Assembly: GCA_017645245.1 (NCBI GenBank)
Contig: JAGCPG010000022.1
Location: 9,519-73,518 of the forward strand
Source of the DNA: Bacteroidales bacterium
GTDB taxonomy: Bacteria > Bacteroidota > Bacteroidia > Bacteroidales > F082
Direction: 5' to 3'
DNA: 64,000 nucleotides
The notes under the pieces were generated by a model. It was not told the origin of the DNA, did not search any database, and saw nothing but the letters and a program-made list of their open reading frames with translations. Shown piece after piece: positions 1-64,000 of the stretch. Each line of letters begins with the position of its first letter. Position 1 is the first letter of the stretch. The position numbers and the translations under genes are program-made.

Positions 1-1155
1 CCATTTGCCGTTGCGGTAGCGGCTGATGCTGAAACGCTCCACGTGCTGCCCTTTCGTGATGTCTTCCTGTAACACCAGACAGCTTAAGGTAGTGGGGTTG
101 TCGAATGAAAAGACCTGCTCCTGAAGGTTGGCGTAAGGGTCGCTGCTGCTTGTTTTACAAGCTTTCATCAGATCTTCGGAAAAGAGGTTTTGCAGGGTTT
201 GATGCCACTCCACGGCACGCAGCGAGTCGATGGAGGGGATCCTCCCCTCTTTGTTGACGGGGAAATTCAAAAGCAGGTTGGCGTTGTGCCCCACGCTGTT
301 GAAATAGATGTCGAGCAGTTCCTCCAAGGCTTTGGGCTGTTCGCTTTCATGATAGAACCAACCGGGACGGATGGAGACGTCGACCTCCGCTGGCAGCCAG
401 GCATCGCCTACGGTACACCAAAGGGTGGGTGCCGCATAGCCGCGTTCGTTGCCAATCCAACGGATGGTCGGCACGGTGCCGCCAAAGACCATGGTTTCGG
501 GAGAACCACTGCAGACGATGGCTCTGGCTTTTTCAAAGTCATAATAGGTGTTGGCATCGATGGAGCGGGTTTCGTTGGCGCCACCATACCAGCCGTCACC
601 ACCGTTGGCACCATCAAACCAGAACTCGAAAAACGGTCCATAATTATAGGTTAGTTCCTGAATTTGTTGATGATACAGCTTGACATATTCCTCTGTCCCG
701 TAGGATGCCTGGTGGCGATCCCAAGGTGAGAGATACAATCCAAACCTCAAACCGTGCTTGCGGCAAGCCTCACAAAGCTCGCCCACCACATCGCCTTGTC
801 CATTTTTATATGGTGAGTTTTTGATGCAATAATCCGTGGTTTCCGTAGGCCAAAGACAGAACCCGTCGTGGTGCTTGGCGGTGAGGATCACGCCTTGCAT
901 GCCGCAGGCCTTTAGGGTCAGCACCCATTGTTCACAGTCCAAGTCAGTCGGATTGAAGGTGGAAGCCGGGGTGTCGCCATAGCCCCACTCCATATCGTTG
1001 AAAGTGTTCAAGCCAAAATGGATGAAGGCGTAGGTCTCCAGCTGTTGCCATTGTAGCTGGGCTTCGGTGGGTGTAGGACCAAGTGCTGTGGGCGTTTTGG
1101 AGCAAGCGGCGACAGCGGCCGTGACGATCAAAAGTATCAGTGTTTTTTTCATCAT
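1..1155 (-). CDS. alpha-L-fucosidase (GH29) with lipoprotein-type signal; 3' end runs off the window
   Basis: Own minus-strand translation from ATG at 1155 gives MMKKTLILLIVTAAVAACSK..., then HHDGFCLWPT, YLSPWDRH, FWFDGANGGDGWYGG and NANLLLNFPVNKEGRIP. The frame stays open to position 1, so it is absent from the ORF track (no in-window stop). Confidence 0.8.
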   Translation of the reverse strand, partial: MMKKTLILLIVTAAVAACSKTPTALGPTPTEAQLQWQQLETYAFIHFGLNTFNDMEWGYGDTPASTFNPTDLDCEQWVLTLKACGMQGVILTAKHHDGFCLWPTETTDYCIKNSPYKNGQGDVVGELCEACRKHGLRFGLYLSPWDRHQASYGTEEYVKLYHQQIQELTYNYGPFFEFWFDGANGGDGWYGGANETRSIDANTYYDFEKARAIVCSGSPETMVFGGTVPTIRWIGNERGYAAPTLWCTVGDAWLPAEVDVSIRPGWFYHESEQPKALEELLDIYFNSVGHNANLLLNFPVNKEGRIPSIDSLRAVEWHQTLQNLFSEDLMKACKTSSSDPYANLQEQVFSFDNPTTLSCLVLQEDITKGQHVERFSISRYRNGKW

Positions 1156-1210
1156 GATCGGAAACGAAAAGTGTTGTTTGAATGACTTGACAAATTTAGA
1201 GATTTTTTCA

Positions 1211-1218
1211 TATTTTTG
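1211..1218 (+). promoter_or_regulatory. Bacteroidota -7 promoter box (TAnnTTTG)
   Basis: tatttttg lies 48 nt upstream of ATG 1266, in the divergent gap to the fucosidase gene. Confidence 0.4.
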
Positions 1219-1265
1219 TAGGTTATTTGAATTCCGAGAACAATCAAAATAAACAATTCATACTA

Positions 1266-3749
1266 ATGAAAAAGCTTTACTTAACCTTATTTGCATTGAT
1301 TATCAGCTCAATGGCCTTTGCACAGGTCATTGTGGATGAAGGATTTGAAACCGGCAACACCGTCGGTCAGGCTCCTGTGGGCTGGATTTGCAGCGACAAC
1401 GGCTGGAAAGCTGGCATCACCATCCCGGACGACAACGAAGCCCGTGGACGCAAGCCACACACTGGCGACTGGTACATGTATGCCACCTATAACACCGATG
1501 TGTGGGCTTACAAGGAAATCAACGTGACCTCCGGCAGCTACTATCGCGTTTCGTTCTGGTATTCCACATGGCATGTCGATCACTTTAATCTGGAGGTCAA
1601 AGCCGGTGCAAGCGCCAATCCATCAGCGATGTCGGTTACCGTGATCCCAGAGTTTATTGTCGACAACGAGGAGTTTGAACAGGCTTCGGCAGTGTTCCAA
1701 GCACCTACTTCAGGTAGCTTCTACGTGGGCTTCCATAGCGTAGCCACCAACATGCCTTGGTATCTGTCGATCGACGATGTCATCATCGAAAATACTGCTC
1801 AATACTTTTTCAATGTGGAGCAACTCACCGCCGACACTTCGGTCTATTTTGGCGAATCGGCTTACCTGCGCTTCCTCCTCAGCAACACCGGAGAACAGCA
1901 GGACACCTACCAGTTCACCAATACTGGCACCTTGCCGATCGAGTTCTATCAAAACGGCTCACAGGTGAGTCAGGTTACCTTGGCTTACAACACCTCGGTA
2001 GAGATGATTGCCAAAGCTACCTTGCCGATGAACTTGACCAATGGCGAAGTTCTGCACGCCACCTTCGATGTGACCTCGTCACATTCCGCTCCGACCCAGT
2101 CGGCAGACTACACCATCACCGCCTTGGAGCCTATTCATACATTCCCGTTAATGGAAGGTTTCGATGGAACCACCTTCCCTCCCGCGGGTTGGCAGAACGT
2201 GGCGACCAACGGCAATTATAGCTATGAACGGGTGACCAGCAATGACTGGCCAGCATGTGCTCCTCACGAAGAGAGCGATGCGATGGCACGTTTTTACTGC
2301 TTCACCAGTCCGGCAGGCAGCTCCTGCAATTTGATCTCACCGAAGTTGCAGCTCAGTGCAACAGACAATACGGTCCGCTATTGGATCTTCCGTAATTTCA
2401 ACAACAACATCATGGGTCCTGACAGGATCAACGTGTACTACTCCCCGACTACCAACACCGCCGACGGCACCTTGCTCGGTACAGTTCACCGTAACACCAT
2501 GCTTGAACCCGTGGTGGGCGAAAACAACGACTGGTACGAGTACAGCTATACCTTCGACAGTCCTGAAGGCTACGGATTCGTGATTCTTGAGGCGGTCAGC
2601 GGCTACGGCTGGAACCTCTGCATCGACGACATCTATATCAACTCGACCTCTCAGGATAACAACCCGCCTACCATCGTATCACTGAAAGGCACCCAAACTT
2701 GGGCCGAGACCCCGATGGATCTGACCTTGAGAATCTATGACGAGTCGGGTGTGCCGGATCAAATGCAGGCTACTTACACCATCAACGGTCAGTCGCAGAA
2801 CATCACGTTCAACAAGTCAGCGAAATCCAATTACGACTTCACGGCTACCTTGCCGGCACAGCCGAATCACACCACAGCCACCATCGTCTTCCATTTGGCT
2901 GATGATTTGGGACACACCGCCGATTCCGATCCTTACGAATTGCATTGGGATTGGCAACGCCCGATTTTGCTGGAGACCTTCGAGGAATGTGACATCCTCT
3001 CCTTGCCTGAGGGTTGGACAACCGATGGCAACCCGACCTATTGGGATTGGAACGTCTTAAGCACGGTTTATTACACCGATTACTATGAAAATGATTTTGT
3101 TGTGGCGCCTCACGGTGGTATCAGACAAGCCGTTTTGGAATGGGACGACTACAACAACGACCCTCAAGACCAAACCTTGATCTCCCCTGTACTGACCATT
3201 GAAAGACCTGCTGTCTTGACTTTCTGGACTTGGGCCGAATACGGCGATCCCTTCTATGACCATTTCGTTGTTAGGATCTATGACTGCTGGGATGGCACTT
3301 GGTCCGACAAATGGGATTCCTACGATCATCCTACCGGGCAGATCAACTCTTACACCGAGCCTGTTTCGGTGGTTTTGGACCAATATATTGGCAAGAACAT
3401 CAAGATTGGATTCCGCGGCTACAACGCTGTGGGCGATTGCCTTGCTTCCGACTGGTTTATCGATGACATAAAGGTCGTGGCTACCGATACCCTCGGTCCG
3501 GTTTCCGTTTGTGAGGTTGACTTGAAGGCCAGCATCTATCCCAACCCCGTGGACGACCTGATGACCATCCGTGCTGATGAAAGCTTGCAACTCATCAGCA
3601 TCTACAACCTCCTTGGCGTCAAGGTGAAGGAAGTGGCCGACAACAGCAAGGAGACCGTCATCGACCTGTCGAAACTGGAAGCCGGCGTGTATATGATCGA
3701 GATTGTCGGCGTCAATAACAAGAGTGTCAAAACCTTTATCAAGCAATAA
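1266..3749 (+). CDS. secreted multi-domain protein with T9SS C-terminal sorting domain (choice-of-anchor-J/MAM-like repeats)
   Basis: Signal peptide MKKLYLTLFALIISSMAFAQ at an internal Met of ORF 1227..3749. Three repeats of an (E/D)GF(E/D)...P.GW module. The C-terminus (SIYPNPVDDLMTIRA...LSKLEAGVYMIEIV...KTFIKQ) is typical of a Por/T9SS CTD. Confidence 0.7.
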   Translation: MKKLYLTLFALIISSMAFAQVIVDEGFETGNTVGQAPVGWICSDNGWKAGITIPDDNEARGRKPHTGDWYMYATYNTDVWAYKEINVTSGSYYRVSFWYSTWHVDHFNLEVKAGASANPSAMSVTVIPEFIVDNEEFEQASAVFQAPTSGSFYVGFHSVATNMPWYLSIDDVIIENTAQYFFNVEQLTADTSVYFGESAYLRFLLSNTGEQQDTYQFTNTGTLPIEFYQNGSQVSQVTLAYNTSVEMIAKATLPMNLTNGEVLHATFDVTSSHSAPTQSADYTITALEPIHTFPLMEGFDGTTFPPAGWQNVATNGNYSYERVTSNDWPACAPHEESDAMARFYCFTSPAGSSCNLISPKLQLSATDNTVRYWIFRNFNNNIMGPDRINVYYSPTTNTADGTLLGTVHRNTMLEPVVGENNDWYEYSYTFDSPEGYGFVILEAVSGYGWNLCIDDIYINSTSQDNNPPTIVSLKGTQTWAETPMDLTLRIYDESGVPDQMQATYTINGQSQNITFNKSAKSNYDFTATLPAQPNHTTATIVFHLADDLGHTADSDPYELHWDWQRPILLETFEECDILSLPEGWTTDGNPTYWDWNVLSTVYYTDYYENDFVVAPHGGIRQAVLEWDDYNNDPQDQTLISPVLTIERPAVLTFWTWAEYGDPFYDHFVVRIYDCWDGTWSDKWDSYDHPTGQINSYTEPVSVVLDQYIGKNIKIGFRGYNAVGDCLASDWFIDDIKVVATDTLGPVSVCEVDLKASIYPNPVDDLMTIRADESLQLISIYNLLGVKVKEVADNSKETVIDLSKLEAGVYMIEIVGVNNKSVKTFIKQ

Positions 3750-3750
3750 T

Positions 3751-4896
3751 ATGGATATTCAAAAGATTAAAGAGAAATTCAACTCATTGTTTGGCAATGA
3801 GATGTTTGTATACACCTCCCCTGGCCGCATTAACTTGATCGGCGAACACACCGACTACAATGGCGGTTTCGTGTTTCCGGGAGCTATCGACAAAGGCATC
3901 TTTGCCTGCATCCGTTTGAACGGCACCAAGACAGTTCGAGCTTACTCCATGGATAAAGAAGATTACTGTGAGTTCGGACTTAACGAAGAAGATCTTCCAG
4001 AACAGCACTGGGCAAAATACCTTTTCGGTGTTTGCCGTGAGATAGCGAAGCGTGGTTACACCTTAGGAGGCTTTGATACTGTATTTGCAGGCGATGTGCC
4101 CATTGGCGCTGGCATGTCATCGTCGGCAGCTCTTGAAAGCACCTATGCATACGCACTAAACGAGCTGTTCAGCCTTGGCATTGACAAGTTTGAGTTGGCT
4201 CGTATCGGACAGATGACCGAGCATCATTATGTGGGCGTGAAATGCGGCATCATGGACCAGTTCGCCTCGCTCTTCGGCAAGGCTGGTCACCTGATGCGCC
4301 TTAATTGTGCCACCATGGAGTTCGAGTACTTCCCCTTCAACCCCAAGGGCTACAAGGTGGTGCTGCTCGACACTGTGGTGAAACACGAGCTGGCTTCGTC
4401 GGCCTACAACAAGCGCCGTGCCTCTTGCGAGAACGCCTGCGCCCATATTGCCGCCAAGCATCCCGAGGTGAAATACCTCAGCGATGCCACCCAGGACATG
4501 CTGGATGAAATCCGTCCCGAAATTTCAGGTGAGGACTACCTCCGCGCTTCCTACGTCATCGGCGAGAAGCAGCGTGTGCTGGATGTGTGTGACGCCTTGG
4601 AGAAGGACGATTACGAGACCGTGGGCAAGTGCATGTATGGCACTCATTTCGGCATGAGCAAGCTCTATGAGGTCAGCTGCGAGGAACTGGATTTCCTGAA
4701 CGACATCGCCAAGGAATGTGGCGTAACAGGTTCCCGTGTGATGGGTGGTGGCTTTGGCGGATGCACCATCAACCTGGTGAAGGATGGTCTTTACGATGCC
4801 TTTATCGCCACGGCAAAGGAGAAGTTTAATGCTAAATTCGGTCATGAGCCGAAGGTTTATGATGTTGTCATCTCAGATGGCGCCCGCAAACTCTAA
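3751..4896 (+). CDS. galK: galactokinase
   Basis: GRINLIGEHTDYNGGFVFP, GAGMSSSAALE and GGGFGGC GHMP-kinase motifs. Start MDIQKIKEKF lies 1 nt after the upstream stop. Confidence 0.9.
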   Translation: MDIQKIKEKFNSLFGNEMFVYTSPGRINLIGEHTDYNGGFVFPGAIDKGIFACIRLNGTKTVRAYSMDKEDYCEFGLNEEDLPEQHWAKYLFGVCREIAKRGYTLGGFDTVFAGDVPIGAGMSSSAALESTYAYALNELFSLGIDKFELARIGQMTEHHYVGVKCGIMDQFASLFGKAGHLMRLNCATMEFEYFPFNPKGYKVVLLDTVVKHELASSAYNKRRASCENACAHIAAKHPEVKYLSDATQDMLDEIRPEISGEDYLRASYVIGEKQRVLDVCDALEKDDYETVGKCMYGTHFGMSKLYEVSCEELDFLNDIAKECGVTGSRVMGGGFGGCTINLVKDGLYDAFIATAKEKFNAKFGHEPKVYDVVISDGARKL

Positions 4897-4925
4897 ATTC
4901 TAAATTCATAATTCTTAATTATACA

Positions 4926-5828
4926 ATGAAACCAACATTATTAGTTTTAGCTGCAGGCATGGGCTCTCGTTATGGCGCCCTGAAGCAGATGGACGGCGTC
5001 GGTCCCAACAACGAGGCCATCCTTGATTATTCAATTTTTGACGCCAAGCGCGCCGGTTTCGGCAAGGTGGTCTTCGTGATTCGTGAAGACTTTGCCGAGG
5101 CTTTCAAGAAAGTCAACAACACGGAGAAATTCGGTCTCCCCGTGGAGTATGTGTATCAGTCGCTCGACAAGCTGCCGGCAGGTTTCAGCGTTCCTGAAGG
5201 CCGTGTGAAGCCTTGGGGAACATGCCATGCCGTGCTGATGGCCAAGGATGTGATCCACGAGCCGTTTGCCGCCATCAATGCCGATGATTTCTATGGCAAG
5301 GAAGCCTATGAAGTGCTGGCCAACTACCTCAAGTCTTGCGAAGGCAAGAAAGGCGCCTACAGCATGGTAGCCTATAAGCTGCGCAACACCATGTCGGACT
5401 TTGGCACGGTGAGCCGCGGCATCTGCACCGCTGACGCTGAAGGCCATCTCCAAACTATCGTAGAGCGCACGGCCATCGGCCACACTCCCGACGGCGGCGC
5501 TGCCTACACTGACGAGACTGGCTCCCACCCTCTTGACATGGACTCATTGGTCTCCATGAACTTTTTCGGCTTCACGCCTGATTTCTTCGCCTATTCCGAG
5601 AGGGGCTTCGTCGAGTTCCTGAAAGGCCCTGCCCAGACCAACATCAAGGCAGAGTTCTTCATCCCGCTGATGGTCAACCAGAGCATCAACGACGGCACCG
5701 CCAAGCTGAAGGTCCTGTCGAGCAACGCCTCTTGGTTTGGTGTCACCTACAAGGAGGACAAACCCGATGTCGTGAAAAAGATCCAGAACCTGATCGACAA
5801 GGGCGTTTATCCGAAAAATCTTTGGTAA
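4926..5828 (+). CDS. sugar-phosphate nucleotidyltransferase family protein
   Basis: N-terminal LVLAAGMGSRYGALKQMD (G-x-G-t-R NTP-transferase signature). 300 aa, directly downstream of galK. Confidence 0.65.
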   Translation: MKPTLLVLAAGMGSRYGALKQMDGVGPNNEAILDYSIFDAKRAGFGKVVFVIREDFAEAFKKVNNTEKFGLPVEYVYQSLDKLPAGFSVPEGRVKPWGTCHAVLMAKDVIHEPFAAINADDFYGKEAYEVLANYLKSCEGKKGAYSMVAYKLRNTMSDFGTVSRGICTADAEGHLQTIVERTAIGHTPDGGAAYTDETGSHPLDMDSLVSMNFFGFTPDFFAYSERGFVEFLKGPAQTNIKAEFFIPLMVNQSINDGTAKLKVLSSNASWFGVTYKEDKPDVVKKIQNLIDKGVYPKNLW

Positions 5829-5848
5829 TTTTTAAATCAAATCATACT

Positions 5849-7141
5849 ATGGAAAAAAAGCAGAACTACACCATACCGATCATTGTGATGATCCTTTTGT
5901 TCGGTATGATTTCTTTTGTCACTAACCTGGCCTCGCCTATGGGCGACATCCTGAAGAACCAGTTCAACATTCCGAACTGGCAAGGCACCTTGGGCGTCTT
6001 CGCCAACTTTATCGCTTATGCCGTCATGGGCATCCCTTCAGGCAACCTGCTGCAAAAGAAAGGTTACAAGAAGACGGCACTCATCGCTGTTATCGTGGGC
6101 TTTGTCGGTGTCGGCATCCAGACGCTTTCGGGCGTGTTCAGCAGCTTTGGAGTCTATCTCCTTGGCGCATTTGTGGCCGGCTTCAGCATGTGCTTGCTCA
6201 ACACCGTGGTCAACCCGATGCTGAACCGTTTGGGTGGCGGCGGCAACCACGGCAACCAGCTGATCCAGATTGGCGGTTCGTTCAACTCCCTCTGCGGTAC
6301 GGCCGTCATCATCATCACGGGCTTGCTGATCCCCAGCATCATGGATGCCAAGATCAGTGACGTGTTCCCGCTGATGTACACTGCTTTGGGTATCTTCGCC
6401 TTCGCCTTCATCGTAATCTTGCTGACCAAGATTCCGGAGAATGAAAAGAAGGAAGAAGCTGTTGCTCAAGTTGAGAAAGGTAAAGGCCCCATGGCGTTCC
6501 GTCACTTCGTGCTCGGTGCCATCGCCATCTTCATTTATGTTGGCGTTGAGGTCGGTATTCCGAATGTCTTGAACAAGTGGCTCCAGAACCCTGAACTGAA
6601 CGTGTTGGGCGCTGGTGTCAACGCTGAGGCTGTGGCTGGCTCTGTTGCAGCTACCTATTGGTTCTTAATGTTGATTGGTCGCTTGGTTGGTGGCATCATT
6701 GGCAACAAGGTCTCTGCAAAGGCTATGCTTACCGTCGTTTCGGTAGTGGGTATCATCCTGACGCTGTTGGCCATGTTTGGACCTCAGACCATGGTGAAGT
6801 TCCCCGCCTTCAATGGCGCCAAGGGCTTCGGTTTGGAAAACATTCCGCTGAACGCCGCATTCCTAGTGTGCATCGGTTTGTGCACTTCGGTGATGTGGGG
6901 TGGCATCTTCAATCTGGCCGTTGAAGGTCTGGGAAAATACACTGAGAAGGCTTCAGGCATCTTCATGGCCTTGGTCTGCGGTGGCGGTATCCTGCCGTTA
7001 CTCCAAAACGCCATCGTTGATGGTCTGGGCGGCGTTGGCTACCTCCAGAGCTATTGGGTCATCGTTATTGGATTGGCGTTCTTGCTCTTCTACGCCCTCG
7101 TGGGATCAAAAAATGTCAACAAGGATATTCCAGTGGAATAA
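5849..7141 (+). CDS. MFS sugar transporter (glucose/galactose or FucP-type)
   Basis: Start MEKKQNYTIPIIVMILLFGM at an internal Met of ORF 5732..7141. About 12 hydrophobic segments. Sits in the galK cluster. Confidence 0.75.
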   Translation: MEKKQNYTIPIIVMILLFGMISFVTNLASPMGDILKNQFNIPNWQGTLGVFANFIAYAVMGIPSGNLLQKKGYKKTALIAVIVGFVGVGIQTLSGVFSSFGVYLLGAFVAGFSMCLLNTVVNPMLNRLGGGGNHGNQLIQIGGSFNSLCGTAVIIITGLLIPSIMDAKISDVFPLMYTALGIFAFAFIVILLTKIPENEKKEEAVAQVEKGKGPMAFRHFVLGAIAIFIYVGVEVGIPNVLNKWLQNPELNVLGAGVNAEAVAGSVAATYWFLMLIGRLVGGIIGNKVSAKAMLTVVSVVGIILTLLAMFGPQTMVKFPAFNGAKGFGLENIPLNAAFLVCIGLCTSVMWGGIFNLAVEGLGKYTEKASGIFMALVCGGGILPLLQNAIVDGLGGVGYLQSYWVIVIGLAFLLFYALVGSKNVNKDIPVE

Positions 7142-7149
7142 TATAACAC

Positions 7150-7185
7150 GTAGAGACGTGCCATGGCGCGTCTCTACTTCTTTTT
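7150..7185 (+). terminator. rho-independent terminator after the transporter gene
   Basis: gtagagacg (7150-7158) pairs with cgtctctac (7169-7177), followed by ttcttttt. It overlaps the 3' end of the convergent DUF1846 gene. Confidence 0.5.
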
Positions 7186-8637
7186 CACAGGATCACAAGT
7201 CAACCCCACGCCGAGCTTGCTGAAGATCTTACGATCAACCTCGCTGAGCATCACGGTTGAATGCACCTGACAACCTTCAAACTGCGGGAGGACTTCCAAA
7301 GCCTTCCTGCAGTTTTCGTTTTCAGGACTGAGCACCGAGAGGGCAATGAGCACTTCGTCCGTATGCAATCTTGGGTTGTTGCCTCGGAGGTATTCCACCT
7401 TGGTCTTCTGGATAGGCTCGATCATGTACTGTGGAATGAGCTTGAGGTCGTGGTCGATGCCAGCCAGATGCTTGGTGGCGTTGAGGATGAGCGCGGCACT
7501 GGGTCCCAGCAAGGCGCTGGTCTCGGCGGTGATGATGGTGCCGTCATCCAACTCAATGGCCGTGCAGTCCACACCGCTGCGTTCCTTGCGTTCCCTGGCG
7601 GCAACCACGCATTTGCGATCCTCAACAGTGATCTTTGCCTGGTTAAGCAGCATGGAGATCTTGCTGACCTCGTTCTCGTTGCAGCCTCCCTCCGCCATGG
7701 TGTTCAAGGCGGTGAAATAACGGCGGATGATCTCTTCCTTGGCGGCTTTGCAGCATATCTCGTCATCGCTGATGCAGAAGCCCACCATGTTGACGCCCAT
7801 GTCGGTAGGCGACTTGTAGGGGCATTTGCCGTAGATGCCGTCAAACAGGGCGTTCAGCACGGGAAAGATCTCGATGTCGCGGTTGTAGTTGATGGCGATC
7901 TTGCCGTAGGCATCCAGATGGAACGGGTCGATCATGTTCACGTCGTTGAGGTCGGCGGTGGCGGCTTCGTAGGCCATATTGACGGGATGCTTCAGCGGCA
8001 GGCTCCACACTGGGAAAGTCTCAAACTTGGCATAACCTGCGTTAATGCCGCGTTTCTGCTCGTTGTAGAGCTGACTAAGACAAACGGCCATCTTGCCGCT
8101 GCCGGGCCCTGGTGCCGTGACGATGACCAAGGGGCGTGTCGTCTCCACATAGTCGTTCTTGCCGAAACCCTCCTCAGAGTCGATCAAAGCCACATTGTGC
8201 GGATAGCCGTCGATGAGGAAATGGTAATAAGCCTTGATGCCCAGATGCTCCAAACGGTTGTGGAAAGCTGATGCGCTGCTCTGTCCGTTGTAATGGGTGA
8301 TGACCACGCCACTCACCAGGAAACCACGTTTCATGAACTCATTGCGAAGGCGCAACACGTCTACATCGTAGGTGATGCCCAAGTCGCTGCGCACCTTGTT
8401 TTTCTCGATGTCGGTAGCGCTGATCACGATAACGATCTCGGCACTGTCGCTGAGGTTTTGCAGCATACGCAGCTTACTGTCGGGTTGAAAACCGGGTAAC
8501 ACGCGGCTGGCGTGGTGGTCATCGAAAAGCTTCCCCCCCAGTTCAAGGTAAAGCTTGTTGCCGAACTCCTGAATCCGCTCGCGGATATGCTCGGACTGTA
8601 TCTTGAGATATTTCTCGTTGTCAAATCCGTATTTCAT
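7174..8637 (-). CDS. DUF1846 (UPF0371) family protein
   Basis: 487 aa. N-terminus MKYGFDNEKYLKIQSEHIRERI...GGKLFDDHHASRVLPGF matches the family as recalled. Confidence 0.75.
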   Translation of the reverse strand: MKYGFDNEKYLKIQSEHIRERIQEFGNKLYLELGGKLFDDHHASRVLPGFQPDSKLRMLQNLSDSAEIVIVISATDIEKNKVRSDLGITYDVDVLRLRNEFMKRGFLVSGVVITHYNGQSSASAFHNRLEHLGIKAYYHFLIDGYPHNVALIDSEEGFGKNDYVETTRPLVIVTAPGPGSGKMAVCLSQLYNEQKRGINAGYAKFETFPVWSLPLKHPVNMAYEAATADLNDVNMIDPFHLDAYGKIAINYNRDIEIFPVLNALFDGIYGKCPYKSPTDMGVNMVGFCISDDEICCKAAKEEIIRRYFTALNTMAEGGCNENEVSKISMLLNQAKITVEDRKCVVAARERKERSGVDCTAIELDDGTIITAETSALLGPSAALILNATKHLAGIDHDLKLIPQYMIEPIQKTKVEYLRGNNPRLHTDEVLIALSVLSPENENCRKALEVLPQFEGCQVHSTVMLSEVDRKIFSKLGVGLTCDPVKKK

Positions 8638-8649
8638 AACGGAAACTTG

Positions 8650-8994
8650 CTAGTTTTTGTTACCGCTGTTGTTATTGTTCTTGTTTTTGTTGAACAAGTT
8701 CGAGAGCCAGTTGGTGTCGGCTTTCGGGCTGACCTCACGGCAAGTCACCTGACCCCATCCCACGATTTCCTTCGCTTTGTCGTTGCAGGTGCCGGTCTCG
8801 ATAATGTAAACATTGTATCTCGCATCCAACGAATCGATGGCTGCGGCGGTCATCTCGCCCAATTCGATATCTTCTCCCAAAGAAACGTCCTTGCCATCTA
8901 CAACGGCGTAACACTGGCAATATTTCTGCTTTTTGCAGGAATCGAAACTAATCAACATAACTGCCAACAGGGCGAACAACAACAATTTTTTCAT
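8650..8994 (-). CDS. small lipoprotein, unknown function
   Basis: MKKLLLFALLAVMLISFDSC lipobox. The longer ORF-track start (9030) would include the -7 box at 9010-9017. Confidence 0.5.
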   Translation of the reverse strand: MKKLLLFALLAVMLISFDSCKKQKYCQCYAVVDGKDVSLGEDIELGEMTAAAIDSLDARYNVYIIETGTCNDKAKEIVGWGQVTCREVSPKADTNWLSNLFNKNKNNNNSGNKN

Positions 8995-9009
8995 TTTTCC
9001 AATTTTTTG

Positions 9010-9017
9010 CAAAGATA
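9010..9017 (-). promoter_or_regulatory. -7 promoter box (TATCTTTG on minus strand)
   Basis: The reverse complement of caaagata is tatctttg, 16 nt upstream of ATG 8994. Confidence 0.4.
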
Positions 9018-9037
9018 TATAAAAATCCAATGGCGCA

Positions 9038-9502
9038 TCAATAACCTTTCAATTGCTTTTCCACATCGCGTTTCGAGTCCTTGGTTTTCAAGCTCTCGCG
9101 CTTGTCGTAGTAATGCTTGCCCCGAGCCAAGGCGATGTCGACTTTTGCCAATCCCTTGTCGTTGATGAAAAGCAACACAGGGATGATGGTCAAGCCCTTC
9201 TCCTGCACCTTGGTCTTGAGCTTGCGGAGCTCGCGCGTGGTCAGCAGCAGCTTGCGGTCACGCTTGGGATCGTGGTTGTTGTAGGTGCCTTTGTCGTACT
9301 CGGCGATATGCATCCCCACCACGAACAACTCTTCGCCCTTGAAGGTACAATACGACTCAGCCAGACTAGCCTTCCCGTTGCGGATCGACTTGATTTCCGT
9401 ACCCGTCAGCACAATGCCTGCCGTGATTTGGTCCAACAGGAAATACTCGTGTTCGGCGCGTTTGTTTTTGATATTAATGGCGTTGCTATTCTTCTTTTCC
9501 AT
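9038..9502 (-). CDS. smpB: SsrA-binding protein
   Basis: [40 protein letters not shown] and a basic C-terminal tail. 154 aa. Confidence 0.9.
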
Positions 9503-9503
9503 A

Positions 9504-10070
9504 TTAAAAACCGTGACAATAACCGACCCTAATCACAAATGGATTGGCGTAGGGACTGTTGTAGTTGCCTAAGTCGTCATATCCCCACGAAAGGTTGTAC
9601 AGGAAGGCGTAATAAACAAAGTCTGTTTCAGAGAAATATTGGCGGTATCCAGCTCCTACAAAGACGGAGTTATACCAACTTGGAGCCGTTGGATTCACAG
9701 CCTCGCCACGAACCAACAGGCACATCTCCTCATCTTCCACATGGAGATACAACCCTCTGAAAATTTCACAGTTGGCATAGACGGCACCGCTGAAGAAATG
9801 GCAATAATAGCTGCCATAGTAATTGTTGCCGTAATTGTAGTTAAGTTGGTAGCCCAAACGCACACCCATCTCCAGACTGCGGGTCAGGCGGTAACCGGCT
9901 TGTGGTGCCACACCGATGTTCAAGCTGCGTCCATAAAAGCCGGCATCAAAGTTGCCACCAACCACGAACTTGCCTTTCATGGATTCAGGACCGCCGAATA
10001 TTTGAGCTTGGGCCTGAACCAATAAGGCAGAACAGCATAGGAATAAAGCCAATGAGACAATTCTTTTCAT
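9504..10070 (-). CDS. outer-membrane beta-barrel (porin-family) protein
   Basis: Signal peptide [22 protein letters not shown], alternating Gly/Tyr-rich beta-strand pattern, C-terminal aromatic residue (..VGYCHGF). Confidence 0.55.
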
Positions 10071-10091
10071 AAAATGAATACTATTTTGCGG

Positions 10092-10099
10092 CAAAGATA
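10092..10099 (-). promoter_or_regulatory. -7 promoter box (TATCTTTG on minus strand)
   Basis: caaagata on the plus strand, 22 nt upstream of ATG 10070. Confidence 0.4.
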
Positions 10100-10130
10100 G
10101 TTAATAATAGGCAATTTGACCGAAAATATC

Positions 10131-10138
10131 TAATTTTG
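10131..10138 (+). promoter_or_regulatory. -7 promoter box (TAATTTTG)
   Basis: taattttg lies 17 nt upstream of ATG 10155. Confidence 0.4.
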
Positions 10139-10154
10139 TCCCAAATTTCATGGT

Positions 10155-11591
10155 ATGAAAAGATTGTTCGTCCTCATTATATGCTTCATGGCCCTGGTTT
10201 CCTCCTGCAAAAAGGAACACAGTCTCACCAACGACTCTAGCTGCAAGCTAGCGTTTTCGGTCGACACGGTCATGTTCGACACTGTGTTCACCACCTTGGG
10301 CTCGGCGACGCATCAATTGAAGGTTTACAACAACTACAAGGAAGATCTCAAAATCAGCGAGATCCGCTTGATTGGCGGGAATGTCTCACGTTTCAGGATC
10401 AACGTCGACGGCGTGAGCGGCTCGGAGTTTCGCGACAAGGTCATCCCTGCCAACGACAGCCTTTTCATTTTCTTGAATGTGACCATCGATCCCAACGACC
10501 AATACACTCCTTTCGTGGTGGAAGATGACATCCAGTTTGTCACTAACGGCAACACGCAGGATGTCAAACTGATGGCCTGGGGACAGAACGCGAGGTATAT
10601 CGTGGCTGACAAGCATGTCAACGGTTTTCCGGCCTTCAAGATCGTGGCTGACAGTTTGGAGACCACACATTGGACCAACGAACTCCCCTACGTGATCTAT
10701 GGTTATGCCTTAATCAACTCCTACGGAACGTTACATATCCATGAGGGTACACATATCTATATTCATGGCGGAGGCGGTCTTTGGTCGTGGAGCGACGGAC
10801 AGCTGATCATCGAAGGCACGGCCGAGAATCCCGTGACCATCGAAGGCGACCGGTTGGAGTATTATTTCCATGATCAGCCTGGACAGTGGGATCGCATCTG
10901 GCTCATGGACGCCCGTCCCAATGCCGATCACCAGATCGACCATGCCATCATCCGCAATGCCTTTATCGGGATTCAGGCGGAGTCGTTCGTCCATCCCACG
11001 GAGAGTGCGCTTCGCATCAACAATACCATCATTGAGAACCATTCGGGTGTCGGGATTTACGCTGTGCTGTATGCCATCGAGGCCAACAACATGGTCATCG
11101 ACAACTGCGGACAATATGCCTTTGCCGTTGTTCAAGGTGGTGACTACCTGATCCGTCATTCCACGATTGGGAACTACTGGTGGAAGTCAACGCGCACCAC
11201 TTCGTCCATGGTGCTTACCAACTACGTGGATGAAGACGGCGAGCGTTTCGAGTTCCCCTTCCACTTGGAGATGGGCAACAGCATTGTTTACGGTGCGCTG
11301 GAAGAAGAGTTCGGCACGGCTTTGAGCGGTGTCACGGTCGACACCTCCTACCTGTTTGACCATTGCCTGATGAAGACGAAAAAGCACAGCAACGCCCTGC
11401 CCGGGTTCGATGAGTGCATCTTCAATGAGGATCCGCTTTTTGTGGATTACAAGAACTTTGACCTTCACCTTGACAGCGTCTCACCCGTTTTGGGCAAAGG
11501 CAATCCCATCATCGGGGCACAAGTGCCTTTCGACCTCGATGGCAAACCACGCATTGGCGCACCCGATTTAGGTGCGTACCAATTGTTTTAA
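10155..11591 (+). CDS. lipoprotein with probable parallel beta-helix domain, unknown function
   Basis: MKRLFVLIICFMALVSSC lipobox. Repeated I.N...G-type segments (IRNAFIGIQA, INNTIIENHSGVGIYA, NMVIDNCGQYA). Confidence 0.5.
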   Translation: MKRLFVLIICFMALVSSCKKEHSLTNDSSCKLAFSVDTVMFDTVFTTLGSATHQLKVYNNYKEDLKISEIRLIGGNVSRFRINVDGVSGSEFRDKVIPANDSLFIFLNVTIDPNDQYTPFVVEDDIQFVTNGNTQDVKLMAWGQNARYIVADKHVNGFPAFKIVADSLETTHWTNELPYVIYGYALINSYGTLHIHEGTHIYIHGGGGLWSWSDGQLIIEGTAENPVTIEGDRLEYYFHDQPGQWDRIWLMDARPNADHQIDHAIIRNAFIGIQAESFVHPTESALRINNTIIENHSGVGIYAVLYAIEANNMVIDNCGQYAFAVVQGGDYLIRHSTIGNYWWKSTRTTSSMVLTNYVDEDGERFEFPFHLEMGNSIVYGALEEEFGTALSGVTVDTSYLFDHCLMKTKKHSNALPGFDECIFNEDPLFVDYKNFDLHLDSVSPVLGKGNPIIGAQVPFDLDGKPRIGAPDLGAYQLF

Positions 11592-12526
11592 TCCTTGTTG
11601 TTGTAATATTCCCTGAGGAAATCAGGCAGCTTGCGCATGGCGGCCTGTTCGCGCCATTGCTTGCGCACGTCTTGGGCAGGGACGCCGAAGACGGCCTTGC
11701 CGGGCTCGATGCTCTTATCGACGGCTGAAGTGGCCAGCACCACAGCACCTTCGCCGATCACCAGATCCTTGTTGACGCAGACACGACCCCAAAGGATGAC
11801 GTCATCTTCGATGCGGGTGACGCCGGCGATGGCGGCATGGCTGCCGATGAGGCAGTTGCGGCCGATGTAGCTGTCGTGGCCCACCTGGCAATGGTTGTCC
11901 ATCTTGGTGCCGCGACGTATGGTGGTGTCGCTGGTCACGCCCTTGTCGATGCTGCACAAAGCGCCGATCTCCACGTCATCCTCGATGACCACGCGGCCAA
12001 ACGACTCAAACTTCTTGTAGCTGTCGGAGCGGCGCTGGAAATAGTAGGCGTCGGCGCCGATGACGCTGCCGGAGTGGATGATGACGTTGTCGCCGATCAC
12101 ACAATAGTCGTATATGGTGACGTTGGGATGGATGATGCAGTTCTTGCCGATCTTGGTGTGGTTGCCCACGGATGAGCCGGGCATAATGACGGTCCCCTCC
12201 CCGATCTCTGCCGACGGGCTGATGGCCTCAGTGCAGGTCTCCTTGGGACGGTAGTGGCGCATGGCACGGAGGAACGCGTCGAAGGGGTCGTCATGAATGA
12301 GCAGGGCCTTGCCCTCAGGACACTCCACGTGCTTGTTGATAAGCACCACGGTGGCGGCTGAGTTCAAGGCCTTGCCGTAATATTTCGGGTGATCCACGAA
12401 AGTCACGTCGCCTGATTCCACCTTATGGATCTCGTTGAAACCAGTGACGGGGAAATTCGGATCGCCGACGAATTCTGCGCCGATCAGCTCGGCGACTTGT
12501 TTCAATGTGGTTTTCTTGATTTTCAT
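11588..12526 (-). CDS. lpxD: UDP-3-O-acylglucosamine N-acyltransferase (LpxD family)
   Basis: N-terminal LKQVAELIGAEFVGDPNFPVTGFNEIHKVESGDVTFV followed by a long run of hexapeptide repeats (IGKNCIIHPNVTIYDYCVIGDNVIIHSGSVIG...). Confidence 0.75.
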   Translation of the reverse strand: MKIKKTTLKQVAELIGAEFVGDPNFPVTGFNEIHKVESGDVTFVDHPKYYGKALNSAATVVLINKHVECPEGKALLIHDDPFDAFLRAMRHYRPKETCTEAISPSAEIGEGTVIMPGSSVGNHTKIGKNCIIHPNVTIYDYCVIGDNVIIHSGSVIGADAYYFQRRSDSYKKFESFGRVVIEDDVEIGALCSIDKGVTSDTTIRRGTKMDNHCQVGHDSYIGRNCLIGSHAAIAGVTRIEDDVILWGRVCVNKDLVIGEGAVVLATSAVDKSIEPGKAVFGVPAQDVRKQWREQAAMRKLPDFLREYYNNKD

Positions 12527-13089
12527 CAGGCTTTCACTCGTTCACAATATTCACCGGTACGGGTGTCGACACGGATCAAGTCATCAGTGTTGATAAACAG
12601 AGGCACGCGGACCATGGCGCCGGTCTCAACGGTGGCTTCCTTGAGCGCGTTGGTGGCGGTGTTGCCCTTCTCGCCGGGTTCTGTGTAGGTCACCTTAAGC
12701 ACAGTCTTCACAGGCATCTCAGCGTAAAGGATGGTCTCGGTGGAAGCGTCGACGACGACGTCAACGATGTCGTTTTCCTTCATGAATTTAACGCCGGTGA
12801 TGTTGCCTTCGGCGATCGGAATCTGATCGTAGGTCTCCGTGTGCATGAAGATGAAATCTTCACCTTCCTTGTACAGGTATTGGTATGGACGGTGTTCCAC
12901 GCGGACTTCCTCCAACTTCACACCGATATCGAATCTCTTTTCAAGCACGTTGCCGCTGAGGACGTCCTTCAGCTTGATACGCATGATGGTGTTGCCCTTT
13001 CCGGGTTTAACGTGTTGGAAATCAATGCAGAAATAAATCTTTCCATCCATGCGGATGGCACTTCCGATCTTTACATCTTGACTAAGCAT
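12526..13089 (-). CDS. efp: elongation factor P
   Basis: 187 aa. VKPGKGNTIMRIKLKDVLSG and the C-terminal PLFINTDDLIRVDTRTGEY block. The stop overlaps the lpxD start by 1 nt (TGATG). Confidence 0.9.
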   Translation of the reverse strand: MLSQDVKIGSAIRMDGKIYFCIDFQHVKPGKGNTIMRIKLKDVLSGNVLEKRFDIGVKLEEVRVEHRPYQYLYKEGEDFIFMHTETYDQIPIAEGNITGVKFMKENDIVDVVVDASTETILYAEMPVKTVLKVTYTEPGEKGNTATNALKEATVETGAMVRVPLFINTDDLIRVDTRTGEYCERVKA

Positions 13090-13181
13090 AGTAGTTTATT
13101 TAAGATTTGATAATTATGATTTAAAATAAAAGTGCAAAAAAACGGAAAAAAATTGGAATATTCAAGGATTTTTTTTCAAAA

Positions 13182-13475
13182 TCACCTGAAAACGATGTCG
13201 GTAAGCAGTTCGTAACCCACCAAATCGTTGAGATTTTTCCTTAAAACAGTCTTCGAATAGCTCAATTCGTTGCGCAAACTGTCGGACGTGAGACTCACGA
13301 GCAGCACGCCATCCTTGATGTGCAAATCCTTGGTGTATTGGGCAATGAACGGCCCAACGACCGATTTCCAACTCTTGACGATTTTCACCTCGTCGAGGTA
13401 GTTCGGCCCCTTGCGCTCCTCATAGAATGCCTTGATCAGCTCCCCTACCGTGTTTTGGTTCGGATCCTTACTCAT
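13182..13475 (-). CDS. DUF721 domain protein (recF-associated)
   Basis: 97 aa, overlaps the recF stop by 8 nt. This is the typical recF-DUF721 arrangement. Confidence 0.65.
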   Translation of the reverse strand: MSKDPNQNTVGELIKAFYEERKGPNYLDEVKIVKSWKSVVGPFIAQYTKDLHIKDGVLLVSLTSDSLRNELSYSKTVLRKNLNDLVGYELLTDIVFR

Positions 13476-14583
13476 TGCTGATCAATTTGACGTGTCCTGA
13501 TTCGACTTCGAAGATCCTGTGATTGATGTCGGTGTCTTCGAAAAGCCGTTCAATGCGTTGCTGTTGGGTATCGGTGATGAACACCTGCCCGAAATGGTTG
13601 TCGCCCACTAGCCTGACGAGCTTCATCACCCGCTGGTCGTCGAGTTTGTCGAAGATGTCGTCGAGCAATAGGATGGGCTTATAGCCGATCTTCTGGTAGT
13701 TGTACTCGAATTGGGCCAAACGGATCGATACCACAAACGACTTCTGCTGGCCTTGGGAGCCGAATTTCTTCAGGGGATGCCCATCGAGGCGGAATTCCAG
13801 ATCGTCCTTGTGGATGCCTACGTTGGTATAGCATGAATAACTGTCCTGTTGGAGACTTTCTTCCAACAGCTGTTCCATGGGCTTCTCATCAAGCTTTGAG
13901 CAATAGCCCACCTCCACCTGTTCCTTGGCGCCGGAAACCACCTCGTAGAAATGTTGGAAAATGGGTCGGAACTCCTCCAGGAAACGCTTGCGTTTCTCGT
14001 GGATGTCGCTAGCACAAAGGCATAGCGGTTCGTCCCAAAGTTGCAACAAGGTACGGTCGAAATGGCGTGAGTCGGCAAACTGACGGAGCTGCATGTTGCG
14101 TTGCAGCAGGGCGCGGTTGTACTTGAGCAAAGCGCTGAGATACAGCGGATCAAACTGGGAAATGACCCCATCAATGAATTTGCGCCTTAGATCGCTGCCA
14201 TCGTTGATCAGGTCGCGGTCGTAGGGCGAGATCATCACCAAAGGGAACTTCCCGATATGGTCGGAAAGCCGATCGTATTCTTTCTTGTTGAACTTGAACG
14301 ATTTCTTGGTGTCGCGTTTCTGGACACACGAAACCAACTCATTCTCCTTGCCATCAAAGCCGTAGGTGCCATGGATGCTGAAAAAATCCTGGTCATGGCG
14401 GATGTTCAGTTTGTCGACGGCGTTGAAGAAGCTCTTGCAGAACGAAAGGTAATAGATGGAATCGAGGATGTTGGTCTTGCCTGCCCCATTGAGTCCGACG
14501 AAACAATTCACCTTCTCCGAAAACGCCAGCTCGGCGGATTCGCAGTTCTTGAAGTTGGCCAGACGCAATTCCTTCAGGTACAT
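13468..14583 (-). CDS. recF: DNA replication/repair protein RecF
   Basis: Walker A GLNGAGKTNILD, signature FGSQGQQKSF, Walker B PILLLDDIFDKLD. Confidence 0.9.
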   Translation of the reverse strand: MYLKELRLANFKNCESAELAFSEKVNCFVGLNGAGKTNILDSIYYLSFCKSFFNAVDKLNIRHDQDFFSIHGTYGFDGKENELVSCVQKRDTKKSFKFNKKEYDRLSDHIGKFPLVMISPYDRDLINDGSDLRRKFIDGVISQFDPLYLSALLKYNRALLQRNMQLRQFADSRHFDRTLLQLWDEPLCLCASDIHEKRKRFLEEFRPIFQHFYEVVSGAKEQVEVGYCSKLDEKPMEQLLEESLQQDSYSCYTNVGIHKDDLEFRLDGHPLKKFGSQGQQKSFVVSIRLAQFEYNYQKIGYKPILLLDDIFDKLDDQRVMKLVRLVGDNHFGQVFITDTQQQRIERLFEDTDINHRIFEVESGHVKLISNE

Positions 14584-15618
14584 TTAGAACTTGTTGAGAT
14601 CCAAGGTGATGGTAAGATAGTTGGGCGACAAGGTGATGTTGTCGCGTGAGCGGGCATAGCTGATCTCAAACATCTTGATCTTGACGGCCAGACCTGCCGA
14701 GAAGCCCACCATTGTACGGGCTTTTGGCACGTTCATGGCATAGCGTTTGCCATAGTTGAACGCGGAGCGCAGCACGATGTTCTTGCCGATGTACAGCTCA
14801 CCGCCGACCACCAAGTGGGTGGCCAGGTTCTTGGCAAAATGAACCACGCCGTTCTCGGCAGTGAGTTCGCCTGTGATGGGATCGGTATGCTCTTCGATAT
14901 ACAATGGAGTCTCCATCATTTTGTTCCATTTCTGGAGGTCGTCATACCACACCATGACCGTCAAGGGCAGGTGCTCAAGTTTGTGTGAAGCGCCCACGTC
15001 GATGGAGAAAGGCAACGGACAATGTCTGTTGTCAAAGTTATTGAAGAGCTGTGTGCCGATGTTTCGGGCGTTCAGCGTGATGATCCAGTTGTTGTCCGTA
15101 TGATACATGCCGGCCACATCCACGGCCAAAGCTCCAGCGGCATAGCTCTCATATTGCAGTCCAGCGTATTTCAGCGCTGCGCCGATGCTCCAATGGGGCG
15201 ACAGGCGACGTCCCCACCCGATGTTCACCGAGTAATCGGAGACCGAGAAATCACCAAGCACGGTGCCGCCTTCTGAAGTCTCGTCGAAATGCCCGTAGTT
15301 GTGGTATTGCACCGTGGCGGCAAACGACCCGATCCCAGTGAAATGGCGGGCGTATTGTGCAGTGATGAAATTGATGTCGGAATAATAGTCCACGTAGGAA
15401 AGCCCCAGTCGGTTGCTCATGGTGGAGTCGATGGCGGCGGGATTGAAGGTGCTGAGCTGAATGTCGTTGTCGTTCATGGGCAACGGCAAACCGCCCAAGG
15501 CAGCCACTCTGGCCGAGTTGGTCGCTCTCAGGAACGAATAGGTGCCATTGGTTTGCTGGGCTGTGACCGTAGCCATCCAACCCAACACCAGAGTCAATAT
15601 CAGTATCGTTTTTTTCAT
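14584..15618 (-). CDS. porQ: type IX secretion system membrane protein, PorQ family
   Basis: Signal peptide, then YSFLRATNSARVAALGG and a beta-barrel-like pattern. 344 aa. Family assignment is from memory. Confidence 0.6.
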   Translation of the reverse strand: MKKTILILTLVLGWMATVTAQQTNGTYSFLRATNSARVAALGGLPLPMNDNDIQLSTFNPAAIDSTMSNRLGLSYVDYYSDINFITAQYARHFTGIGSFAATVQYHNYGHFDETSEGGTVLGDFSVSDYSVNIGWGRRLSPHWSIGAALKYAGLQYESYAAGALAVDVAGMYHTDNNWIITLNARNIGTQLFNNFDNRHCPLPFSIDVGASHKLEHLPLTVMVWYDDLQKWNKMMETPLYIEEHTDPITGELTAENGVVHFAKNLATHLVVGGELYIGKNIVLRSAFNYGKRYAMNVPKARTMVGFSAGLAVKIKMFEISYARSRDNITLSPNYLTITLDLNKF

Positions 15619-15634
15619 ACCTATTAATTAAAGG

Positions 15635-16594
15635 TCAAACCAGACCCCTTCCGCTTTTCACCAGCTTTCCCTCCGCCGTGAGCTGTTCGGCGAGCTTATC
15701 GAGAATGCCGTTGACGAAACGGCGGCTGTCAGGCGTGCTGTAGTATTTCGAAATCTCAATGTATTCGTTGATGGTGACCTTCACGGGGATGTCGCGGAAC
15801 TGGCAGAACTCGGTCAAAGCCATGAAGATGATGATCTTGTCCATCAAGGCGATGCGGTCGTAATCCCAGTTGGAGATGTTGGCCTTCACCAGTTCCTGGT
15901 ACTCGTCGGCATGCTTCAAGGTCTCCTTGAACAGCTTGACGAGGAAGGTCTTGTCGTCGTTGGTGTCGTCGTGTTCCGTCTTGAACGCCGGCGGGATCTT
16001 CGTCGTGGCGTTGAACTTGGTATCCATCTCGTTGATGAATTTCCACAGCAGGAAAAGCCCCAGTTGATAGTCGCTGTTGTAGCCCAGGCTCTTGTCGGCA
16101 TAGTAGTCGAACAGCACTTCGTCTTCCGCAATATGGTTGTCGATGACGTCGAGGATCAGCTGCTTGTCAAAGGCAAAGCTGTCCTTTTTACTGTTCATAT
16201 ATTCCTGATATTCAGGATATTCACGAAGACGATTGTAGAAACCGCGGATGAAGTCCTCGCGATCGTCAGCCCAGTTGATCTTATATTTCTCTTGGAGGGC
16301 TTGCAGGTTGCGGTTGCTTTCCAGTGCATTGAGTACCCTGTTGTTGATGAACTTGCGATTCGGGTTGAGGTCTTCGGCCGTGGGGAAATTCTTGTGCTGG
16401 TTCTCCTCGATCCTGCGTTCGGCAAAACACTTCACCTCGACCCAGAACGTCAGTTGGCGGATGAAAAGCCCGTAAAGCGTGTCCACGCCGTTAAGCAGGC
16501 GGCGTTCGGCGGCAAGCATATCCGATTCCTCGGCCTGGTGGTAGGCATAGATTTCCTGTAACACCTTGACTCTCAAAAACCTTCTGTTAAGCAT
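15635..16594 (-). CDS. nusB: transcription antitermination factor NusB (long Bacteroidota form)
   Basis: MLNRRFLRVKVLQEIYAY N-terminus. C-terminal IALMDKIIIFMALTEF...INEYIEISKYYSTPDSRRFVNGILDK NusB core. Confidence 0.8.
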   Translation of the reverse strand: MLNRRFLRVKVLQEIYAYHQAEESDMLAAERRLLNGVDTLYGLFIRQLTFWVEVKCFAERRIEENQHKNFPTAEDLNPNRKFINNRVLNALESNRNLQALQEKYKINWADDREDFIRGFYNRLREYPEYQEYMNSKKDSFAFDKQLILDVIDNHIAEDEVLFDYYADKSLGYNSDYQLGLFLLWKFINEMDTKFNATTKIPPAFKTEHDDTNDDKTFLVKLFKETLKHADEYQELVKANISNWDYDRIALMDKIIIFMALTEFCQFRDIPVKVTINEYIEISKYYSTPDSRRFVNGILDKLAEQLTAEGKLVKSGRGLV

Positions 16595-16644
16595 AAAAAT
16601 AAAATAATTACCATGTTTAAAACTGCAAATTTAAGAAATTATTT

Positions 16645-16652
16645 TATCTTTG
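16645..16652 (+). promoter_or_regulatory. -7 promoter box (TATCTTTG)
   Basis: tatctttg lies about 60 nt upstream of rubrerythrin ATG 16714. Confidence 0.4.
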
Positions 16653-16713
16653 CAATCACAACATACGAAAAACAGAACAACTCAAAACTTATTTAATTGA
16701 AAGGAAAACAAGT

Positions 16714-17259
16714 ATGAAAAAGAAATTCATCTGCCCTATTTGCGGTTTCGTTTATGAAGGCGAAGAAGCCCCGGAACGTTGCCCTCAATGCAGACAAATC
16801 GTCGAATGGAAAGTCGTTGACGAGAGTGCTGCCCTGAACTTTGTCACTGAACATGTCATCGGCATCGCCAAGGACACAGGTGACGAGATGATCAAGGACC
16901 TCAACGCACAGTTTATGGGTGAGGCCACCGAGGTCGGTATGTATCTGGCCATGAGCCGTCAGGCCGACCGCGAAGGCTATCCCGAGATTGCCGAGGCTTT
17001 CAAACGCTATGCCTTTGAAGAGGCCGACCACGCTTCACGCTTTGCCGAACTTCTTGGTGAAGTGGTTTGGGACACCAAGACGAACCTCTACAAGCGCATG
17101 ATTGCCGAATGTGGCGCCTGCGAAGAGAAGATGCGTATTGCCCGCGTGGCCAAGGAACGCAACCTCGACGCCATCCACGACACCGTCCACGAGATGGCCA
17201 AGGACGAAGCCCGTCACGGCAAAGGCTTTGAAGGACTGTATAAGAGATATTTTGAATGA
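16714..17259 (+). CDS. rbr: rubrerythrin with N-terminal rubredoxin-like domain (reverse rubrerythrin)
   Basis: [10 protein letters not shown]...CPQC at the N-terminus, then di-iron ferritin-like motifs ([25 protein letters not shown]). Confidence 0.8.
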
Positions 17260-17270
17260 ATTAGTAATTA

Positions 17271-17327
17271 AGAATTTAGAATTTAGAGAGATTGAAGCGC
17301 CCCCTAAATCTCTAAATTCTAAATTCT
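17271..17327 (+). terminator. 19-bp perfect AT-rich stem-loop between rubrerythrin and ferritin
   Basis: agaatttagaatttagaga (17271-17289) pairs perfectly with tctctaaattctaaattct (17309-17327). It is built from the recurring ctctaaattc motif and has no clear T-tract. Confidence 0.45.
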
Positions 17328-17347
17328 AAACTCTAAATTAACAAAAG

Positions 17348-17866
17348 ATGATAAGTAAGAAATTAGCAAAAGCTCTCAACGACCAAATCAACGCTGAGAT
17401 GTGGTCGGCATACCTTTACCTGAGCATGTCCCAGGACGTCTATGCCAAAGGCTTCAAAGGCATCGCCAATTGGTTCAAAGTGCAATTCCAAGAGGAACAA
17501 GCCCACGCTGAGATCATGATCAACTACCTCCACTCACAGAATGAGAAGGTGATCCTGGCTCCCATCGCCAAGGTGCAGACCTCATGGAAGACCGTTCTCG
17601 CCGCTTTTGAGGACACCTTGAAACATGAGCAGAAAGTGACCGCCATGATCAACAACCTCTGCGACATCGCCGACGAGGATCATGACCGCGCCGCCGGCAA
17701 CTTCCTGGCTTGGTTCATCGACGAACAGGTTGAGGAAGAGGAAAACGCCCGCGACCTCATTACCCAGTGCAAGATGATCAACGGTGACCTGAATGGTTTG
17801 ATGGCGCTCGACAAGGAGCTCGCCGTAAGGGTTTTCAACACTCCTTCGCCGCTTTTGAAAGCATAA
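17348..17866 (+). CDS. ftnA: non-heme ferritin
   Basis: LNDQINAEMWSAYLYLSMS, EEQAHAE and EQVEEE ferroxidase-site pattern. 172 aa. Confidence 0.85.
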   Translation: MISKKLAKALNDQINAEMWSAYLYLSMSQDVYAKGFKGIANWFKVQFQEEQAHAEIMINYLHSQNEKVILAPIAKVQTSWKTVLAAFEDTLKHEQKVTAMINNLCDIADEDHDRAAGNFLAWFIDEQVEEEENARDLITQCKMINGDLNGLMALDKELAVRVFNTPSPLLKA

Positions 17867-17884
17867 GGGAAACGGCAATCAATG

Positions 17885-17917
17885 AAAAAGCCCCGAAGTT
17901 TTTCGGGGCTTTTTTTG
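17885..17917. terminator. bidirectional rho-independent terminator
   Basis: aaaaagccccgaa / ttcggggcttttttt lies between the convergent ferritin and S8 peptidase genes. Confidence 0.7.
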
Positions 17918-19561
17918 TTATTTGGTGATGACCAGCCTTACAGTCTGCGATCCGTTTTCAGAGTCGGCTTGGATGAAGTAAACACCGTTGTCCAGGCCAT
18001 TCAGGAAATGCTCGATGGCGTTGTGGTTCAAACCGTCGAAACGATAGGACTTCAGATGGCGCCCCATTACGTCGAAAACCTTGATGTCAGCCGTGAAACC
18101 CTCGATCAGCTTCAGATGCACGTTGCCATTCGAAGGGTTGGGAAACACGGAAATGATCTCGTTCTGTTGGTGGAAGGTGTCCACTTTCAGTGTCTCCAGT
18201 GCTAGATGGAAGTTCGGTATGCCGTAGCCGTTGTAGCTGTCGGGGTTGTCGGCATTGTTGCCAGCCATGCGTATGGCGTCGCAGATCTCCTGTACCGAGG
18301 CGTTCGGGCGGGCTTGACGCAGACAAGCCACCGCACCAGCCAGCACCGGGCATGAGAACGAGGTGCCGTCGCCATTGTAGTAAGGCCACCAACTGCCATA
18401 ACCACTGGCTACGTATGTGCCTTCTCCCATGGCCATCACATCAGGTTTGATGCGGCCATCGTAGGTTGGGCCAACAGAGCTGAAATAGGCACGTTCGCCA
18501 GCTGCGTTAACCGCACCTACGGTAAGGATGTGCTCAGCGTCGGCTGGGATGCCTAAGGTGCAGGTGCCACTACCTTCGTTGCCGGCGGAGTTCATGCAAA
18601 TGATGCCACGACTGGCGGCGATCTCAGCACCAATGGTCATCGGAGCGGTGTGGCCATCATAATCCGGAAAGTGGTGATCCCATTGCGGCATGTCAAAATC
18701 GATATAGCCTAACGAGGTGGAGCACACGTCAACGCCAAGGGAGTCGGCGTATTCGGCACCCGAAACCCAGTTGTATTCCTCCACGATGTTTTCGCCTCCG
18801 CCGTCTTCGGTGTGAAACAGGTAATAGGAAGCTTTTGGGGCCGTGCCAACCATGTTGTTCGGGTCGTAAGCGCCCATCGTGCTCAAGCATGAAGTACCAT
18901 GGGTGCTCTGCGAATACACCGTGGTGGAGCCATAAACGAAGTCGCGAACGCCAAGCAGACGGCCTTCCTCGCGCATGTTGTCGAAACACGATTGGTCTGG
19001 AGTTCCTTCAAAACCACCATCCAAAACGGCAATGATCACACCCGTTCCGTCATAACCCATATCATGCAGCTCGTTGACTTTCAGCTGAAAAACTTGATCG
19101 TGGGCACCGCCGTAGAAATCCCTGGCGATCACCGGACTGCCGGAAACCCTGAGTTCGTTCTCGAGCCAGATCTCCTTGTTGCGTTGGGCTTCAGGATAGT
19201 TTGGACAATTTCTTACAACTTCAACAAAATCAAGTGCATTAATAGCATCAATTACAGCAGAACTTGAAGTATATACAGATACGCCGTTCAACCACTTTGA
19301 GGGATTCAACAGCTGTGCTCCGCAATCGGCGACAGCCTGAAGGTATTGTGGATTCACGGGAATATCGTATTCGTCGATGGCGATGCCGAGACGGGCACGG
19401 CGATCCAAGGCGCGCTGTGAAAGGTAGGCCTCAGGATTGTCGATGGAATAGGGCGAGTTGTTCTTGTCAGTGAACTGAACCCAATAGATGTTGGTCGCTA
19501 TTTGTGCCTGGGAGAACACGGTGGACGCGATCAGCAGTAAAAGTAAGCAGAGTCTTTTCAT
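17918..19561 (-). CDS. S8 (subtilisin-family) serine peptidase with T9SS C-terminal sorting domain
   Basis: Signal peptide MKRLCLLLLLIASTVFSQAQ. Asp/His/Ser blocks (VIIAVLDGG, HGTSCLS, GTSFSCP). CTD VFPNPSNGNVHLKL...GVYFIQADSENGSQTVRLVITK. Confidence 0.8.
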   Translation of the reverse strand: MKRLCLLLLLIASTVFSQAQIATNIYWVQFTDKNNSPYSIDNPEAYLSQRALDRRARLGIAIDEYDIPVNPQYLQAVADCGAQLLNPSKWLNGVSVYTSSSAVIDAINALDFVEVVRNCPNYPEAQRNKEIWLENELRVSGSPVIARDFYGGAHDQVFQLKVNELHDMGYDGTGVIIAVLDGGFEGTPDQSCFDNMREEGRLLGVRDFVYGSTTVYSQSTHGTSCLSTMGAYDPNNMVGTAPKASYYLFHTEDGGGENIVEEYNWVSGAEYADSLGVDVCSTSLGYIDFDMPQWDHHFPDYDGHTAPMTIGAEIAASRGIICMNSAGNEGSGTCTLGIPADAEHILTVGAVNAAGERAYFSSVGPTYDGRIKPDVMAMGEGTYVASGYGSWWPYYNGDGTSFSCPVLAGAVACLRQARPNASVQEICDAIRMAGNNADNPDSYNGYGIPNFHLALETLKVDTFHQQNEIISVFPNPSNGNVHLKLIEGFTADIKVFDVMGRHLKSYRFDGLNHNAIEHFLNGLDNGVYFIQADSENGSQTVRLVITK

Positions 19562-19637
19562 GTTGTGATGAATTATTGGTTTGTTTGGGTGCAAAAGTAA
19601 TCATTTTTTGTGTACTTTTACCAAAATTTTTCAAGGC

Positions 19638-20330
19638 ATGAGAATCGACATCATCGCGATCTTTCCTGAGATGTTTCAGGGCCCCTTCACGGAATCCATC
19701 ATCAAACGCGCCATCAACAAAGGCATCGTGGAAATTGAGCTGCACAACCTGCGCGACTACAGTACAGACAAGCACAAGAAAGTGGACGACTACCCCTTCT
19801 CCGCAGGTGCCGGCATGGTGATGATGATCGAGCCGGTCGACAACTGCATCAGCCACCTGAAAAGCCAGCGTGATTACGACGAGGTGATCTACATGAGCCC
19901 CGACGGCGTGCTGCTTGACCAGCCTTTGTGCAACCAACTCTCATTGAAGGAAAACATCATCATTCTGTGTGGCCATTACAAAGGCATCGACGAGCGCATC
20001 CGCGAGCATCTCATCACCAAGGAGATCTCCATCGGCAACTATGTGCTTTCGGGTGGCGAGTTAGGTGCCGCCGTGTTGGTGGATAGCCTGGTGCGGTTAA
20101 TCCCGGGATCGTTGGGCGACGAGACCTCCGCCCTCTCCGACTCATTTCAGGATGGACTGGTCTCCCCTCCCGTTTACACAAGGCCTCGCAGCTACAAGGG
20201 CTGGGAAGTTCCGGAGATTCTCCTTTCGGGTAACGACCTCAAAATTAACGAGTGGAAACTGGAACAAGCATGGCAACGGACCAAGGAGCGCCGACCCGAA
20301 ATGTATGAAATCTTAAAAAAAAGCGAATAA
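19638..20330 (+). CDS. trmD: tRNA (guanine37-N1)-methyltransferase
   Basis: [17 protein letters not shown]..., [10 protein letters not shown] and [11 protein letters not shown] motifs. Internal Met of ORF 19581..20330. Confidence 0.9.
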
Positions 20331-20356
20331 AAAGCGTTCACAATCAAAATATTTCG

Positions 20357-20364
20357 TATATTTG
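20357..20364 (+). promoter_or_regulatory. -7 promoter box (TATATTTG)
   Basis: tatatttg lies 44 nt upstream of rplS ATG 20408. Confidence 0.4.
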
Positions 20365-20407
20365 CAGCCGTTTTTGACGAAAAATATATAAAAAAATATT
20401 ATAAAAA

Positions 20408-20764
20408 ATGAAGAACGCATTAATTCAATTCGTTGAGGATCAAGTCGTTGTAAAAGACTTTCCAAAGTTTAGAGCAGGTGATACAGTCACCGTTACCTAC
20501 AAGATCGTTGAGGGCAACAAGGAGCGTCTCCAGAAGTTCCAAGGTGTCGTTTTGAAGCGCAGTGGTTGTGGCAAGACCGCCACTTTCACCGTGAGAAAGA
20601 TCTCCAACAACATCGGTGTTGAGAGATGCTTCCCCATTGCTTCTCCTATGATTGACAGCATTGAGCTGAACAAGGAAGGCGCCGTCCGCAAGTCACGCAT
20701 TTACTACCTCAGAGGTTTGCGCGGCAAGAAGGCCCGTATCAAGGAAGCCAAACGCAAGGATTAA
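20408..20764 (+). CDS. rplS: 50S ribosomal protein L19
   Basis: FRAGDTVTVTYKIVEGNKERLQKFQGVVLKR...RKSRIYYLRGLRGKKARIKE. Confidence 0.95.
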   Translation: MKNALIQFVEDQVVVKDFPKFRAGDTVTVTYKIVEGNKERLQKFQGVVLKRSGCGKTATFTVRKISNNIGVERCFPIASPMIDSIELNKEGAVRKSRIYYLRGLRGKKARIKEAKRKD

Positions 20765-20786
20765 TTCCTCAGTTAACGAAAAAGAA

Positions 20787-20816
20787 AATCCCGACCATCC
20801 GGCCGGGATTTTTTGT
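20787..20816. terminator. terminator hairpin between the convergent rplS and symporter genes
   Basis: atcccg...cgggat stem followed by tttttg. Confidence 0.55.
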
Positions 20817-22232
20817 TTATTCCTTTTTTGCTTTCCGCTTGAAGATTTTCGTTCGTAACATAAACACCGTCAACGCTGCCCAGAAGACTACCAGGATCCC
20901 CAATGTGATCCATGTGGAGGTCAGACTTTGTGGCGCAATGCCTACCAACAACAGCACGGGGAAGCCTAACACAATGGCGGCAAGTGCCTGTAGCACAAGG
21001 TTGTTGGCTGCAGGGGTCTCAAACTTCGGGTCGATCTCGCGCAAGAGGATCATGCCGTTGGAAGCGGTGCCGGTCAACATGCCGAACATCGAGAAAAAGC
21101 CTTCGTACTTGTAGTCGGGATACAAGTGTTTGCTGATCCAAAGCACATAGATAAAGGTGACTGCCGCGCCTAACAAACAGATGATGATGAATGGCAGTAT
21201 GAACTTGCCAAACTCGTCGAAGCTAATGGCGGCGGTACCAGCCACGATCATGATGTCAAAGCAGAAGCCTCCTATGCGGTTCAACATATAATTATTAATG
21301 TATTCGCGGCGGACGATCTTCACCTTCTTGAAACGGTTCAGGATGTTCTTGAAAAGGACGCCGAACAGCGTGCCCAACAGGAAGTTGAATCCCCAAAGCA
21401 GCGGCTTCAAGGTGTTGGTTCCGAAATTGCCCAGTTCCATGCCTTGGATCCAGTTGGTGAACAGATAAACCAGGAAATACACGAACAACACCATGCAGAT
21501 CTGCACCGAGAGCTTGTCGATGGACTCTGCATCTGGGATCTCCCCCTTGCCCTCATAGTCCTCCAGCTTATTGACCTGAGCCGCTTCGATCTTCTTTTGC
21601 GACAGCTTGCCTTTGCGTCTCAGGATGTTCATGTAAACGACGCCGATCACGCTTCCCACGATGAATCCCATGGCGGCAATGGAAAGTCCGAAGTCGGCAC
21701 CAGCGAAGTCGATACCTTGTTGGGCAGCCCATCCTGTGTATATCTTACCGATGTTCAGTGCCTGTCCGGGTCCTTGTCCGTAGCCCATCGGCAGCAGCAA
21801 TCCAGCAGCATAGAAGAGCTTTTTTCCAAAGAGGAAGAACGGTATGGAGACCAACAGACCTACGATACCTTGAATGACGTACGACGATGCCGTCAGCGCA
21901 CCGGTCTCAATCACCTTCATCGGTGTGGATTTCGACTCTACCTTGTTGTTTTTCAGTGCCAAAGCTACAAAACCCAAGCCCAAGGCATGATAGGTAACGA
22001 TCTCCATCACGGACTTGTTGATCAGCTCACGACATTCTGGAAAAGCCTTGAAAATCAATAGCAGCAAGCCGCCCAACAAAGCCGATGGCAAGAGGCTTTT
22101 CTTCAGGAATGGAATATTGGTCCTTAAAAGGTTACCCAACAAAAGGGCGGTTGCCAAAATGCAGAATTGAATTAACCATTGCCAAGCCTCGGGCCGGTCA
22201 AAGGTCATCACGGTGGTGTCAAGGATTGTCAT
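20817..22232 (-). CDS. sodium/glutamate symporter family (ESS/GltS-like) permease
   Basis: 471 aa polytopic protein. The N-terminus (LIQFCILATALLLGNLLRTNIPFLKKSLLPSALLGG) resembles GltS. Confidence 0.6.
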   Translation of the reverse strand: MTILDTTVMTFDRPEAWQWLIQFCILATALLLGNLLRTNIPFLKKSLLPSALLGGLLLLIFKAFPECRELINKSVMEIVTYHALGLGFVALALKNNKVESKSTPMKVIETGALTASSYVIQGIVGLLVSIPFFLFGKKLFYAAGLLLPMGYGQGPGQALNIGKIYTGWAAQQGIDFAGADFGLSIAAMGFIVGSVIGVVYMNILRRKGKLSQKKIEAAQVNKLEDYEGKGEIPDAESIDKLSVQICMVLFVYFLVYLFTNWIQGMELGNFGTNTLKPLLWGFNFLLGTLFGVLFKNILNRFKKVKIVRREYINNYMLNRIGGFCFDIMIVAGTAAISFDEFGKFILPFIIICLLGAAVTFIYVLWISKHLYPDYKYEGFFSMFGMLTGTASNGMILLREIDPKFETPAANNLVLQALAAIVLGFPVLLLVGIAPQSLTSTWITLGILVVFWAALTVFMLRTKIFKRKAKKE

Positions 22233-22304
22233 AGCTTTTGAAATTAGTATGCAAACGTACTAATTTTATCGCAAAGGGCAAAACAAAAGTTGTAATTTTG
22301 CACC

Positions 22305-22877
22305 ATGAATATCGCATTTCAGCTTTTCGCCACCTTTTTTAAAATAGGCGCCTTCACCTTGGGCGGCGGTTATGCCATGCTCTCGATGGTGGAGAAAGCT
22401 GTGGTCGACCAAAAGAAGTGGATTCCCTCCGACGAGTTTTGGGACATGATGGCCATTGTCCAGTCACTGCCGGGTGTGTTTGCCGTGAATACCGCCTTGT
22501 ATGTGGGCCATAAGATCGCAGGCAGAAAAGGTGCTGCCGCAGCCATGCTTGGTGCCATCATCCCTTCCATCGTCATCATCCTGCTGTTGGCCACTATTTT
22601 CAGCGAATACCGCAACCTTCCCGTTGTGGAACGCATCTTCAAAGGCATCCGTCCTTGCGTGGTCGCACTGATCCTGTCGCCATCCATAAGGATGATCAAA
22701 TCCGCCAAAGTCAACTGGAAGACTGCCATCATTCCCATCGCGACCGTCTTCCTCATCTGGTGGTGCAAGGTCTCTCCCACCATCGTCATCATCGCTGCCA
22801 TCGCAGGCAGCCTGATCTACGCCCTGATCATGGAACGCAAAGTCAAACAATCGGTTAACGAGGAGGGCAAGCCATGA
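22305..22877 (+). CDS. chromate transporter family protein (half-size CHR, first of pair)
   Basis: FFKIGAFTLGGGYAMLSMVEKAVV motif. Confidence 0.8.
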   Translation: MNIAFQLFATFFKIGAFTLGGGYAMLSMVEKAVVDQKKWIPSDEFWDMMAIVQSLPGVFAVNTALYVGHKIAGRKGAAAAMLGAIIPSIVIILLLATIFSEYRNLPVVERIFKGIRPCVVALILSPSIRMIKSAKVNWKTAIIPIATVFLIWWCKVSPTIVIIAAIAGSLIYALIMERKVKQSVNEEGKP

Positions 22878-23413
22878 TCTATCTGCAGCTGCTTTGGGTG
22901 TTCGTCAAGATTGGCGTGTTGGGCTTCGGTGGCGGCTATGCCATGCTTTCGCTGATTGAGCATGAAGTGGTCGACAACTATGGTTGGATGACAACCACCG
23001 ACTTTGCCGATATGGTGGCCATCTCGCAGATGACGCCGGGACCGATCTCCATCAACATGGCCACTTACGTGGGCTATACGACGGGCGGCTTCTTCGGGTC
23101 GCTCCTCGCCTCTTTCGCCATCTGTCTGCCTTCGCTCGTCATGGTGTATCTCATCATCCGGTTGTTCATGGAAAAGAAAACCAGCTCGCTGTTGGGCAAC
23201 CTGCTGAAAGGCTTGAAGCCTGCCATCGCGGGATTGATCTTCGCCGCCGGCCTCTCCATGATGAACACGCAGAATTTTGTGGAGATAGGCAAAGGCGAGA
23301 ACAACATCAGCATCGTGATTTGTGTCCTCGCCTTTGTGACCTCCTATTTCTTCAAGGCCAACCCGATCCTGCTACTTGTGCTGTCGGGCGTTGTGGGGTA
23401 TTTCGTGTATTAG
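22874..23413 (+). CDS. chromate transporter family protein (half-size CHR, second of pair)
   Basis: FVKIGVLGFGGGYAMLSLIEHEVV motif. 4-nt ATGA overlap with the first half. Confidence 0.8.
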   Translation: MIYLQLLWVFVKIGVLGFGGGYAMLSLIEHEVVDNYGWMTTTDFADMVAISQMTPGPISINMATYVGYTTGGFFGSLLASFAICLPSLVMVYLIIRLFMEKKTSSLLGNLLKGLKPAIAGLIFAAGLSMMNTQNFVEIGKGENNISIVICVLAFVTSYFFKANPILLLVLSGVVGYFVY

Positions 23414-25188
23414 TTCTCCTTGAACATATTGTTGATCACCTCTTTGTATTTCTCGGCGATCTTTCTGCGTTTCACCTTCAATGTAGGCGTCAGCAAGCCG
23501 TTGCCCACGCTCCATTCGTCGGCGAGTAGCACGTGTTTCTTGATCTTCTCGGTCTCGCCCAAGCCCTTGTTCAGCTCTTGAACCTCCTTGGCCATGAGCT
23601 TCAGCACTTCAGGATTTCTGATGATGTCCTCAGGAGTGGTGTATTTGATCTTTTGGGTGGCGCACCAGTTCTTCAGCTCGGTGAAGCTGGGAACGATGAG
23701 GGCTCCCGCAAACTTCTGGTTCTCGCCCACCACCACGATCTGCTCGATCAGCTTGGAGGCGCAGAACTTGGTCTCAATGACATCGGGATTGATGTACTTG
23801 CCGCCGGAGGTCTTGAACAAGCTCTTGATGCGGCCGGTGATGACCAGCAGTCCGTTTTCGTTGAAGCGGCCCATGTCGCCGGTATGGAACCAACCGTCTT
23901 TGTCAATGACTTCGGCAGTCAGTTCGGGACTCTTGTAATAGCCCAGCATGACATTGTGTCCACGGCAGATGATCTCGCCTTCGTCGGAAATCTTTACCTC
24001 CACGCCTTTCAACGGAGGACCAACACAGCCAACTTCACGCTGGTGGGGTCCTTGGTCGCTCACAGCGATCACGGGTGAGGTCTCAGTCAAGCCGTAGCCT
24101 TCGAAAACAGGCATCTTGATGGCGGAGAAGAAAGCGGCGATACGCACATGCAAAGCCGCTGCGCCTGACACCACACGCTCGAAGCGGTCGGCACCGATCT
24201 TCTGGCGGATCTTGGAGTAAACCAGCTTGTCGGCAATACGCAGCTTGAAGTTGTAAAGCCATGAACGGCTGTCGTCGTCAATCTTGTAGCGCTCGGCGAG
24301 TCTGACGGCCCAGAAGAAGATGATCTTCGAGATGCCTTTCATCTTCTTGCCGGAGGCGATGATGCCTTCGTAAAAGCGCTCCAGCACGCGGGGCACGCAG
24401 CACATCATCGATGGGCGTAGCTCACGGATGTTGTCGGCCAAAGTGGCAAGGCTTTCGGCGTAGTAAATAGCCATGCCCTTGTATTGATAAGTGTAAATCA
24501 ACAGACGCTCGTAGGCATGACATTCAGGCAGGAACGAGAAGGCGATGGCGCCAGGCTTGCATGAAATGATGTGTTCCACACTTAAAATCTGGTTGATGAT
24601 GTTCGAGTGGCTCAGCATCACGCCTTTGGGCGTGCCGGTGGTGCCTGAGGTATAGATCAAGGTCATGCAGTCAGTGTATTGCACGGCGGCCTTGCGGCGT
24701 TCCAGCTCTTCGGCATGTGGATGCTCGGTGCCCAGGTTGATCAGCTGTTCGAAATAGGGATATTTCTCACGGTCAACCATCGTGTAGACGTACTTCAGGC
24801 CTGGGATTTCGGGCAATACGTTGGTCACCTTGTTCATGACCGCGATGCCGTCGAGAAACACCAACTTGGCCTCGCAATCGTTCAGGATGAAATGATAGTC
24901 TTCCTGACTGATGGTCGGATAAATGGGCACGTTGATGGCGCCGATCTGCATGACAGCCATGTCGATGATGTTCCATTCAGGACGGTTGCTGACGATAAAT
25001 GCCACTTTGTCGCCAGGCTGGATGCCCAGCTCGATCAAGGCATAGCTCAGTTTGTTGGTCAGGTCGATATACTCATGTATAGTATAGGTCCGCCATTCAC
25101 CGTCTTTCTTGCCGGCAAGAGCCACGGGCTGATCTGCATATTTCTCCAGATAATTCGGTAAAAGATCGAATAATCGTCTGATTTCCAT
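23410..25188 (-). CDS. long-chain fatty-acid--CoA ligase (AMP-binding enzyme)
   Basis: LIYTSGTTGTPKGVMLSH AMP-binding motif, GWFHTGDMG, GRIKSLFKTSGGKYI. Confidence 0.8.
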   Translation of the reverse strand: MEIRRLFDLLPNYLEKYADQPVALAGKKDGEWRTYTIHEYIDLTNKLSYALIELGIQPGDKVAFIVSNRPEWNIIDMAVMQIGAINVPIYPTISQEDYHFILNDCEAKLVFLDGIAVMNKVTNVLPEIPGLKYVYTMVDREKYPYFEQLINLGTEHPHAEELERRKAAVQYTDCMTLIYTSGTTGTPKGVMLSHSNIINQILSVEHIISCKPGAIAFSFLPECHAYERLLIYTYQYKGMAIYYAESLATLADNIRELRPSMMCCVPRVLERFYEGIIASGKKMKGISKIIFFWAVRLAERYKIDDDSRSWLYNFKLRIADKLVYSKIRQKIGADRFERVVSGAAALHVRIAAFFSAIKMPVFEGYGLTETSPVIAVSDQGPHQREVGCVGPPLKGVEVKISDEGEIICRGHNVMLGYYKSPELTAEVIDKDGWFHTGDMGRFNENGLLVITGRIKSLFKTSGGKYINPDVIETKFCASKLIEQIVVVGENQKFAGALIVPSFTELKNWCATQKIKYTTPEDIIRNPEVLKLMAKEVQELNKGLGETEKIKKHVLLADEWSVGNGLLTPTLKVKRRKIAEKYKEVINNMFKEN

Positions 25189-25338
25189 ATAATTAGTTGC
25201 TCGTTATCGTTGTTATAACCTGCAAATATAAAAACTATTTCGTTACGGTTTCAAAAAAAATGACAATATGTCACAAAAACTGGTTTGGTAAAGGGTTTGA
25301 TGGAAGCGTGAAACTGTAAAAACAAAAACATAAAGAAC

Positions 25339-27441
25339 ATGGAAAAACAAAACTATCAAAACAACCAAAAGTACGAGTCGCTGAACCGTTACGCCAAAAA
25401 CCTGAACGAATTGGCGAAGAACGGCAAGCTCGACCCTGTAATTGGACGTGACGAGGAAATCCGGCGTGTGCTGCAGATCCTGTCACGTCGAACCAAAAAC
25501 AACCCTATCTTGATCGGTGAGCCTGGCGTCGGCAAGACCGCCATCGTCGAAGGCCTCGCCCAGCGTGTCGTCAATGGCGACGTGCCTGAGAACCTGAAGA
25601 ACAAGATGGTCTTCTCGCTCGACATGGGTGCCTTGATCGCTGGTGCCAAGTACCAAGGCGAGTTCGAGGAACGTCTGAAGAGCGTCATCAAAGAGGTCGT
25701 CGAAAGTGCCGGCGACGTGGTGCTGTTCATCGATGAGATCCACACCTTGGTGGGTGCGGGTGCCACCGGCGGCGCCATGGACGCAGCCAACATCCTGAAG
25801 CCTGCCCTTTCACGTGGAGAACTCCAGTGCATCGGTGCCACCACCCTGAAGGAATACCAGCAATATTTTGAAAAGGACAAGGCTTTGGAGCGTCGTTTCC
25901 AGATCGTCATGGTCGACGAACCTGACGAGGCTTCGGCCATCTCCATCCTCCGTGGCCTGAAGGAACGTTACGAGAACCACCACCATATCCGTATCTTGGA
26001 TGAGGCCATCGTGGCCGCCGTACAGCTCTCGGTGCGTTACATCTCCGACCGTTTCCTGCCCGACAAGGCCATCGACTTGGTCGATGAGGCCGCTGCCCGT
26101 CTGCGTCTACAGATCGACTCGGTGCCTGAGGATCTCGAGAATGTGGAACGTGCCATCCGGCAGCTCGAAATCGAGCGTGAGGCGCTGAAGCGCGAAAACG
26201 ACAAAAAGAAGGTGGCTGAATTGGGCCAGGAGCTCGACAAACTGAACGCCCAAAAGGCTGAGATCAAAGCTAAATGGGAGAAAGAACGTCATTTTGTGGA
26301 GATCATCCAAAAGGAAAAGAACAACATCGAACAATACAAGCACCAGGCTACCGTGGCCGAACGCGATGGCGACTATGGTCGAGTGGCTGAGTTGCGTTAC
26401 GGCAAGATCCGCGACGCCGAAGCTGCCATCGAAAAGGCCAAGGCCGACCTGTTGAAGGTCCAAGGCGATCATCCGCTGATCGATGAGGAGGTCTCCTACC
26501 AGGATGTGGCTGAGATCGTGTCGCGTTGGACGGGCATCCCCGTGAAGAAAATGATGCAGAGCGAGCGCGAAAAGCTGCTGAACCTTGAAGCCGAGCTGCA
26601 CAAGCGTGTGGTTGGCCAAGACGAGGCCATCCGGGCCGTTTCCGATGCCATCCGTCGTAGCCGTGCCGGCTTGCAGGACTCCAAGCGACCCATCGGATCG
26701 TTCATCTTCATGGGTACCACCGGTGTCGGTAAAACCGAGCTGGCCAAGGCGTTGGCTGAGTTCCTCTTCGACAACGAGAACAACATGGTGCGTATCGACA
26801 TGTCCGAATACCAGGAGCGTCACACGGTCTCGCGTTTGATCGGCGCGCCTCCAGGATACGTCGGCTACGAAGAGAGTGGCCAACTCACTGAAGCCGTACG
26901 GCGCAAGCCGTACTCGGTGATCTTGCTCGATGAAATCGAGAAAGCTCACCCGGATGTTTTCAACATCCTGCTTCAAGTGCTCGACGACGGCCGTCTAACC
27001 GACAACAAGGGCCGTACGGTCGACTTCAAGAACACCATCGTCATCATGACCTCCAACGTGGGCGCCGGCTTGAAAGACCCTGATGCCGTGATGAACGAGT
27101 TGCGTAAGGTGATGCGTCCTGAATTCCTGAACCGTATCGACGACATCATCATCTTCGATGACTTGAGCGAAAGCCAGATCGCCGAGGTGGTCAGGATGCA
27201 GTTCAACCGCGTGAAGAAGATGCTCGAAGAGAACAACATCAGCATCAATATCACTGACGAGGCGGTCAATCTCATCGCCCGCCAGAGCTACGACCCGCAA
27301 TACGGCGCACGTCCTGTGAAACGTATGATGCAGCGTGAGTTGCTGAACGAGCTCTCCAAGATGATCCTCGCCGACCAGGTCGACAAGACCAAACCGATCA
27401 CCGTGACCGTCAAAGACGGGAAACTGAACTTTGAAAACTAA
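25339..27441 (+). CDS. clpB: ClpB-type AAA+ disaggregase lacking the N-terminal domain
   Basis: Two Walker A sites ([16 protein letters not shown]), a long coiled-coil middle domain and [26 protein letters not shown] near residue 30. It is 700 aa, versus about 860 aa recalled for typical ClpB. Confidence 0.85.
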
Positions 27442-27482
27442 GTTTAGTTGGAAGTTGGAAGTTAACTGATAACTCCCAACTA

Positions 27483-28997
27483 TCAACTCCTAACTGTTTT
27501 TGTGGTCACCCAAGAGGACTTGAAGAAAATCAACAACACGGTGATGATCTCCAAACGACCGATCAGCATATCGGTGCAGAGAATCCACTTGGCCGCCGTT
27601 GGCAGGTCAGCCAAACTAGAACCTGGGCCTGTGGCTCCCGAGCCCATGCCCAGGTTGCTGAAACAGGTGATGAACGCAATGCTGGCGTCTTCCAGACTCA
27701 TTCCCGTGAAGGTCAACGCCAAAATGTTGACGACAAAAAGAATCATGAAAAGTGACAGGAAGTTGCAAATGCGCTTCACCGTCAACTCATCCAAGGTCTG
27801 CCCTGACAGCTTCACCGAATACATCCCAGTGGGATGAATCAGTTCACGCAAGGCGTTGCGGATGAACTTGAAAATCACGATGACCCTGACCATCTTGAAA
27901 CCGCCGCTGGCCGATCCCGCACAGCCGCCCACAATCTGCATCAGCAGCGTGGGAACCACAAACAGCAAGCCCCACAGGTCGTAATTGTAGTTTTGCCCCA
28001 CAAAGCCGGTATTCGACAGCATCGAAGCCACATGGAACGAAGAGACGTGGAAAGTGTCCCTTGCTCCTTGGGGATAGCAGGCAAGCTGCTCGGCGGTGAT
28101 GCTCTGGTTGTAAGGCGCCACATAGAACAAGCCCATGAAAACAGCCGTCATCACCACCAACGAAATCAGATAGACGCGAACCTCCTCGTTGCTTCGCAAG
28201 AGATCGAAACGGCCTCTCACCAAAAAGAAAAACAAGGCGAAATTGATCGATGACATGATCATGAAGACCATCGCTACGTTTTCAATGTAATTGGACTGGT
28301 AAAACCCAAGAGCGTCCTGATGGGTGCTGTATCCTCCAGTGGAGATGGTGGTCATGGAATGGCAAACCGCGTCGAACAGCGACATGGGTCCAAGGCAGTA
28401 CAACACCGTACACGACACCGTGAAGAAAATATAGATGAACCAAAGTATGCGCGCCGTGCCATGCATGGTAGGTGACAGCTTCTCCACAGTCACCCCCGGT
28501 GCCTCGGCGGCAAACAGGGAACTCTTTCGGGAACCCTTGGCCACCGATGGGATGAACGCGAGCGTGAACACCACGATGCCCAAACCTCCAAGCCACTGCA
28601 TGATACTGCGCCAAAACAGCACGCCATGGGTCTGTTCGTCAACATTCTTGAGTATGGTGGATCCCGTTGTGGTGAACCCTGAAATGGTCTCAAAAAACGC
28701 ATCGGTCACATTGTCGATGGCGCCACTCAACAGGAACGGCATCATCCCAAACAAGGAAAAGATGATCCAGGCGAGTGACACGATCACAAAGGTATCGTCG
28801 CCGTCCATGCCGGTTTTTTGGAAATAGCCGATCAAATACAGCACCAACCCCACGGCTCCCGTCATGGCAGCACTCATCAAAAAGGCTGTGTAATCGTCCT
28901 CGCCACAGTGGATATGGTAGTACCACGCTACCGCCGCAGTCAGCAGCAAGGCCGCTGTCTCGATGAATAGCAATACTCCAAACAACCTAATTTTCAT
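27483..28997 (-). CDS. trkH: TrkH-family potassium uptake protein
   Basis: 504 aa polytopic protein with repeated selectivity-filter-like TTTG/STGG/NTGF/NLGMG loops. Confidence 0.85.
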   Translation of the reverse strand: MKIRLFGVLLFIETAALLLTAAVAWYYHIHCGEDDYTAFLMSAAMTGAVGLVLYLIGYFQKTGMDGDDTFVIVSLAWIIFSLFGMMPFLLSGAIDNVTDAFFETISGFTTTGSTILKNVDEQTHGVLFWRSIMQWLGGLGIVVFTLAFIPSVAKGSRKSSLFAAEAPGVTVEKLSPTMHGTARILWFIYIFFTVSCTVLYCLGPMSLFDAVCHSMTTISTGGYSTHQDALGFYQSNYIENVAMVFMIMSSINFALFFFLVRGRFDLLRSNEEVRVYLISLVVMTAVFMGLFYVAPYNQSITAEQLACYPQGARDTFHVSSFHVASMLSNTGFVGQNYNYDLWGLLFVVPTLLMQIVGGCAGSASGGFKMVRVIVIFKFIRNALRELIHPTGMYSVKLSGQTLDELTVKRICNFLSLFMILFVVNILALTFTGMSLEDASIAFITCFSNLGMGSGATGPGSSLADLPTAAKWILCTDMLIGRLEIITVLLIFFKSSWVTTKTVRS

Positions 28998-29006
28998 GGC
29001 ATTGCA

Positions 29007-29417
29007 TCACCATTTTTCAGCCCATCCGTCGCCGTAGTCGAAGTCGTCATCCTCCTCGTCATCGTCGCTTTCCTCGTGATACGAGTCGTCGGCAAGCGGC
29101 TTCACCCACTTGCGGAAATTGGCCGAGGCGATGGCCATGATCTGACCGTCCTTCTCAGGCGAAACGGCGATATCGATCTCATCTCGCGTCAGCTCCTTCA
29201 GCCATACGGCGAGCTCCGAGAATCCCATCTCCGTAACCTCATACCCTTCCCAGTCCTCCACGGCGGCTTTGGCAGCCTTCGACTCCGACTCCCAAACAGG
29301 GATATAGGAGTTGCCTTCGGCGTCCTCCAACATGGCGAACATGCCCGTCATGGCTTCAAGCAACCACACCTTGCGGGTCTCGGAAATGACGTCAAGAAAG
29401 GATTCAATTGGATTCAT
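29007..29417 (-). CDS. DUF2750-like protein with acidic C-terminal tail
   Basis: 136 aa. VWLLEAMTGMFAMLEDAEGNSYIPVWESESKA pattern as recalled for DUF2750. Tail EESDDDEEDDDFDYGDGW. Confidence 0.4.
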   Translation of the reverse strand: MNPIESFLDVISETRKVWLLEAMTGMFAMLEDAEGNSYIPVWESESKAAKAAVEDWEGYEVTEMGFSELAVWLKELTRDEIDIAVSPEKDGQIMAIASANFRKWVKPLADDSYHEESDDDEEDDDFDYGDGWAEKW

Positions 29418-29420
29418 GGT

Positions 29421-31337
29421 TTATCGTTTTGCGTTTTTAAGTTGTTGCTGCTGAGCTTTTTGAGCTGCCTCCAAACGTTGCATGAACCTCGACTTCTTGG
29501 CGGGTTTCTTCTTGTTTTCCTCAATGGTTGCACGCACCTTGTCCTCGTCGATCATCTTGCGGAAGATGAACATCTGCAGGAAGGTGATGATGTTGGCAAG
29601 CATATAGTAGTAGCTCAATCCGGCGGAATAGCTGTTGAAGATGCCCAGGAACATGATCGGCATGATGTACATCATGATCTTCATGCCCTTCATCTGCGGA
29701 TTGGCCGTGGTGTCCATCTGCTTGTTGTTTACGTAAGTATAGATGAATGTGGTTACAGTCATCAGGAGGCAGAAGAGGCTCACGTGGTCTCCATAGAACG
29801 GAATGTTGAACGGCAGGTCAAGGATACTGTCGTAGGTTGAAAGGTCCTCCGCCCAGAGGAATGGCTGCTGACGCAATTCGATAGACGATGGGAAGAATCG
29901 GAATACGGCGATGAGGATCGGGAACTGGAGCAACATCGGGATGCAGCCCGCAGTGGGACTGGCCCCGGCCTGTTTCTGCAGGTTCATGATGGCCTGCTGT
30001 TTCTTCATGGCGTCCTCTTCCTTCGGATACTTGGCGTTGATGGCCTCGATCTCAGGCTTCAGCACACGGGTGACAGCCGTCGATTTGTACGACTTGAAAG
30101 CGATCGGGAACAGCAAAATCTTGATCAGGATGGTCAGGATCAGGATGACGATGCCGTAGTTCCAGCCGTAGGAACCCAGCCAGTTGAACACATAGATGAC
30201 GCCGTAGTTGATCCAACGGATCAGGAAAAAGTTACCCACGTCAATCTGGCGCTGCAGGTTCAAGCCGTAGCTCTTCAAGGTCTTGAAGTGGTTCGGGCCG
30301 AAATACATTGACATCGGGAACTCGTTGACGTCGGCGTGGAAATCGTAAGGAATCTCCACGCTCGACCCCATGGTTTTAAAATATTTGGGATTCTGCTTGC
30401 CCTTCTCAGTGCTGACGCTGAGTTTCGCACTCGAGAAACCATTCTTGGCCACAAGCACATTGCAGAAGAATCGTTCCTTGAACGACAACCAATTGATGCT
30501 TGAATTGATGGTCTCCTCCCCTTTTTTGCGGTCGTTGACGCGATCCACATCCGTCTCGTTCATGGCCTTGTAATAGACCGTGGTGTTGATGAAGCGGTCC
30601 ACGTCCTTCTCATGCTGCAACAGGTCCACTTGCCAGTTCAGGTCCATGTAGTTGATGTTGTCGGCGATGACGTCTTTCAAGCCTACGGTGCGCAAGTCGA
30701 AATCCAGCATGTAATTGTCATCGTACATGGTATAGACGAATTCAAGATACTGGTTTTCATTGCGTTGGCCGTTGATATCATCGACGTAGGCGCGCATGGA
30801 TACCTGGTTGCCATTGACGTAGGGCTCGAAATAAAGCTGCGAGGTGTTGATGATGCGGTTGTTCGAGAAGAACGATAGGTCGAAGATCGAAGTTTCCGGA
30901 TCAAAGCTGATCAAGGGCAACGAGTCGTAGGTCTGGTATTCTTTCAGCTCCACCTCCTTGATGGCGCCGCCTTTGTTGGTGAAGGTGATCTTCTGCAGGT
31001 CGGTTTCAACGGTCAACAACTGTTCTTCGCCCATCGCGGCTGAGGCAAAAGCGCCGTATTTGTCTTTGTTGATGCGGAATTGCCGGTCGGCTATGGTGGC
31101 TGAATCCATTTCCATCAAGGCCTTCTGCTGTTCCAAAGCCTCAAGGGTCTCTTCATTTTGTCTTTCTTCAGCCAACCTGATGGAATCGAGGATGGCGGCC
31201 TCACGGCGTGCCATCATGATGGAATCCTGGATGCGTTTCTGCTCGGCAAGCTCTTCCTGGGAGGGCTGCATCCACCACATCCAGCCGAAAAGAATTGCAG
31301 CGATAAGGATAAAACCAAAAAGGGATGATTTGTTCAT
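29421..31337 (-). CDS. yidC: membrane protein insertase YidC (long Bacteroidota form)
   Basis: 638 aa. Large periplasmic domain, then YGWNYGIVILILTILIKILLFP, GCIPMLLQFPILIAVF, and a basic C-terminus. Confidence 0.9.
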   Translation of the reverse strand: MNKSSLFGFILIAAILFGWMWWMQPSQEELAEQKRIQDSIMMARREAAILDSIRLAEERQNEETLEALEQQKALMEMDSATIADRQFRINKDKYGAFASAAMGEEQLLTVETDLQKITFTNKGGAIKEVELKEYQTYDSLPLISFDPETSIFDLSFFSNNRIINTSQLYFEPYVNGNQVSMRAYVDDINGQRNENQYLEFVYTMYDDNYMLDFDLRTVGLKDVIADNINYMDLNWQVDLLQHEKDVDRFINTTVYYKAMNETDVDRVNDRKKGEETINSSINWLSFKERFFCNVLVAKNGFSSAKLSVSTEKGKQNPKYFKTMGSSVEIPYDFHADVNEFPMSMYFGPNHFKTLKSYGLNLQRQIDVGNFFLIRWINYGVIYVFNWLGSYGWNYGIVILILTILIKILLFPIAFKSYKSTAVTRVLKPEIEAINAKYPKEEDAMKKQQAIMNLQKQAGASPTAGCIPMLLQFPILIAVFRFFPSSIELRQQPFLWAEDLSTYDSILDLPFNIPFYGDHVSLFCLLMTVTTFIYTYVNNKQMDTTANPQMKGMKIMMYIMPIMFLGIFNSYSAGLSYYYMLANIITFLQMFIFRKMIDEDKVRATIEENKKKPAKKSRFMQRLEAAQKAQQQQLKNAKR

Positions 31338-31347
31338 TTTAAAACCA

Positions 31348-31385
31348 AAAAATGGTAGAGACGTTTAGGCAAACGCCTCTACCCA
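31348..31385 (-). terminator. hairpin plus T-tract downstream of the GAPDH-like gene
   Basis: ggtagagacgttt (31354-31366) pairs with aaacgcctctacc (31371-31383) with one mismatch. On the minus strand a T-tract follows. It abuts the yidC start codon. Confidence 0.45.
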
Positions 31386-31410
31386 AAATCGTTTTAGAAT
31401 TTATTGATTA

Positions 31411-32859
31411 TTAATAGTATCTGTAGCTCTTCACTTGACCGATGTGGCGTGCGAGACGGATCACCTGGTTGCTGTAGCCGAACTCGTTATCGTACCACAG
31501 GTAAAGGATCACGGTCTTGCCGTCGGCGCTGACCTTGGTGGCTGGAGCGTCGAAGATGCAGGCGCAGCTGTCGCCGATGCCGTCGCTCGACACAAACTCA
31601 GTGTTGTTGCTGAAACGGATCTGCTCGATGAGGTTGCCCTCAAGGCAAGCGATACGGAAGGCCTCGTTGACTTCCTCAACGGTGGTCTCGCGCTCGAGAT
31701 CGAGAGCAAGGACTGCCAAGGAAACGTCAGGCGTAGGAACACGCACGGCGTTGCTGGTGAGTTTGCCTTTCAGCTCGGGGATGGCTTTGGCAGCGGCCTT
31801 GCCGGCACCCGTCTCGGTGATCACCATGTTCAAAGCTGCTGAACGGCCACGGCGCTCTTTCTTGTGGTAGTTGTCCAAGAGGTTCTGGTCGTTGGTGTAG
31901 CTGTGAATGGTCTCGATATGGCCTTTGGTGATGCCGAAATGGTTCAGCATGACCTGCAAACCGGGAACGATGGCGTTGGTGGTGCAGGAAGCGGCTGAGA
32001 AGATGGTCTCGTTCTCAAGGTCGAGCGTGTCTTGGTTGACACCGTAAACCACGTTCGGGATGTCGCCCTTGCCGGGAGCGGTGAGCAGCACCTTGGCAAC
32101 GCCCTTGGCCTGGAGGTGACGTGACAATGCCTCACGATCGCGGAAGGCGCCGGTGTTGTCGATCAACAGAGCGTCATTGATGCCGTATTGGGTATAGTCG
32201 AGATCCTCGGGATTCTTGGCTTCGAGGAAAAGGATCTTTTGGCCGTTGACCATCATGGCATTCTCTCCTTCAACAGGAGTGCACACACCGTGGAAATAAC
32301 GGTGCACCGAGTCGGTACGGAACAGGTTGATACGCTTGAGGATGTCCTCGGGTGAGTTCTTGCGGGTGACGATGGCGCGAACGCGAAGGGTGTCACCACG
32401 GCCAGCCATCTCTGTCATCTCACGGCAGAGGATACGGCCGATACGACCGAAACCGTAGAGGATGACATCCTGAACCTTATTGCTGCGCGGATTGGCGTCG
32501 ATGATATAGGCGAGCTTGTCACGGACAAAAGCGGTGACGTTGTTGTTATACTTCTCCTTTTCATCCGTCCACTCTGAGTTGAGACGGCCGAGGTCGATAC
32601 GGGCGGGAGCTAGGTTCTCAGCCAACAGGGCCTTGGCGATAAGCAGGGAGTCCTGCACGCTAACCGGCTTGCCCAAAACGTTGGCGGCACGGAGGTGCTT
32701 GTTGAGGATCTTGCCCGATCCACGGTTGACCAACAATGAACGCAACAGAATCAGTTCCACTGATTTGTCGTACCATAACCTTCCTACGATATTAATAAGT
32801 TCGTTGGCGGCTTTTTCATTTTCATTCCATGCTTTGAGTGAGCTTTCGTAATTATCCAT
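31411..32859 (-). CDS. glyceraldehyde-3-phosphate dehydrogenase family protein (long, ~480-aa type)
   Basis: Start MDNYESSLKAWNEN at an internal Met. GFGRIGR NAD-binding motif, catalytic SAASCTTNA, C-terminal WYDNEFGYSNQV. Confidence 0.8.
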   Translation of the reverse strand: MDNYESSLKAWNENEKAANELINIVGRLWYDKSVELILLRSLLVNRGSGKILNKHLRAANVLGKPVSVQDSLLIAKALLAENLAPARIDLGRLNSEWTDEKEKYNNNVTAFVRDKLAYIIDANPRSNKVQDVILYGFGRIGRILCREMTEMAGRGDTLRVRAIVTRKNSPEDILKRINLFRTDSVHRYFHGVCTPVEGENAMMVNGQKILFLEAKNPEDLDYTQYGINDALLIDNTGAFRDREALSRHLQAKGVAKVLLTAPGKGDIPNVVYGVNQDTLDLENETIFSAASCTTNAIVPGLQVMLNHFGITKGHIETIHSYTNDQNLLDNYHKKERRGRSAALNMVITETGAGKAAAKAIPELKGKLTSNAVRVPTPDVSLAVLALDLERETTVEEVNEAFRIACLEGNLIEQIRFSNNTEFVSSDGIGDSCACIFDAPATKVSADGKTVILYLWYDNEFGYSNQVIRLARHIGQVKSYRYY

Positions 32860-32921
32860 GATATTGATTTTGTTGATGAATAGTTTAGTTTTGTGCAAAA
32901 TTAAACATTTATTTAGAAAAG

Positions 32922-32955
32922 CAAAAAAAATGGGCAAGAAAAATGCCCATTTTTC
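32922..32955. terminator. bidirectional terminator hairpin
   Basis: aaaaaaaatgggca...tgcccattttt (stem 32930-32936 / 32944-32950), just downstream of the minus-strand gene ending at 32959. Confidence 0.6.
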
Positions 32956-32958
32956 ACT

Positions 32959-33378
32959 TTATTCCTCTGTGGTGACCGGGAAAGGCAACTGGCCTGTTGA
33001 GTTTTCGATGGAAACGACGCTGTCGACCACGAATTTACTCATGCCTCGCCAAGGCAATGCCCCTAAGTACTCCTTGTAGTGAAGTTCAACGTGCTTGCCG
33101 GCGCAACGCTCCAGCTGACGGGCCACGTCCTCGTCCTTTACAGAGAAGTTGAATTCGTTCGACTGGATGGTGCCAGCGCTGTTCTTGGAAGTGTAACCCG
33201 CCTGGATGAGTCGGCCCTCGTAGGTCTTGAAGATGTAGCCCTTGTAGACGAAGAAGTTCATCTCCCCTGCCTTCACGCCGCTGCCGAAGACGAAATAAAA
33301 CTTGATTAAAAACCAGACTGCAATGGCCAATATGGCAAAAATGCCAATGCCCAAGCCAATTTTTCTACCTTTCTTCAT
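32959..33378 (-). CDS. membrane-anchored protein, unknown function
   Basis: 139 aa. Single N-terminal TM (IGLGIGIFAILAIAVWFLIKFYFVF). No motif recognised. Confidence 0.5.
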   Translation of the reverse strand: MKKGRKIGLGIGIFAILAIAVWFLIKFYFVFGSGVKAGEMNFFVYKGYIFKTYEGRLIQAGYTSKNSAGTIQSNEFNFSVKDEDVARQLERCAGKHVELHYKEYLGALPWRGMSKFVVDSVVSIENSTGQLPFPVTTEE

Positions 33379-33420
33379 AAAAGTTTCAGTTTGTCGTTAT
33401 CAACGGCAAAGATAAAACTT

Positions 33421-34287
33421 TTATCGATTCAAATACATCTGATAGAGCGCAGAATTTGTTCCGCTCTTCAAACGCTTCAGCACACGGTCCCTGATTTGGC
33501 GGGTCCGCTCACGCGAAATGCCCATGGTTAGGGCGATCTCGTCAAGCGAATATTCCCTGGGCGTGCCGATGCCATAGTACATGTTGATCACCTGACGTTC
33601 CTTTTCGGAAAGGGAGCTCAGAGCGCGGTTGATGGCGTTGTTGTCCGACTCGTTCTCCACGGCTTGGTCGGTGGCGGTGGAATCCTGGTCCACGTACACA
33701 TCGAGGAAGCTGCCGTCGTCGTCATCGTCCAGAGGGGCGTCGGTGGAGATCTGACGCATGTTCATGCCCATCAGGCTCTGCACCTTCGACTCGGGAAGAT
33801 CCATCTCCTTGGCCAGCTCGGCCGTTGAAGGCTTCCTTTGGTATTCCTGCTCCAGCATGGCGGCGGTCTTCTTCAGCTTGCTGACGGCACCCACCTGGTT
33901 GAGTGGCAATCTAATGATACGGGCCTGTTCGGCCACTGCCTGAAGGATCGACTGGCGGATCCACCACACGGCGTATGAGATGAACTTGAAGCCCCTGGTC
34001 TCGTCAAAACGTTGCGCCGCCTTGATCAAGCCGAGGTTGCCCTCGTTGATGAGGTCTTGGAGCGACAGTCCCTGGTTTTGGTACTGCTTGGCCACGGAGA
34101 CCACGAAGCGGAGGTTGGCTCTTACCAAACGATCGAGCGCACGCTGGTCTCCTTCCTTGATGCGTTGGGCCAGTTCAACCTCCTCCTCGGGGGTGACCAG
34201 GCTCTCCTTCGCGATGTCCTGGAGATACTTCTCCAAGGTACCGGCATCGCGGTTGGTGATCGATTTTGTGATTTTCAGTTGTTTCAT
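33421..34287 (-). CDS. rpoD: primary RNA polymerase sigma factor (sigma-70 family, Bacteroidota sigma-A)
   Basis: Region 2 (NLRFVVSVAKQYQNQGLSLQDLINEGNLGLIKAAQRFD..GFKFISYAVWWIRQ) and region 4 (LDEIALTMGISRERTRQIRDRVLKRLK). Confidence 0.9.
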   Translation of the reverse strand: MKQLKITKSITNRDAGTLEKYLQDIAKESLVTPEEEVELAQRIKEGDQRALDRLVRANLRFVVSVAKQYQNQGLSLQDLINEGNLGLIKAAQRFDETRGFKFISYAVWWIRQSILQAVAEQARIIRLPLNQVGAVSKLKKTAAMLEQEYQRKPSTAELAKEMDLPESKVQSLMGMNMRQISTDAPLDDDDDGSFLDVYVDQDSTATDQAVENESDNNAINRALSSLSEKERQVINMYYGIGTPREYSLDEIALTMGISRERTRQIRDRVLKRLKSGTNSALYQMYLNR

Positions 34288-34307
34288 AATCTTTTAGTTA
34301 TTGGGTT

Positions 34308-35687
34308 TTAGTTGTAATACTCGAATGTCATCCTCATGCCGTTCGGATACACGCCTTCGATGTAGGTCTTGCGTGAACGGTTCGAGGCGAGTGCGCTCTC
34401 GAGATCGGCCTTGGATGCCACGGCCTTTCCGTCGATAGCGGTGATGATAAATCCTTCAACGCCAGCACCTTGGAAGGGCCCTTGACGAATCTCAACAACC
34501 TTGAGTCCGCTGTTGAGGCCCAGTCTCTTCAACTCCTGCTTGTTGACGGGCTGCAGCACCAAACCGAAGGTGCCGTTGAAGAAGCTTTCCCCTCTTTTAA
34601 CCATCTCGGTGGATCCTGATTCGTTGAGGAGTTTTACTTTATAGGTGTCGGGACGGCCGTTGCGTATCACGTTGATTTTCACCTCGTCGCCTGGGCGATA
34701 CTGACGGACCGATTCCAGGAGCTGAGTCACCGAGTTCACCTCGGTCCCGTTGATGCGTGTCAGCACGTCGCCTTGCTTCAATCCAGCCTTCTCGGCAGCG
34801 CCGTCAGGTGTGATTCCAGCAACATACACGCCTTTGATCTCCTTCATGCCGGCCTTTTCAGCCAGCTTGGCGTTCATCTCCAGCGGGTTGAGTCCGATGT
34901 AGGCGCGTTGGGTCTCGCCGTACATCAGCAGGTCGTCGACCACTTTGCGGACGATGTTCGACGGGATGGCGAAGGAATAGCCTTCGTAGGAGCCAGTATG
35001 CGATGCAATGGCCGCGTTGATGCCGATCAGCTCGCCTCGAGTGTTGACCAAAGCGCCGCCACTGTTGCCACGGTTCACGGCCGCATCGGTCTGGATGAAC
35101 GACTCCACATTGCTGCCTTCACCCAAGATGCTGATGTCGCGCGCCTTGGCACTGACGATACCTGCCGTCACCGTGGAAGTTAGATTGAAGGGATTGCCAA
35201 CGGCAAGCACCCACTCACCCACTTTCACCTTGTCGGAGTCGCCAAACACCAAGTAGTTCAAGTCGGAGCCGTCCACCTTGATCAATGCCAGATCTGAAGT
35301 GGGATCGGTGCCGATGATATTGGCCTCGCGAACCACCTTGTTATTAAAGGTGACCTCAATGGCGTCAGCGCCTTCCACGACGTGGTTGTTGGTGACGATA
35401 TAGCCGTCGGGCGAAAGCACCACGCCCGAACCGTAGGCAACCATGGTGTTGGTCTGTGTCTGTCCGGGAATGCCATAAAGATGCTCAAAGAAAGCACCGA
35501 AGAAATCGTTGTATGTAGCGGTCTTGCGGACGATCGTGGTCTTGATGTGGACAACGGCGTTCACACTGGCTTCAGCGGCATCCACAAAGTCAGGGGCATC
35601 CTCCCTGGGAGCGAAGGACGACATGCCAATCATGGCGATAAAAAGCACTGCCACCATCATAGTGGCCTTCATCGTTTTCTTTAACAT
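34308..35687 (-). CDS. HtrA/DegQ-family serine endoprotease with PDZ domains
   Basis: TNNHVV (His), D..LIKV (Asp) and GNSGGALVN (Ser) catalytic blocks, plus two PDZ-like segments. Confidence 0.85.
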   Translation of the reverse strand: MLKKTMKATMMVAVLFIAMIGMSSFAPREDAPDFVDAAEASVNAVVHIKTTIVRKTATYNDFFGAFFEHLYGIPGQTQTNTMVAYGSGVVLSPDGYIVTNNHVVEGADAIEVTFNNKVVREANIIGTDPTSDLALIKVDGSDLNYLVFGDSDKVKVGEWVLAVGNPFNLTSTVTAGIVSAKARDISILGEGSNVESFIQTDAAVNRGNSGGALVNTRGELIGINAAIASHTGSYEGYSFAIPSNIVRKVVDDLLMYGETQRAYIGLNPLEMNAKLAEKAGMKEIKGVYVAGITPDGAAEKAGLKQGDVLTRINGTEVNSVTQLLESVRQYRPGDEVKINVIRNGRPDTYKVKLLNESGSTEMVKRGESFFNGTFGLVLQPVNKQELKRLGLNSGLKVVEIRQGPFQGAGVEGFIITAIDGKAVASKADLESALASNRSRKTYIEGVYPNGMRMTFEYYN

Positions 35688-35803
35688 CTTGCTATTTCTT
35701 GTTTATTGGTTTTTCAATATAATGCACATTTTCCAACTTTATTGCGTTGAAAAGTGTATTTTTGTCAAAAAAATGACAGAAAGAAATAATCAAAAAGCGT
35801 GCC

Positions 35804-36328
35804 ATGATGTTCATTTCTGAAGAAAGAATTTCACTAAGGATCGCGGAACCCGAGGATGCCCGACAGATTTATGAATGGGAGAACGACCGCAACTTGTGGA
35901 GGGTGAGCGAGACCAGCAATCCCATCTCGCAATTTCAGATAGAGCAATTCCTGCTTGGCAACGGCGATCTTGTCACCAACCGGCAGCTCCGCCTGATGAT
36001 CAACCTGAAGGGTGCCGACAAGGCCATCGGCTGCATCGATCTCTTTGAATATGATCCCATCAACGGCCATATCGGCATCGGCATCTTGATTGAGCAAGCC
36101 TATCGCGAGCAAGGTTATGCCAAATCGGCACTCGCCCTGTGCATCGACTACCTTTTTAATAACGTCATGGTCCATCAGGTTCATTGCCTCATCGACGGGC
36201 AGAACAAAGAAAGCCAACACATCTTCGAGAAGCTGGGATTCAAGCCGTGCGGCACCAGAAAGGACTGGATCAAGACTCCTGAAGGCTACATCGATGCCAT
36301 TTTCTACCAAAAGTTCCAACAGCCATGA
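35804..36328 (+). CDS. GNAT-family N-acetyltransferase
   Basis: 174 aa. RimJ/RimL-like pattern: LRIAEPEDARQIYEWEND ... YREQGYAKSAL. Confidence 0.7.
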   Translation: MMFISEERISLRIAEPEDARQIYEWENDRNLWRVSETSNPISQFQIEQFLLGNGDLVTNRQLRLMINLKGADKAIGCIDLFEYDPINGHIGIGILIEQAYREQGYAKSALALCIDYLFNNVMVHQVHCLIDGQNKESQHIFEKLGFKPCGTRKDWIKTPEGYIDAIFYQKFQQP

Positions 36329-37356
36329 AAAAACGTCTGACCATAGTGCTCGGCCTCGTTGCCATCCTCCTGGTTGTTGCCATTTTGGCAGGTTTCAGGC
36401 TGTACAACATGGTGATGAAGCCCAATGTCATGACACCCGACCAAAAGGAATTCTCCCTGTACATCCCTACGGGCGCCGACTTCGACCAAGTCAAGGATTC
36501 CTTGTATGGCAACCGTTTGATCATTGATCCGGCCAGCTTCGAATGGGTTGCCAGGCACAAAGACTATCCCAGCCATGTGAAACCCGGCCGTTATGTCCTG
36601 AAAAACGGGATGGGCAACAACCAGCTGACCAACATGCTTCGAGGCGGATTGCAGACCCCTGTGAAGGTCACTTTCAACAACATCCGCGACGTGAAGATGC
36701 TGGCGGGACGCATTGGCACTCAGATCGAGGCCGATTCCACAGCCATCCTAGCTTATCTTAAGGATAATGTCAATCTCAATAAATTGGGATTCAATTCTTT
36801 AACTATTCCAACGATGTTCCTTCCCAATACCTACGAATTTTATTGGAACACCGATGCTGAGAGATTTGTGGAGAAGATGAAAGGCGAATATGACAAATTC
36901 TGGAACGAGGAGCGACGAAACAAAGCTAGAGCTCTAGGCCTCTCCCCTGTCCAAGTCAGCATTTTGGCCTCCATCGTCGACAAGGAGACCAACAAGACCG
37001 ACGAGATGCCCCGAATCGCTGGAGTTTATCTGAACCGATTACGTAGCGGATGGCTGCTGCAGGCCGATCCTACCTTGGTCTTCGCCGTAGGCGACTTCGA
37101 CTTGAAACGCGTGCTCAACGTCCATAAGGAAGTGGAATCGCCCTATAACACCTACAAATACGCCGGACTGCCTCCAGGACCTATCTGCATCCCCTCGCTG
37201 CAAGCAATTAATTCAGTTTTAGATGCGGAGAAACACAAATTTTACTATTTTTGTGCGAAAGACGACTTTTCCGGCTACCACGTCTTCGCCAAAACGTTGA
37301 CTGAACACAATCGTAACGCACAGCGATACCAACGTGCCTTGAGCCGAATTCTCTAA
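36325..37356 (+). CDS. mltG: endolytic murein transglycosylase MltG (YceG-like)
   Basis: N-terminal TM. ILASIVDKETNKTDEMPRIAGVYLNRL and NTYKYAGLPPGPICIPS motifs. Confidence 0.85.
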   Translation: MKKRLTIVLGLVAILLVVAILAGFRLYNMVMKPNVMTPDQKEFSLYIPTGADFDQVKDSLYGNRLIIDPASFEWVARHKDYPSHVKPGRYVLKNGMGNNQLTNMLRGGLQTPVKVTFNNIRDVKMLAGRIGTQIEADSTAILAYLKDNVNLNKLGFNSLTIPTMFLPNTYEFYWNTDAERFVEKMKGEYDKFWNEERRNKARALGLSPVQVSILASIVDKETNKTDEMPRIAGVYLNRLRSGWLLQADPTLVFAVGDFDLKRVLNVHKEVESPYNTYKYAGLPPGPICIPSLQAINSVLDAEKHKFYYFCAKDDFSGYHVFAKTLTEHNRNAQRYQRALSRIL

Positions 37357-37376
37357 ATTCTTAAAATCAAATCAAA

Positions 37377-38723
37377 ATGAAAGCATTCAAAGCATACGAC
37401 ATCAGAGGCGAATGGGGCACTGACCTCAACGAGGAAATCGCCTACAGAATCGGTTTTTTCCTGCACCGCATCCTCGACGTGAACACGGTGCTGGTGGGAC
37501 GCGACATGCGTCTTTCGTCGGACACCTTCTTCGATTGCCTGACCCGAGGTATCACCGACAGTGGCGTCAACGTGGATGAAATCGGCCTCTCCACCACCCC
37601 CATGGTCTATTGGAGCACGGCCAAATACGGCTACGACGCCTCGGTGATGATCACCGCGTCGCATAACCCCAAGCACCACAACGGCTTGAAGATCTCCAAG
37701 ACCAACGCACTGCCTGTGGGTTACGACACAGGGCTCAACAAACTTGAGGCCTTCGTGGAAAGCGACGAGGCTTGCGTGCCTGTCGCCAAAAAGGGTGTCA
37801 TCCGCCACAAGGAAGTCAAGGAGGACTACCTGAAGTTCCAACGTGCCTACGTGGGCGACCTTTCCAACCTCAACATCGGGGTGGACTGCAGCAATGGCAT
37901 GTCGTCGATCTTCGTCCATGAGCTCATCGGTAAGGCACATTATATTAATGATGTGCTCGACGGCAGCTTCCCCAACCACGAGCCGAATCCCCTGGAGGCC
38001 GAGAGCCAAGAGCAGATCAAGGCTTTGGTCAAGAAGGAGAAATGCGACATCGGATTGCTGTTTGACGGCGACGCCGACCGCATCACCTTCATCGACGAAC
38101 TGGGCAACTTCATTTCACCTGACCTGATCATCGCCTTCCTGGGCAACTATTTCATCGGCGAGAAGCATGAGAAAGGCATTGTTCTGCAGGATATCCGCAG
38201 CTCCCGTGCCATCCAGGAATACCTCAACCGTTACCAGGCCAAGGTGGAGACTTGGCGCGTGGGCCGTGCCTACGCCGCGCTGAAGCTCCGTGAGCTGGAC
38301 GGCGTGTATGGCGGTGAACTGGCCGGACACTATTACTTCCGTGAGTTCTTCTATTCTGATTCCGCACTGTTGGCCGCCTCCATTGTGTTGCGCCTGTTGG
38401 CCGAGTTCAAGCGTCAGGGCCGAACCATGAGCGACATCGTCAAGGAGATCACTCCTTATTATAATTCAGGCGAGATCAATTTCAAGTTGAATAGGAAACA
38501 GGAGGCCATGGATGCTGTGCGTGACCATTATTCCAAACTCCAGACCCCTGAGCGCTTCCTCGACTTCGACGGTTATCGCCTCGACTATCCCGACTGGTGG
38601 CTCAACATCAGGCCTTCCAACACTGAGCCTTACCTCCGTTTTTTGGCTGAGGCCAAGAGCGAAAGCCGCTTGAAAGAGATCGTGAAAGAAGTCTCGGATA
38701 TTATTCATACCTTTGCGGACTGA
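37377..38723 (+). CDS. phosphomannomutase/phosphoglucomutase (alpha-D-phosphohexomutase)
   Basis: Active-site TASHNPKHHNGLK, metal loop FDGDADR, sugar-binding GGELAGH. Confidence 0.8.
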   Translation: MKAFKAYDIRGEWGTDLNEEIAYRIGFFLHRILDVNTVLVGRDMRLSSDTFFDCLTRGITDSGVNVDEIGLSTTPMVYWSTAKYGYDASVMITASHNPKHHNGLKISKTNALPVGYDTGLNKLEAFVESDEACVPVAKKGVIRHKEVKEDYLKFQRAYVGDLSNLNIGVDCSNGMSSIFVHELIGKAHYINDVLDGSFPNHEPNPLEAESQEQIKALVKKEKCDIGLLFDGDADRITFIDELGNFISPDLIIAFLGNYFIGEKHEKGIVLQDIRSSRAIQEYLNRYQAKVETWRVGRAYAALKLRELDGVYGGELAGHYYFREFFYSDSALLAASIVLRLLAEFKRQGRTMSDIVKEITPYYNSGEINFKLNRKQEAMDAVRDHYSKLQTPERFLDFDGYRLDYPDWWLNIRPSNTEPYLRFLAEAKSESRLKEIVKEVSDIIHTFAD

Positions 38724-38731
38724 AAACAACT

Positions 38732-39160
38732 GTGACATCTGAAATGAAAAGACTTACCATATTTCTTTTGACAACGCTATGCCTCCTTTTTGCCAGCTGC
38801 GGCAACAATGTCGAGAAAGCAAGGGTTGCCTTCGACAAAGGCCTTGACTTGATGTTTCGCAACTCCAAGTTCAAAGAGGCTGAAGAACAGTTTTCCATTG
38901 CCATCAAATATGACAAGGCCAACTACGAGGCTTATTATTACCGTGGATGCGCCAAGTTTAACCAAAAGCAATACAGCGAGGCCATTGTGGATTATGAAAA
39001 GGCCTTGGAGTTGAAGTCTGACTATGCCGATGCGGAGTTTTCGCTAGGTCAGGTATATTTCATCCTCAACGACCACGAAATGTCATGCTATTACTATAAG
39101 GCTGCCAAACGTGATGGCAGGCCGAATATGGACGATTTTCTGAAAGCTTGTCCTGATTAA
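38732..39160 (+). CDS. TPR-repeat lipoprotein
   Basis: LLFASCGNN lipobox (alternative start MKRL at 38744). YEAYYYRGCAKFNQKQYSEAIVDYEKALEL TPR pattern. Confidence 0.6.
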   Translation: MTSEMKRLTIFLLTTLCLLFASCGNNVEKARVAFDKGLDLMFRNSKFKEAEEQFSIAIKYDKANYEAYYYRGCAKFNQKQYSEAIVDYEKALELKSDYADAEFSLGQVYFILNDHEMSCYYYKAAKRDGRPNMDDFLKACPD

Positions 39161-39774
39161 TCGAAACCTTTGAGATCGGGCGCGCTGAAGTTTTCAATGC
39201 TGATGACGTCGCCATCTTCGTTGTAGGTCTTCCAAATGCCTGTTTTCTTGTCGTTGTGGAATTGGCCTTCCTCTTTCAGTGCCCCTGAAGGATAGTAGTT
39301 CTTTGCCGGGCCTTCCATGATGTCGTTGACATACTGCCGTTCCGACATTAGAACCCCCGTCTCAAAGTAAGTTTTCGAGAGGCCGTTTGCCATGCCGTTT
39401 TTATACTCTTCTACGGTGAGAAGTTTGCCGTCTTCTGTAAAGAAGCGCCATTCCCCGTCCTTTTGCTGGTTCAGGTAATAGCCAGTGGCGATCATTGTTC
39501 CATTGGGCGCATAGGTTTTGTTGAGCGCCTTCGTTCCCGACTTGTCGAAGGTGTTGGTGGCTTTCAGGATTCCTTTCTCATCATAATAGGTGAAGGTACC
39601 TTGGCACTTGTCGTCCTTGAACTTACCTTCGTAACGCTTCTGCCCATTGGGATAATAGTCCATCCACAAGCCTTGTCTGCGGCCTTTGGAATCCTTGCGG
39701 TTATGATCCTGGGCGTTTAACGGGAGGTTTCCGAGAAGGAAAATACAGAGTATTGCGATAAGGATTTTTCTCAT
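39157..39774 (-). CDS. MORN-repeat (YwqK-like) protein
   Basis: Signal peptide. Repeated G.W..YY.NG....EG.F.....G modules. Confidence 0.6.
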   Translation of the reverse strand: MRKILIAILCIFLLGNLPLNAQDHNRKDSKGRRQGLWMDYYPNGQKRYEGKFKDDKCQGTFTYYDEKGILKATNTFDKSGTKALNKTYAPNGTMIATGYYLNQQKDGEWRFFTEDGKLLTVEEYKNGMANGLSKTYFETGVLMSERQYVNDIMEGPAKNYYPSGALKEEGQFHNDKKTGIWKTYNEDGDVISIENFSAPDLKGFD

Positions 39775-39857
39775 AATTTGTTTTTATTTACAAAAATACT
39801 AAATTTGCATTTTGTTTTACGAATTAACGGAAGATTAACTCAATTATTATAGGTAAA

Positions 39858-41240
39858 ATGACACTGATCAAATCCATTTCGGGCATCCGCGGTACCATTG
39901 GCGGTGTTCCCGGCGACAACCTCACTCCTATCGACATGGTGAAATTCACTGCTGCTTTTGTGAAATTCGTCCAACGTAAAGGCATTGAAAGGCCCCGTAT
40001 CGTTGTGGGTCGCGATGCCCGCATGTCGGGTTTCTTTGTAAACCAGATCGTTTGCGGCACCTTGCAAGCCATGGGCGCCGACGTGTTGGACATCGGCTTA
40101 AGCACCACACCAACCACTGAGATTGCCGTTACGGGACTGAAGGCCGACGCCGGTATCATCCTCACCGCAAGCCACAATCCCGCACAATGGAACGCCTTGA
40201 AGCTCCTCAACGAAAAAGGCGAGTTCATCTCCGCCGCCGAAGGCGCATGGCTGCTCGACGTGGCTGCCCGCGATGAGTTTGAGTTCGTCACGATTGACAA
40301 GATCGGCAGCTACCAACAGGTGGACGGCTGGATCGACAAGCATGTGGAGATGGTATGCCAGCTGCCTCTAGTTAACAAAGAGGTGATCAAGCAGGCGCAT
40401 TTCAAGGTGGCTGTCGATGCCGTCAACTCAACCGGAGGCATAGCCATTCCGAAGATGCTGCGTGCCTTGGGCGTGGACGACATCCTGGAGCTGAACTGCG
40501 AGCCTACGGGTAACTTTGCCCATACGCCAGAGCCGTTGGCACAGAACCTCACCGACATCTGCCGCTACGTGCGTGAACAAGGCTGCGACTTCGGTGTGGT
40601 GGTCGATCCCGACGTGGACCGACTGGTCTTTGTAAAGGAAGATGGTGAGCTGTTTGGCGAGGAATACACCTTGGTATCGGTGGCCGACTTCGTGCTGAAG
40701 CACACGCCTGGATCGACGGTTTCCAACCTCTCTTCAACCCGTGCCTTACGCGACGTGACCCGTGGTCATGGACAAGAGTATTTTGCCGCTGCCGTGGGCG
40801 AGGTCAATGTGGTGGAGAAGATGAAGGAAGTCGACGCCGTGATCGGTGGCGAGGGCAACGGCGGTGTCATCTATCCTGAGATCCATTATGGCCGTGATGC
40901 TTTGGTGGGCACTGCCCTCTTCCTGACACAGCTGGCTGAGAAGCGCATTAAGTGCTCCGAGCTGAAGAAGACGTATCCGGCCTATTTCATGTCGAAAAAC
41001 AAGATTCAACTCACTGAGGGTATGGATGTTGACGGCATCCTTGCCAAGTTTGCCGAGAAGTTCAAGAACGAGAAGGTCACCACGATCGATGGTGTCAAGA
41101 TCGATTTCGAGGAAGGCTGGGTGCACTTACGCAAGTCGAACACCGAGCCCATCATCCGCATCTATTCCGAAGGCAAGTCGGAGGCCGAGGCCGAAAGGTT
41201 TGCCCAGATGATCCTCAGTTGCAAAGACATACTGCAATGA
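39858..41240 (+). CDS. glmM: phosphoglucosamine mutase
   Basis: TASHNPAQWNALKL active site, VDPDVDRL metal loop, GGEGNGG sugar loop. 460 aa. Confidence 0.8.
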   Translation: MTLIKSISGIRGTIGGVPGDNLTPIDMVKFTAAFVKFVQRKGIERPRIVVGRDARMSGFFVNQIVCGTLQAMGADVLDIGLSTTPTTEIAVTGLKADAGIILTASHNPAQWNALKLLNEKGEFISAAEGAWLLDVAARDEFEFVTIDKIGSYQQVDGWIDKHVEMVCQLPLVNKEVIKQAHFKVAVDAVNSTGGIAIPKMLRALGVDDILELNCEPTGNFAHTPEPLAQNLTDICRYVREQGCDFGVVVDPDVDRLVFVKEDGELFGEEYTLVSVADFVLKHTPGSTVSNLSSTRALRDVTRGHGQEYFAAAVGEVNVVEKMKEVDAVIGGEGNGGVIYPEIHYGRDALVGTALFLTQLAEKRIKCSELKKTYPAYFMSKNKIQLTEGMDVDGILAKFAEKFKNEKVTTIDGVKIDFEEGWVHLRKSNTEPIIRIYSEGKSEAEAERFAQMILSCKDILQ

Positions 41241-41500
41241 AAAACAAGAAAAACAAGCGTTCGGCGAAGAGTTACCAGTACCATGCGGTGACTTTCAAAC
41301 TATCGCAGGGTCAGTACCGGTCCTTGCGGAATTACTGCAAGGCTCGTCGCACTACGCCGATCAAGCTGATCAAGCGAAGCATCTCGCGATTCATCAGCAA
41401 CTACGAGTATGAGGTTCCGCCTGAGCTGTACGTCACTGAGAACCAGCTGGAGCTTTTCGAAGAAAGTCCTGATTATCAAGGTACTGCGAAATTATTTTAA
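41237..41500 (+). CDS. small basic hypothetical protein
   Basis: MKNKKNKRSAKSYQYHAV... (87 aa). ATGA overlap with the glmM stop. No recognisable motif. Confidence 0.35.
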   Translation: MKNKKNKRSAKSYQYHAVTFKLSQGQYRSLRNYCKARRTTPIKLIKRSISRFISNYEYEVPPELYVTENQLELFEESPDYQGTAKLF

Positions 41501-41540
41501 AAAATTTCGAAAAAAAGGTTGCGGATAAGCATAAAAGGTC

Positions 41541-41548
41541 TATCTTTG
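41541..41548 (+). promoter_or_regulatory. -7 promoter box (TATCTTTG) for tRNA-Ser
   Basis: tatctttg ends 20 nt upstream of the tRNA 5' end. Confidence 0.45.
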
Positions 41549-41567
41549 CACACGCAATTCGCACCAC

Positions 41568-41656
41568 GGAGAGGTGGGTGAGTGGCTGAAACCAACAGTT
41601 TGCTAAACTGTCGTATCCCGCAAGGGGTACCGGGGGTTCGAATCCCCCCTTCTCCG
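41568..41656 (+). tRNA. tRNA-Ser (anticodon GCU), class II with long variable arm
   Basis: Acceptor GGAGAGG/CTTCTCC. Anticodon stem ACAGT/ACTGT with loop TTGCTAA. Variable arm GTATCCC-GCAA-GGGGTAC. T-arm GGGGG-TTCGAAT-CCCCC. No encoded CCA. Confidence 0.85.
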
Positions 41657-41665
41657 CGAAGAAAG

Positions 41666-41694
41666 AAGACGATGTTAGGCATCGTCTTTCTTTT
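41666..41694 (+). terminator. terminator-like hairpin between the two tRNA genes
   Basis: aagacgatg (41666-41674) pairs with catcgtctt (41680-41688), followed by tcttttc. Confidence 0.4.
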
Positions 41695-41769
41695 CGGGGT
41701 ATGGCGCAGTCCGGCTAGCGCACCTGCTTTGGGAGCAGGGGGTCGAAGGTTCGAATCCTTTTGCCCCGA
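41695..41769 (+). tRNA. tRNA-Pro (anticodon UGG)
   Basis: Acceptor CGGGGTA/TGCCCCG. D-stem GCGC/GCGC. Anticodon stem CCTGC/GCAGG with loop TTTGGGA. T-arm GAAGG-TTCGAAT-CCTTT. Confidence 0.85.
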
Positions 41770-41830
41770 CAAAATGAAAATCATGGAGTTACGAAGATTC
41801 GTGACTCCTAATTTTTTGAAAAGGCTGAAA

Positions 41831-41886
41831 ATTTGCCCATCATTTGCCCATAGGATTTCGCAAATGGATAAAGATTTGCCCATCAT
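41831..41886 (+). repeat. three direct copies of ATTTGCCCAT(CAT) immediately downstream of tRNA-Pro
   Basis: atttgcccatcat at 41831-41843 and 41874-41886. atttgcccata at 41842-41852. An inverted partial copy (tcgcaaatgg) at 41857-41866. Confidence 0.6.
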
Positions 41887-41920
41887 CTATTTTGATTTTT
41901 GATCACCAAGGAGCATAAAA

Positions 41921-41943
41921 GAGGGTGGCTTTTGACCACCCTC
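41921..41943 (-). terminator. hairpin with T-tract on the minus strand
   Basis: gagggtgg (41921-41928) pairs with ccaccctc (41936-41943). The minus strand reads stem-loop then ttttat. It lies about 450 nt downstream of the minus-strand gene ending at 42395. Confidence 0.4.
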
Positions 41944-42059
41944 AAAACGCAAATTTAGATAACCCATTATAAAATGGGATTGCCTTAGCCGGACAAACGT
42001 CCTTCTAAAACGTGACAAAGATACATTATTTTTTGACACCCGTAACGCCATCATAATTA

Positions 42060-42390
42060 GGTGCATCTTGTTGCCGCTCCTACTCTACCCTTTTTCACGG
42101 ATGAATTCTGACTGGCTGACGAAGGCTGCGGCGGATAAACCGTCACAAGAGGGTGAAACTCCCACCCAGCAGCCTTTGGCAGACAGGCAGCTTTCTGATT
42201 ACTAACATTGTTTGAATGGGTGTGCTGAAGGCTGAGCAATCATGCGAAGCGAGAGCGGGAATGCAGAAACCAAAACATCAACCGAAGGCGGACAATGGCT
42301 GCGGCACACTAATTGCCACCAGAATGCCGTTACTGCGCTCCGCAGCCGTTGGCCGACTGAGGATACATTATAAGGGAAGGCTCCCCGAAA
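42060..42390. other. G+C-rich non-coding segment with long-range helix; possibly a degenerate relative of the 46.0/51.1/53.7-kb repeats
   Basis: No credible ORF. aatggctgcgg (42294-42304) pairs with ccgcagccgtt (42340-42350). It shares the 12-mer gaaggctgcggc (42121-42132) with 53879-53890. Confidence 0.4.
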
Positions 42391-42394
42391 TCAA

Positions 42395-42865
42395 TCAGGA
42401 AGCCTTCACTTTCTTAATAATAACTACCAGTAGTAACGAGAGGATTGCCGCTAAGACTACAACCATACCCAATAGGAACCAAACGGAATTGGGCGGCTTT
42501 TTACTTGGCGGCTCCTCCTCGATGACAACTTGCGCATAATGCACGGTGTCTTCGTAATGGATGGGTTCGGGTTCGGCCTCGTATGTGACTGTGAGGCTGT
42601 CATCAGTGGCCGCTGCCGTGAAGGTACCCTGCTCTGTGGTAACAGTGACAGTTTGGCCGTCAAGTATCGGAGCGAGGGGCATCACGGCTGAATCGACCAC
42701 TGGAGGAAGTGTAATGAAGGTGTCGATGGGATGCGCCTGGATGGTGACCAGTTCCGGGCAGCGTTCCGTCATCCGACGGATGCGACGCTGCGCACGTCGA
42801 TTGGCATCACAAGCACACATGGCCAGCGACACCGTCAATAAGAGGATGATGCAACGTGTCTTCAT
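42395..42865 (-). CDS. lipoprotein with C-terminal transmembrane anchor (unimolecular-spanin-like topology)
   Basis: N-terminal lipobox LLLTVSLAMCAC. C-terminal TM VWFLLGMVVVLAAILSLLLVVII plus KKVKAS. 156 aa. Confidence 0.4.
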   Translation of the reverse strand: MKTRCIILLLTVSLAMCACDANRRAQRRIRRMTERCPELVTIQAHPIDTFITLPPVVDSAVMPLAPILDGQTVTVTTEQGTFTAAATDDSLTVTYEAEPEPIHYEDTVHYAQVVIEEEPPSKKPPNSVWFLLGMVVVLAAILSLLLVVIIKKVKAS

Positions 42866-42869
42866 GGTT

Positions 42870-43124
42870 TTACAGGTTTTCGATCATCTGTTTCAGTTCT
42901 GCGTTTTCAAGAGTGAGCCGGGAGACCTGTGCCGAAAGCCCGACGATTTCACGTCGTGCCTCGGTGAGTTCCTGATAGACACGCTTGTTCTCCTCAACCA
43001 GGTTGAAGATGGTCTGCTGCATCTCACGGATGGTCTTGTTTTGGCGCAGCCGTGTAGCGGCAAGCCAAGAAACAACACCCGCAACAGGTGCCAGCATTGT
43101 TGTTATCCATTCATAGGTGGTCAT
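42870..43124 (-). CDS. small membrane protein with coiled-coil tail (holin- or spanin-like)
   Basis: 84 aa. N-terminal TM ITTMLAPVAGVVSWLAA, then heptad-like QELTEARREIVGLSAQVSRLTLENAELKQMIENL. 4 nt upstream of the lipoprotein gene. Confidence 0.4.
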   Translation of the reverse strand: MTTYEWITTMLAPVAGVVSWLAATRLRQNKTIREMQQTIFNLVEENKRVYQELTEARREIVGLSAQVSRLTLENAELKQMIENL

Positions 43125-43144
43125 GGCTGCACGGTTTTATCAGT

Positions 43145-43816
43145 TTAACGATCGGACTTCTCGGCTCTCGTCTTGATAAAGAATGAACCAAAGCCACGTG
43201 AAGACACATTCTCACCCTTGGTGGAATAAGTGAGGTAGAAGCGAACGGAATCGCCTTCTTCCGCCCAATTGCCGACTGGCACTGTCACGCCCATGCTTGG
43301 GTCGGTGACTTCGGTGTTGAAGACAGCGACCTTCTTTTGGGTGAGGTTGTAGGCTACAGCGATGAAGTTTGCCACAGAAGGCTTGCCAATGATCTCTACA
43401 GCGGTCTCCTCGGCATAGATGGCCAATGAACCATCGATTTCCGAAACGAGGCTCTCGAGCATCGGCGAGTCGATGCGCTCACCGTTGCCGATGCCCTCCA
43501 GCGAGGAAAGGTCAACCGTCTTGACATCATCCACAAACGCAGCGCAAGCGGCGATTTGACGGGTGAGCATATTGCGGCGTGTCAGGCCTCGAGTGGCGGA
43601 CGGAAAGAGCGAGACAAGCTGCTCATCACTGATCTGCCCCACAAGTTCCTGGACTTCCTTGAAGAAATTGCGCTGCTGCACCTGAGCATCGGTGCGAGGA
43701 TTTCTGACTGACTGTGGCTTGCCTTTCATATAGGCAATGCCGTTCCATGAGGAACCGATGACGGTTCCAACGGTACCACGGAATCCACCGAGGATCCCTT
43801 GTTTGATTTTTCCCAT
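43145..43816 (-). CDS. DUF6266-like protein (paralog 1)
   Basis: MGKIKQGILGGFRGTVGTVIGSSWNGIAYMKGKPQSVRNPRTDAQVQQRNFFKEVQELVGQ. The N-terminal ~100 aa are near-identical in pattern to the ORF at 43971..44639. Family name is from memory. Confidence 0.5.
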   Translation of the reverse strand: MGKIKQGILGGFRGTVGTVIGSSWNGIAYMKGKPQSVRNPRTDAQVQQRNFFKEVQELVGQISDEQLVSLFPSATRGLTRRNMLTRQIAACAAFVDDVKTVDLSSLEGIGNGERIDSPMLESLVSEIDGSLAIYAEETAVEIIGKPSVANFIAVAYNLTQKKVAVFNTEVTDPSMGVTVPVGNWAEEGDSVRFYLTYSTKGENVSSRGFGSFFIKTRAEKSDR

Positions 43817-43858
43817 AATCTTCTGTTTTTGATGGTTAATAACTCGTTTTTAATTTTG

Positions 43859-43891
43859 CGGACTTGGTACGGAGTTGGTACGGACTTGATC
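43859..43891. repeat. three tandem 11-bp repeats in the gap between the paralogs
   Basis: cggacttggta / cggagttggta / cggacttgatc at 43859, 43870 and 43881. Confidence 0.6.
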
Positions 43892-43921
43892 CCTACCCAA
43901 CCCATGCCGGAAAAGACCTTA

Positions 43922-43955
43922 AAAAAGCCGTCCAGAAGGGCGGCTTTTTGGCTTG
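43922..43955 (-). terminator. terminator hairpin after paralog 2
   Basis: aaaaaagccgtccagaagggcggcttttt. Stem-loop flanked by A- and T-runs, 16 nt downstream of the stop at 43971. Confidence 0.55.
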
Positions 43956-43970
43956 TCCGGGAAGAGGCTT

Positions 43971-44639
43971 TTAGGCGTTCTTCTTCGGACGGACTGGACG
44001 GTTGGTCACTGGGGTGCCGAAACCGACAAGAGCTTCAGTGGAGCCAGTAGTCAGCATGAAGCCGCTGAAGGTGTCGGTGGCTTCACCGTAAGCGGCCAGA
44101 CCGACATTGAAGGACTTGGCACCTGACGCACCGATTGCGGTGGTGGAATTGATCAAATAGACCTTCTTCTTAGTGACATTGGCCACGAATACCGTGGGGA
44201 ATTCGTCAGCGTGTTCGGTGCGGAAGTCGCCGTCACCGTTCCAAGAGACAGTCAGGTTTTCGCCAGCGGCGGCAATGGTGACATCCGGCATTTCGGCGGT
44301 CGAGGCGTTGCCGAGCGAGTTGATGTTGGCCAGATCAACGGTCTTGGTCTCACCATCGTCAACGGCCACGGCAGCGATTTGCTGTGAAAGCAGGTTGCGA
44401 CGGGTCATGCCCTTTGGCGTGGTGGGTACCAAAAAGGCCAGCTGCTCGTTGGAGAGTTGACCGATGATTTCCTGGACTTCCCTGAAGAAGGCACGTTGTT
44501 TCTGTTGCGCCGGAGTGTTGGCGTTTCTTACGGACTGGGCTTGCCCACGCATGTAGGCGATGCCGTTCCATGAGGAACCGATGACGGTTCCAACTTTTCC
44601 TTTGAATCCTCCGAGGATTCCTTGCTTGATTTTACCCAT
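43971..44639 (-). CDS. DUF6266-like protein (paralog 2)
   Basis: MGKIKQGILGGFKGKVGTVIGSSWNGIAYMRGQAQSVRNANTPAQQKQRAFFREVQEIIGQ. The C-terminal half diverges from paralog 1. Confidence 0.5.
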   Translation of the reverse strand: MGKIKQGILGGFKGKVGTVIGSSWNGIAYMRGQAQSVRNANTPAQQKQRAFFREVQEIIGQLSNEQLAFLVPTTPKGMTRRNLLSQQIAAVAVDDGETKTVDLANINSLGNASTAEMPDVTIAAAGENLTVSWNGDGDFRTEHADEFPTVFVANVTKKKVYLINSTTAIGASGAKSFNVGLAAYGEATDTFSGFMLTTGSTEALVGFGTPVTNRPVRPKKNA

Positions 44640-44817
44640 GATGATTGTTTTTTAGGGGTTAGTAATAAGTGAATTGTCAAGCCGTCACGAACATGGGCAG
44701 TACTCAGCAGGTCATAATCTTTATATTGTTTTGGGCTGCGGTTCTGGTTCCGTTCCTATGACGACGTGACAAAAGTATAATGAAAAACAGATATAAACGG
44801 AGATAAACCGTGGGCGT

Positions 44818-44851
44818 GCCTCTTGTTGCCGTTCGTTGCCTCTTGTTGCCG
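44818..44851. repeat. two direct 14-bp repeats (gcctcttgttgccg) spaced 20 bp in a divergent promoter region
   Basis: Copies at 44818-44831 and 44838-44851. The core tcttgttgccg recurs at 42066-42076. gataaaccgt occurs at 44802-44811 and 42135-42144. Confidence 0.6.
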
Positions 44852-44908
44852 CTTCTATGGAGGGAATGACGGTCTATTTTTGCAGGACAATTAAAAAACA
44901 ATAGCATT

Positions 44909-45526
44909 ATGAAGAAGTTATTTTTATTTATGGCGGCTTTGCTCCTGACGATGAGCAGCTGCCATGGGCATGCGAGCCGCGAAGCGGCGAGCGTGACAAA
45001 GGGTCTGACATGCAGCCTGTCAAGTTGGCCGAGAGGATGTCAGACGGTCGATGACAGTACAAACGTGTTCCTGAAGGTGAGCCGAGTCGTCGATGGCGAC
45101 ACCTTCGAAGGTCGGATTGATGACGGAGGCAATCCGGGCGTGAATCCGTGGGCGCGTGAGCTGACCAAAATCGTGATCAGGGTCAACGGCATCGATGCGC
45201 CGGAACGTGGGCAGTATTATGGTGACGTTGCCACGCTGCACCTGCAGTGGCTTATCAATGGCAAGGTCGTAGGCTTGAAGCTGAAGCAAAAGGACATCTA
45301 TGGCCGATGGATTGCGACGGTCTATCTGGATGGTAAGGACATCGCCGATGAGATGTTGAGTCGGGGCTTGGCCTGGCACTACAAGGAACACGACAGCAAT
45401 CCCCATTATGCTCAACTCGAGACTGAGGCGAGATGGAACGGTTTCGGGCTTTGGTGCGACGACAGGCCAGTGGCTCCGTGGATTTGGCGCACGATGAGCA
45501 AAGACCAGCGTGATGCGTACAGATAA
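44909..45526 (+). CDS. thermonuclease (staphylococcal-nuclease-like) lipoprotein
   Basis: LLLTMSSC lipobox. VVDGDTFEG, VNGIDAPERGQYYG and DIYGRWIATVYLDGKDIADEMLSRGLAWHY SNase blocks. Confidence 0.8.
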   Translation: MKKLFLFMAALLLTMSSCHGHASREAASVTKGLTCSLSSWPRGCQTVDDSTNVFLKVSRVVDGDTFEGRIDDGGNPGVNPWARELTKIVIRVNGIDAPERGQYYGDVATLHLQWLINGKVVGLKLKQKDIYGRWIATVYLDGKDIADEMLSRGLAWHYKEHDSNPHYAQLETEARWNGFGLWCDDRPVAPWIWRTMSKDQRDAYR

Positions 45527-45544
45527 TGCAGGAAGGAGGAAACC

Positions 45545-45907
45545 ATGGAACTGTCAGAATTATCAAAAAAGAGACTGGAGGGCGTGGATGAACGCCTGAA
45601 AGCAGTAGTAATGGAGTGCGCCAATCGTTGCCCCTTCCCTTTTAACGTGTCGGAAGGGCTGCGCACGGTGGAAAAGCAACGTGAGTATGTGAAGCAGGGA
45701 AAGTCGAAAACGATGAACTCAAAACACCTTGTAGGGAAAGCCGTGGACTTGTACCCGCTGAGCATGGACAGAAAGGTCGTTGACTGGTCGAGGTTTGAGG
45801 AGTTGGCGGAATTGATTTTTCAAGTGGCCAGCGACCAGAACGTCGGCATCATCTGGGGAGGAAACTGGAAAAACTCCTTTGACAAATGCCACTTTGAGTT
45901 GAGATAG
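45545..45907 (+). CDS. M15-family peptidoglycan peptidase (phage-endolysin-like)
   Basis: 120 aa. SEGLRTVEKQREYVKQGKSKTMNSKHLVGKAVDL and GGNWKNSFDKCHFEL (H..D..H zinc pattern of the M15/VanY-like fold). Confidence 0.7.
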   Translation: MELSELSKKRLEGVDERLKAVVMECANRCPFPFNVSEGLRTVEKQREYVKQGKSKTMNSKHLVGKAVDLYPLSMDRKVVDWSRFEELAELIFQVASDQNVGIIWGGNWKNSFDKCHFELR

Positions 45908-45942
45908 CTTTGTCCAACAGATCTTTTTTCTCGTTTTTCCAG

Positions 45943-45975
45943 AAGTCCCAGTCGCAAGGCTGGGATTTCTTTTTG
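45943..45975 (+). terminator. rho-independent terminator after the M15 peptidase gene
   Basis: aagtcccag / ctgggattt forms a 9-bp stem with loop tcgcaagg, followed by tctttttg. Confidence 0.65.
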
Positions 45976-45990
45976 TCGGCTGTAGCCTCC

Positions 45991-46244
45991 GGCAGGTTTG
46001 GGGCGGGATGAACAAGATGTGGAGCCCGTAGGGCGGAACACCTTAAAGGGTGGGATTCTTTGGGAGCGAAAGCTCAGGGTGCGGGAGCGCGCAAGGGATT
46101 GGAGGGGCTTGGTGCGAAGTGCAACGGAGCACCGAAGCGAAGCGGAGCCCCGGAAAGCCCGACCCCGACGGCCTTCGAGACACCTCTACCCTATCGACAA
46201 AAACCGGCCGGCCGGCGGGGATGCGCCCAAAAGAAAAAAAAGAG
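45991..46244 (+). repeat. G+C-rich structured repeat, copy R1 (internally deleted variant)
   Basis: It shares a 46-nt identical block (46095-46140 = 51414-51459), the left end ggcaggt(g)tttg, the ggcggaacacc(c)ttaaagggtggg module and the right end gcgcccaaa with copy R2. No credible coding frame. Confidence 0.75.
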
Positions 46245-46252
46245 TATTTTTG
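46245..46252 (+). promoter_or_regulatory. -7 promoter box (TATTTTTG) directly after repeat R1
   Basis: tatttttg lies 25 nt upstream of ATG 46277. Confidence 0.45.
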
Positions 46253-46276
46253 TCACGACAGAAGATAAAACACCCT

Positions 46277-47434
46277 ATGGGCATCATCAAGTATAAACGA
46301 GCGAAAAACGACAACGATGAAATCGTAAACATCGAAGAAGTCACACCTGAGATAAGGAAAGCGAATAAGTTTACCTGTATTTCGTGTGGACAAGAGTTGT
46401 CGGCATGCCTTGGGAGCAAAAACCAACATCACTTCAGGCACAAAACCGAAGTGGATTGCAACATTGAGACCTATCTTCATAAAATGGGCAAATATACTTT
46501 TGTAAAAGCCTATACCGAATGCCTTGCCAAAGGAAAACCATTCATTATTACCTTAAAGCGGAAAGTGTCTTGTGTGAAAGAAGGAAACTGTCAGGTTAGA
46601 CACTATTATGGCAGCTATCCAGATGTATGCAACACATACGGATGGGAGGACTTTGATCTGACACAATACTATGATAGCGTTGCTGAAGAGCAAACCGTTG
46701 GGTCTTTTGTCGCCGACATTCTTTTGAATAGTAGTAAGGGTTATCCGCCAATTCTCGTTGAAATCATGGTCTCCCATGCCTGCGAAGAGAACAAAAAACA
46801 ATCGGGCTATAGAATCATTGAGATAGAGCTTCATAAAGAAGAAGATTTGGAACTAATTGAATCATGTCAACTAAGACAATCGGAACCCACAGAAAGAGAT
46901 TACTACTTAGATATAGATAGCAGGAATACAAGAAGAAATAAAGAAAAAGCTCCAACTGTAAAATGTTACAATTTCCGTGGTGCCAAGAAGGAGTTACTGA
47001 ATTATTTTAAGGTATATCAATTTGCCATATACAAGAACAACCCTTCTCGTTTCAGCCTAAATGAAACGGTACAATGCGGAGAGAAGGATAAATTGATTGA
47101 ACGCCACCGAAAGGAGAATAACCTACTTTACGAGATATTGTTTTACAATGAAGGGTTGTGGGGTGCAGGTAGATTTGTGTTTGGTGTGGCCAAAGCCTTT
47201 GAAAGGGGTTTCAATATACGGAATTGCTTCCTATGCAGATACCACGCCAACAATGAGAATCGATTTACCCAAGAAGAAGACAAACCGTTTTTCTGCAAGT
47301 TATATAAAAAGCTACAGACCAAGCCCCAATGCAACTCCACACAAGCCATCAACTGTGATGCTTTCGTTCCCGACAAAAAAGCCTACGCCAACTATTTGTT
47401 GTTTTCAGATAGCTATGAAGAAATAACCTATTGA
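46277..47434 (+). CDS. CoiA-like family protein (Zn-ribbon plus PD-(D/E)xK-type nuclease core)
   Basis: Start MGIIKYKRAK. FTCISCGQELSACLGSKNQHHFRHKTEVDCNIETYLHKMGK matches the CoiA N-terminal C..CG.EL...HF.HK...C...H..K pattern. Core FVADILL...ILVEIMVSH. The upstream 93 codons of ORF 45998..47434 run through repeat R1 and are rejected. Confidence 0.55.
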   Translation: MGIIKYKRAKNDNDEIVNIEEVTPEIRKANKFTCISCGQELSACLGSKNQHHFRHKTEVDCNIETYLHKMGKYTFVKAYTECLAKGKPFIITLKRKVSCVKEGNCQVRHYYGSYPDVCNTYGWEDFDLTQYYDSVAEEQTVGSFVADILLNSSKGYPPILVEIMVSHACEENKKQSGYRIIEIELHKEEDLELIESCQLRQSEPTERDYYLDIDSRNTRRNKEKAPTVKCYNFRGAKKELLNYFKVYQFAIYKNNPSRFSLNETVQCGEKDKLIERHRKENNLLYEILFYNEGLWGAGRFVFGVAKAFERGFNIRNCFLCRYHANNENRFTQEEDKPFFCKLYKKLQTKPQCNSTQAINCDAFVPDKKAYANYLLFSDSYEEITY

Positions 47435-47465
47435 GGTCGTTAGTGTTCCTAATGAAAAATAATGC

Positions 47466-47473
47466 TAAATTTG
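47466..47473 (+). promoter_or_regulatory. -7 promoter box (TAAATTTG)
   Basis: taaatttg lies 22 nt upstream of ATG 47495. This favours the MTQENKD start for the Fic gene. Confidence 0.4.
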
Positions 47474-47494
47474 CACTCAGATTCCAAGCTAACA

Positions 47495-48547
47495 ATGACC
47501 CAAGAGAACAAGGACATATTGCTTCGGTTGCTTCAGCGGTACCATGAGCTGGGCATTGCTGACCAGATAGACTTTGAGAAGTTCTACCTGTACTCTATCA
47601 TTGTCCATTCCACTGCCATTGAAGGATCGACTGTGACGGAGGTGGAAGCGCAGCTGCTGTTTGATGAAGGCATCACCAGCAGCAAGCGCACCATGATGGA
47701 ACAGCAAATGAACCTGGATCTGAAGGTGGCTTACGAGTATGGTCGGGAATGGATCAGGAAGTACCAGCCTATTACCGTTGACTGGCTCGTACTTTTGGCC
47801 TCGAAGGTGATGGCGCACACAGGAAGTGAGTACCATTCAATGGGTGGCGATTTCAACGCCGCCAAGGGTGAGCTGCGCAAACTGAATGTCACTGCAGGTT
47901 TGGGCGGCAAGTCGTATATGGCTTACCAGAAGGTGCCGGCGAAGCTGGAGGCCTTTTGCAAGGAACTGAATGAACGCCGCAAGGCCATTGACCCCAAAGA
48001 TGTTGCGGCAGTGTATGACCTAAGTTTCTGGGCGCATTATGAGCTGGTGACCATTCATCCGTGGGCGGACGGCAACGGACGCACCTGCCGATTGCTGATG
48101 AACCTGCTGCAGTGGGAGTTTGGCGTGTTGCCGACCAAGGTTCTGAAAGAAGACAAGGCTGAGTATATCCAGGCATTGATTGACACTCGCGAGAGCGAGG
48201 ATATCGACCTATTTCTCAACTGCATGGCAGGGTTACACTGCAAGCACCTTCAGGCCGATATCGACCAATATTTGAAGTCAACCACGGGAAAAATGGTCGA
48301 TAAATCGGGTTTGAGACAGAAAATGGTCGATAAATGGTCGATAAAGCCCAGTTTAGCCAAGAAATTGGTCGATATTTTGGAATTCATGGCCGATAAGGAT
48401 GAAATCACTACCGAGATTGTCATCAAGCATTTCGGCTTCACTCCAACCACAGCCAAGCGTTATCTTCGACAGCTGACAGAATTTGGCTACCTTGAAGCCC
48501 ATGGTGGAAACAAGAATCGCAGCTATACAAAACGGACAGACTTATGA
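47495..48547 (+). CDS. Fic-family protein with C-terminal winged-helix-like region
   Basis: Canonical Fic motif HPWADGNGRTCRLL. Confidence 0.8.
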   Translation: MTQENKDILLRLLQRYHELGIADQIDFEKFYLYSIIVHSTAIEGSTVTEVEAQLLFDEGITSSKRTMMEQQMNLDLKVAYEYGREWIRKYQPITVDWLVLLASKVMAHTGSEYHSMGGDFNAAKGELRKLNVTAGLGGKSYMAYQKVPAKLEAFCKELNERRKAIDPKDVAAVYDLSFWAHYELVTIHPWADGNGRTCRLLMNLLQWEFGVLPTKVLKEDKAEYIQALIDTRESEDIDLFLNCMAGLHCKHLQADIDQYLKSTTGKMVDKSGLRQKMVDKWSIKPSLAKKLVDILEFMADKDEITTEIVIKHFGFTPTTAKRYLRQLTEFGYLEAHGGNKNRSYTKRTDL

Positions 48548-56347: not shown

Positions 56348-59315
56348 GATGATAGGGGGTTAAAAATGATTCGTTTTTTGTAAGTTCGTTATAGATCAGC
56401 ACTGAAAACTGCCCCGCAGCTGACGCTCCCCACGATTTCTCGGTACCCAACACCATTCTGTCGCCTACTTGTTTGCCATAAGAAGCCCAACATACAACGA
56501 CCAGATTACCATCTGAAAGCACCGTCCAAAAGTCACGCTGACGAGTACTTGTCCCAGTCTTTCCATAGAAGTTTTTCCCTTGTGGCAAGTCGTTTTTGTA
56601 TCTATACAAGGTGCCGTTGCTGTCATCGATGGTTTGATGCAAGGCGTTTTTTACCACGTTGACATGGGCAATGTCCCATATTCTTCTTGACCTGACGGTA
56701 TCAGATGTTTGCTCCAATGACAATGGGATGAAAACCCCGTTATTGAAGATGGTTTGGTAGATTTGAGCAACTTCATTAACACGCATTTCTCTAATCCCCA
56801 ATGGATAGTTGTAGATGTCAGACGCACTGATGGTATCTCTGGCAATGCCCATGGATGCATAATCGTTCTCCAAATTTTGATATACCAACCTTGGATTCAA
56901 ACCTAGATCAATCAGGTTTGCAAAAGGAGCATTAAGGCTTCTTGAAAGAATTTTTTCAGCATTAACATGGATGTTGCTCCAGCCGTGGCTATTGCGTGGT
57001 GTTTTACGTTGACCAACCTTTCCATCAAACAACTTGAAATCGATTGGCCCGCCAGATTTAATGATTTCAAGTACAATTGCCGGCTTCAAAACGGAGCCTA
57101 CTGGATAAGAGTAACAATTGGCGTAATCAAGCACCTCCGAGGAAGAGAAATGGCCGACAATATTACCACTATTTGCTTCGACAACCATAGCTGCTACTTG
57201 AAGTTCGGAGCCATTTGCCCGAAACACACTCTTAGTCTTTAATAAGTCGTAAGCTGAAGCTAAAGCTCTTTCGTTCTCCAAGGTAATAGAACAATCGTGA
57301 CGGCCAAGGCTATCTTTGAATGTCCTTTCTAGATAGAGCCTCGTGCTAGCTGGGAGATCGTTACATTTATATCTTAGAGTAGAAAAACACAGCGAATCGT
57401 TGCACAATTGTCTATACTCACGATTTGAAATCAAACCTTCAGACTTCCATTTTTTGGCCTTCTTAAGCAATATACTTTTGACCAATTCAGGATTCTCCTG
57501 GACACAGGTATAGGCGATTCTCCTCTCACCATCAGTCAAATACGTAGCTCTTGGCAATGTTGAAATTAAATACAACATTTCCAATGAATTTATTTTATTT
57601 ATAGCACGGCCGAAAGTGAAAATAGAAGCTGCATTTATCCCTTGATAACCACGCGCCCCATTAAAAGAACTGATGTTCAAATATAAATCGATCAACTCTT
57701 CAAGACTATATTGTAAGGACGACTGGTATGCTCCAAGCAGGTCACTTGTTTTGCGACTACCATCGCGCGGAGCCGAAGAATACGACATTTGCTTTATAAT
57801 TTGGCAATTCAGATTGCTCCCGCCGCGCTTAATAATAGCAGGGGAAAGGCCATGCCAATTGGATTTGTTGGGAAAATAAAACTTTTGTTCTCTAAAACAT
57901 CTATCTTCTTGAAGAAGTAACATGTCAACATACCATTGAGGTATTTCTCCGGAGGAAATCGGAGCATAATAACGCTCTTGTTCCGTATCCAACCATAAAA
58001 CCTCACCATCAGGATCGACAATGTAATTATTGTTTGAATAGATACAACTGCAATCTAAACTTTTTGGGAAAACTGTGACTAACAAAAAGATCACAAAAAC
58101 AAAGCAATATCCTGATAAAAACGCTGAGACGAAAGATAATGTAGTGCGCTTGACATAGTTTATAAAATCACCCCAACGGTTGTTTAGATGTCCCTCCTTT
58201 TTAATCATAGCCACAGTTTCGTCCACCAGAAACAAAACCCCATAAACAACGGACGAAATAACAATCAGCATCATAATCAAGCAAAGCGACAAAAAGGTGA
58301 ACATAAACATTGACTGGGAATAAAACAAAGAAAACAACAGGATAATTATTCCGAACAAAGAACACAAAACAATAGTCCAACATCTATTGAGTTTCATCAT
58401 GGTAGGTTCTATGAGTGTTTGCTCAAAGGTGGAATCAAACAAAATAGCAGACAGATAATTCCAAGACCTAGCCATCGTCCTTTTTGTCAGGAAAAATGAA
58501 ATAATTACAATGACGACAAATACGGAAAACAGCAGTTTATTATTAGGTTGAAATTGAAGGCCAAGATATGATGGAACGGTTAAAACAATTGACAGAATAT
58601 ATGTAAATACTATTTGTAACCATGGTGAAGAAATAATTGTCTTTTTTATCTTTCCCATTACTAGGTATTTTTCCATGTCTTCGGTCAAATGATGAGTTTC
58701 GCTTGACATAATCCAATAACAGGAAAAAAAGAACAAGAAAAGAGACAGATTTTGCAGTATTATATACAAAGAGTTTGAAATCAAATTTAATCTATTTATG
58801 GATTGCGTATGCATGAAGACCTCAAAACCAAATAATAGAGACACTCCAATCAAAGAGAAATAGAAACAGTCTGATTCCGAATATATCCCCCTATTGTATC
58901 GTTTATTGAACGATGTAAAATAACGCCTAATTGACCATACCAGAACAAATGCAGAAAGCAGCTTATACAATGGCGAAATAAAGAGCCAAAGAAAATGGTG
59001 ACTTGGACTCTGAATATCTGATGTGTAAAAACTAAACACGCCTCGATAGGTGATACAGAATTCGGAAAGGTCATTTGTAGTGATAAAGGAAAAAAGGGCT
59101 GCTGCCGCTGAATGAACAGCGGCAGCTCCCATCGCTAACAAAACAACAATCAATATAGTTATGCCAAGTTCACAATAAAAAGTTACACCATGGCTAATAA
59201 ACAAGCTTTTCGTGTATTTCCAAAACAATCTAAATAGATCCTTAAGGAGAAAGCGGCTTGTCAGGAACAAGAACAACACCAATGTGATTATGGTAATAAA
59301 AATAATAGTTCTCAT
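56319..59315 (-). CDS. class-A penicillin-binding-protein homolog fused to a ~415-aa N-terminal polytopic membrane domain
   Basis: Residues 1-415 contain at least 10 hydrophobic segments. GT51-like motifs are LLLQEDRCF...WHGLS, GGSNLNCQIIKQ and RKTSD. Transpeptidase motifs are SVLK (S741), SLN (793-795) and KTGTS (919-923). Confidence 0.7.
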   Translation of the reverse strand: MRTIIFITIITLVLFLFLTSRFLLKDLFRLFWKYTKSLFISHGVTFYCELGITILIVVLLAMGAAAVHSAAAALFSFITTNDLSEFCITYRGVFSFYTSDIQSPSHHFLWLFISPLYKLLSAFVLVWSIRRYFTSFNKRYNRGIYSESDCFYFSLIGVSLLFGFEVFMHTQSINRLNLISNSLYIILQNLSLFLFFFSCYWIMSSETHHLTEDMEKYLVMGKIKKTIISSPWLQIVFTYILSIVLTVPSYLGLQFQPNNKLLFSVFVVIVIISFFLTKRTMARSWNYLSAILFDSTFEQTLIEPTMMKLNRCWTIVLCSLFGIIILLFSLFYSQSMFMFTFLSLCLIMMLIVISSVVYGVLFLVDETVAMIKKEGHLNNRWGDFINYVKRTTLSFVSAFLSGYCFVFVIFLLVTVFPKSLDCSCIYSNNNYIVDPDGEVLWLDTEQERYYAPISSGEIPQWYVDMLLLQEDRCFREQKFYFPNKSNWHGLSPAIIKRGGSNLNCQIIKQMSYSSAPRDGSRKTSDLLGAYQSSLQYSLEELIDLYLNISSFNGARGYQGINAASIFTFGRAINKINSLEMLYLISTLPRATYLTDGERRIAYTCVQENPELVKSILLKKAKKWKSEGLISNREYRQLCNDSLCFSTLRYKCNDLPASTRLYLERTFKDSLGRHDCSITLENERALASAYDLLKTKSVFRANGSELQVAAMVVEANSGNIVGHFSSSEVLDYANCYSYPVGSVLKPAIVLEIIKSGGPIDFKLFDGKVGQRKTPRNSHGWSNIHVNAEKILSRSLNAPFANLIDLGLNPRLVYQNLENDYASMGIARDTISASDIYNYPLGIREMRVNEVAQIYQTIFNNGVFIPLSLEQTSDTVRSRRIWDIAHVNVVKNALHQTIDDSNGTLYRYKNDLPQGKNFYGKTGTSTRQRDFWTVLSDGNLVVVCWASYGKQVGDRMVLGTEKSWGASAAGQFSVLIYNELTKNESFLTPYHHERVQSYIQ

Positions 59316-60103
59316 GGCTCTTTAGGGATTTGTATGTTATTGCCCAAATTGTCAACAAAAAGAATATTCGATGTTTTAATGCCCAAAACATTGTTCAAGA
59401 ACTTACTATAAAACTGCTTCAAATCGATATTGTTCACACGATCATTTTTCTTTAACACCATTACTACGACAGGGTCTGCGAGACATATGCGACTAGTGGC
59501 AGATTGTAACAAAAAAGGATCAAGTCTATTAGCCAATCTTTCAACAGCATCATCTGTAGTTGGAATGGATGACCTATACATATTCAAGAAATTACTATGC
59601 TCAATTCCATCGCTCAACAGTACAATTATTTCTCTTTCTGATTCGGGATTCATCTCCATGAACGTTTTCAATAATGTTTCCAAGATTGAACTATATCTTA
59701 CATCAGATTCACTGAGTGTTCTATAGGTGTTTAATTCCGTTGCAATCAGTTGGCAGAGTGGACGAGTGTCTCGACACGACGCAGCCTTTCGTTTCGACAT
59801 GTTCCTGGTTGCAGGTCCTATTGATGCTCCGTTAGCCGAAACGGTTCCAGATGCTTCAAGTGGCAGCATTTTTACAGTCAATTTTTTACCATAATCCAAT
59901 TGATTAAGGTTTAGGTTACGAAAAAACGAATTAAGATTTGTCCGAAAGTCCCGGTCTATCGACTCAAATAATTCAGGGTCGGTACAATCCACGACAAATG
60001 TGACAACTGTTTCTTGAATACTTTCAGATTGTGTAGTTGTTGATGAGCAACCATAAGAAAGGATTAACACAAGTAAGGTCGGTATTAATACAGATTTATT
60101 CAT
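59312..60103 (-). CDS. lipoprotein with vWA-like strand pattern
   Basis: LLVLILSYGCSS lipobox. VVTFVVDCTD and REIIVLLSDGIEHSN resemble vWA beta1/beta4 strands (inference only). Confidence 0.45.
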   Translation of the reverse strand: MNKSVLIPTLLVLILSYGCSSTTTQSESIQETVVTFVVDCTDPELFESIDRDFRTNLNSFFRNLNLNQLDYGKKLTVKMLPLEASGTVSANGASIGPATRNMSKRKAASCRDTRPLCQLIATELNTYRTLSESDVRYSSILETLLKTFMEMNPESEREIIVLLSDGIEHSNFLNMYRSSIPTTDDAVERLANRLDPFLLQSATSRICLADPVVVMVLKKNDRVNNIDLKQFYSKFLNNVLGIKTSNILFVDNLGNNIQIPKEP

Positions 60104-60114
60104 GATGTTTGATG

Positions 60115-61344
60115 TTAAAAGTTAATAGATTGAATTGTTCTCACATCGGACTCTGTGGCCAATTCATAAGGAGGTAATGATGACACAGCCACACTGTTTT
60201 TTAGGGCATCAGCTTCAATACGATCAGATCGAAATACGGACAGTACATAAACTATAGCCTCTACTATTTTATCAAGTTCATATTTCCCCATCGAACTGGA
60301 TTCTTTGAAGGCATTTTTTTCTTTTTCAAATTTCACCAACATTTCTTGAGATTCTTTCTGGTAAACGGCATCCAGTTCTTTAATACGGCTGAGGCGAACT
60401 TTATCTTCTTTATTTTCTTTCTTTAAGTCTTCAATACCGATATTTTCAAAAGTTATTTTTTTATCGATTGAGTTGCTCTCTTGTTTTGTGTGTTTCACTT
60501 GTTCAACAGCCTGCATCTTACTAATTAACAACAGCAACACTGTTGTTATTAGCTCTATAGCACCAGGAAAACTAACTAAAAATGATTCTATGCCTCTCGA
60601 TTCACTGATCTGCCCATCGAGATATACTTGCTCCAGATCAAAACCAGATGTTGTGGTAGCCGATATGTCACCAAAAAAGTAACCAACCAAAAGACCATCA
60701 ATAATACAAATGAAGCTAAGAAACAAGGTGATATCATGAAAGACTTTGATTAGTTTTTTCCCTGTATTATAATACAAGCGAAGTTGATAAACCGAAGCCA
60801 CCCCGATTGCCAATAAAAACCCAATTCTTGTAATAACGCTCTCCAATTCCAACGTCTCTCTCTGAATCATCCATGTGGCAGCAGATACAATAGATTCAAT
60901 TACTACAACCAATAAAACATTACTCCAAAGACTTTGCTTTTTCCCATCACGCCTCTTCCCGTTTTCCTGGAATCCAACGCTACTGTTACCAAAACTTTTC
61001 AGACGGATATAAAAATCACGGTTTTTCTCTTTCTTTTGAATTTCCTTTTCACGTTGAAGAATTTTGTCCTCAAGTTCCCGTTTCTCTGCTAAATACTGTT
61101 CATGATGTTTTTTGACACCTTCATAATAAAGTTTAGCTCTTGTTTCGGTTTTAATGAGATTCGAATTTGCATCAAATATTATTTTCAACTGCTCTTTAAT
61201 TGGTTTTTCCCAATATGTAAGGATGGCTCTCTCTCCCATGCTAAAGGATCTCACTCCCGAGCTATCACGCTCAGGATAATTTGCACCGGAGTTGATGTCC
61301 ATCTCTATCAGTTCCGGATAGTTGTTGATGATTGGTGTTTCCAT
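60115..61344 (-). CDS. four-TM membrane protein flanked by coiled coils, unknown function
   Basis: 409 aa. Lys/Glu-rich heptad regions on both sides of four hydrophobic segments (LWSNVLLVVVIESIVSAATWMI ... AIELITTVLLLLIS). Confidence 0.5.
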   Translation of the reverse strand: METPIINNYPELIEMDINSGANYPERDSSGVRSFSMGERAILTYWEKPIKEQLKIIFDANSNLIKTETRAKLYYEGVKKHHEQYLAEKRELEDKILQREKEIQKKEKNRDFYIRLKSFGNSSVGFQENGKRRDGKKQSLWSNVLLVVVIESIVSAATWMIQRETLELESVITRIGFLLAIGVASVYQLRLYYNTGKKLIKVFHDITLFLSFICIIDGLLVGYFFGDISATTTSGFDLEQVYLDGQISESRGIESFLVSFPGAIELITTVLLLLISKMQAVEQVKHTKQESNSIDKKITFENIGIEDLKKENKEDKVRLSRIKELDAVYQKESQEMLVKFEKEKNAFKESSSMGKYELDKIVEAIVYVLSVFRSDRIEADALKNSVAVSSLPPYELATESDVRTIQSINF

Positions 61345-61377
61345 AATAGATTGTTGTTTGTTAGATTAGTTATTCGT

Positions 61378-61536
61378 TTAATTATTAGAGGCAATTGCCA
61401 ATTCCCAATCGCTAAATAGAGTTATCCAATCCAGCTCTCTTATTTCATCAGCCAAAGAGGATCGAACCGATTCTAAAGACCTTTTTTGATTGCAGTCTTC
61501 CATGATTTCGTCATAGTATGCGCTTGTTGGTACCAT
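61378..61536 (-). CDS. possible 52-aa leader ORF of the envelope operon
   Basis: Own translation: MVPTSAYYDEIMEDCNQKRSLESVRSSLADEIRELDWITLFSDWELAIASNN. It is below the ORF-track cutoff and ends 33 nt upstream of ATG 61344. Confidence 0.3.
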   Translation of the reverse strand: MVPTSAYYDEIMEDCNQKRSLESVRSSLADEIRELDWITLFSDWELAIASNN

Positions 61537-62319
61537 ATTGTGTTGTTTTTAAGTTAGACAGTGTAAATTTTTCGAAAAACTTCAAAAACATTTCAAGAGT
61601 ATTCTAAGAGGAATCTAATCTCACTTGGAATTGACACCCGAACTTGATAACTCATGTTGCGAAAATATACCGAAGACGGAATTGTATCTTATCGGATTAT
61701 TAGAGTACAACGAATTATACGAGAAGGCCAAATTCTCCAATAAACACTAATAGACTCTTAAATTCCATTCCTGCACTGGGCGGTTCGCTAAACTAACGAT
61801 GCGAACGATGTCGCCCTTTGAATCAGGAGAATCGATAAATAAAGTCGGTTTAGCGAACTTATTAACCGCTAAGCAAAACCATAAGAAGGCCACGGCCTTG
61901 GGGATGACAACTTCCTGGCACATCGAATATGCCGTGGAGGATAACCGGATGCCTTGGACATGGAAGATGCGGATGTCCTTGCTCAAGGATATGGATATTA
62001 TGACGTAGTTTGCGAAAGTGATATTTTGCGAAATGATGACGTTGCAGCACGACCCGCAAAATGCAAGCTAGTTCCCTAAAAAATCTTCGTTATCGAAGAT
62101 ATGTCCGCCTGAGGCCCAAATCTTATTTATAAAACAGCCATACGCACCAGCGACAACCACTATTTCACATACCCCAGCATTGCCATTATGGTATTGGAGC
62201 CAATTCCAATGATCTTTTAAATGATTTGGGAACCATGGGGCTTGATGTTTGAGACGCTTGCCGTGCACAACCCCAGAGTGCATGTCGATGCTTTGGACGG
62301 CCAAGTGTATCATTACTGA

Positions 62320-62631
62320 GACAAAAAGGGCTTAGAATGTGATGCCATTCATTTAAAGGATGGCTCCTCCAGACTCTTTGAAATCAAGCTTGGAGGTGGT
62401 GACCAGATTGATGCCGATGCAAAGTCACTCTCCGATTTGGCAGCGAACATCGACACTACGCGATTGAAATCCTCAGTGTTAATAATGGTGCTAACAAGCG
62501 TAGGTAACTTTTCTTACCAAAAAGAAAACGGAGGGAGTTCTTATGGTGAATATTGGGCACTTGAAGAAGCTGAGGGGGCAATTGTCATTCCGATACACCT
62601 ATTAAATAGTTGGCATCAACAAAGTCAGTGA
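62320..62631 (+). pseudogene. 3' remnant of an ATP-binding protein (DUF4143-type C-terminus)
   Basis: The frame opens right after a stop at 62317-62319: ..GLECDAIHLKDGSSRLFEIKLGGGDQIDADAKSLSDL...VLIMVLTSVGNFSYQKENGGS...IVIPIHLL. This resembles the C-terminal domain of Bacteroidales AAA/DUF4143 proteins. The N-terminal ~300 aa are missing. Confidence 0.4.
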
Positions 62632-63136
62632 GCCAAACATCGTTGCGACTAAGAAAGAACCTGATTCCCTCCTCATGCATCCTTTTGGCATCGATAACCA
62701 AAACGGCAGGCTTGCCATGCCGCTCCCCTACTTTAATGGCCGTATCGAAGGTTGTGGAAAGGTGGACATAAAGCCGCTCGCCCTTCAGGATGCCTTGCTT
62801 CATGATGGAACTGATAGCATCTTTTGTCGTGCCGTGAAACAGGATGTCGGGCGGCGTGGCTTCAGCCAGCTCCACATCGACTTGGATACTATGGCCTTGT
62901 CTGGCACGGATACACGTCATATCTTCGGAAAACTCAAATCGCTGCTTGTTGTTGGTGGCTACAATCTCGCGCAATTCTTCCACCGTAAAGCCGTGGTTAG
63001 CCTCAAGGTCACTCACTTCGCGCCAACCATGTTCGTCGAAAGCGTATGACTTGTCATGCCGGAGAAGGTATGAGAGCTTTTCGCCTTGTTTGATGAGATA
63101 GGAGGCGTGATCATTCAACATTCTATTGTATTCCAT
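62585..63136 (-). CDS. kptA: RNA 2'-phosphotransferase (Tpt1/KptA family)
   Basis: LSYLLRHD, GWREVSDL, RFEFSED...IRARQGHS, LFHGT, ERLYVHLS blocks. 183 aa. Confidence 0.85.
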   Translation of the reverse strand: MEYNRMLNDHASYLIKQGEKLSYLLRHDKSYAFDEHGWREVSDLEANHGFTVEELREIVATNNKQRFEFSEDMTCIRARQGHSIQVDVELAEATPPDILFHGTTKDAISSIMKQGILKGERLYVHLSTTFDTAIKVGERHGKPAVLVIDAKRMHEEGIRFFLSRNDVWLTDFVDANYLIGVSE

Positions 63137-63182
63137 GATTGTTTCGTTTGAAAAAGTAATGCAACTTTTTTCTTCTGAATAA

Positions 63183-63770
63183 TTATGTAGTAAGAATAGC
63201 CGTATTAATAGAATTATTTATGATACAAAATGAAGCCTTGTGCTTCTTAAATAATTCAAAATCAAAAATGGTTTTGTAACTTAATCCAGAAAGGACATCT
63301 GAATAAGTATAGATTATGATATTAATATCTAATTGTAAATAATAAAGGATGAGCTTTTCAAAATCATCTTCACGATAATGATAAGGGTCTATCATTATCA
63401 AACACTTATCAGGCAAGTTCAAAGGGAACTTATAATCAACAACATTTTTGCAAATAAAACTATAATTAGGGAAAGACTTATTGGCAAGCATTATAGATTC
63501 CTCAACAAAATCCACCCCATATAGCTTAAGCGGATAACCAATATGGTTTTCTATATAGTTTAGCAATAAACCGCTCCCGCATCCCATATCATAGATTACA
63601 TCAAATTGATGTGGAAAATATCGAATGGTTTCAATAATCACCGAATATTCTTCTTCCGGATACGTTGAGAACCCACTACATTTTATTATATCTGAAACGC
63701 CGTCATGATCATCCACTCCGCTCAGACAAATCTCTCGGTAATATGCCCTTGATCTCTGATAATAATTCAT
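63183..63770 (-). CDS. class I SAM-dependent methyltransferase
   Basis: VIYDMGCGSGLLLNYI motif I. Start MNYYQRS is chosen because the longer ORF-track start lies inside the terminator hairpin at 63782-63810. Confidence 0.65.
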   Translation of the reverse strand: MNYYQRSRAYYREICLSGVDDHDGVSDIIKCSGFSTYPEEEYSVIIETIRYFPHQFDVIYDMGCGSGLLLNYIENHIGYPLKLYGVDFVEESIMLANKSFPNYSFICKNVVDYKFPLNLPDKCLIMIDPYHYREDDFEKLILYYLQLDINIIIYTYSDVLSGLSYKTIFDFELFKKHKASFCIINNSINTAILTT

Positions 63771-63772
63771 CG

Positions 63773-63810
63773 TAAAAAAAAGCCAGTGCTCCCCCATACG
63801 GAGCACTGGC
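63773..63810 (-). terminator. rho-independent terminator (minus strand)
   Basis: gccagtgctcc (63782-63792) pairs with ggagcactggc (63800-63810). On the minus strand it is followed by T8, which ends 3 nt before the methyltransferase ATG. Confidence 0.65.
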
Positions 63811-63826
63811 ATGATTGCTTAAGAGG

Positions 63827-63967
63827 TTACGACCTGCGATAATTCTGGTGATTAGCATAAATGGAAGCGTCACCTTCTTTGAGTTTATGGGGGGTGAACG
63901 CCTGGGTGCCTCTTTCAAACGACTGGTGTTCTGTAACGCGTTTGAGCAATGAAGATACAGCATCCAT
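63827..63967 (-). CDS. possible 46-aa ORF ending just before the terminator
   Basis: Own translation: MDAVSSLLKRVTEHQSFERGTQAFTPHKLKEGDASIYANHQNYRRS. It is followed by the hairpin. No motif recognised. Confidence 0.25.
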   Translation of the reverse strand: MDAVSSLLKRVTEHQSFERGTQAFTPHKLKEGDASIYANHQNYRRS

Positions 63968-64000
63968 AACAATAAAGATTTGGTTAAACAATTAGTAATT

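Follow-up and report, generated by a model that had tools for sequence, protein, structure and literature searches.

Three copies of a GC-rich element, distributed in a phage-derived gene island of a rumen Bacteroidales bacterium, are predicted to fold as RNA around one conserved core, whose side stems range from 11 to 148 nt in length among the copies known to date. The element matches no catalogued RNA family and is probably a new large bacterial RNA, the function of which is inferred only and is not yet known. The stretch of DNA analysed, hereafter the window, comprises 64,000 nucleotides (GenBank assembly GCA_017645245.1, contig JAGCPG010000022.1, positions 9,519 to 73,518 of the forward strand). 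All three copies, R1 (45991-46233), R2 (51082-51551) and R3 (53692-53918), are read from the + strand, and share the core GGGAU-N-AACAAG-W-UGUGGA [stem] GGAAC-N-CC-loop-GGGUGGG, in which the stem consists of an 11-nt hairpin in R1, of 115 nt in R2 and of 65 nt in R3. The copies and their surroundings are organized as follows.

41568-45907 (both strands): conserved part of the island, comprising tRNA-Ser and tRNA-Pro (41568-41770), a spanin-like lipoprotein with a C-terminal TM (42395-42865, -), a holin-like TM/coiled-coil protein (42870-43124, -), two DUF6266 genes (43145-43816 and 43971-44639, -), an SNase (44909-45526, +) and an M15 endolysin (45545-45907, +).
45941-45970 (+): intrinsic-terminator-like hairpin plus T-run of the M15 peptidase gene, immediately upstream of R1 and conserved in the related locus L016.
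45991-46023 (+): R1 left end and conserved 5' junction strand (GGCAGGUUUGGGGCGGGAUGAACAAGAUGUGGA).
46024-46034 (+): R1 variable stem in its minimal form, GCCC-GUA-GGGC, at the same position as R2 51251-51365 and R3 53833-53897.
46035-46054 (+): R1 3' junction strand GGAAC, small hairpin CACC-UUAAAG-GGUG (present in the MFE and centroid folds) and terminal GGG.
46055-46078 (+): R1 linker (hinge) with a small hairpin GAGC-GAAA-GCUC (46064-46075), the site where related copies carry inserted opposite-strand cargo.
46079-46233 (+): R1 3' module, with a closing helix GCGCA (46089-46093) / UGCGC (46222-46226), a tail helix 46163-46173 / 46210-46220 and a variable-tip stem GGUGC...GCACC, ending in GCGCCCAAAAG.
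46243-46250 (+): TATTTTTG, a Bacteroidetes-type -7 promoter motif (TAnnTTTG) just after R1, ahead of the CoiA-like gene (ATG at 46277); R2 has the equivalent TATCTTTG at about 51585-51592.
51082-51227 (+): R2 left end plus 5' domain, with a base helix 51105-51115 / 51202-51212, an inner helix GGCUGC/GCAGC and a variable tip.
51228-51385 (+): R2 core, with the junction strand, the 115-nt variable stem (51251-51365), GGAAC, the small hairpin and GGGUGGG.
51386-51551 (+): R2 linker (51386-51397) and 3' module (51398-51551).
53692-53918 (+): R3, a 5' half only (5' domain, core and 65-nt variable stem 53833-53897), ending at GGGUGGG, 3 nt before the stop codon of the convergent gene 53922-54542; a profile search (nhmmer) found no 3' module elsewhere in the window.

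A preliminary description, in which R1 was proposed to replace a domain of some 100 nt by a minimal hairpin, proved correct to the base. The left end ggcaggtttg occupies 45991-46000, GGGATGAACAAGATGTGGAGC occupies 46005-46025, gccc-gta-gggc occupies 46024-46034, GGCGGAACACCTTAAAGGGTGGG occupies 46032-46054, and the right end gcgcccaaaag occupies 46223-46233. The block identical to R2 (46095-46140) lies within a 62-nt repeat that is 97% identical, and the R1 and R2 3' modules share 83-97% identity. The stem of R2 runs over 51251-51365 (GCCAU.../...AUGGC), that of R3 over 53833-53897 (GCUCUCUG/CAGAGGGC). The 21-nt motif GGGAU-N-AACAAG-W-UGUGGAGC occurs three times in the window against 0.02 expected by chance, and the second motif, GGCGGAAC-N-CC...GGGUGGG, also occurs three times against 0.00 expected. 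However, the lack of the 5' domain in R1 (R2 about 51098-51227) was not shown to fall at a helix boundary; the junctions carry short direct repeats (GUUUG / CUUGUG) and the left end of R1 aligns with the 3' end of that domain. The elements contain 60-63% G+C with a positive GC skew, in flanks of about 40% G+C. The ORFs that overlap them, e.g., 51254-51649 (+) and 51213-51692 (-), are spurious, because the copies differ by indels that are not multiples of three.

To identify other copies, the 21-nt motif was scanned in 185,579 species genomes and in JGI metagenomes, and true copies were recovered only from rumen/caecum Bacteroidales MAGs and rumen-type metagenomes, the other hits being chance matches inside coding sequence. 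Further copies came from contigs encoding homologues of the neighbouring M15 peptidase and of the DUF6266 protein. The loci recovered in this way are designated below by L followed by a number. No true hit was obtained from IMG/VR with three conserved motifs, the one locus read there (L019) being coding sequence, and blastn searches of R2 against INPHARED phages and PLSDB plasmids gave no match. Altogether, 22 distinct copies were available for comparison, counting those of the window.

In these 22 copies, the stem located between GUG(G/A)A and (G/U)(G/A)AAC is 11 (R1, L003b, L006a), 12, 27, 28, 64, 65 (R3), 114, 114, 115 (R2), 118, 118, 125 (four copies) or 148 (five copies) nt long, and always begins GC and ends GC. 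With the eight outer positions of each strand aligned and the interior masked, 78% of cells form standard pairs, against 34-48% when the 3' partners are slid by 1-3 columns, and five of the 8 pairs show changes on both sides, e.g., GCCAU/AUGGC, GCCGC/GUGGC, GCGCU/AGCGC and GCUCU/AGGGC. No shuffle out of 500 reached the observed covariation, although the copies come from few related lineages, which inflates these statistics in part. Two chance occurrences of the motif in coding DNA (L014, L017) show no such pairing. The long form consists of a nearly continuous rod of 37 pairs with four compensatory pairs, so that R1 really does replace a rod of ~100 nt by a cap made of 4 bp and a 3-nt loop at the helix base. 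The proposal of a structured RNA with a stem of variable length at a fixed position is thus supported by the homologues, even though some copies are truncated without regard to helices.

The other regions of the element display a similar organization. The 5' domain, closed by GCUGGCGGCAU/AUGCCGACAGC plus GGCUGC/GCAGC, shows 91% of paired cells against 17-65% when slid, with three compensatory pairs and several C-G to U.G changes. Its tip represents a second expansion site, the domain ranging from 52 to 360 nt. The 3' module, closed by GCGCR/YGCGC, contains an 11-bp tail helix that changes almost completely between copies (CCCCGACGGCC/GGCCGGCGGGG against CCGCCGGCGGC/GCCGCCGGGGG), with 88.9% of paired cells against 31-54% when slid and six compensatory pairs. 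The GGUGC...GCACC stem of this module serves as a third expansion site, with a tip of 13 nt in R1 and R2, 3 nt in L034a and about 70 nt in L011. A building block made of a helix, a symmetric GGA/GGA purine loop and a further helix or a GC-loop-GC mini-hairpin recurs at the core, at the tip of the 5' domain, inside the long variable stem and in the 3' module; as judged from the sequence, the register of the GGA/GGA loops does not fit a standard k-turn. The long-range pairing of the 5' domain with the 3' tail, which appears in the MFE fold of R2, was rejected because each region has its own covarying local helices. A pairing of CUUGU with ACAAG is not supported, since five copies have ACACG with no compensation. 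No pairing partner is known for GGGAUNAACAAGAUG or for the terminal GGGUGGG, and the A/U polymorphism in GGAAC-N-CC is unexplained. Complements of the conserved single-stranded motifs, searched in the window as possible trans targets, occur only in the elements themselves.

With respect to the strand and the nature of the molecule, R2 folds to -231.2 kcal/mol as + strand RNA (z -6.14), whereas z values of -2.51, -2.94 and -2.52 were obtained for the - strand RNA, the + strand DNA and the - strand DNA, respectively. In addition, the supported helices contain 21 G.U cells against 9 A.C cells, and 50 purine-purine cells. These results favour a + strand RNA, although R1 alone folds no better than shuffled sequence (z +0.14). 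Covariance-model searches against Rfam 15 gave only two tRNAs at the gathering threshold on the whole window, and only tRNAs and chance hits at E<=10 on 45000-55000 and on L011, L006 and L013, and at E<=1 on L021 and L024. In particular, no hit was obtained with ROOL (RF03087), GOLLD (RF01998), HEARO/IscB omega RNA (RF02033) or the models of group II introns and HYER-type ribozymes (RF00029 and the group-II-D1D4 models). In this last respect, CUACCCUAUCGAC in the 3' module only superficially resembles a domain VI branch-site strand, and no 34-nt domain V hairpin is present. The literature searched contains no description of the element.

The element consists of two halves, a 5' half made of the optional 5' domain plus the core and ending in GGGUGGG, and a self-contained 3' module, joined by a variable linker of 10-120 nt. 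Depending on the locus, these halves are adjacent or split by an opposite-strand cargo gene. In L013, L006 and L003, the linker holds 750-900 nt of opposite-strand cargo, e.g., a HEPN/nucleotidyltransferase toxin-antitoxin pair or single ORFs, which has its own TAnnTTTG promoter next to the 3' module and, in L013, its own terminator next to the core. The copy of L003, split by about 750 nt, nevertheless keeps the homologous GAGUGAAAGUUCAGG. No conserved crossover site was found in the linker. Besides the length changes that respect helices, plain truncations occur: several copies, including R3, are 5' halves only, and L021 keeps only the last ~25 nt of the 3' module. Not every copy need be functional.

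All copies found lie in one type of island next to tRNA genes. The order comprises a tyrosine integrase (Phage_integrase) of 466-500 aa, which is missing in the window, a spanin-like lipoprotein with a C-terminal TM, a small TM/coiled-coil protein, two to four DUF6266 genes, a secreted SNase and an M15 endolysin, and the same order, usually with the integrase next to the tRNA, occurs in L021, L022, L024, L028, L034 and L016. No attR-like repeat of the tRNA-Pro 3' end was found in the window. Two direct repeats (AAAnGGnTnAAnATTTGCCCATCAT; 41819-41843 and 41862-41886) located just after tRNA-Pro, where sister islands carry the integrase, may be leftover integrase or regulator binding sites. Repeats of the GCCTCTTGTTGCCG type (42057-42082 and 44810-44857), with two tandem copies in the divergent DUF6266/SNase promoter region and one near 42060, may be an operator. 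The two tandem DUF6266 paralogues of the window are 42% identical and share a conserved N-terminus that includes an RNPRT motif reminiscent of the HU arm. The family is absent from PHROGs and from the literature searched. Considered as a possible RNA-binding partner, it gave an AlphaFold model (pLDDT 67) predicting a disordered N-terminus, helices and an FN3/Ig-like sandwich, with only generic FN3/Ig-like matches that are uninformative.

The conserved genes are followed by a variable region carrying AbiE, CBASS-like genes, Schlafen/AlbA, GmrSD/DUF262, McrBC-like genes, type I restriction-modification, a reverse transcriptase, Fic, nitroreductase, radical-SAM and other genes. In the 11 distinct islands that hold both (L039, a second copy of the window's own island, being counted with the window), every copy points the same way as the SNase-M15 genes, whatever the orientation of its immediate neighbours. 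Copies often begin 5-32 nt after the stop codon of a co-oriented cargo gene, or behind a terminator-like hairpin (R1, L034a). None of 11 distinct left ends has a + strand TAnnTTTG motif within 120 nt upstream, whereas 7 of 14 distinct right ends have one within 120 nt downstream. A 34-nt repeat, 85% identical (AATAGCGAnTnAAnCCTnCTnTTTGTATCTTTGC), which contains a Bacteroidetes-type promoter, occurs ahead of the radical-SAM gene (49724-49757) and directly after R2 (51560-51593); the cassettes share promoter modules. The cargo differs between conserved copies, the window and L003 having the same R1-like and R2-like flanks with different genes between them. Similarly, in L037, a near-identical strain, R1 is intact and the cassette is replaced starting exactly at the GCGCC|AAAA end of R1: a gene of 342 aa on the opposite strand, with a faint DUF7828 hit, takes the place of the CoiA-like gene (L037 1900-3500, compared with window 46233-47500). 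The swap stops at ATGACCCAAGAG of the Fic gene, which suggests that the true start of the Fic gene is the internal Met at about 47495.

Taken with moderate confidence, the best explanation is that R1, R2 and R3 are paralogous copies of an uncatalogued, modular, structured RNA element, confined in all sequences found to this type of island in rumen/gut Bacteroidales. Its conserved core is built from two junction strands (GGGAUNAACAAGAUGUGGA and GGAAC), a small hairpin and GGGUGGG, whereas the three peripheral stems act as expansion segments, each of which can be a long rod or be capped after a few base pairs without touching the core. R1, devoid of the 5' domain and with an 11-nt stem, represents the naturally minimised form. 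From the lack of a promoter motif of its own and its frequent position just behind a stop codon, it is inferred that the element is made by read-through from the cargo gene upstream, and that it would form the structured 3' end of cargo transcripts and mark the boundary of a transcription unit, since a new promoter often follows. As co-oriented repeats of 80-97% identity, the copies would also provide homology anchors between which cargo genes are exchanged. However, in 4 of 11 distinct left ends (R3, L003b, the R2-like copy in L003 and L011b) the upstream neighbour is a divergent gene, so that read-through cannot explain transcription there, and no canonical promoter motif was found; the terminator-like hairpins preceding R1 and L034a also speak against it.

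A less likely possibility, which shares the RNA reading but differs on how the RNA works, is a trans-acting, stand-alone ornate RNA of a prophage-like element in the manner of GOLLD or ROOL, released from the transcript and acting as an RNA-only or RNA-protein assembly during induction of the island, with the peripheral stems as decorations. A size of up to about 700 nt (L006), with many junctions and conserved unpaired strands, the location next to tRNAs and phage lysis genes, and the repeated GGA/GGA loops, which could be protein-binding or RNA-RNA contact sites, are in favour of this view. Like the present element, ROOL and GOLLD are large, GC-rich, many-helix bacterial RNAs of unknown function with peripheral helices of variable length, often found next to tRNAs and in prophage-like regions (PMC5737381), and ROOL was first seen in cow-rumen metagenomes. 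By contrast, the present element occurs in Bacteroidales as 2-3 diverged copies and half-copies per island instead of one intact gene, is placed at the 3' ends of cargo genes without a promoter motif of its own, has halves that can be separated by 750-900 nt of antisense cargo, and matches neither model.

More doubtful is a folded single-stranded DNA site, analogous to integron attC sites (such as the Vibrio cholerae repeats) or to single-strand origins, recognised in one orientation by a recombinase or by replication/transfer machinery and delimiting gene cassettes. Co-oriented conserved repeats at the 3' ends of cargo genes in a variable array beside a tyrosine recombinase, the reverse-oriented toxin-antitoxin cargo with its own promoter in L013, the variable terminal stem at a fixed position, the cassette swap starting exactly at the end of the element and the absence of a promoter are all consistent with such a site, and loops such as GCGAAGC and C-GNA-G, as well as GAA triloops, may form very stable mini-hairpins in DNA. 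However, the DNA folding signal is weak compared with that of RNA. The elements, of 64-700 nt, display several independent covarying helices, and a size of 250-700 nt with multi-helix junctions and long conserved unpaired sequences is three to ten times that of attC sites, which are typically single imperfect hairpins of about 57-141 nt. The ends read (CCA)CCGGCAGG ... GGGGAYGCGCCCAAA in all full copies, without RYYYAAC/GTTRRRY boxes, the linker that receives cargo has no conserved crossover sequence, only 1-3 copies occur per island, most cargo genes are not separated by a copy, and the integrase sits by the tRNA like an ordinary island integrase.

A non-autonomous mobile element (MITE/PATE-like, or the structured ends of a transposon carrying cargo) is very unlikely: in spite of the defined ends ((CCA)CCGGCAGG ... 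GCGCCCAAA), the halves flanking unrelated cargo in L013, L006 and L003, the "empty" forms with abutted halves and the several copies per island, no transposase, TnpB/IscB or reverse transcriptase was found among the ORFs of at least 100 aa scanned at 42.4-59.3 kb in the window, no target-site duplication or clean empty versus filled orthologous site was seen on comparing the ends and the syntenic sites after the M15 gene, which always carry some form of the element or other non-coding elements (a comparison that does not decide the point), all copies have one orientation and occur in one kind of island, with none recovered from IMG/VR, INPHARED phages or PLSDB plasmids, and the compensatory changes show selection on the fold rather than recent copying.

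Other known systems resemble the element in single respects. REP/BIME-type intergenic repeats, structured repeats in 3' untranslated regions which may stabilise upstream mRNA and act as recombination substrates, are 20-40-nt palindromes present in hundreds of copies genome-wide, whereas the R elements, of 64-700 nt, have a conserved multi-domain fold and are confined to one island. The HEARO/omega RNAs of IscB-TnpB elements are structured RNAs of 200-400 nt tied to the ends of mobile elements, with orphan copies, but no IscB, IsrB or TnpB gene was identified by Pfam among the neighbouring ORFs or in the gene tables of 16 related loci. The expansion segments of rRNA and the variable helices of RNase P and group I/II introns show the same evolutionary behaviour, a helix at a fixed position growing or being capped while the core stays constant, as an analogy of behaviour only, without sequence or model similarity. 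Large, intricately folded bacterial RNAs are rare, and nearly every class found so far (RNase P, group I/II introns, OLE, GOLLD, ROOL, raiA) has led to new biochemistry. In this respect, the new family offers a natural deletion series, from the 64-nt minimal 5' half of R1 up to about 700 nt in L006, which shows which parts are core and which are decoration. Its strict association with the variable, defence-gene-rich part of the island and its position at the borders of swapped cassettes raise the possibility that an RNA, or its folded DNA, organises gene-cassette turnover in Bacteroidales, a phylum where integrons are essentially unknown.

In a more speculative and rather improbable reading, the R elements, together with other long gene-free conserved stretches of the sister islands, would be the RNA components of a previously unrecognised cassette system in Bacteroidales, in which a giant modular RNA (64 to about 700 nt), whose two halves tolerate whole genes inserted between them, marks each cargo unit and is recognised by island-encoded factors to process, stabilise or exchange defence-gene cassettes, i.e., an RNA-marked functional analogue of an integron, or else a new class of ornate RNA that assembles with island proteins. 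Tandem units of about 75 nt, rich in GGAGCG/GCGGAGC, occur right after the M15 terminator in sister islands (L024 10690-10880; L021 10674-10931; L026 1555-1745; L030 3834-4129; L033 2562-2839) and are absent from the window. A second conserved gene-free GC-rich element of about 620 nt ("type-B", 84-94% identical between islands; L024 10880-11500; L008 1808-2378; L021 10895-11518; L026 1745-2364; L027 1369-1987; L028 10891-11498; L030 4131-4752) has a core-like GGGGGYGAAACRAGAUG-CGC-UUUA-GCG-CUCCGA, but no Rfam hit, and its similarity to R is not significant (nhmmer E 0.11). A non-coding unit of about 430 nt, repeated 2-3 times per island and often directly upstream of an R 5' domain (L021 11680-12680; L026 4450-5945; L027 3265-4422; L028 11654-12130 and 13772-14347; L030 4894-5338 and 6596-7033; L008 2513-2980), contains short direct repeats like CGTGCTATCGTGCTAACG, which may be protein-binding DNA sites and also occur in the R linker of L021 and L030. 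Finally, intergenic repeats of the CTCTAAATTCTAAATTC type, unrelated to the R elements, are dispersed in the higher-GC part of the window (4880-4921, 17299-17340 and 37344-37364).
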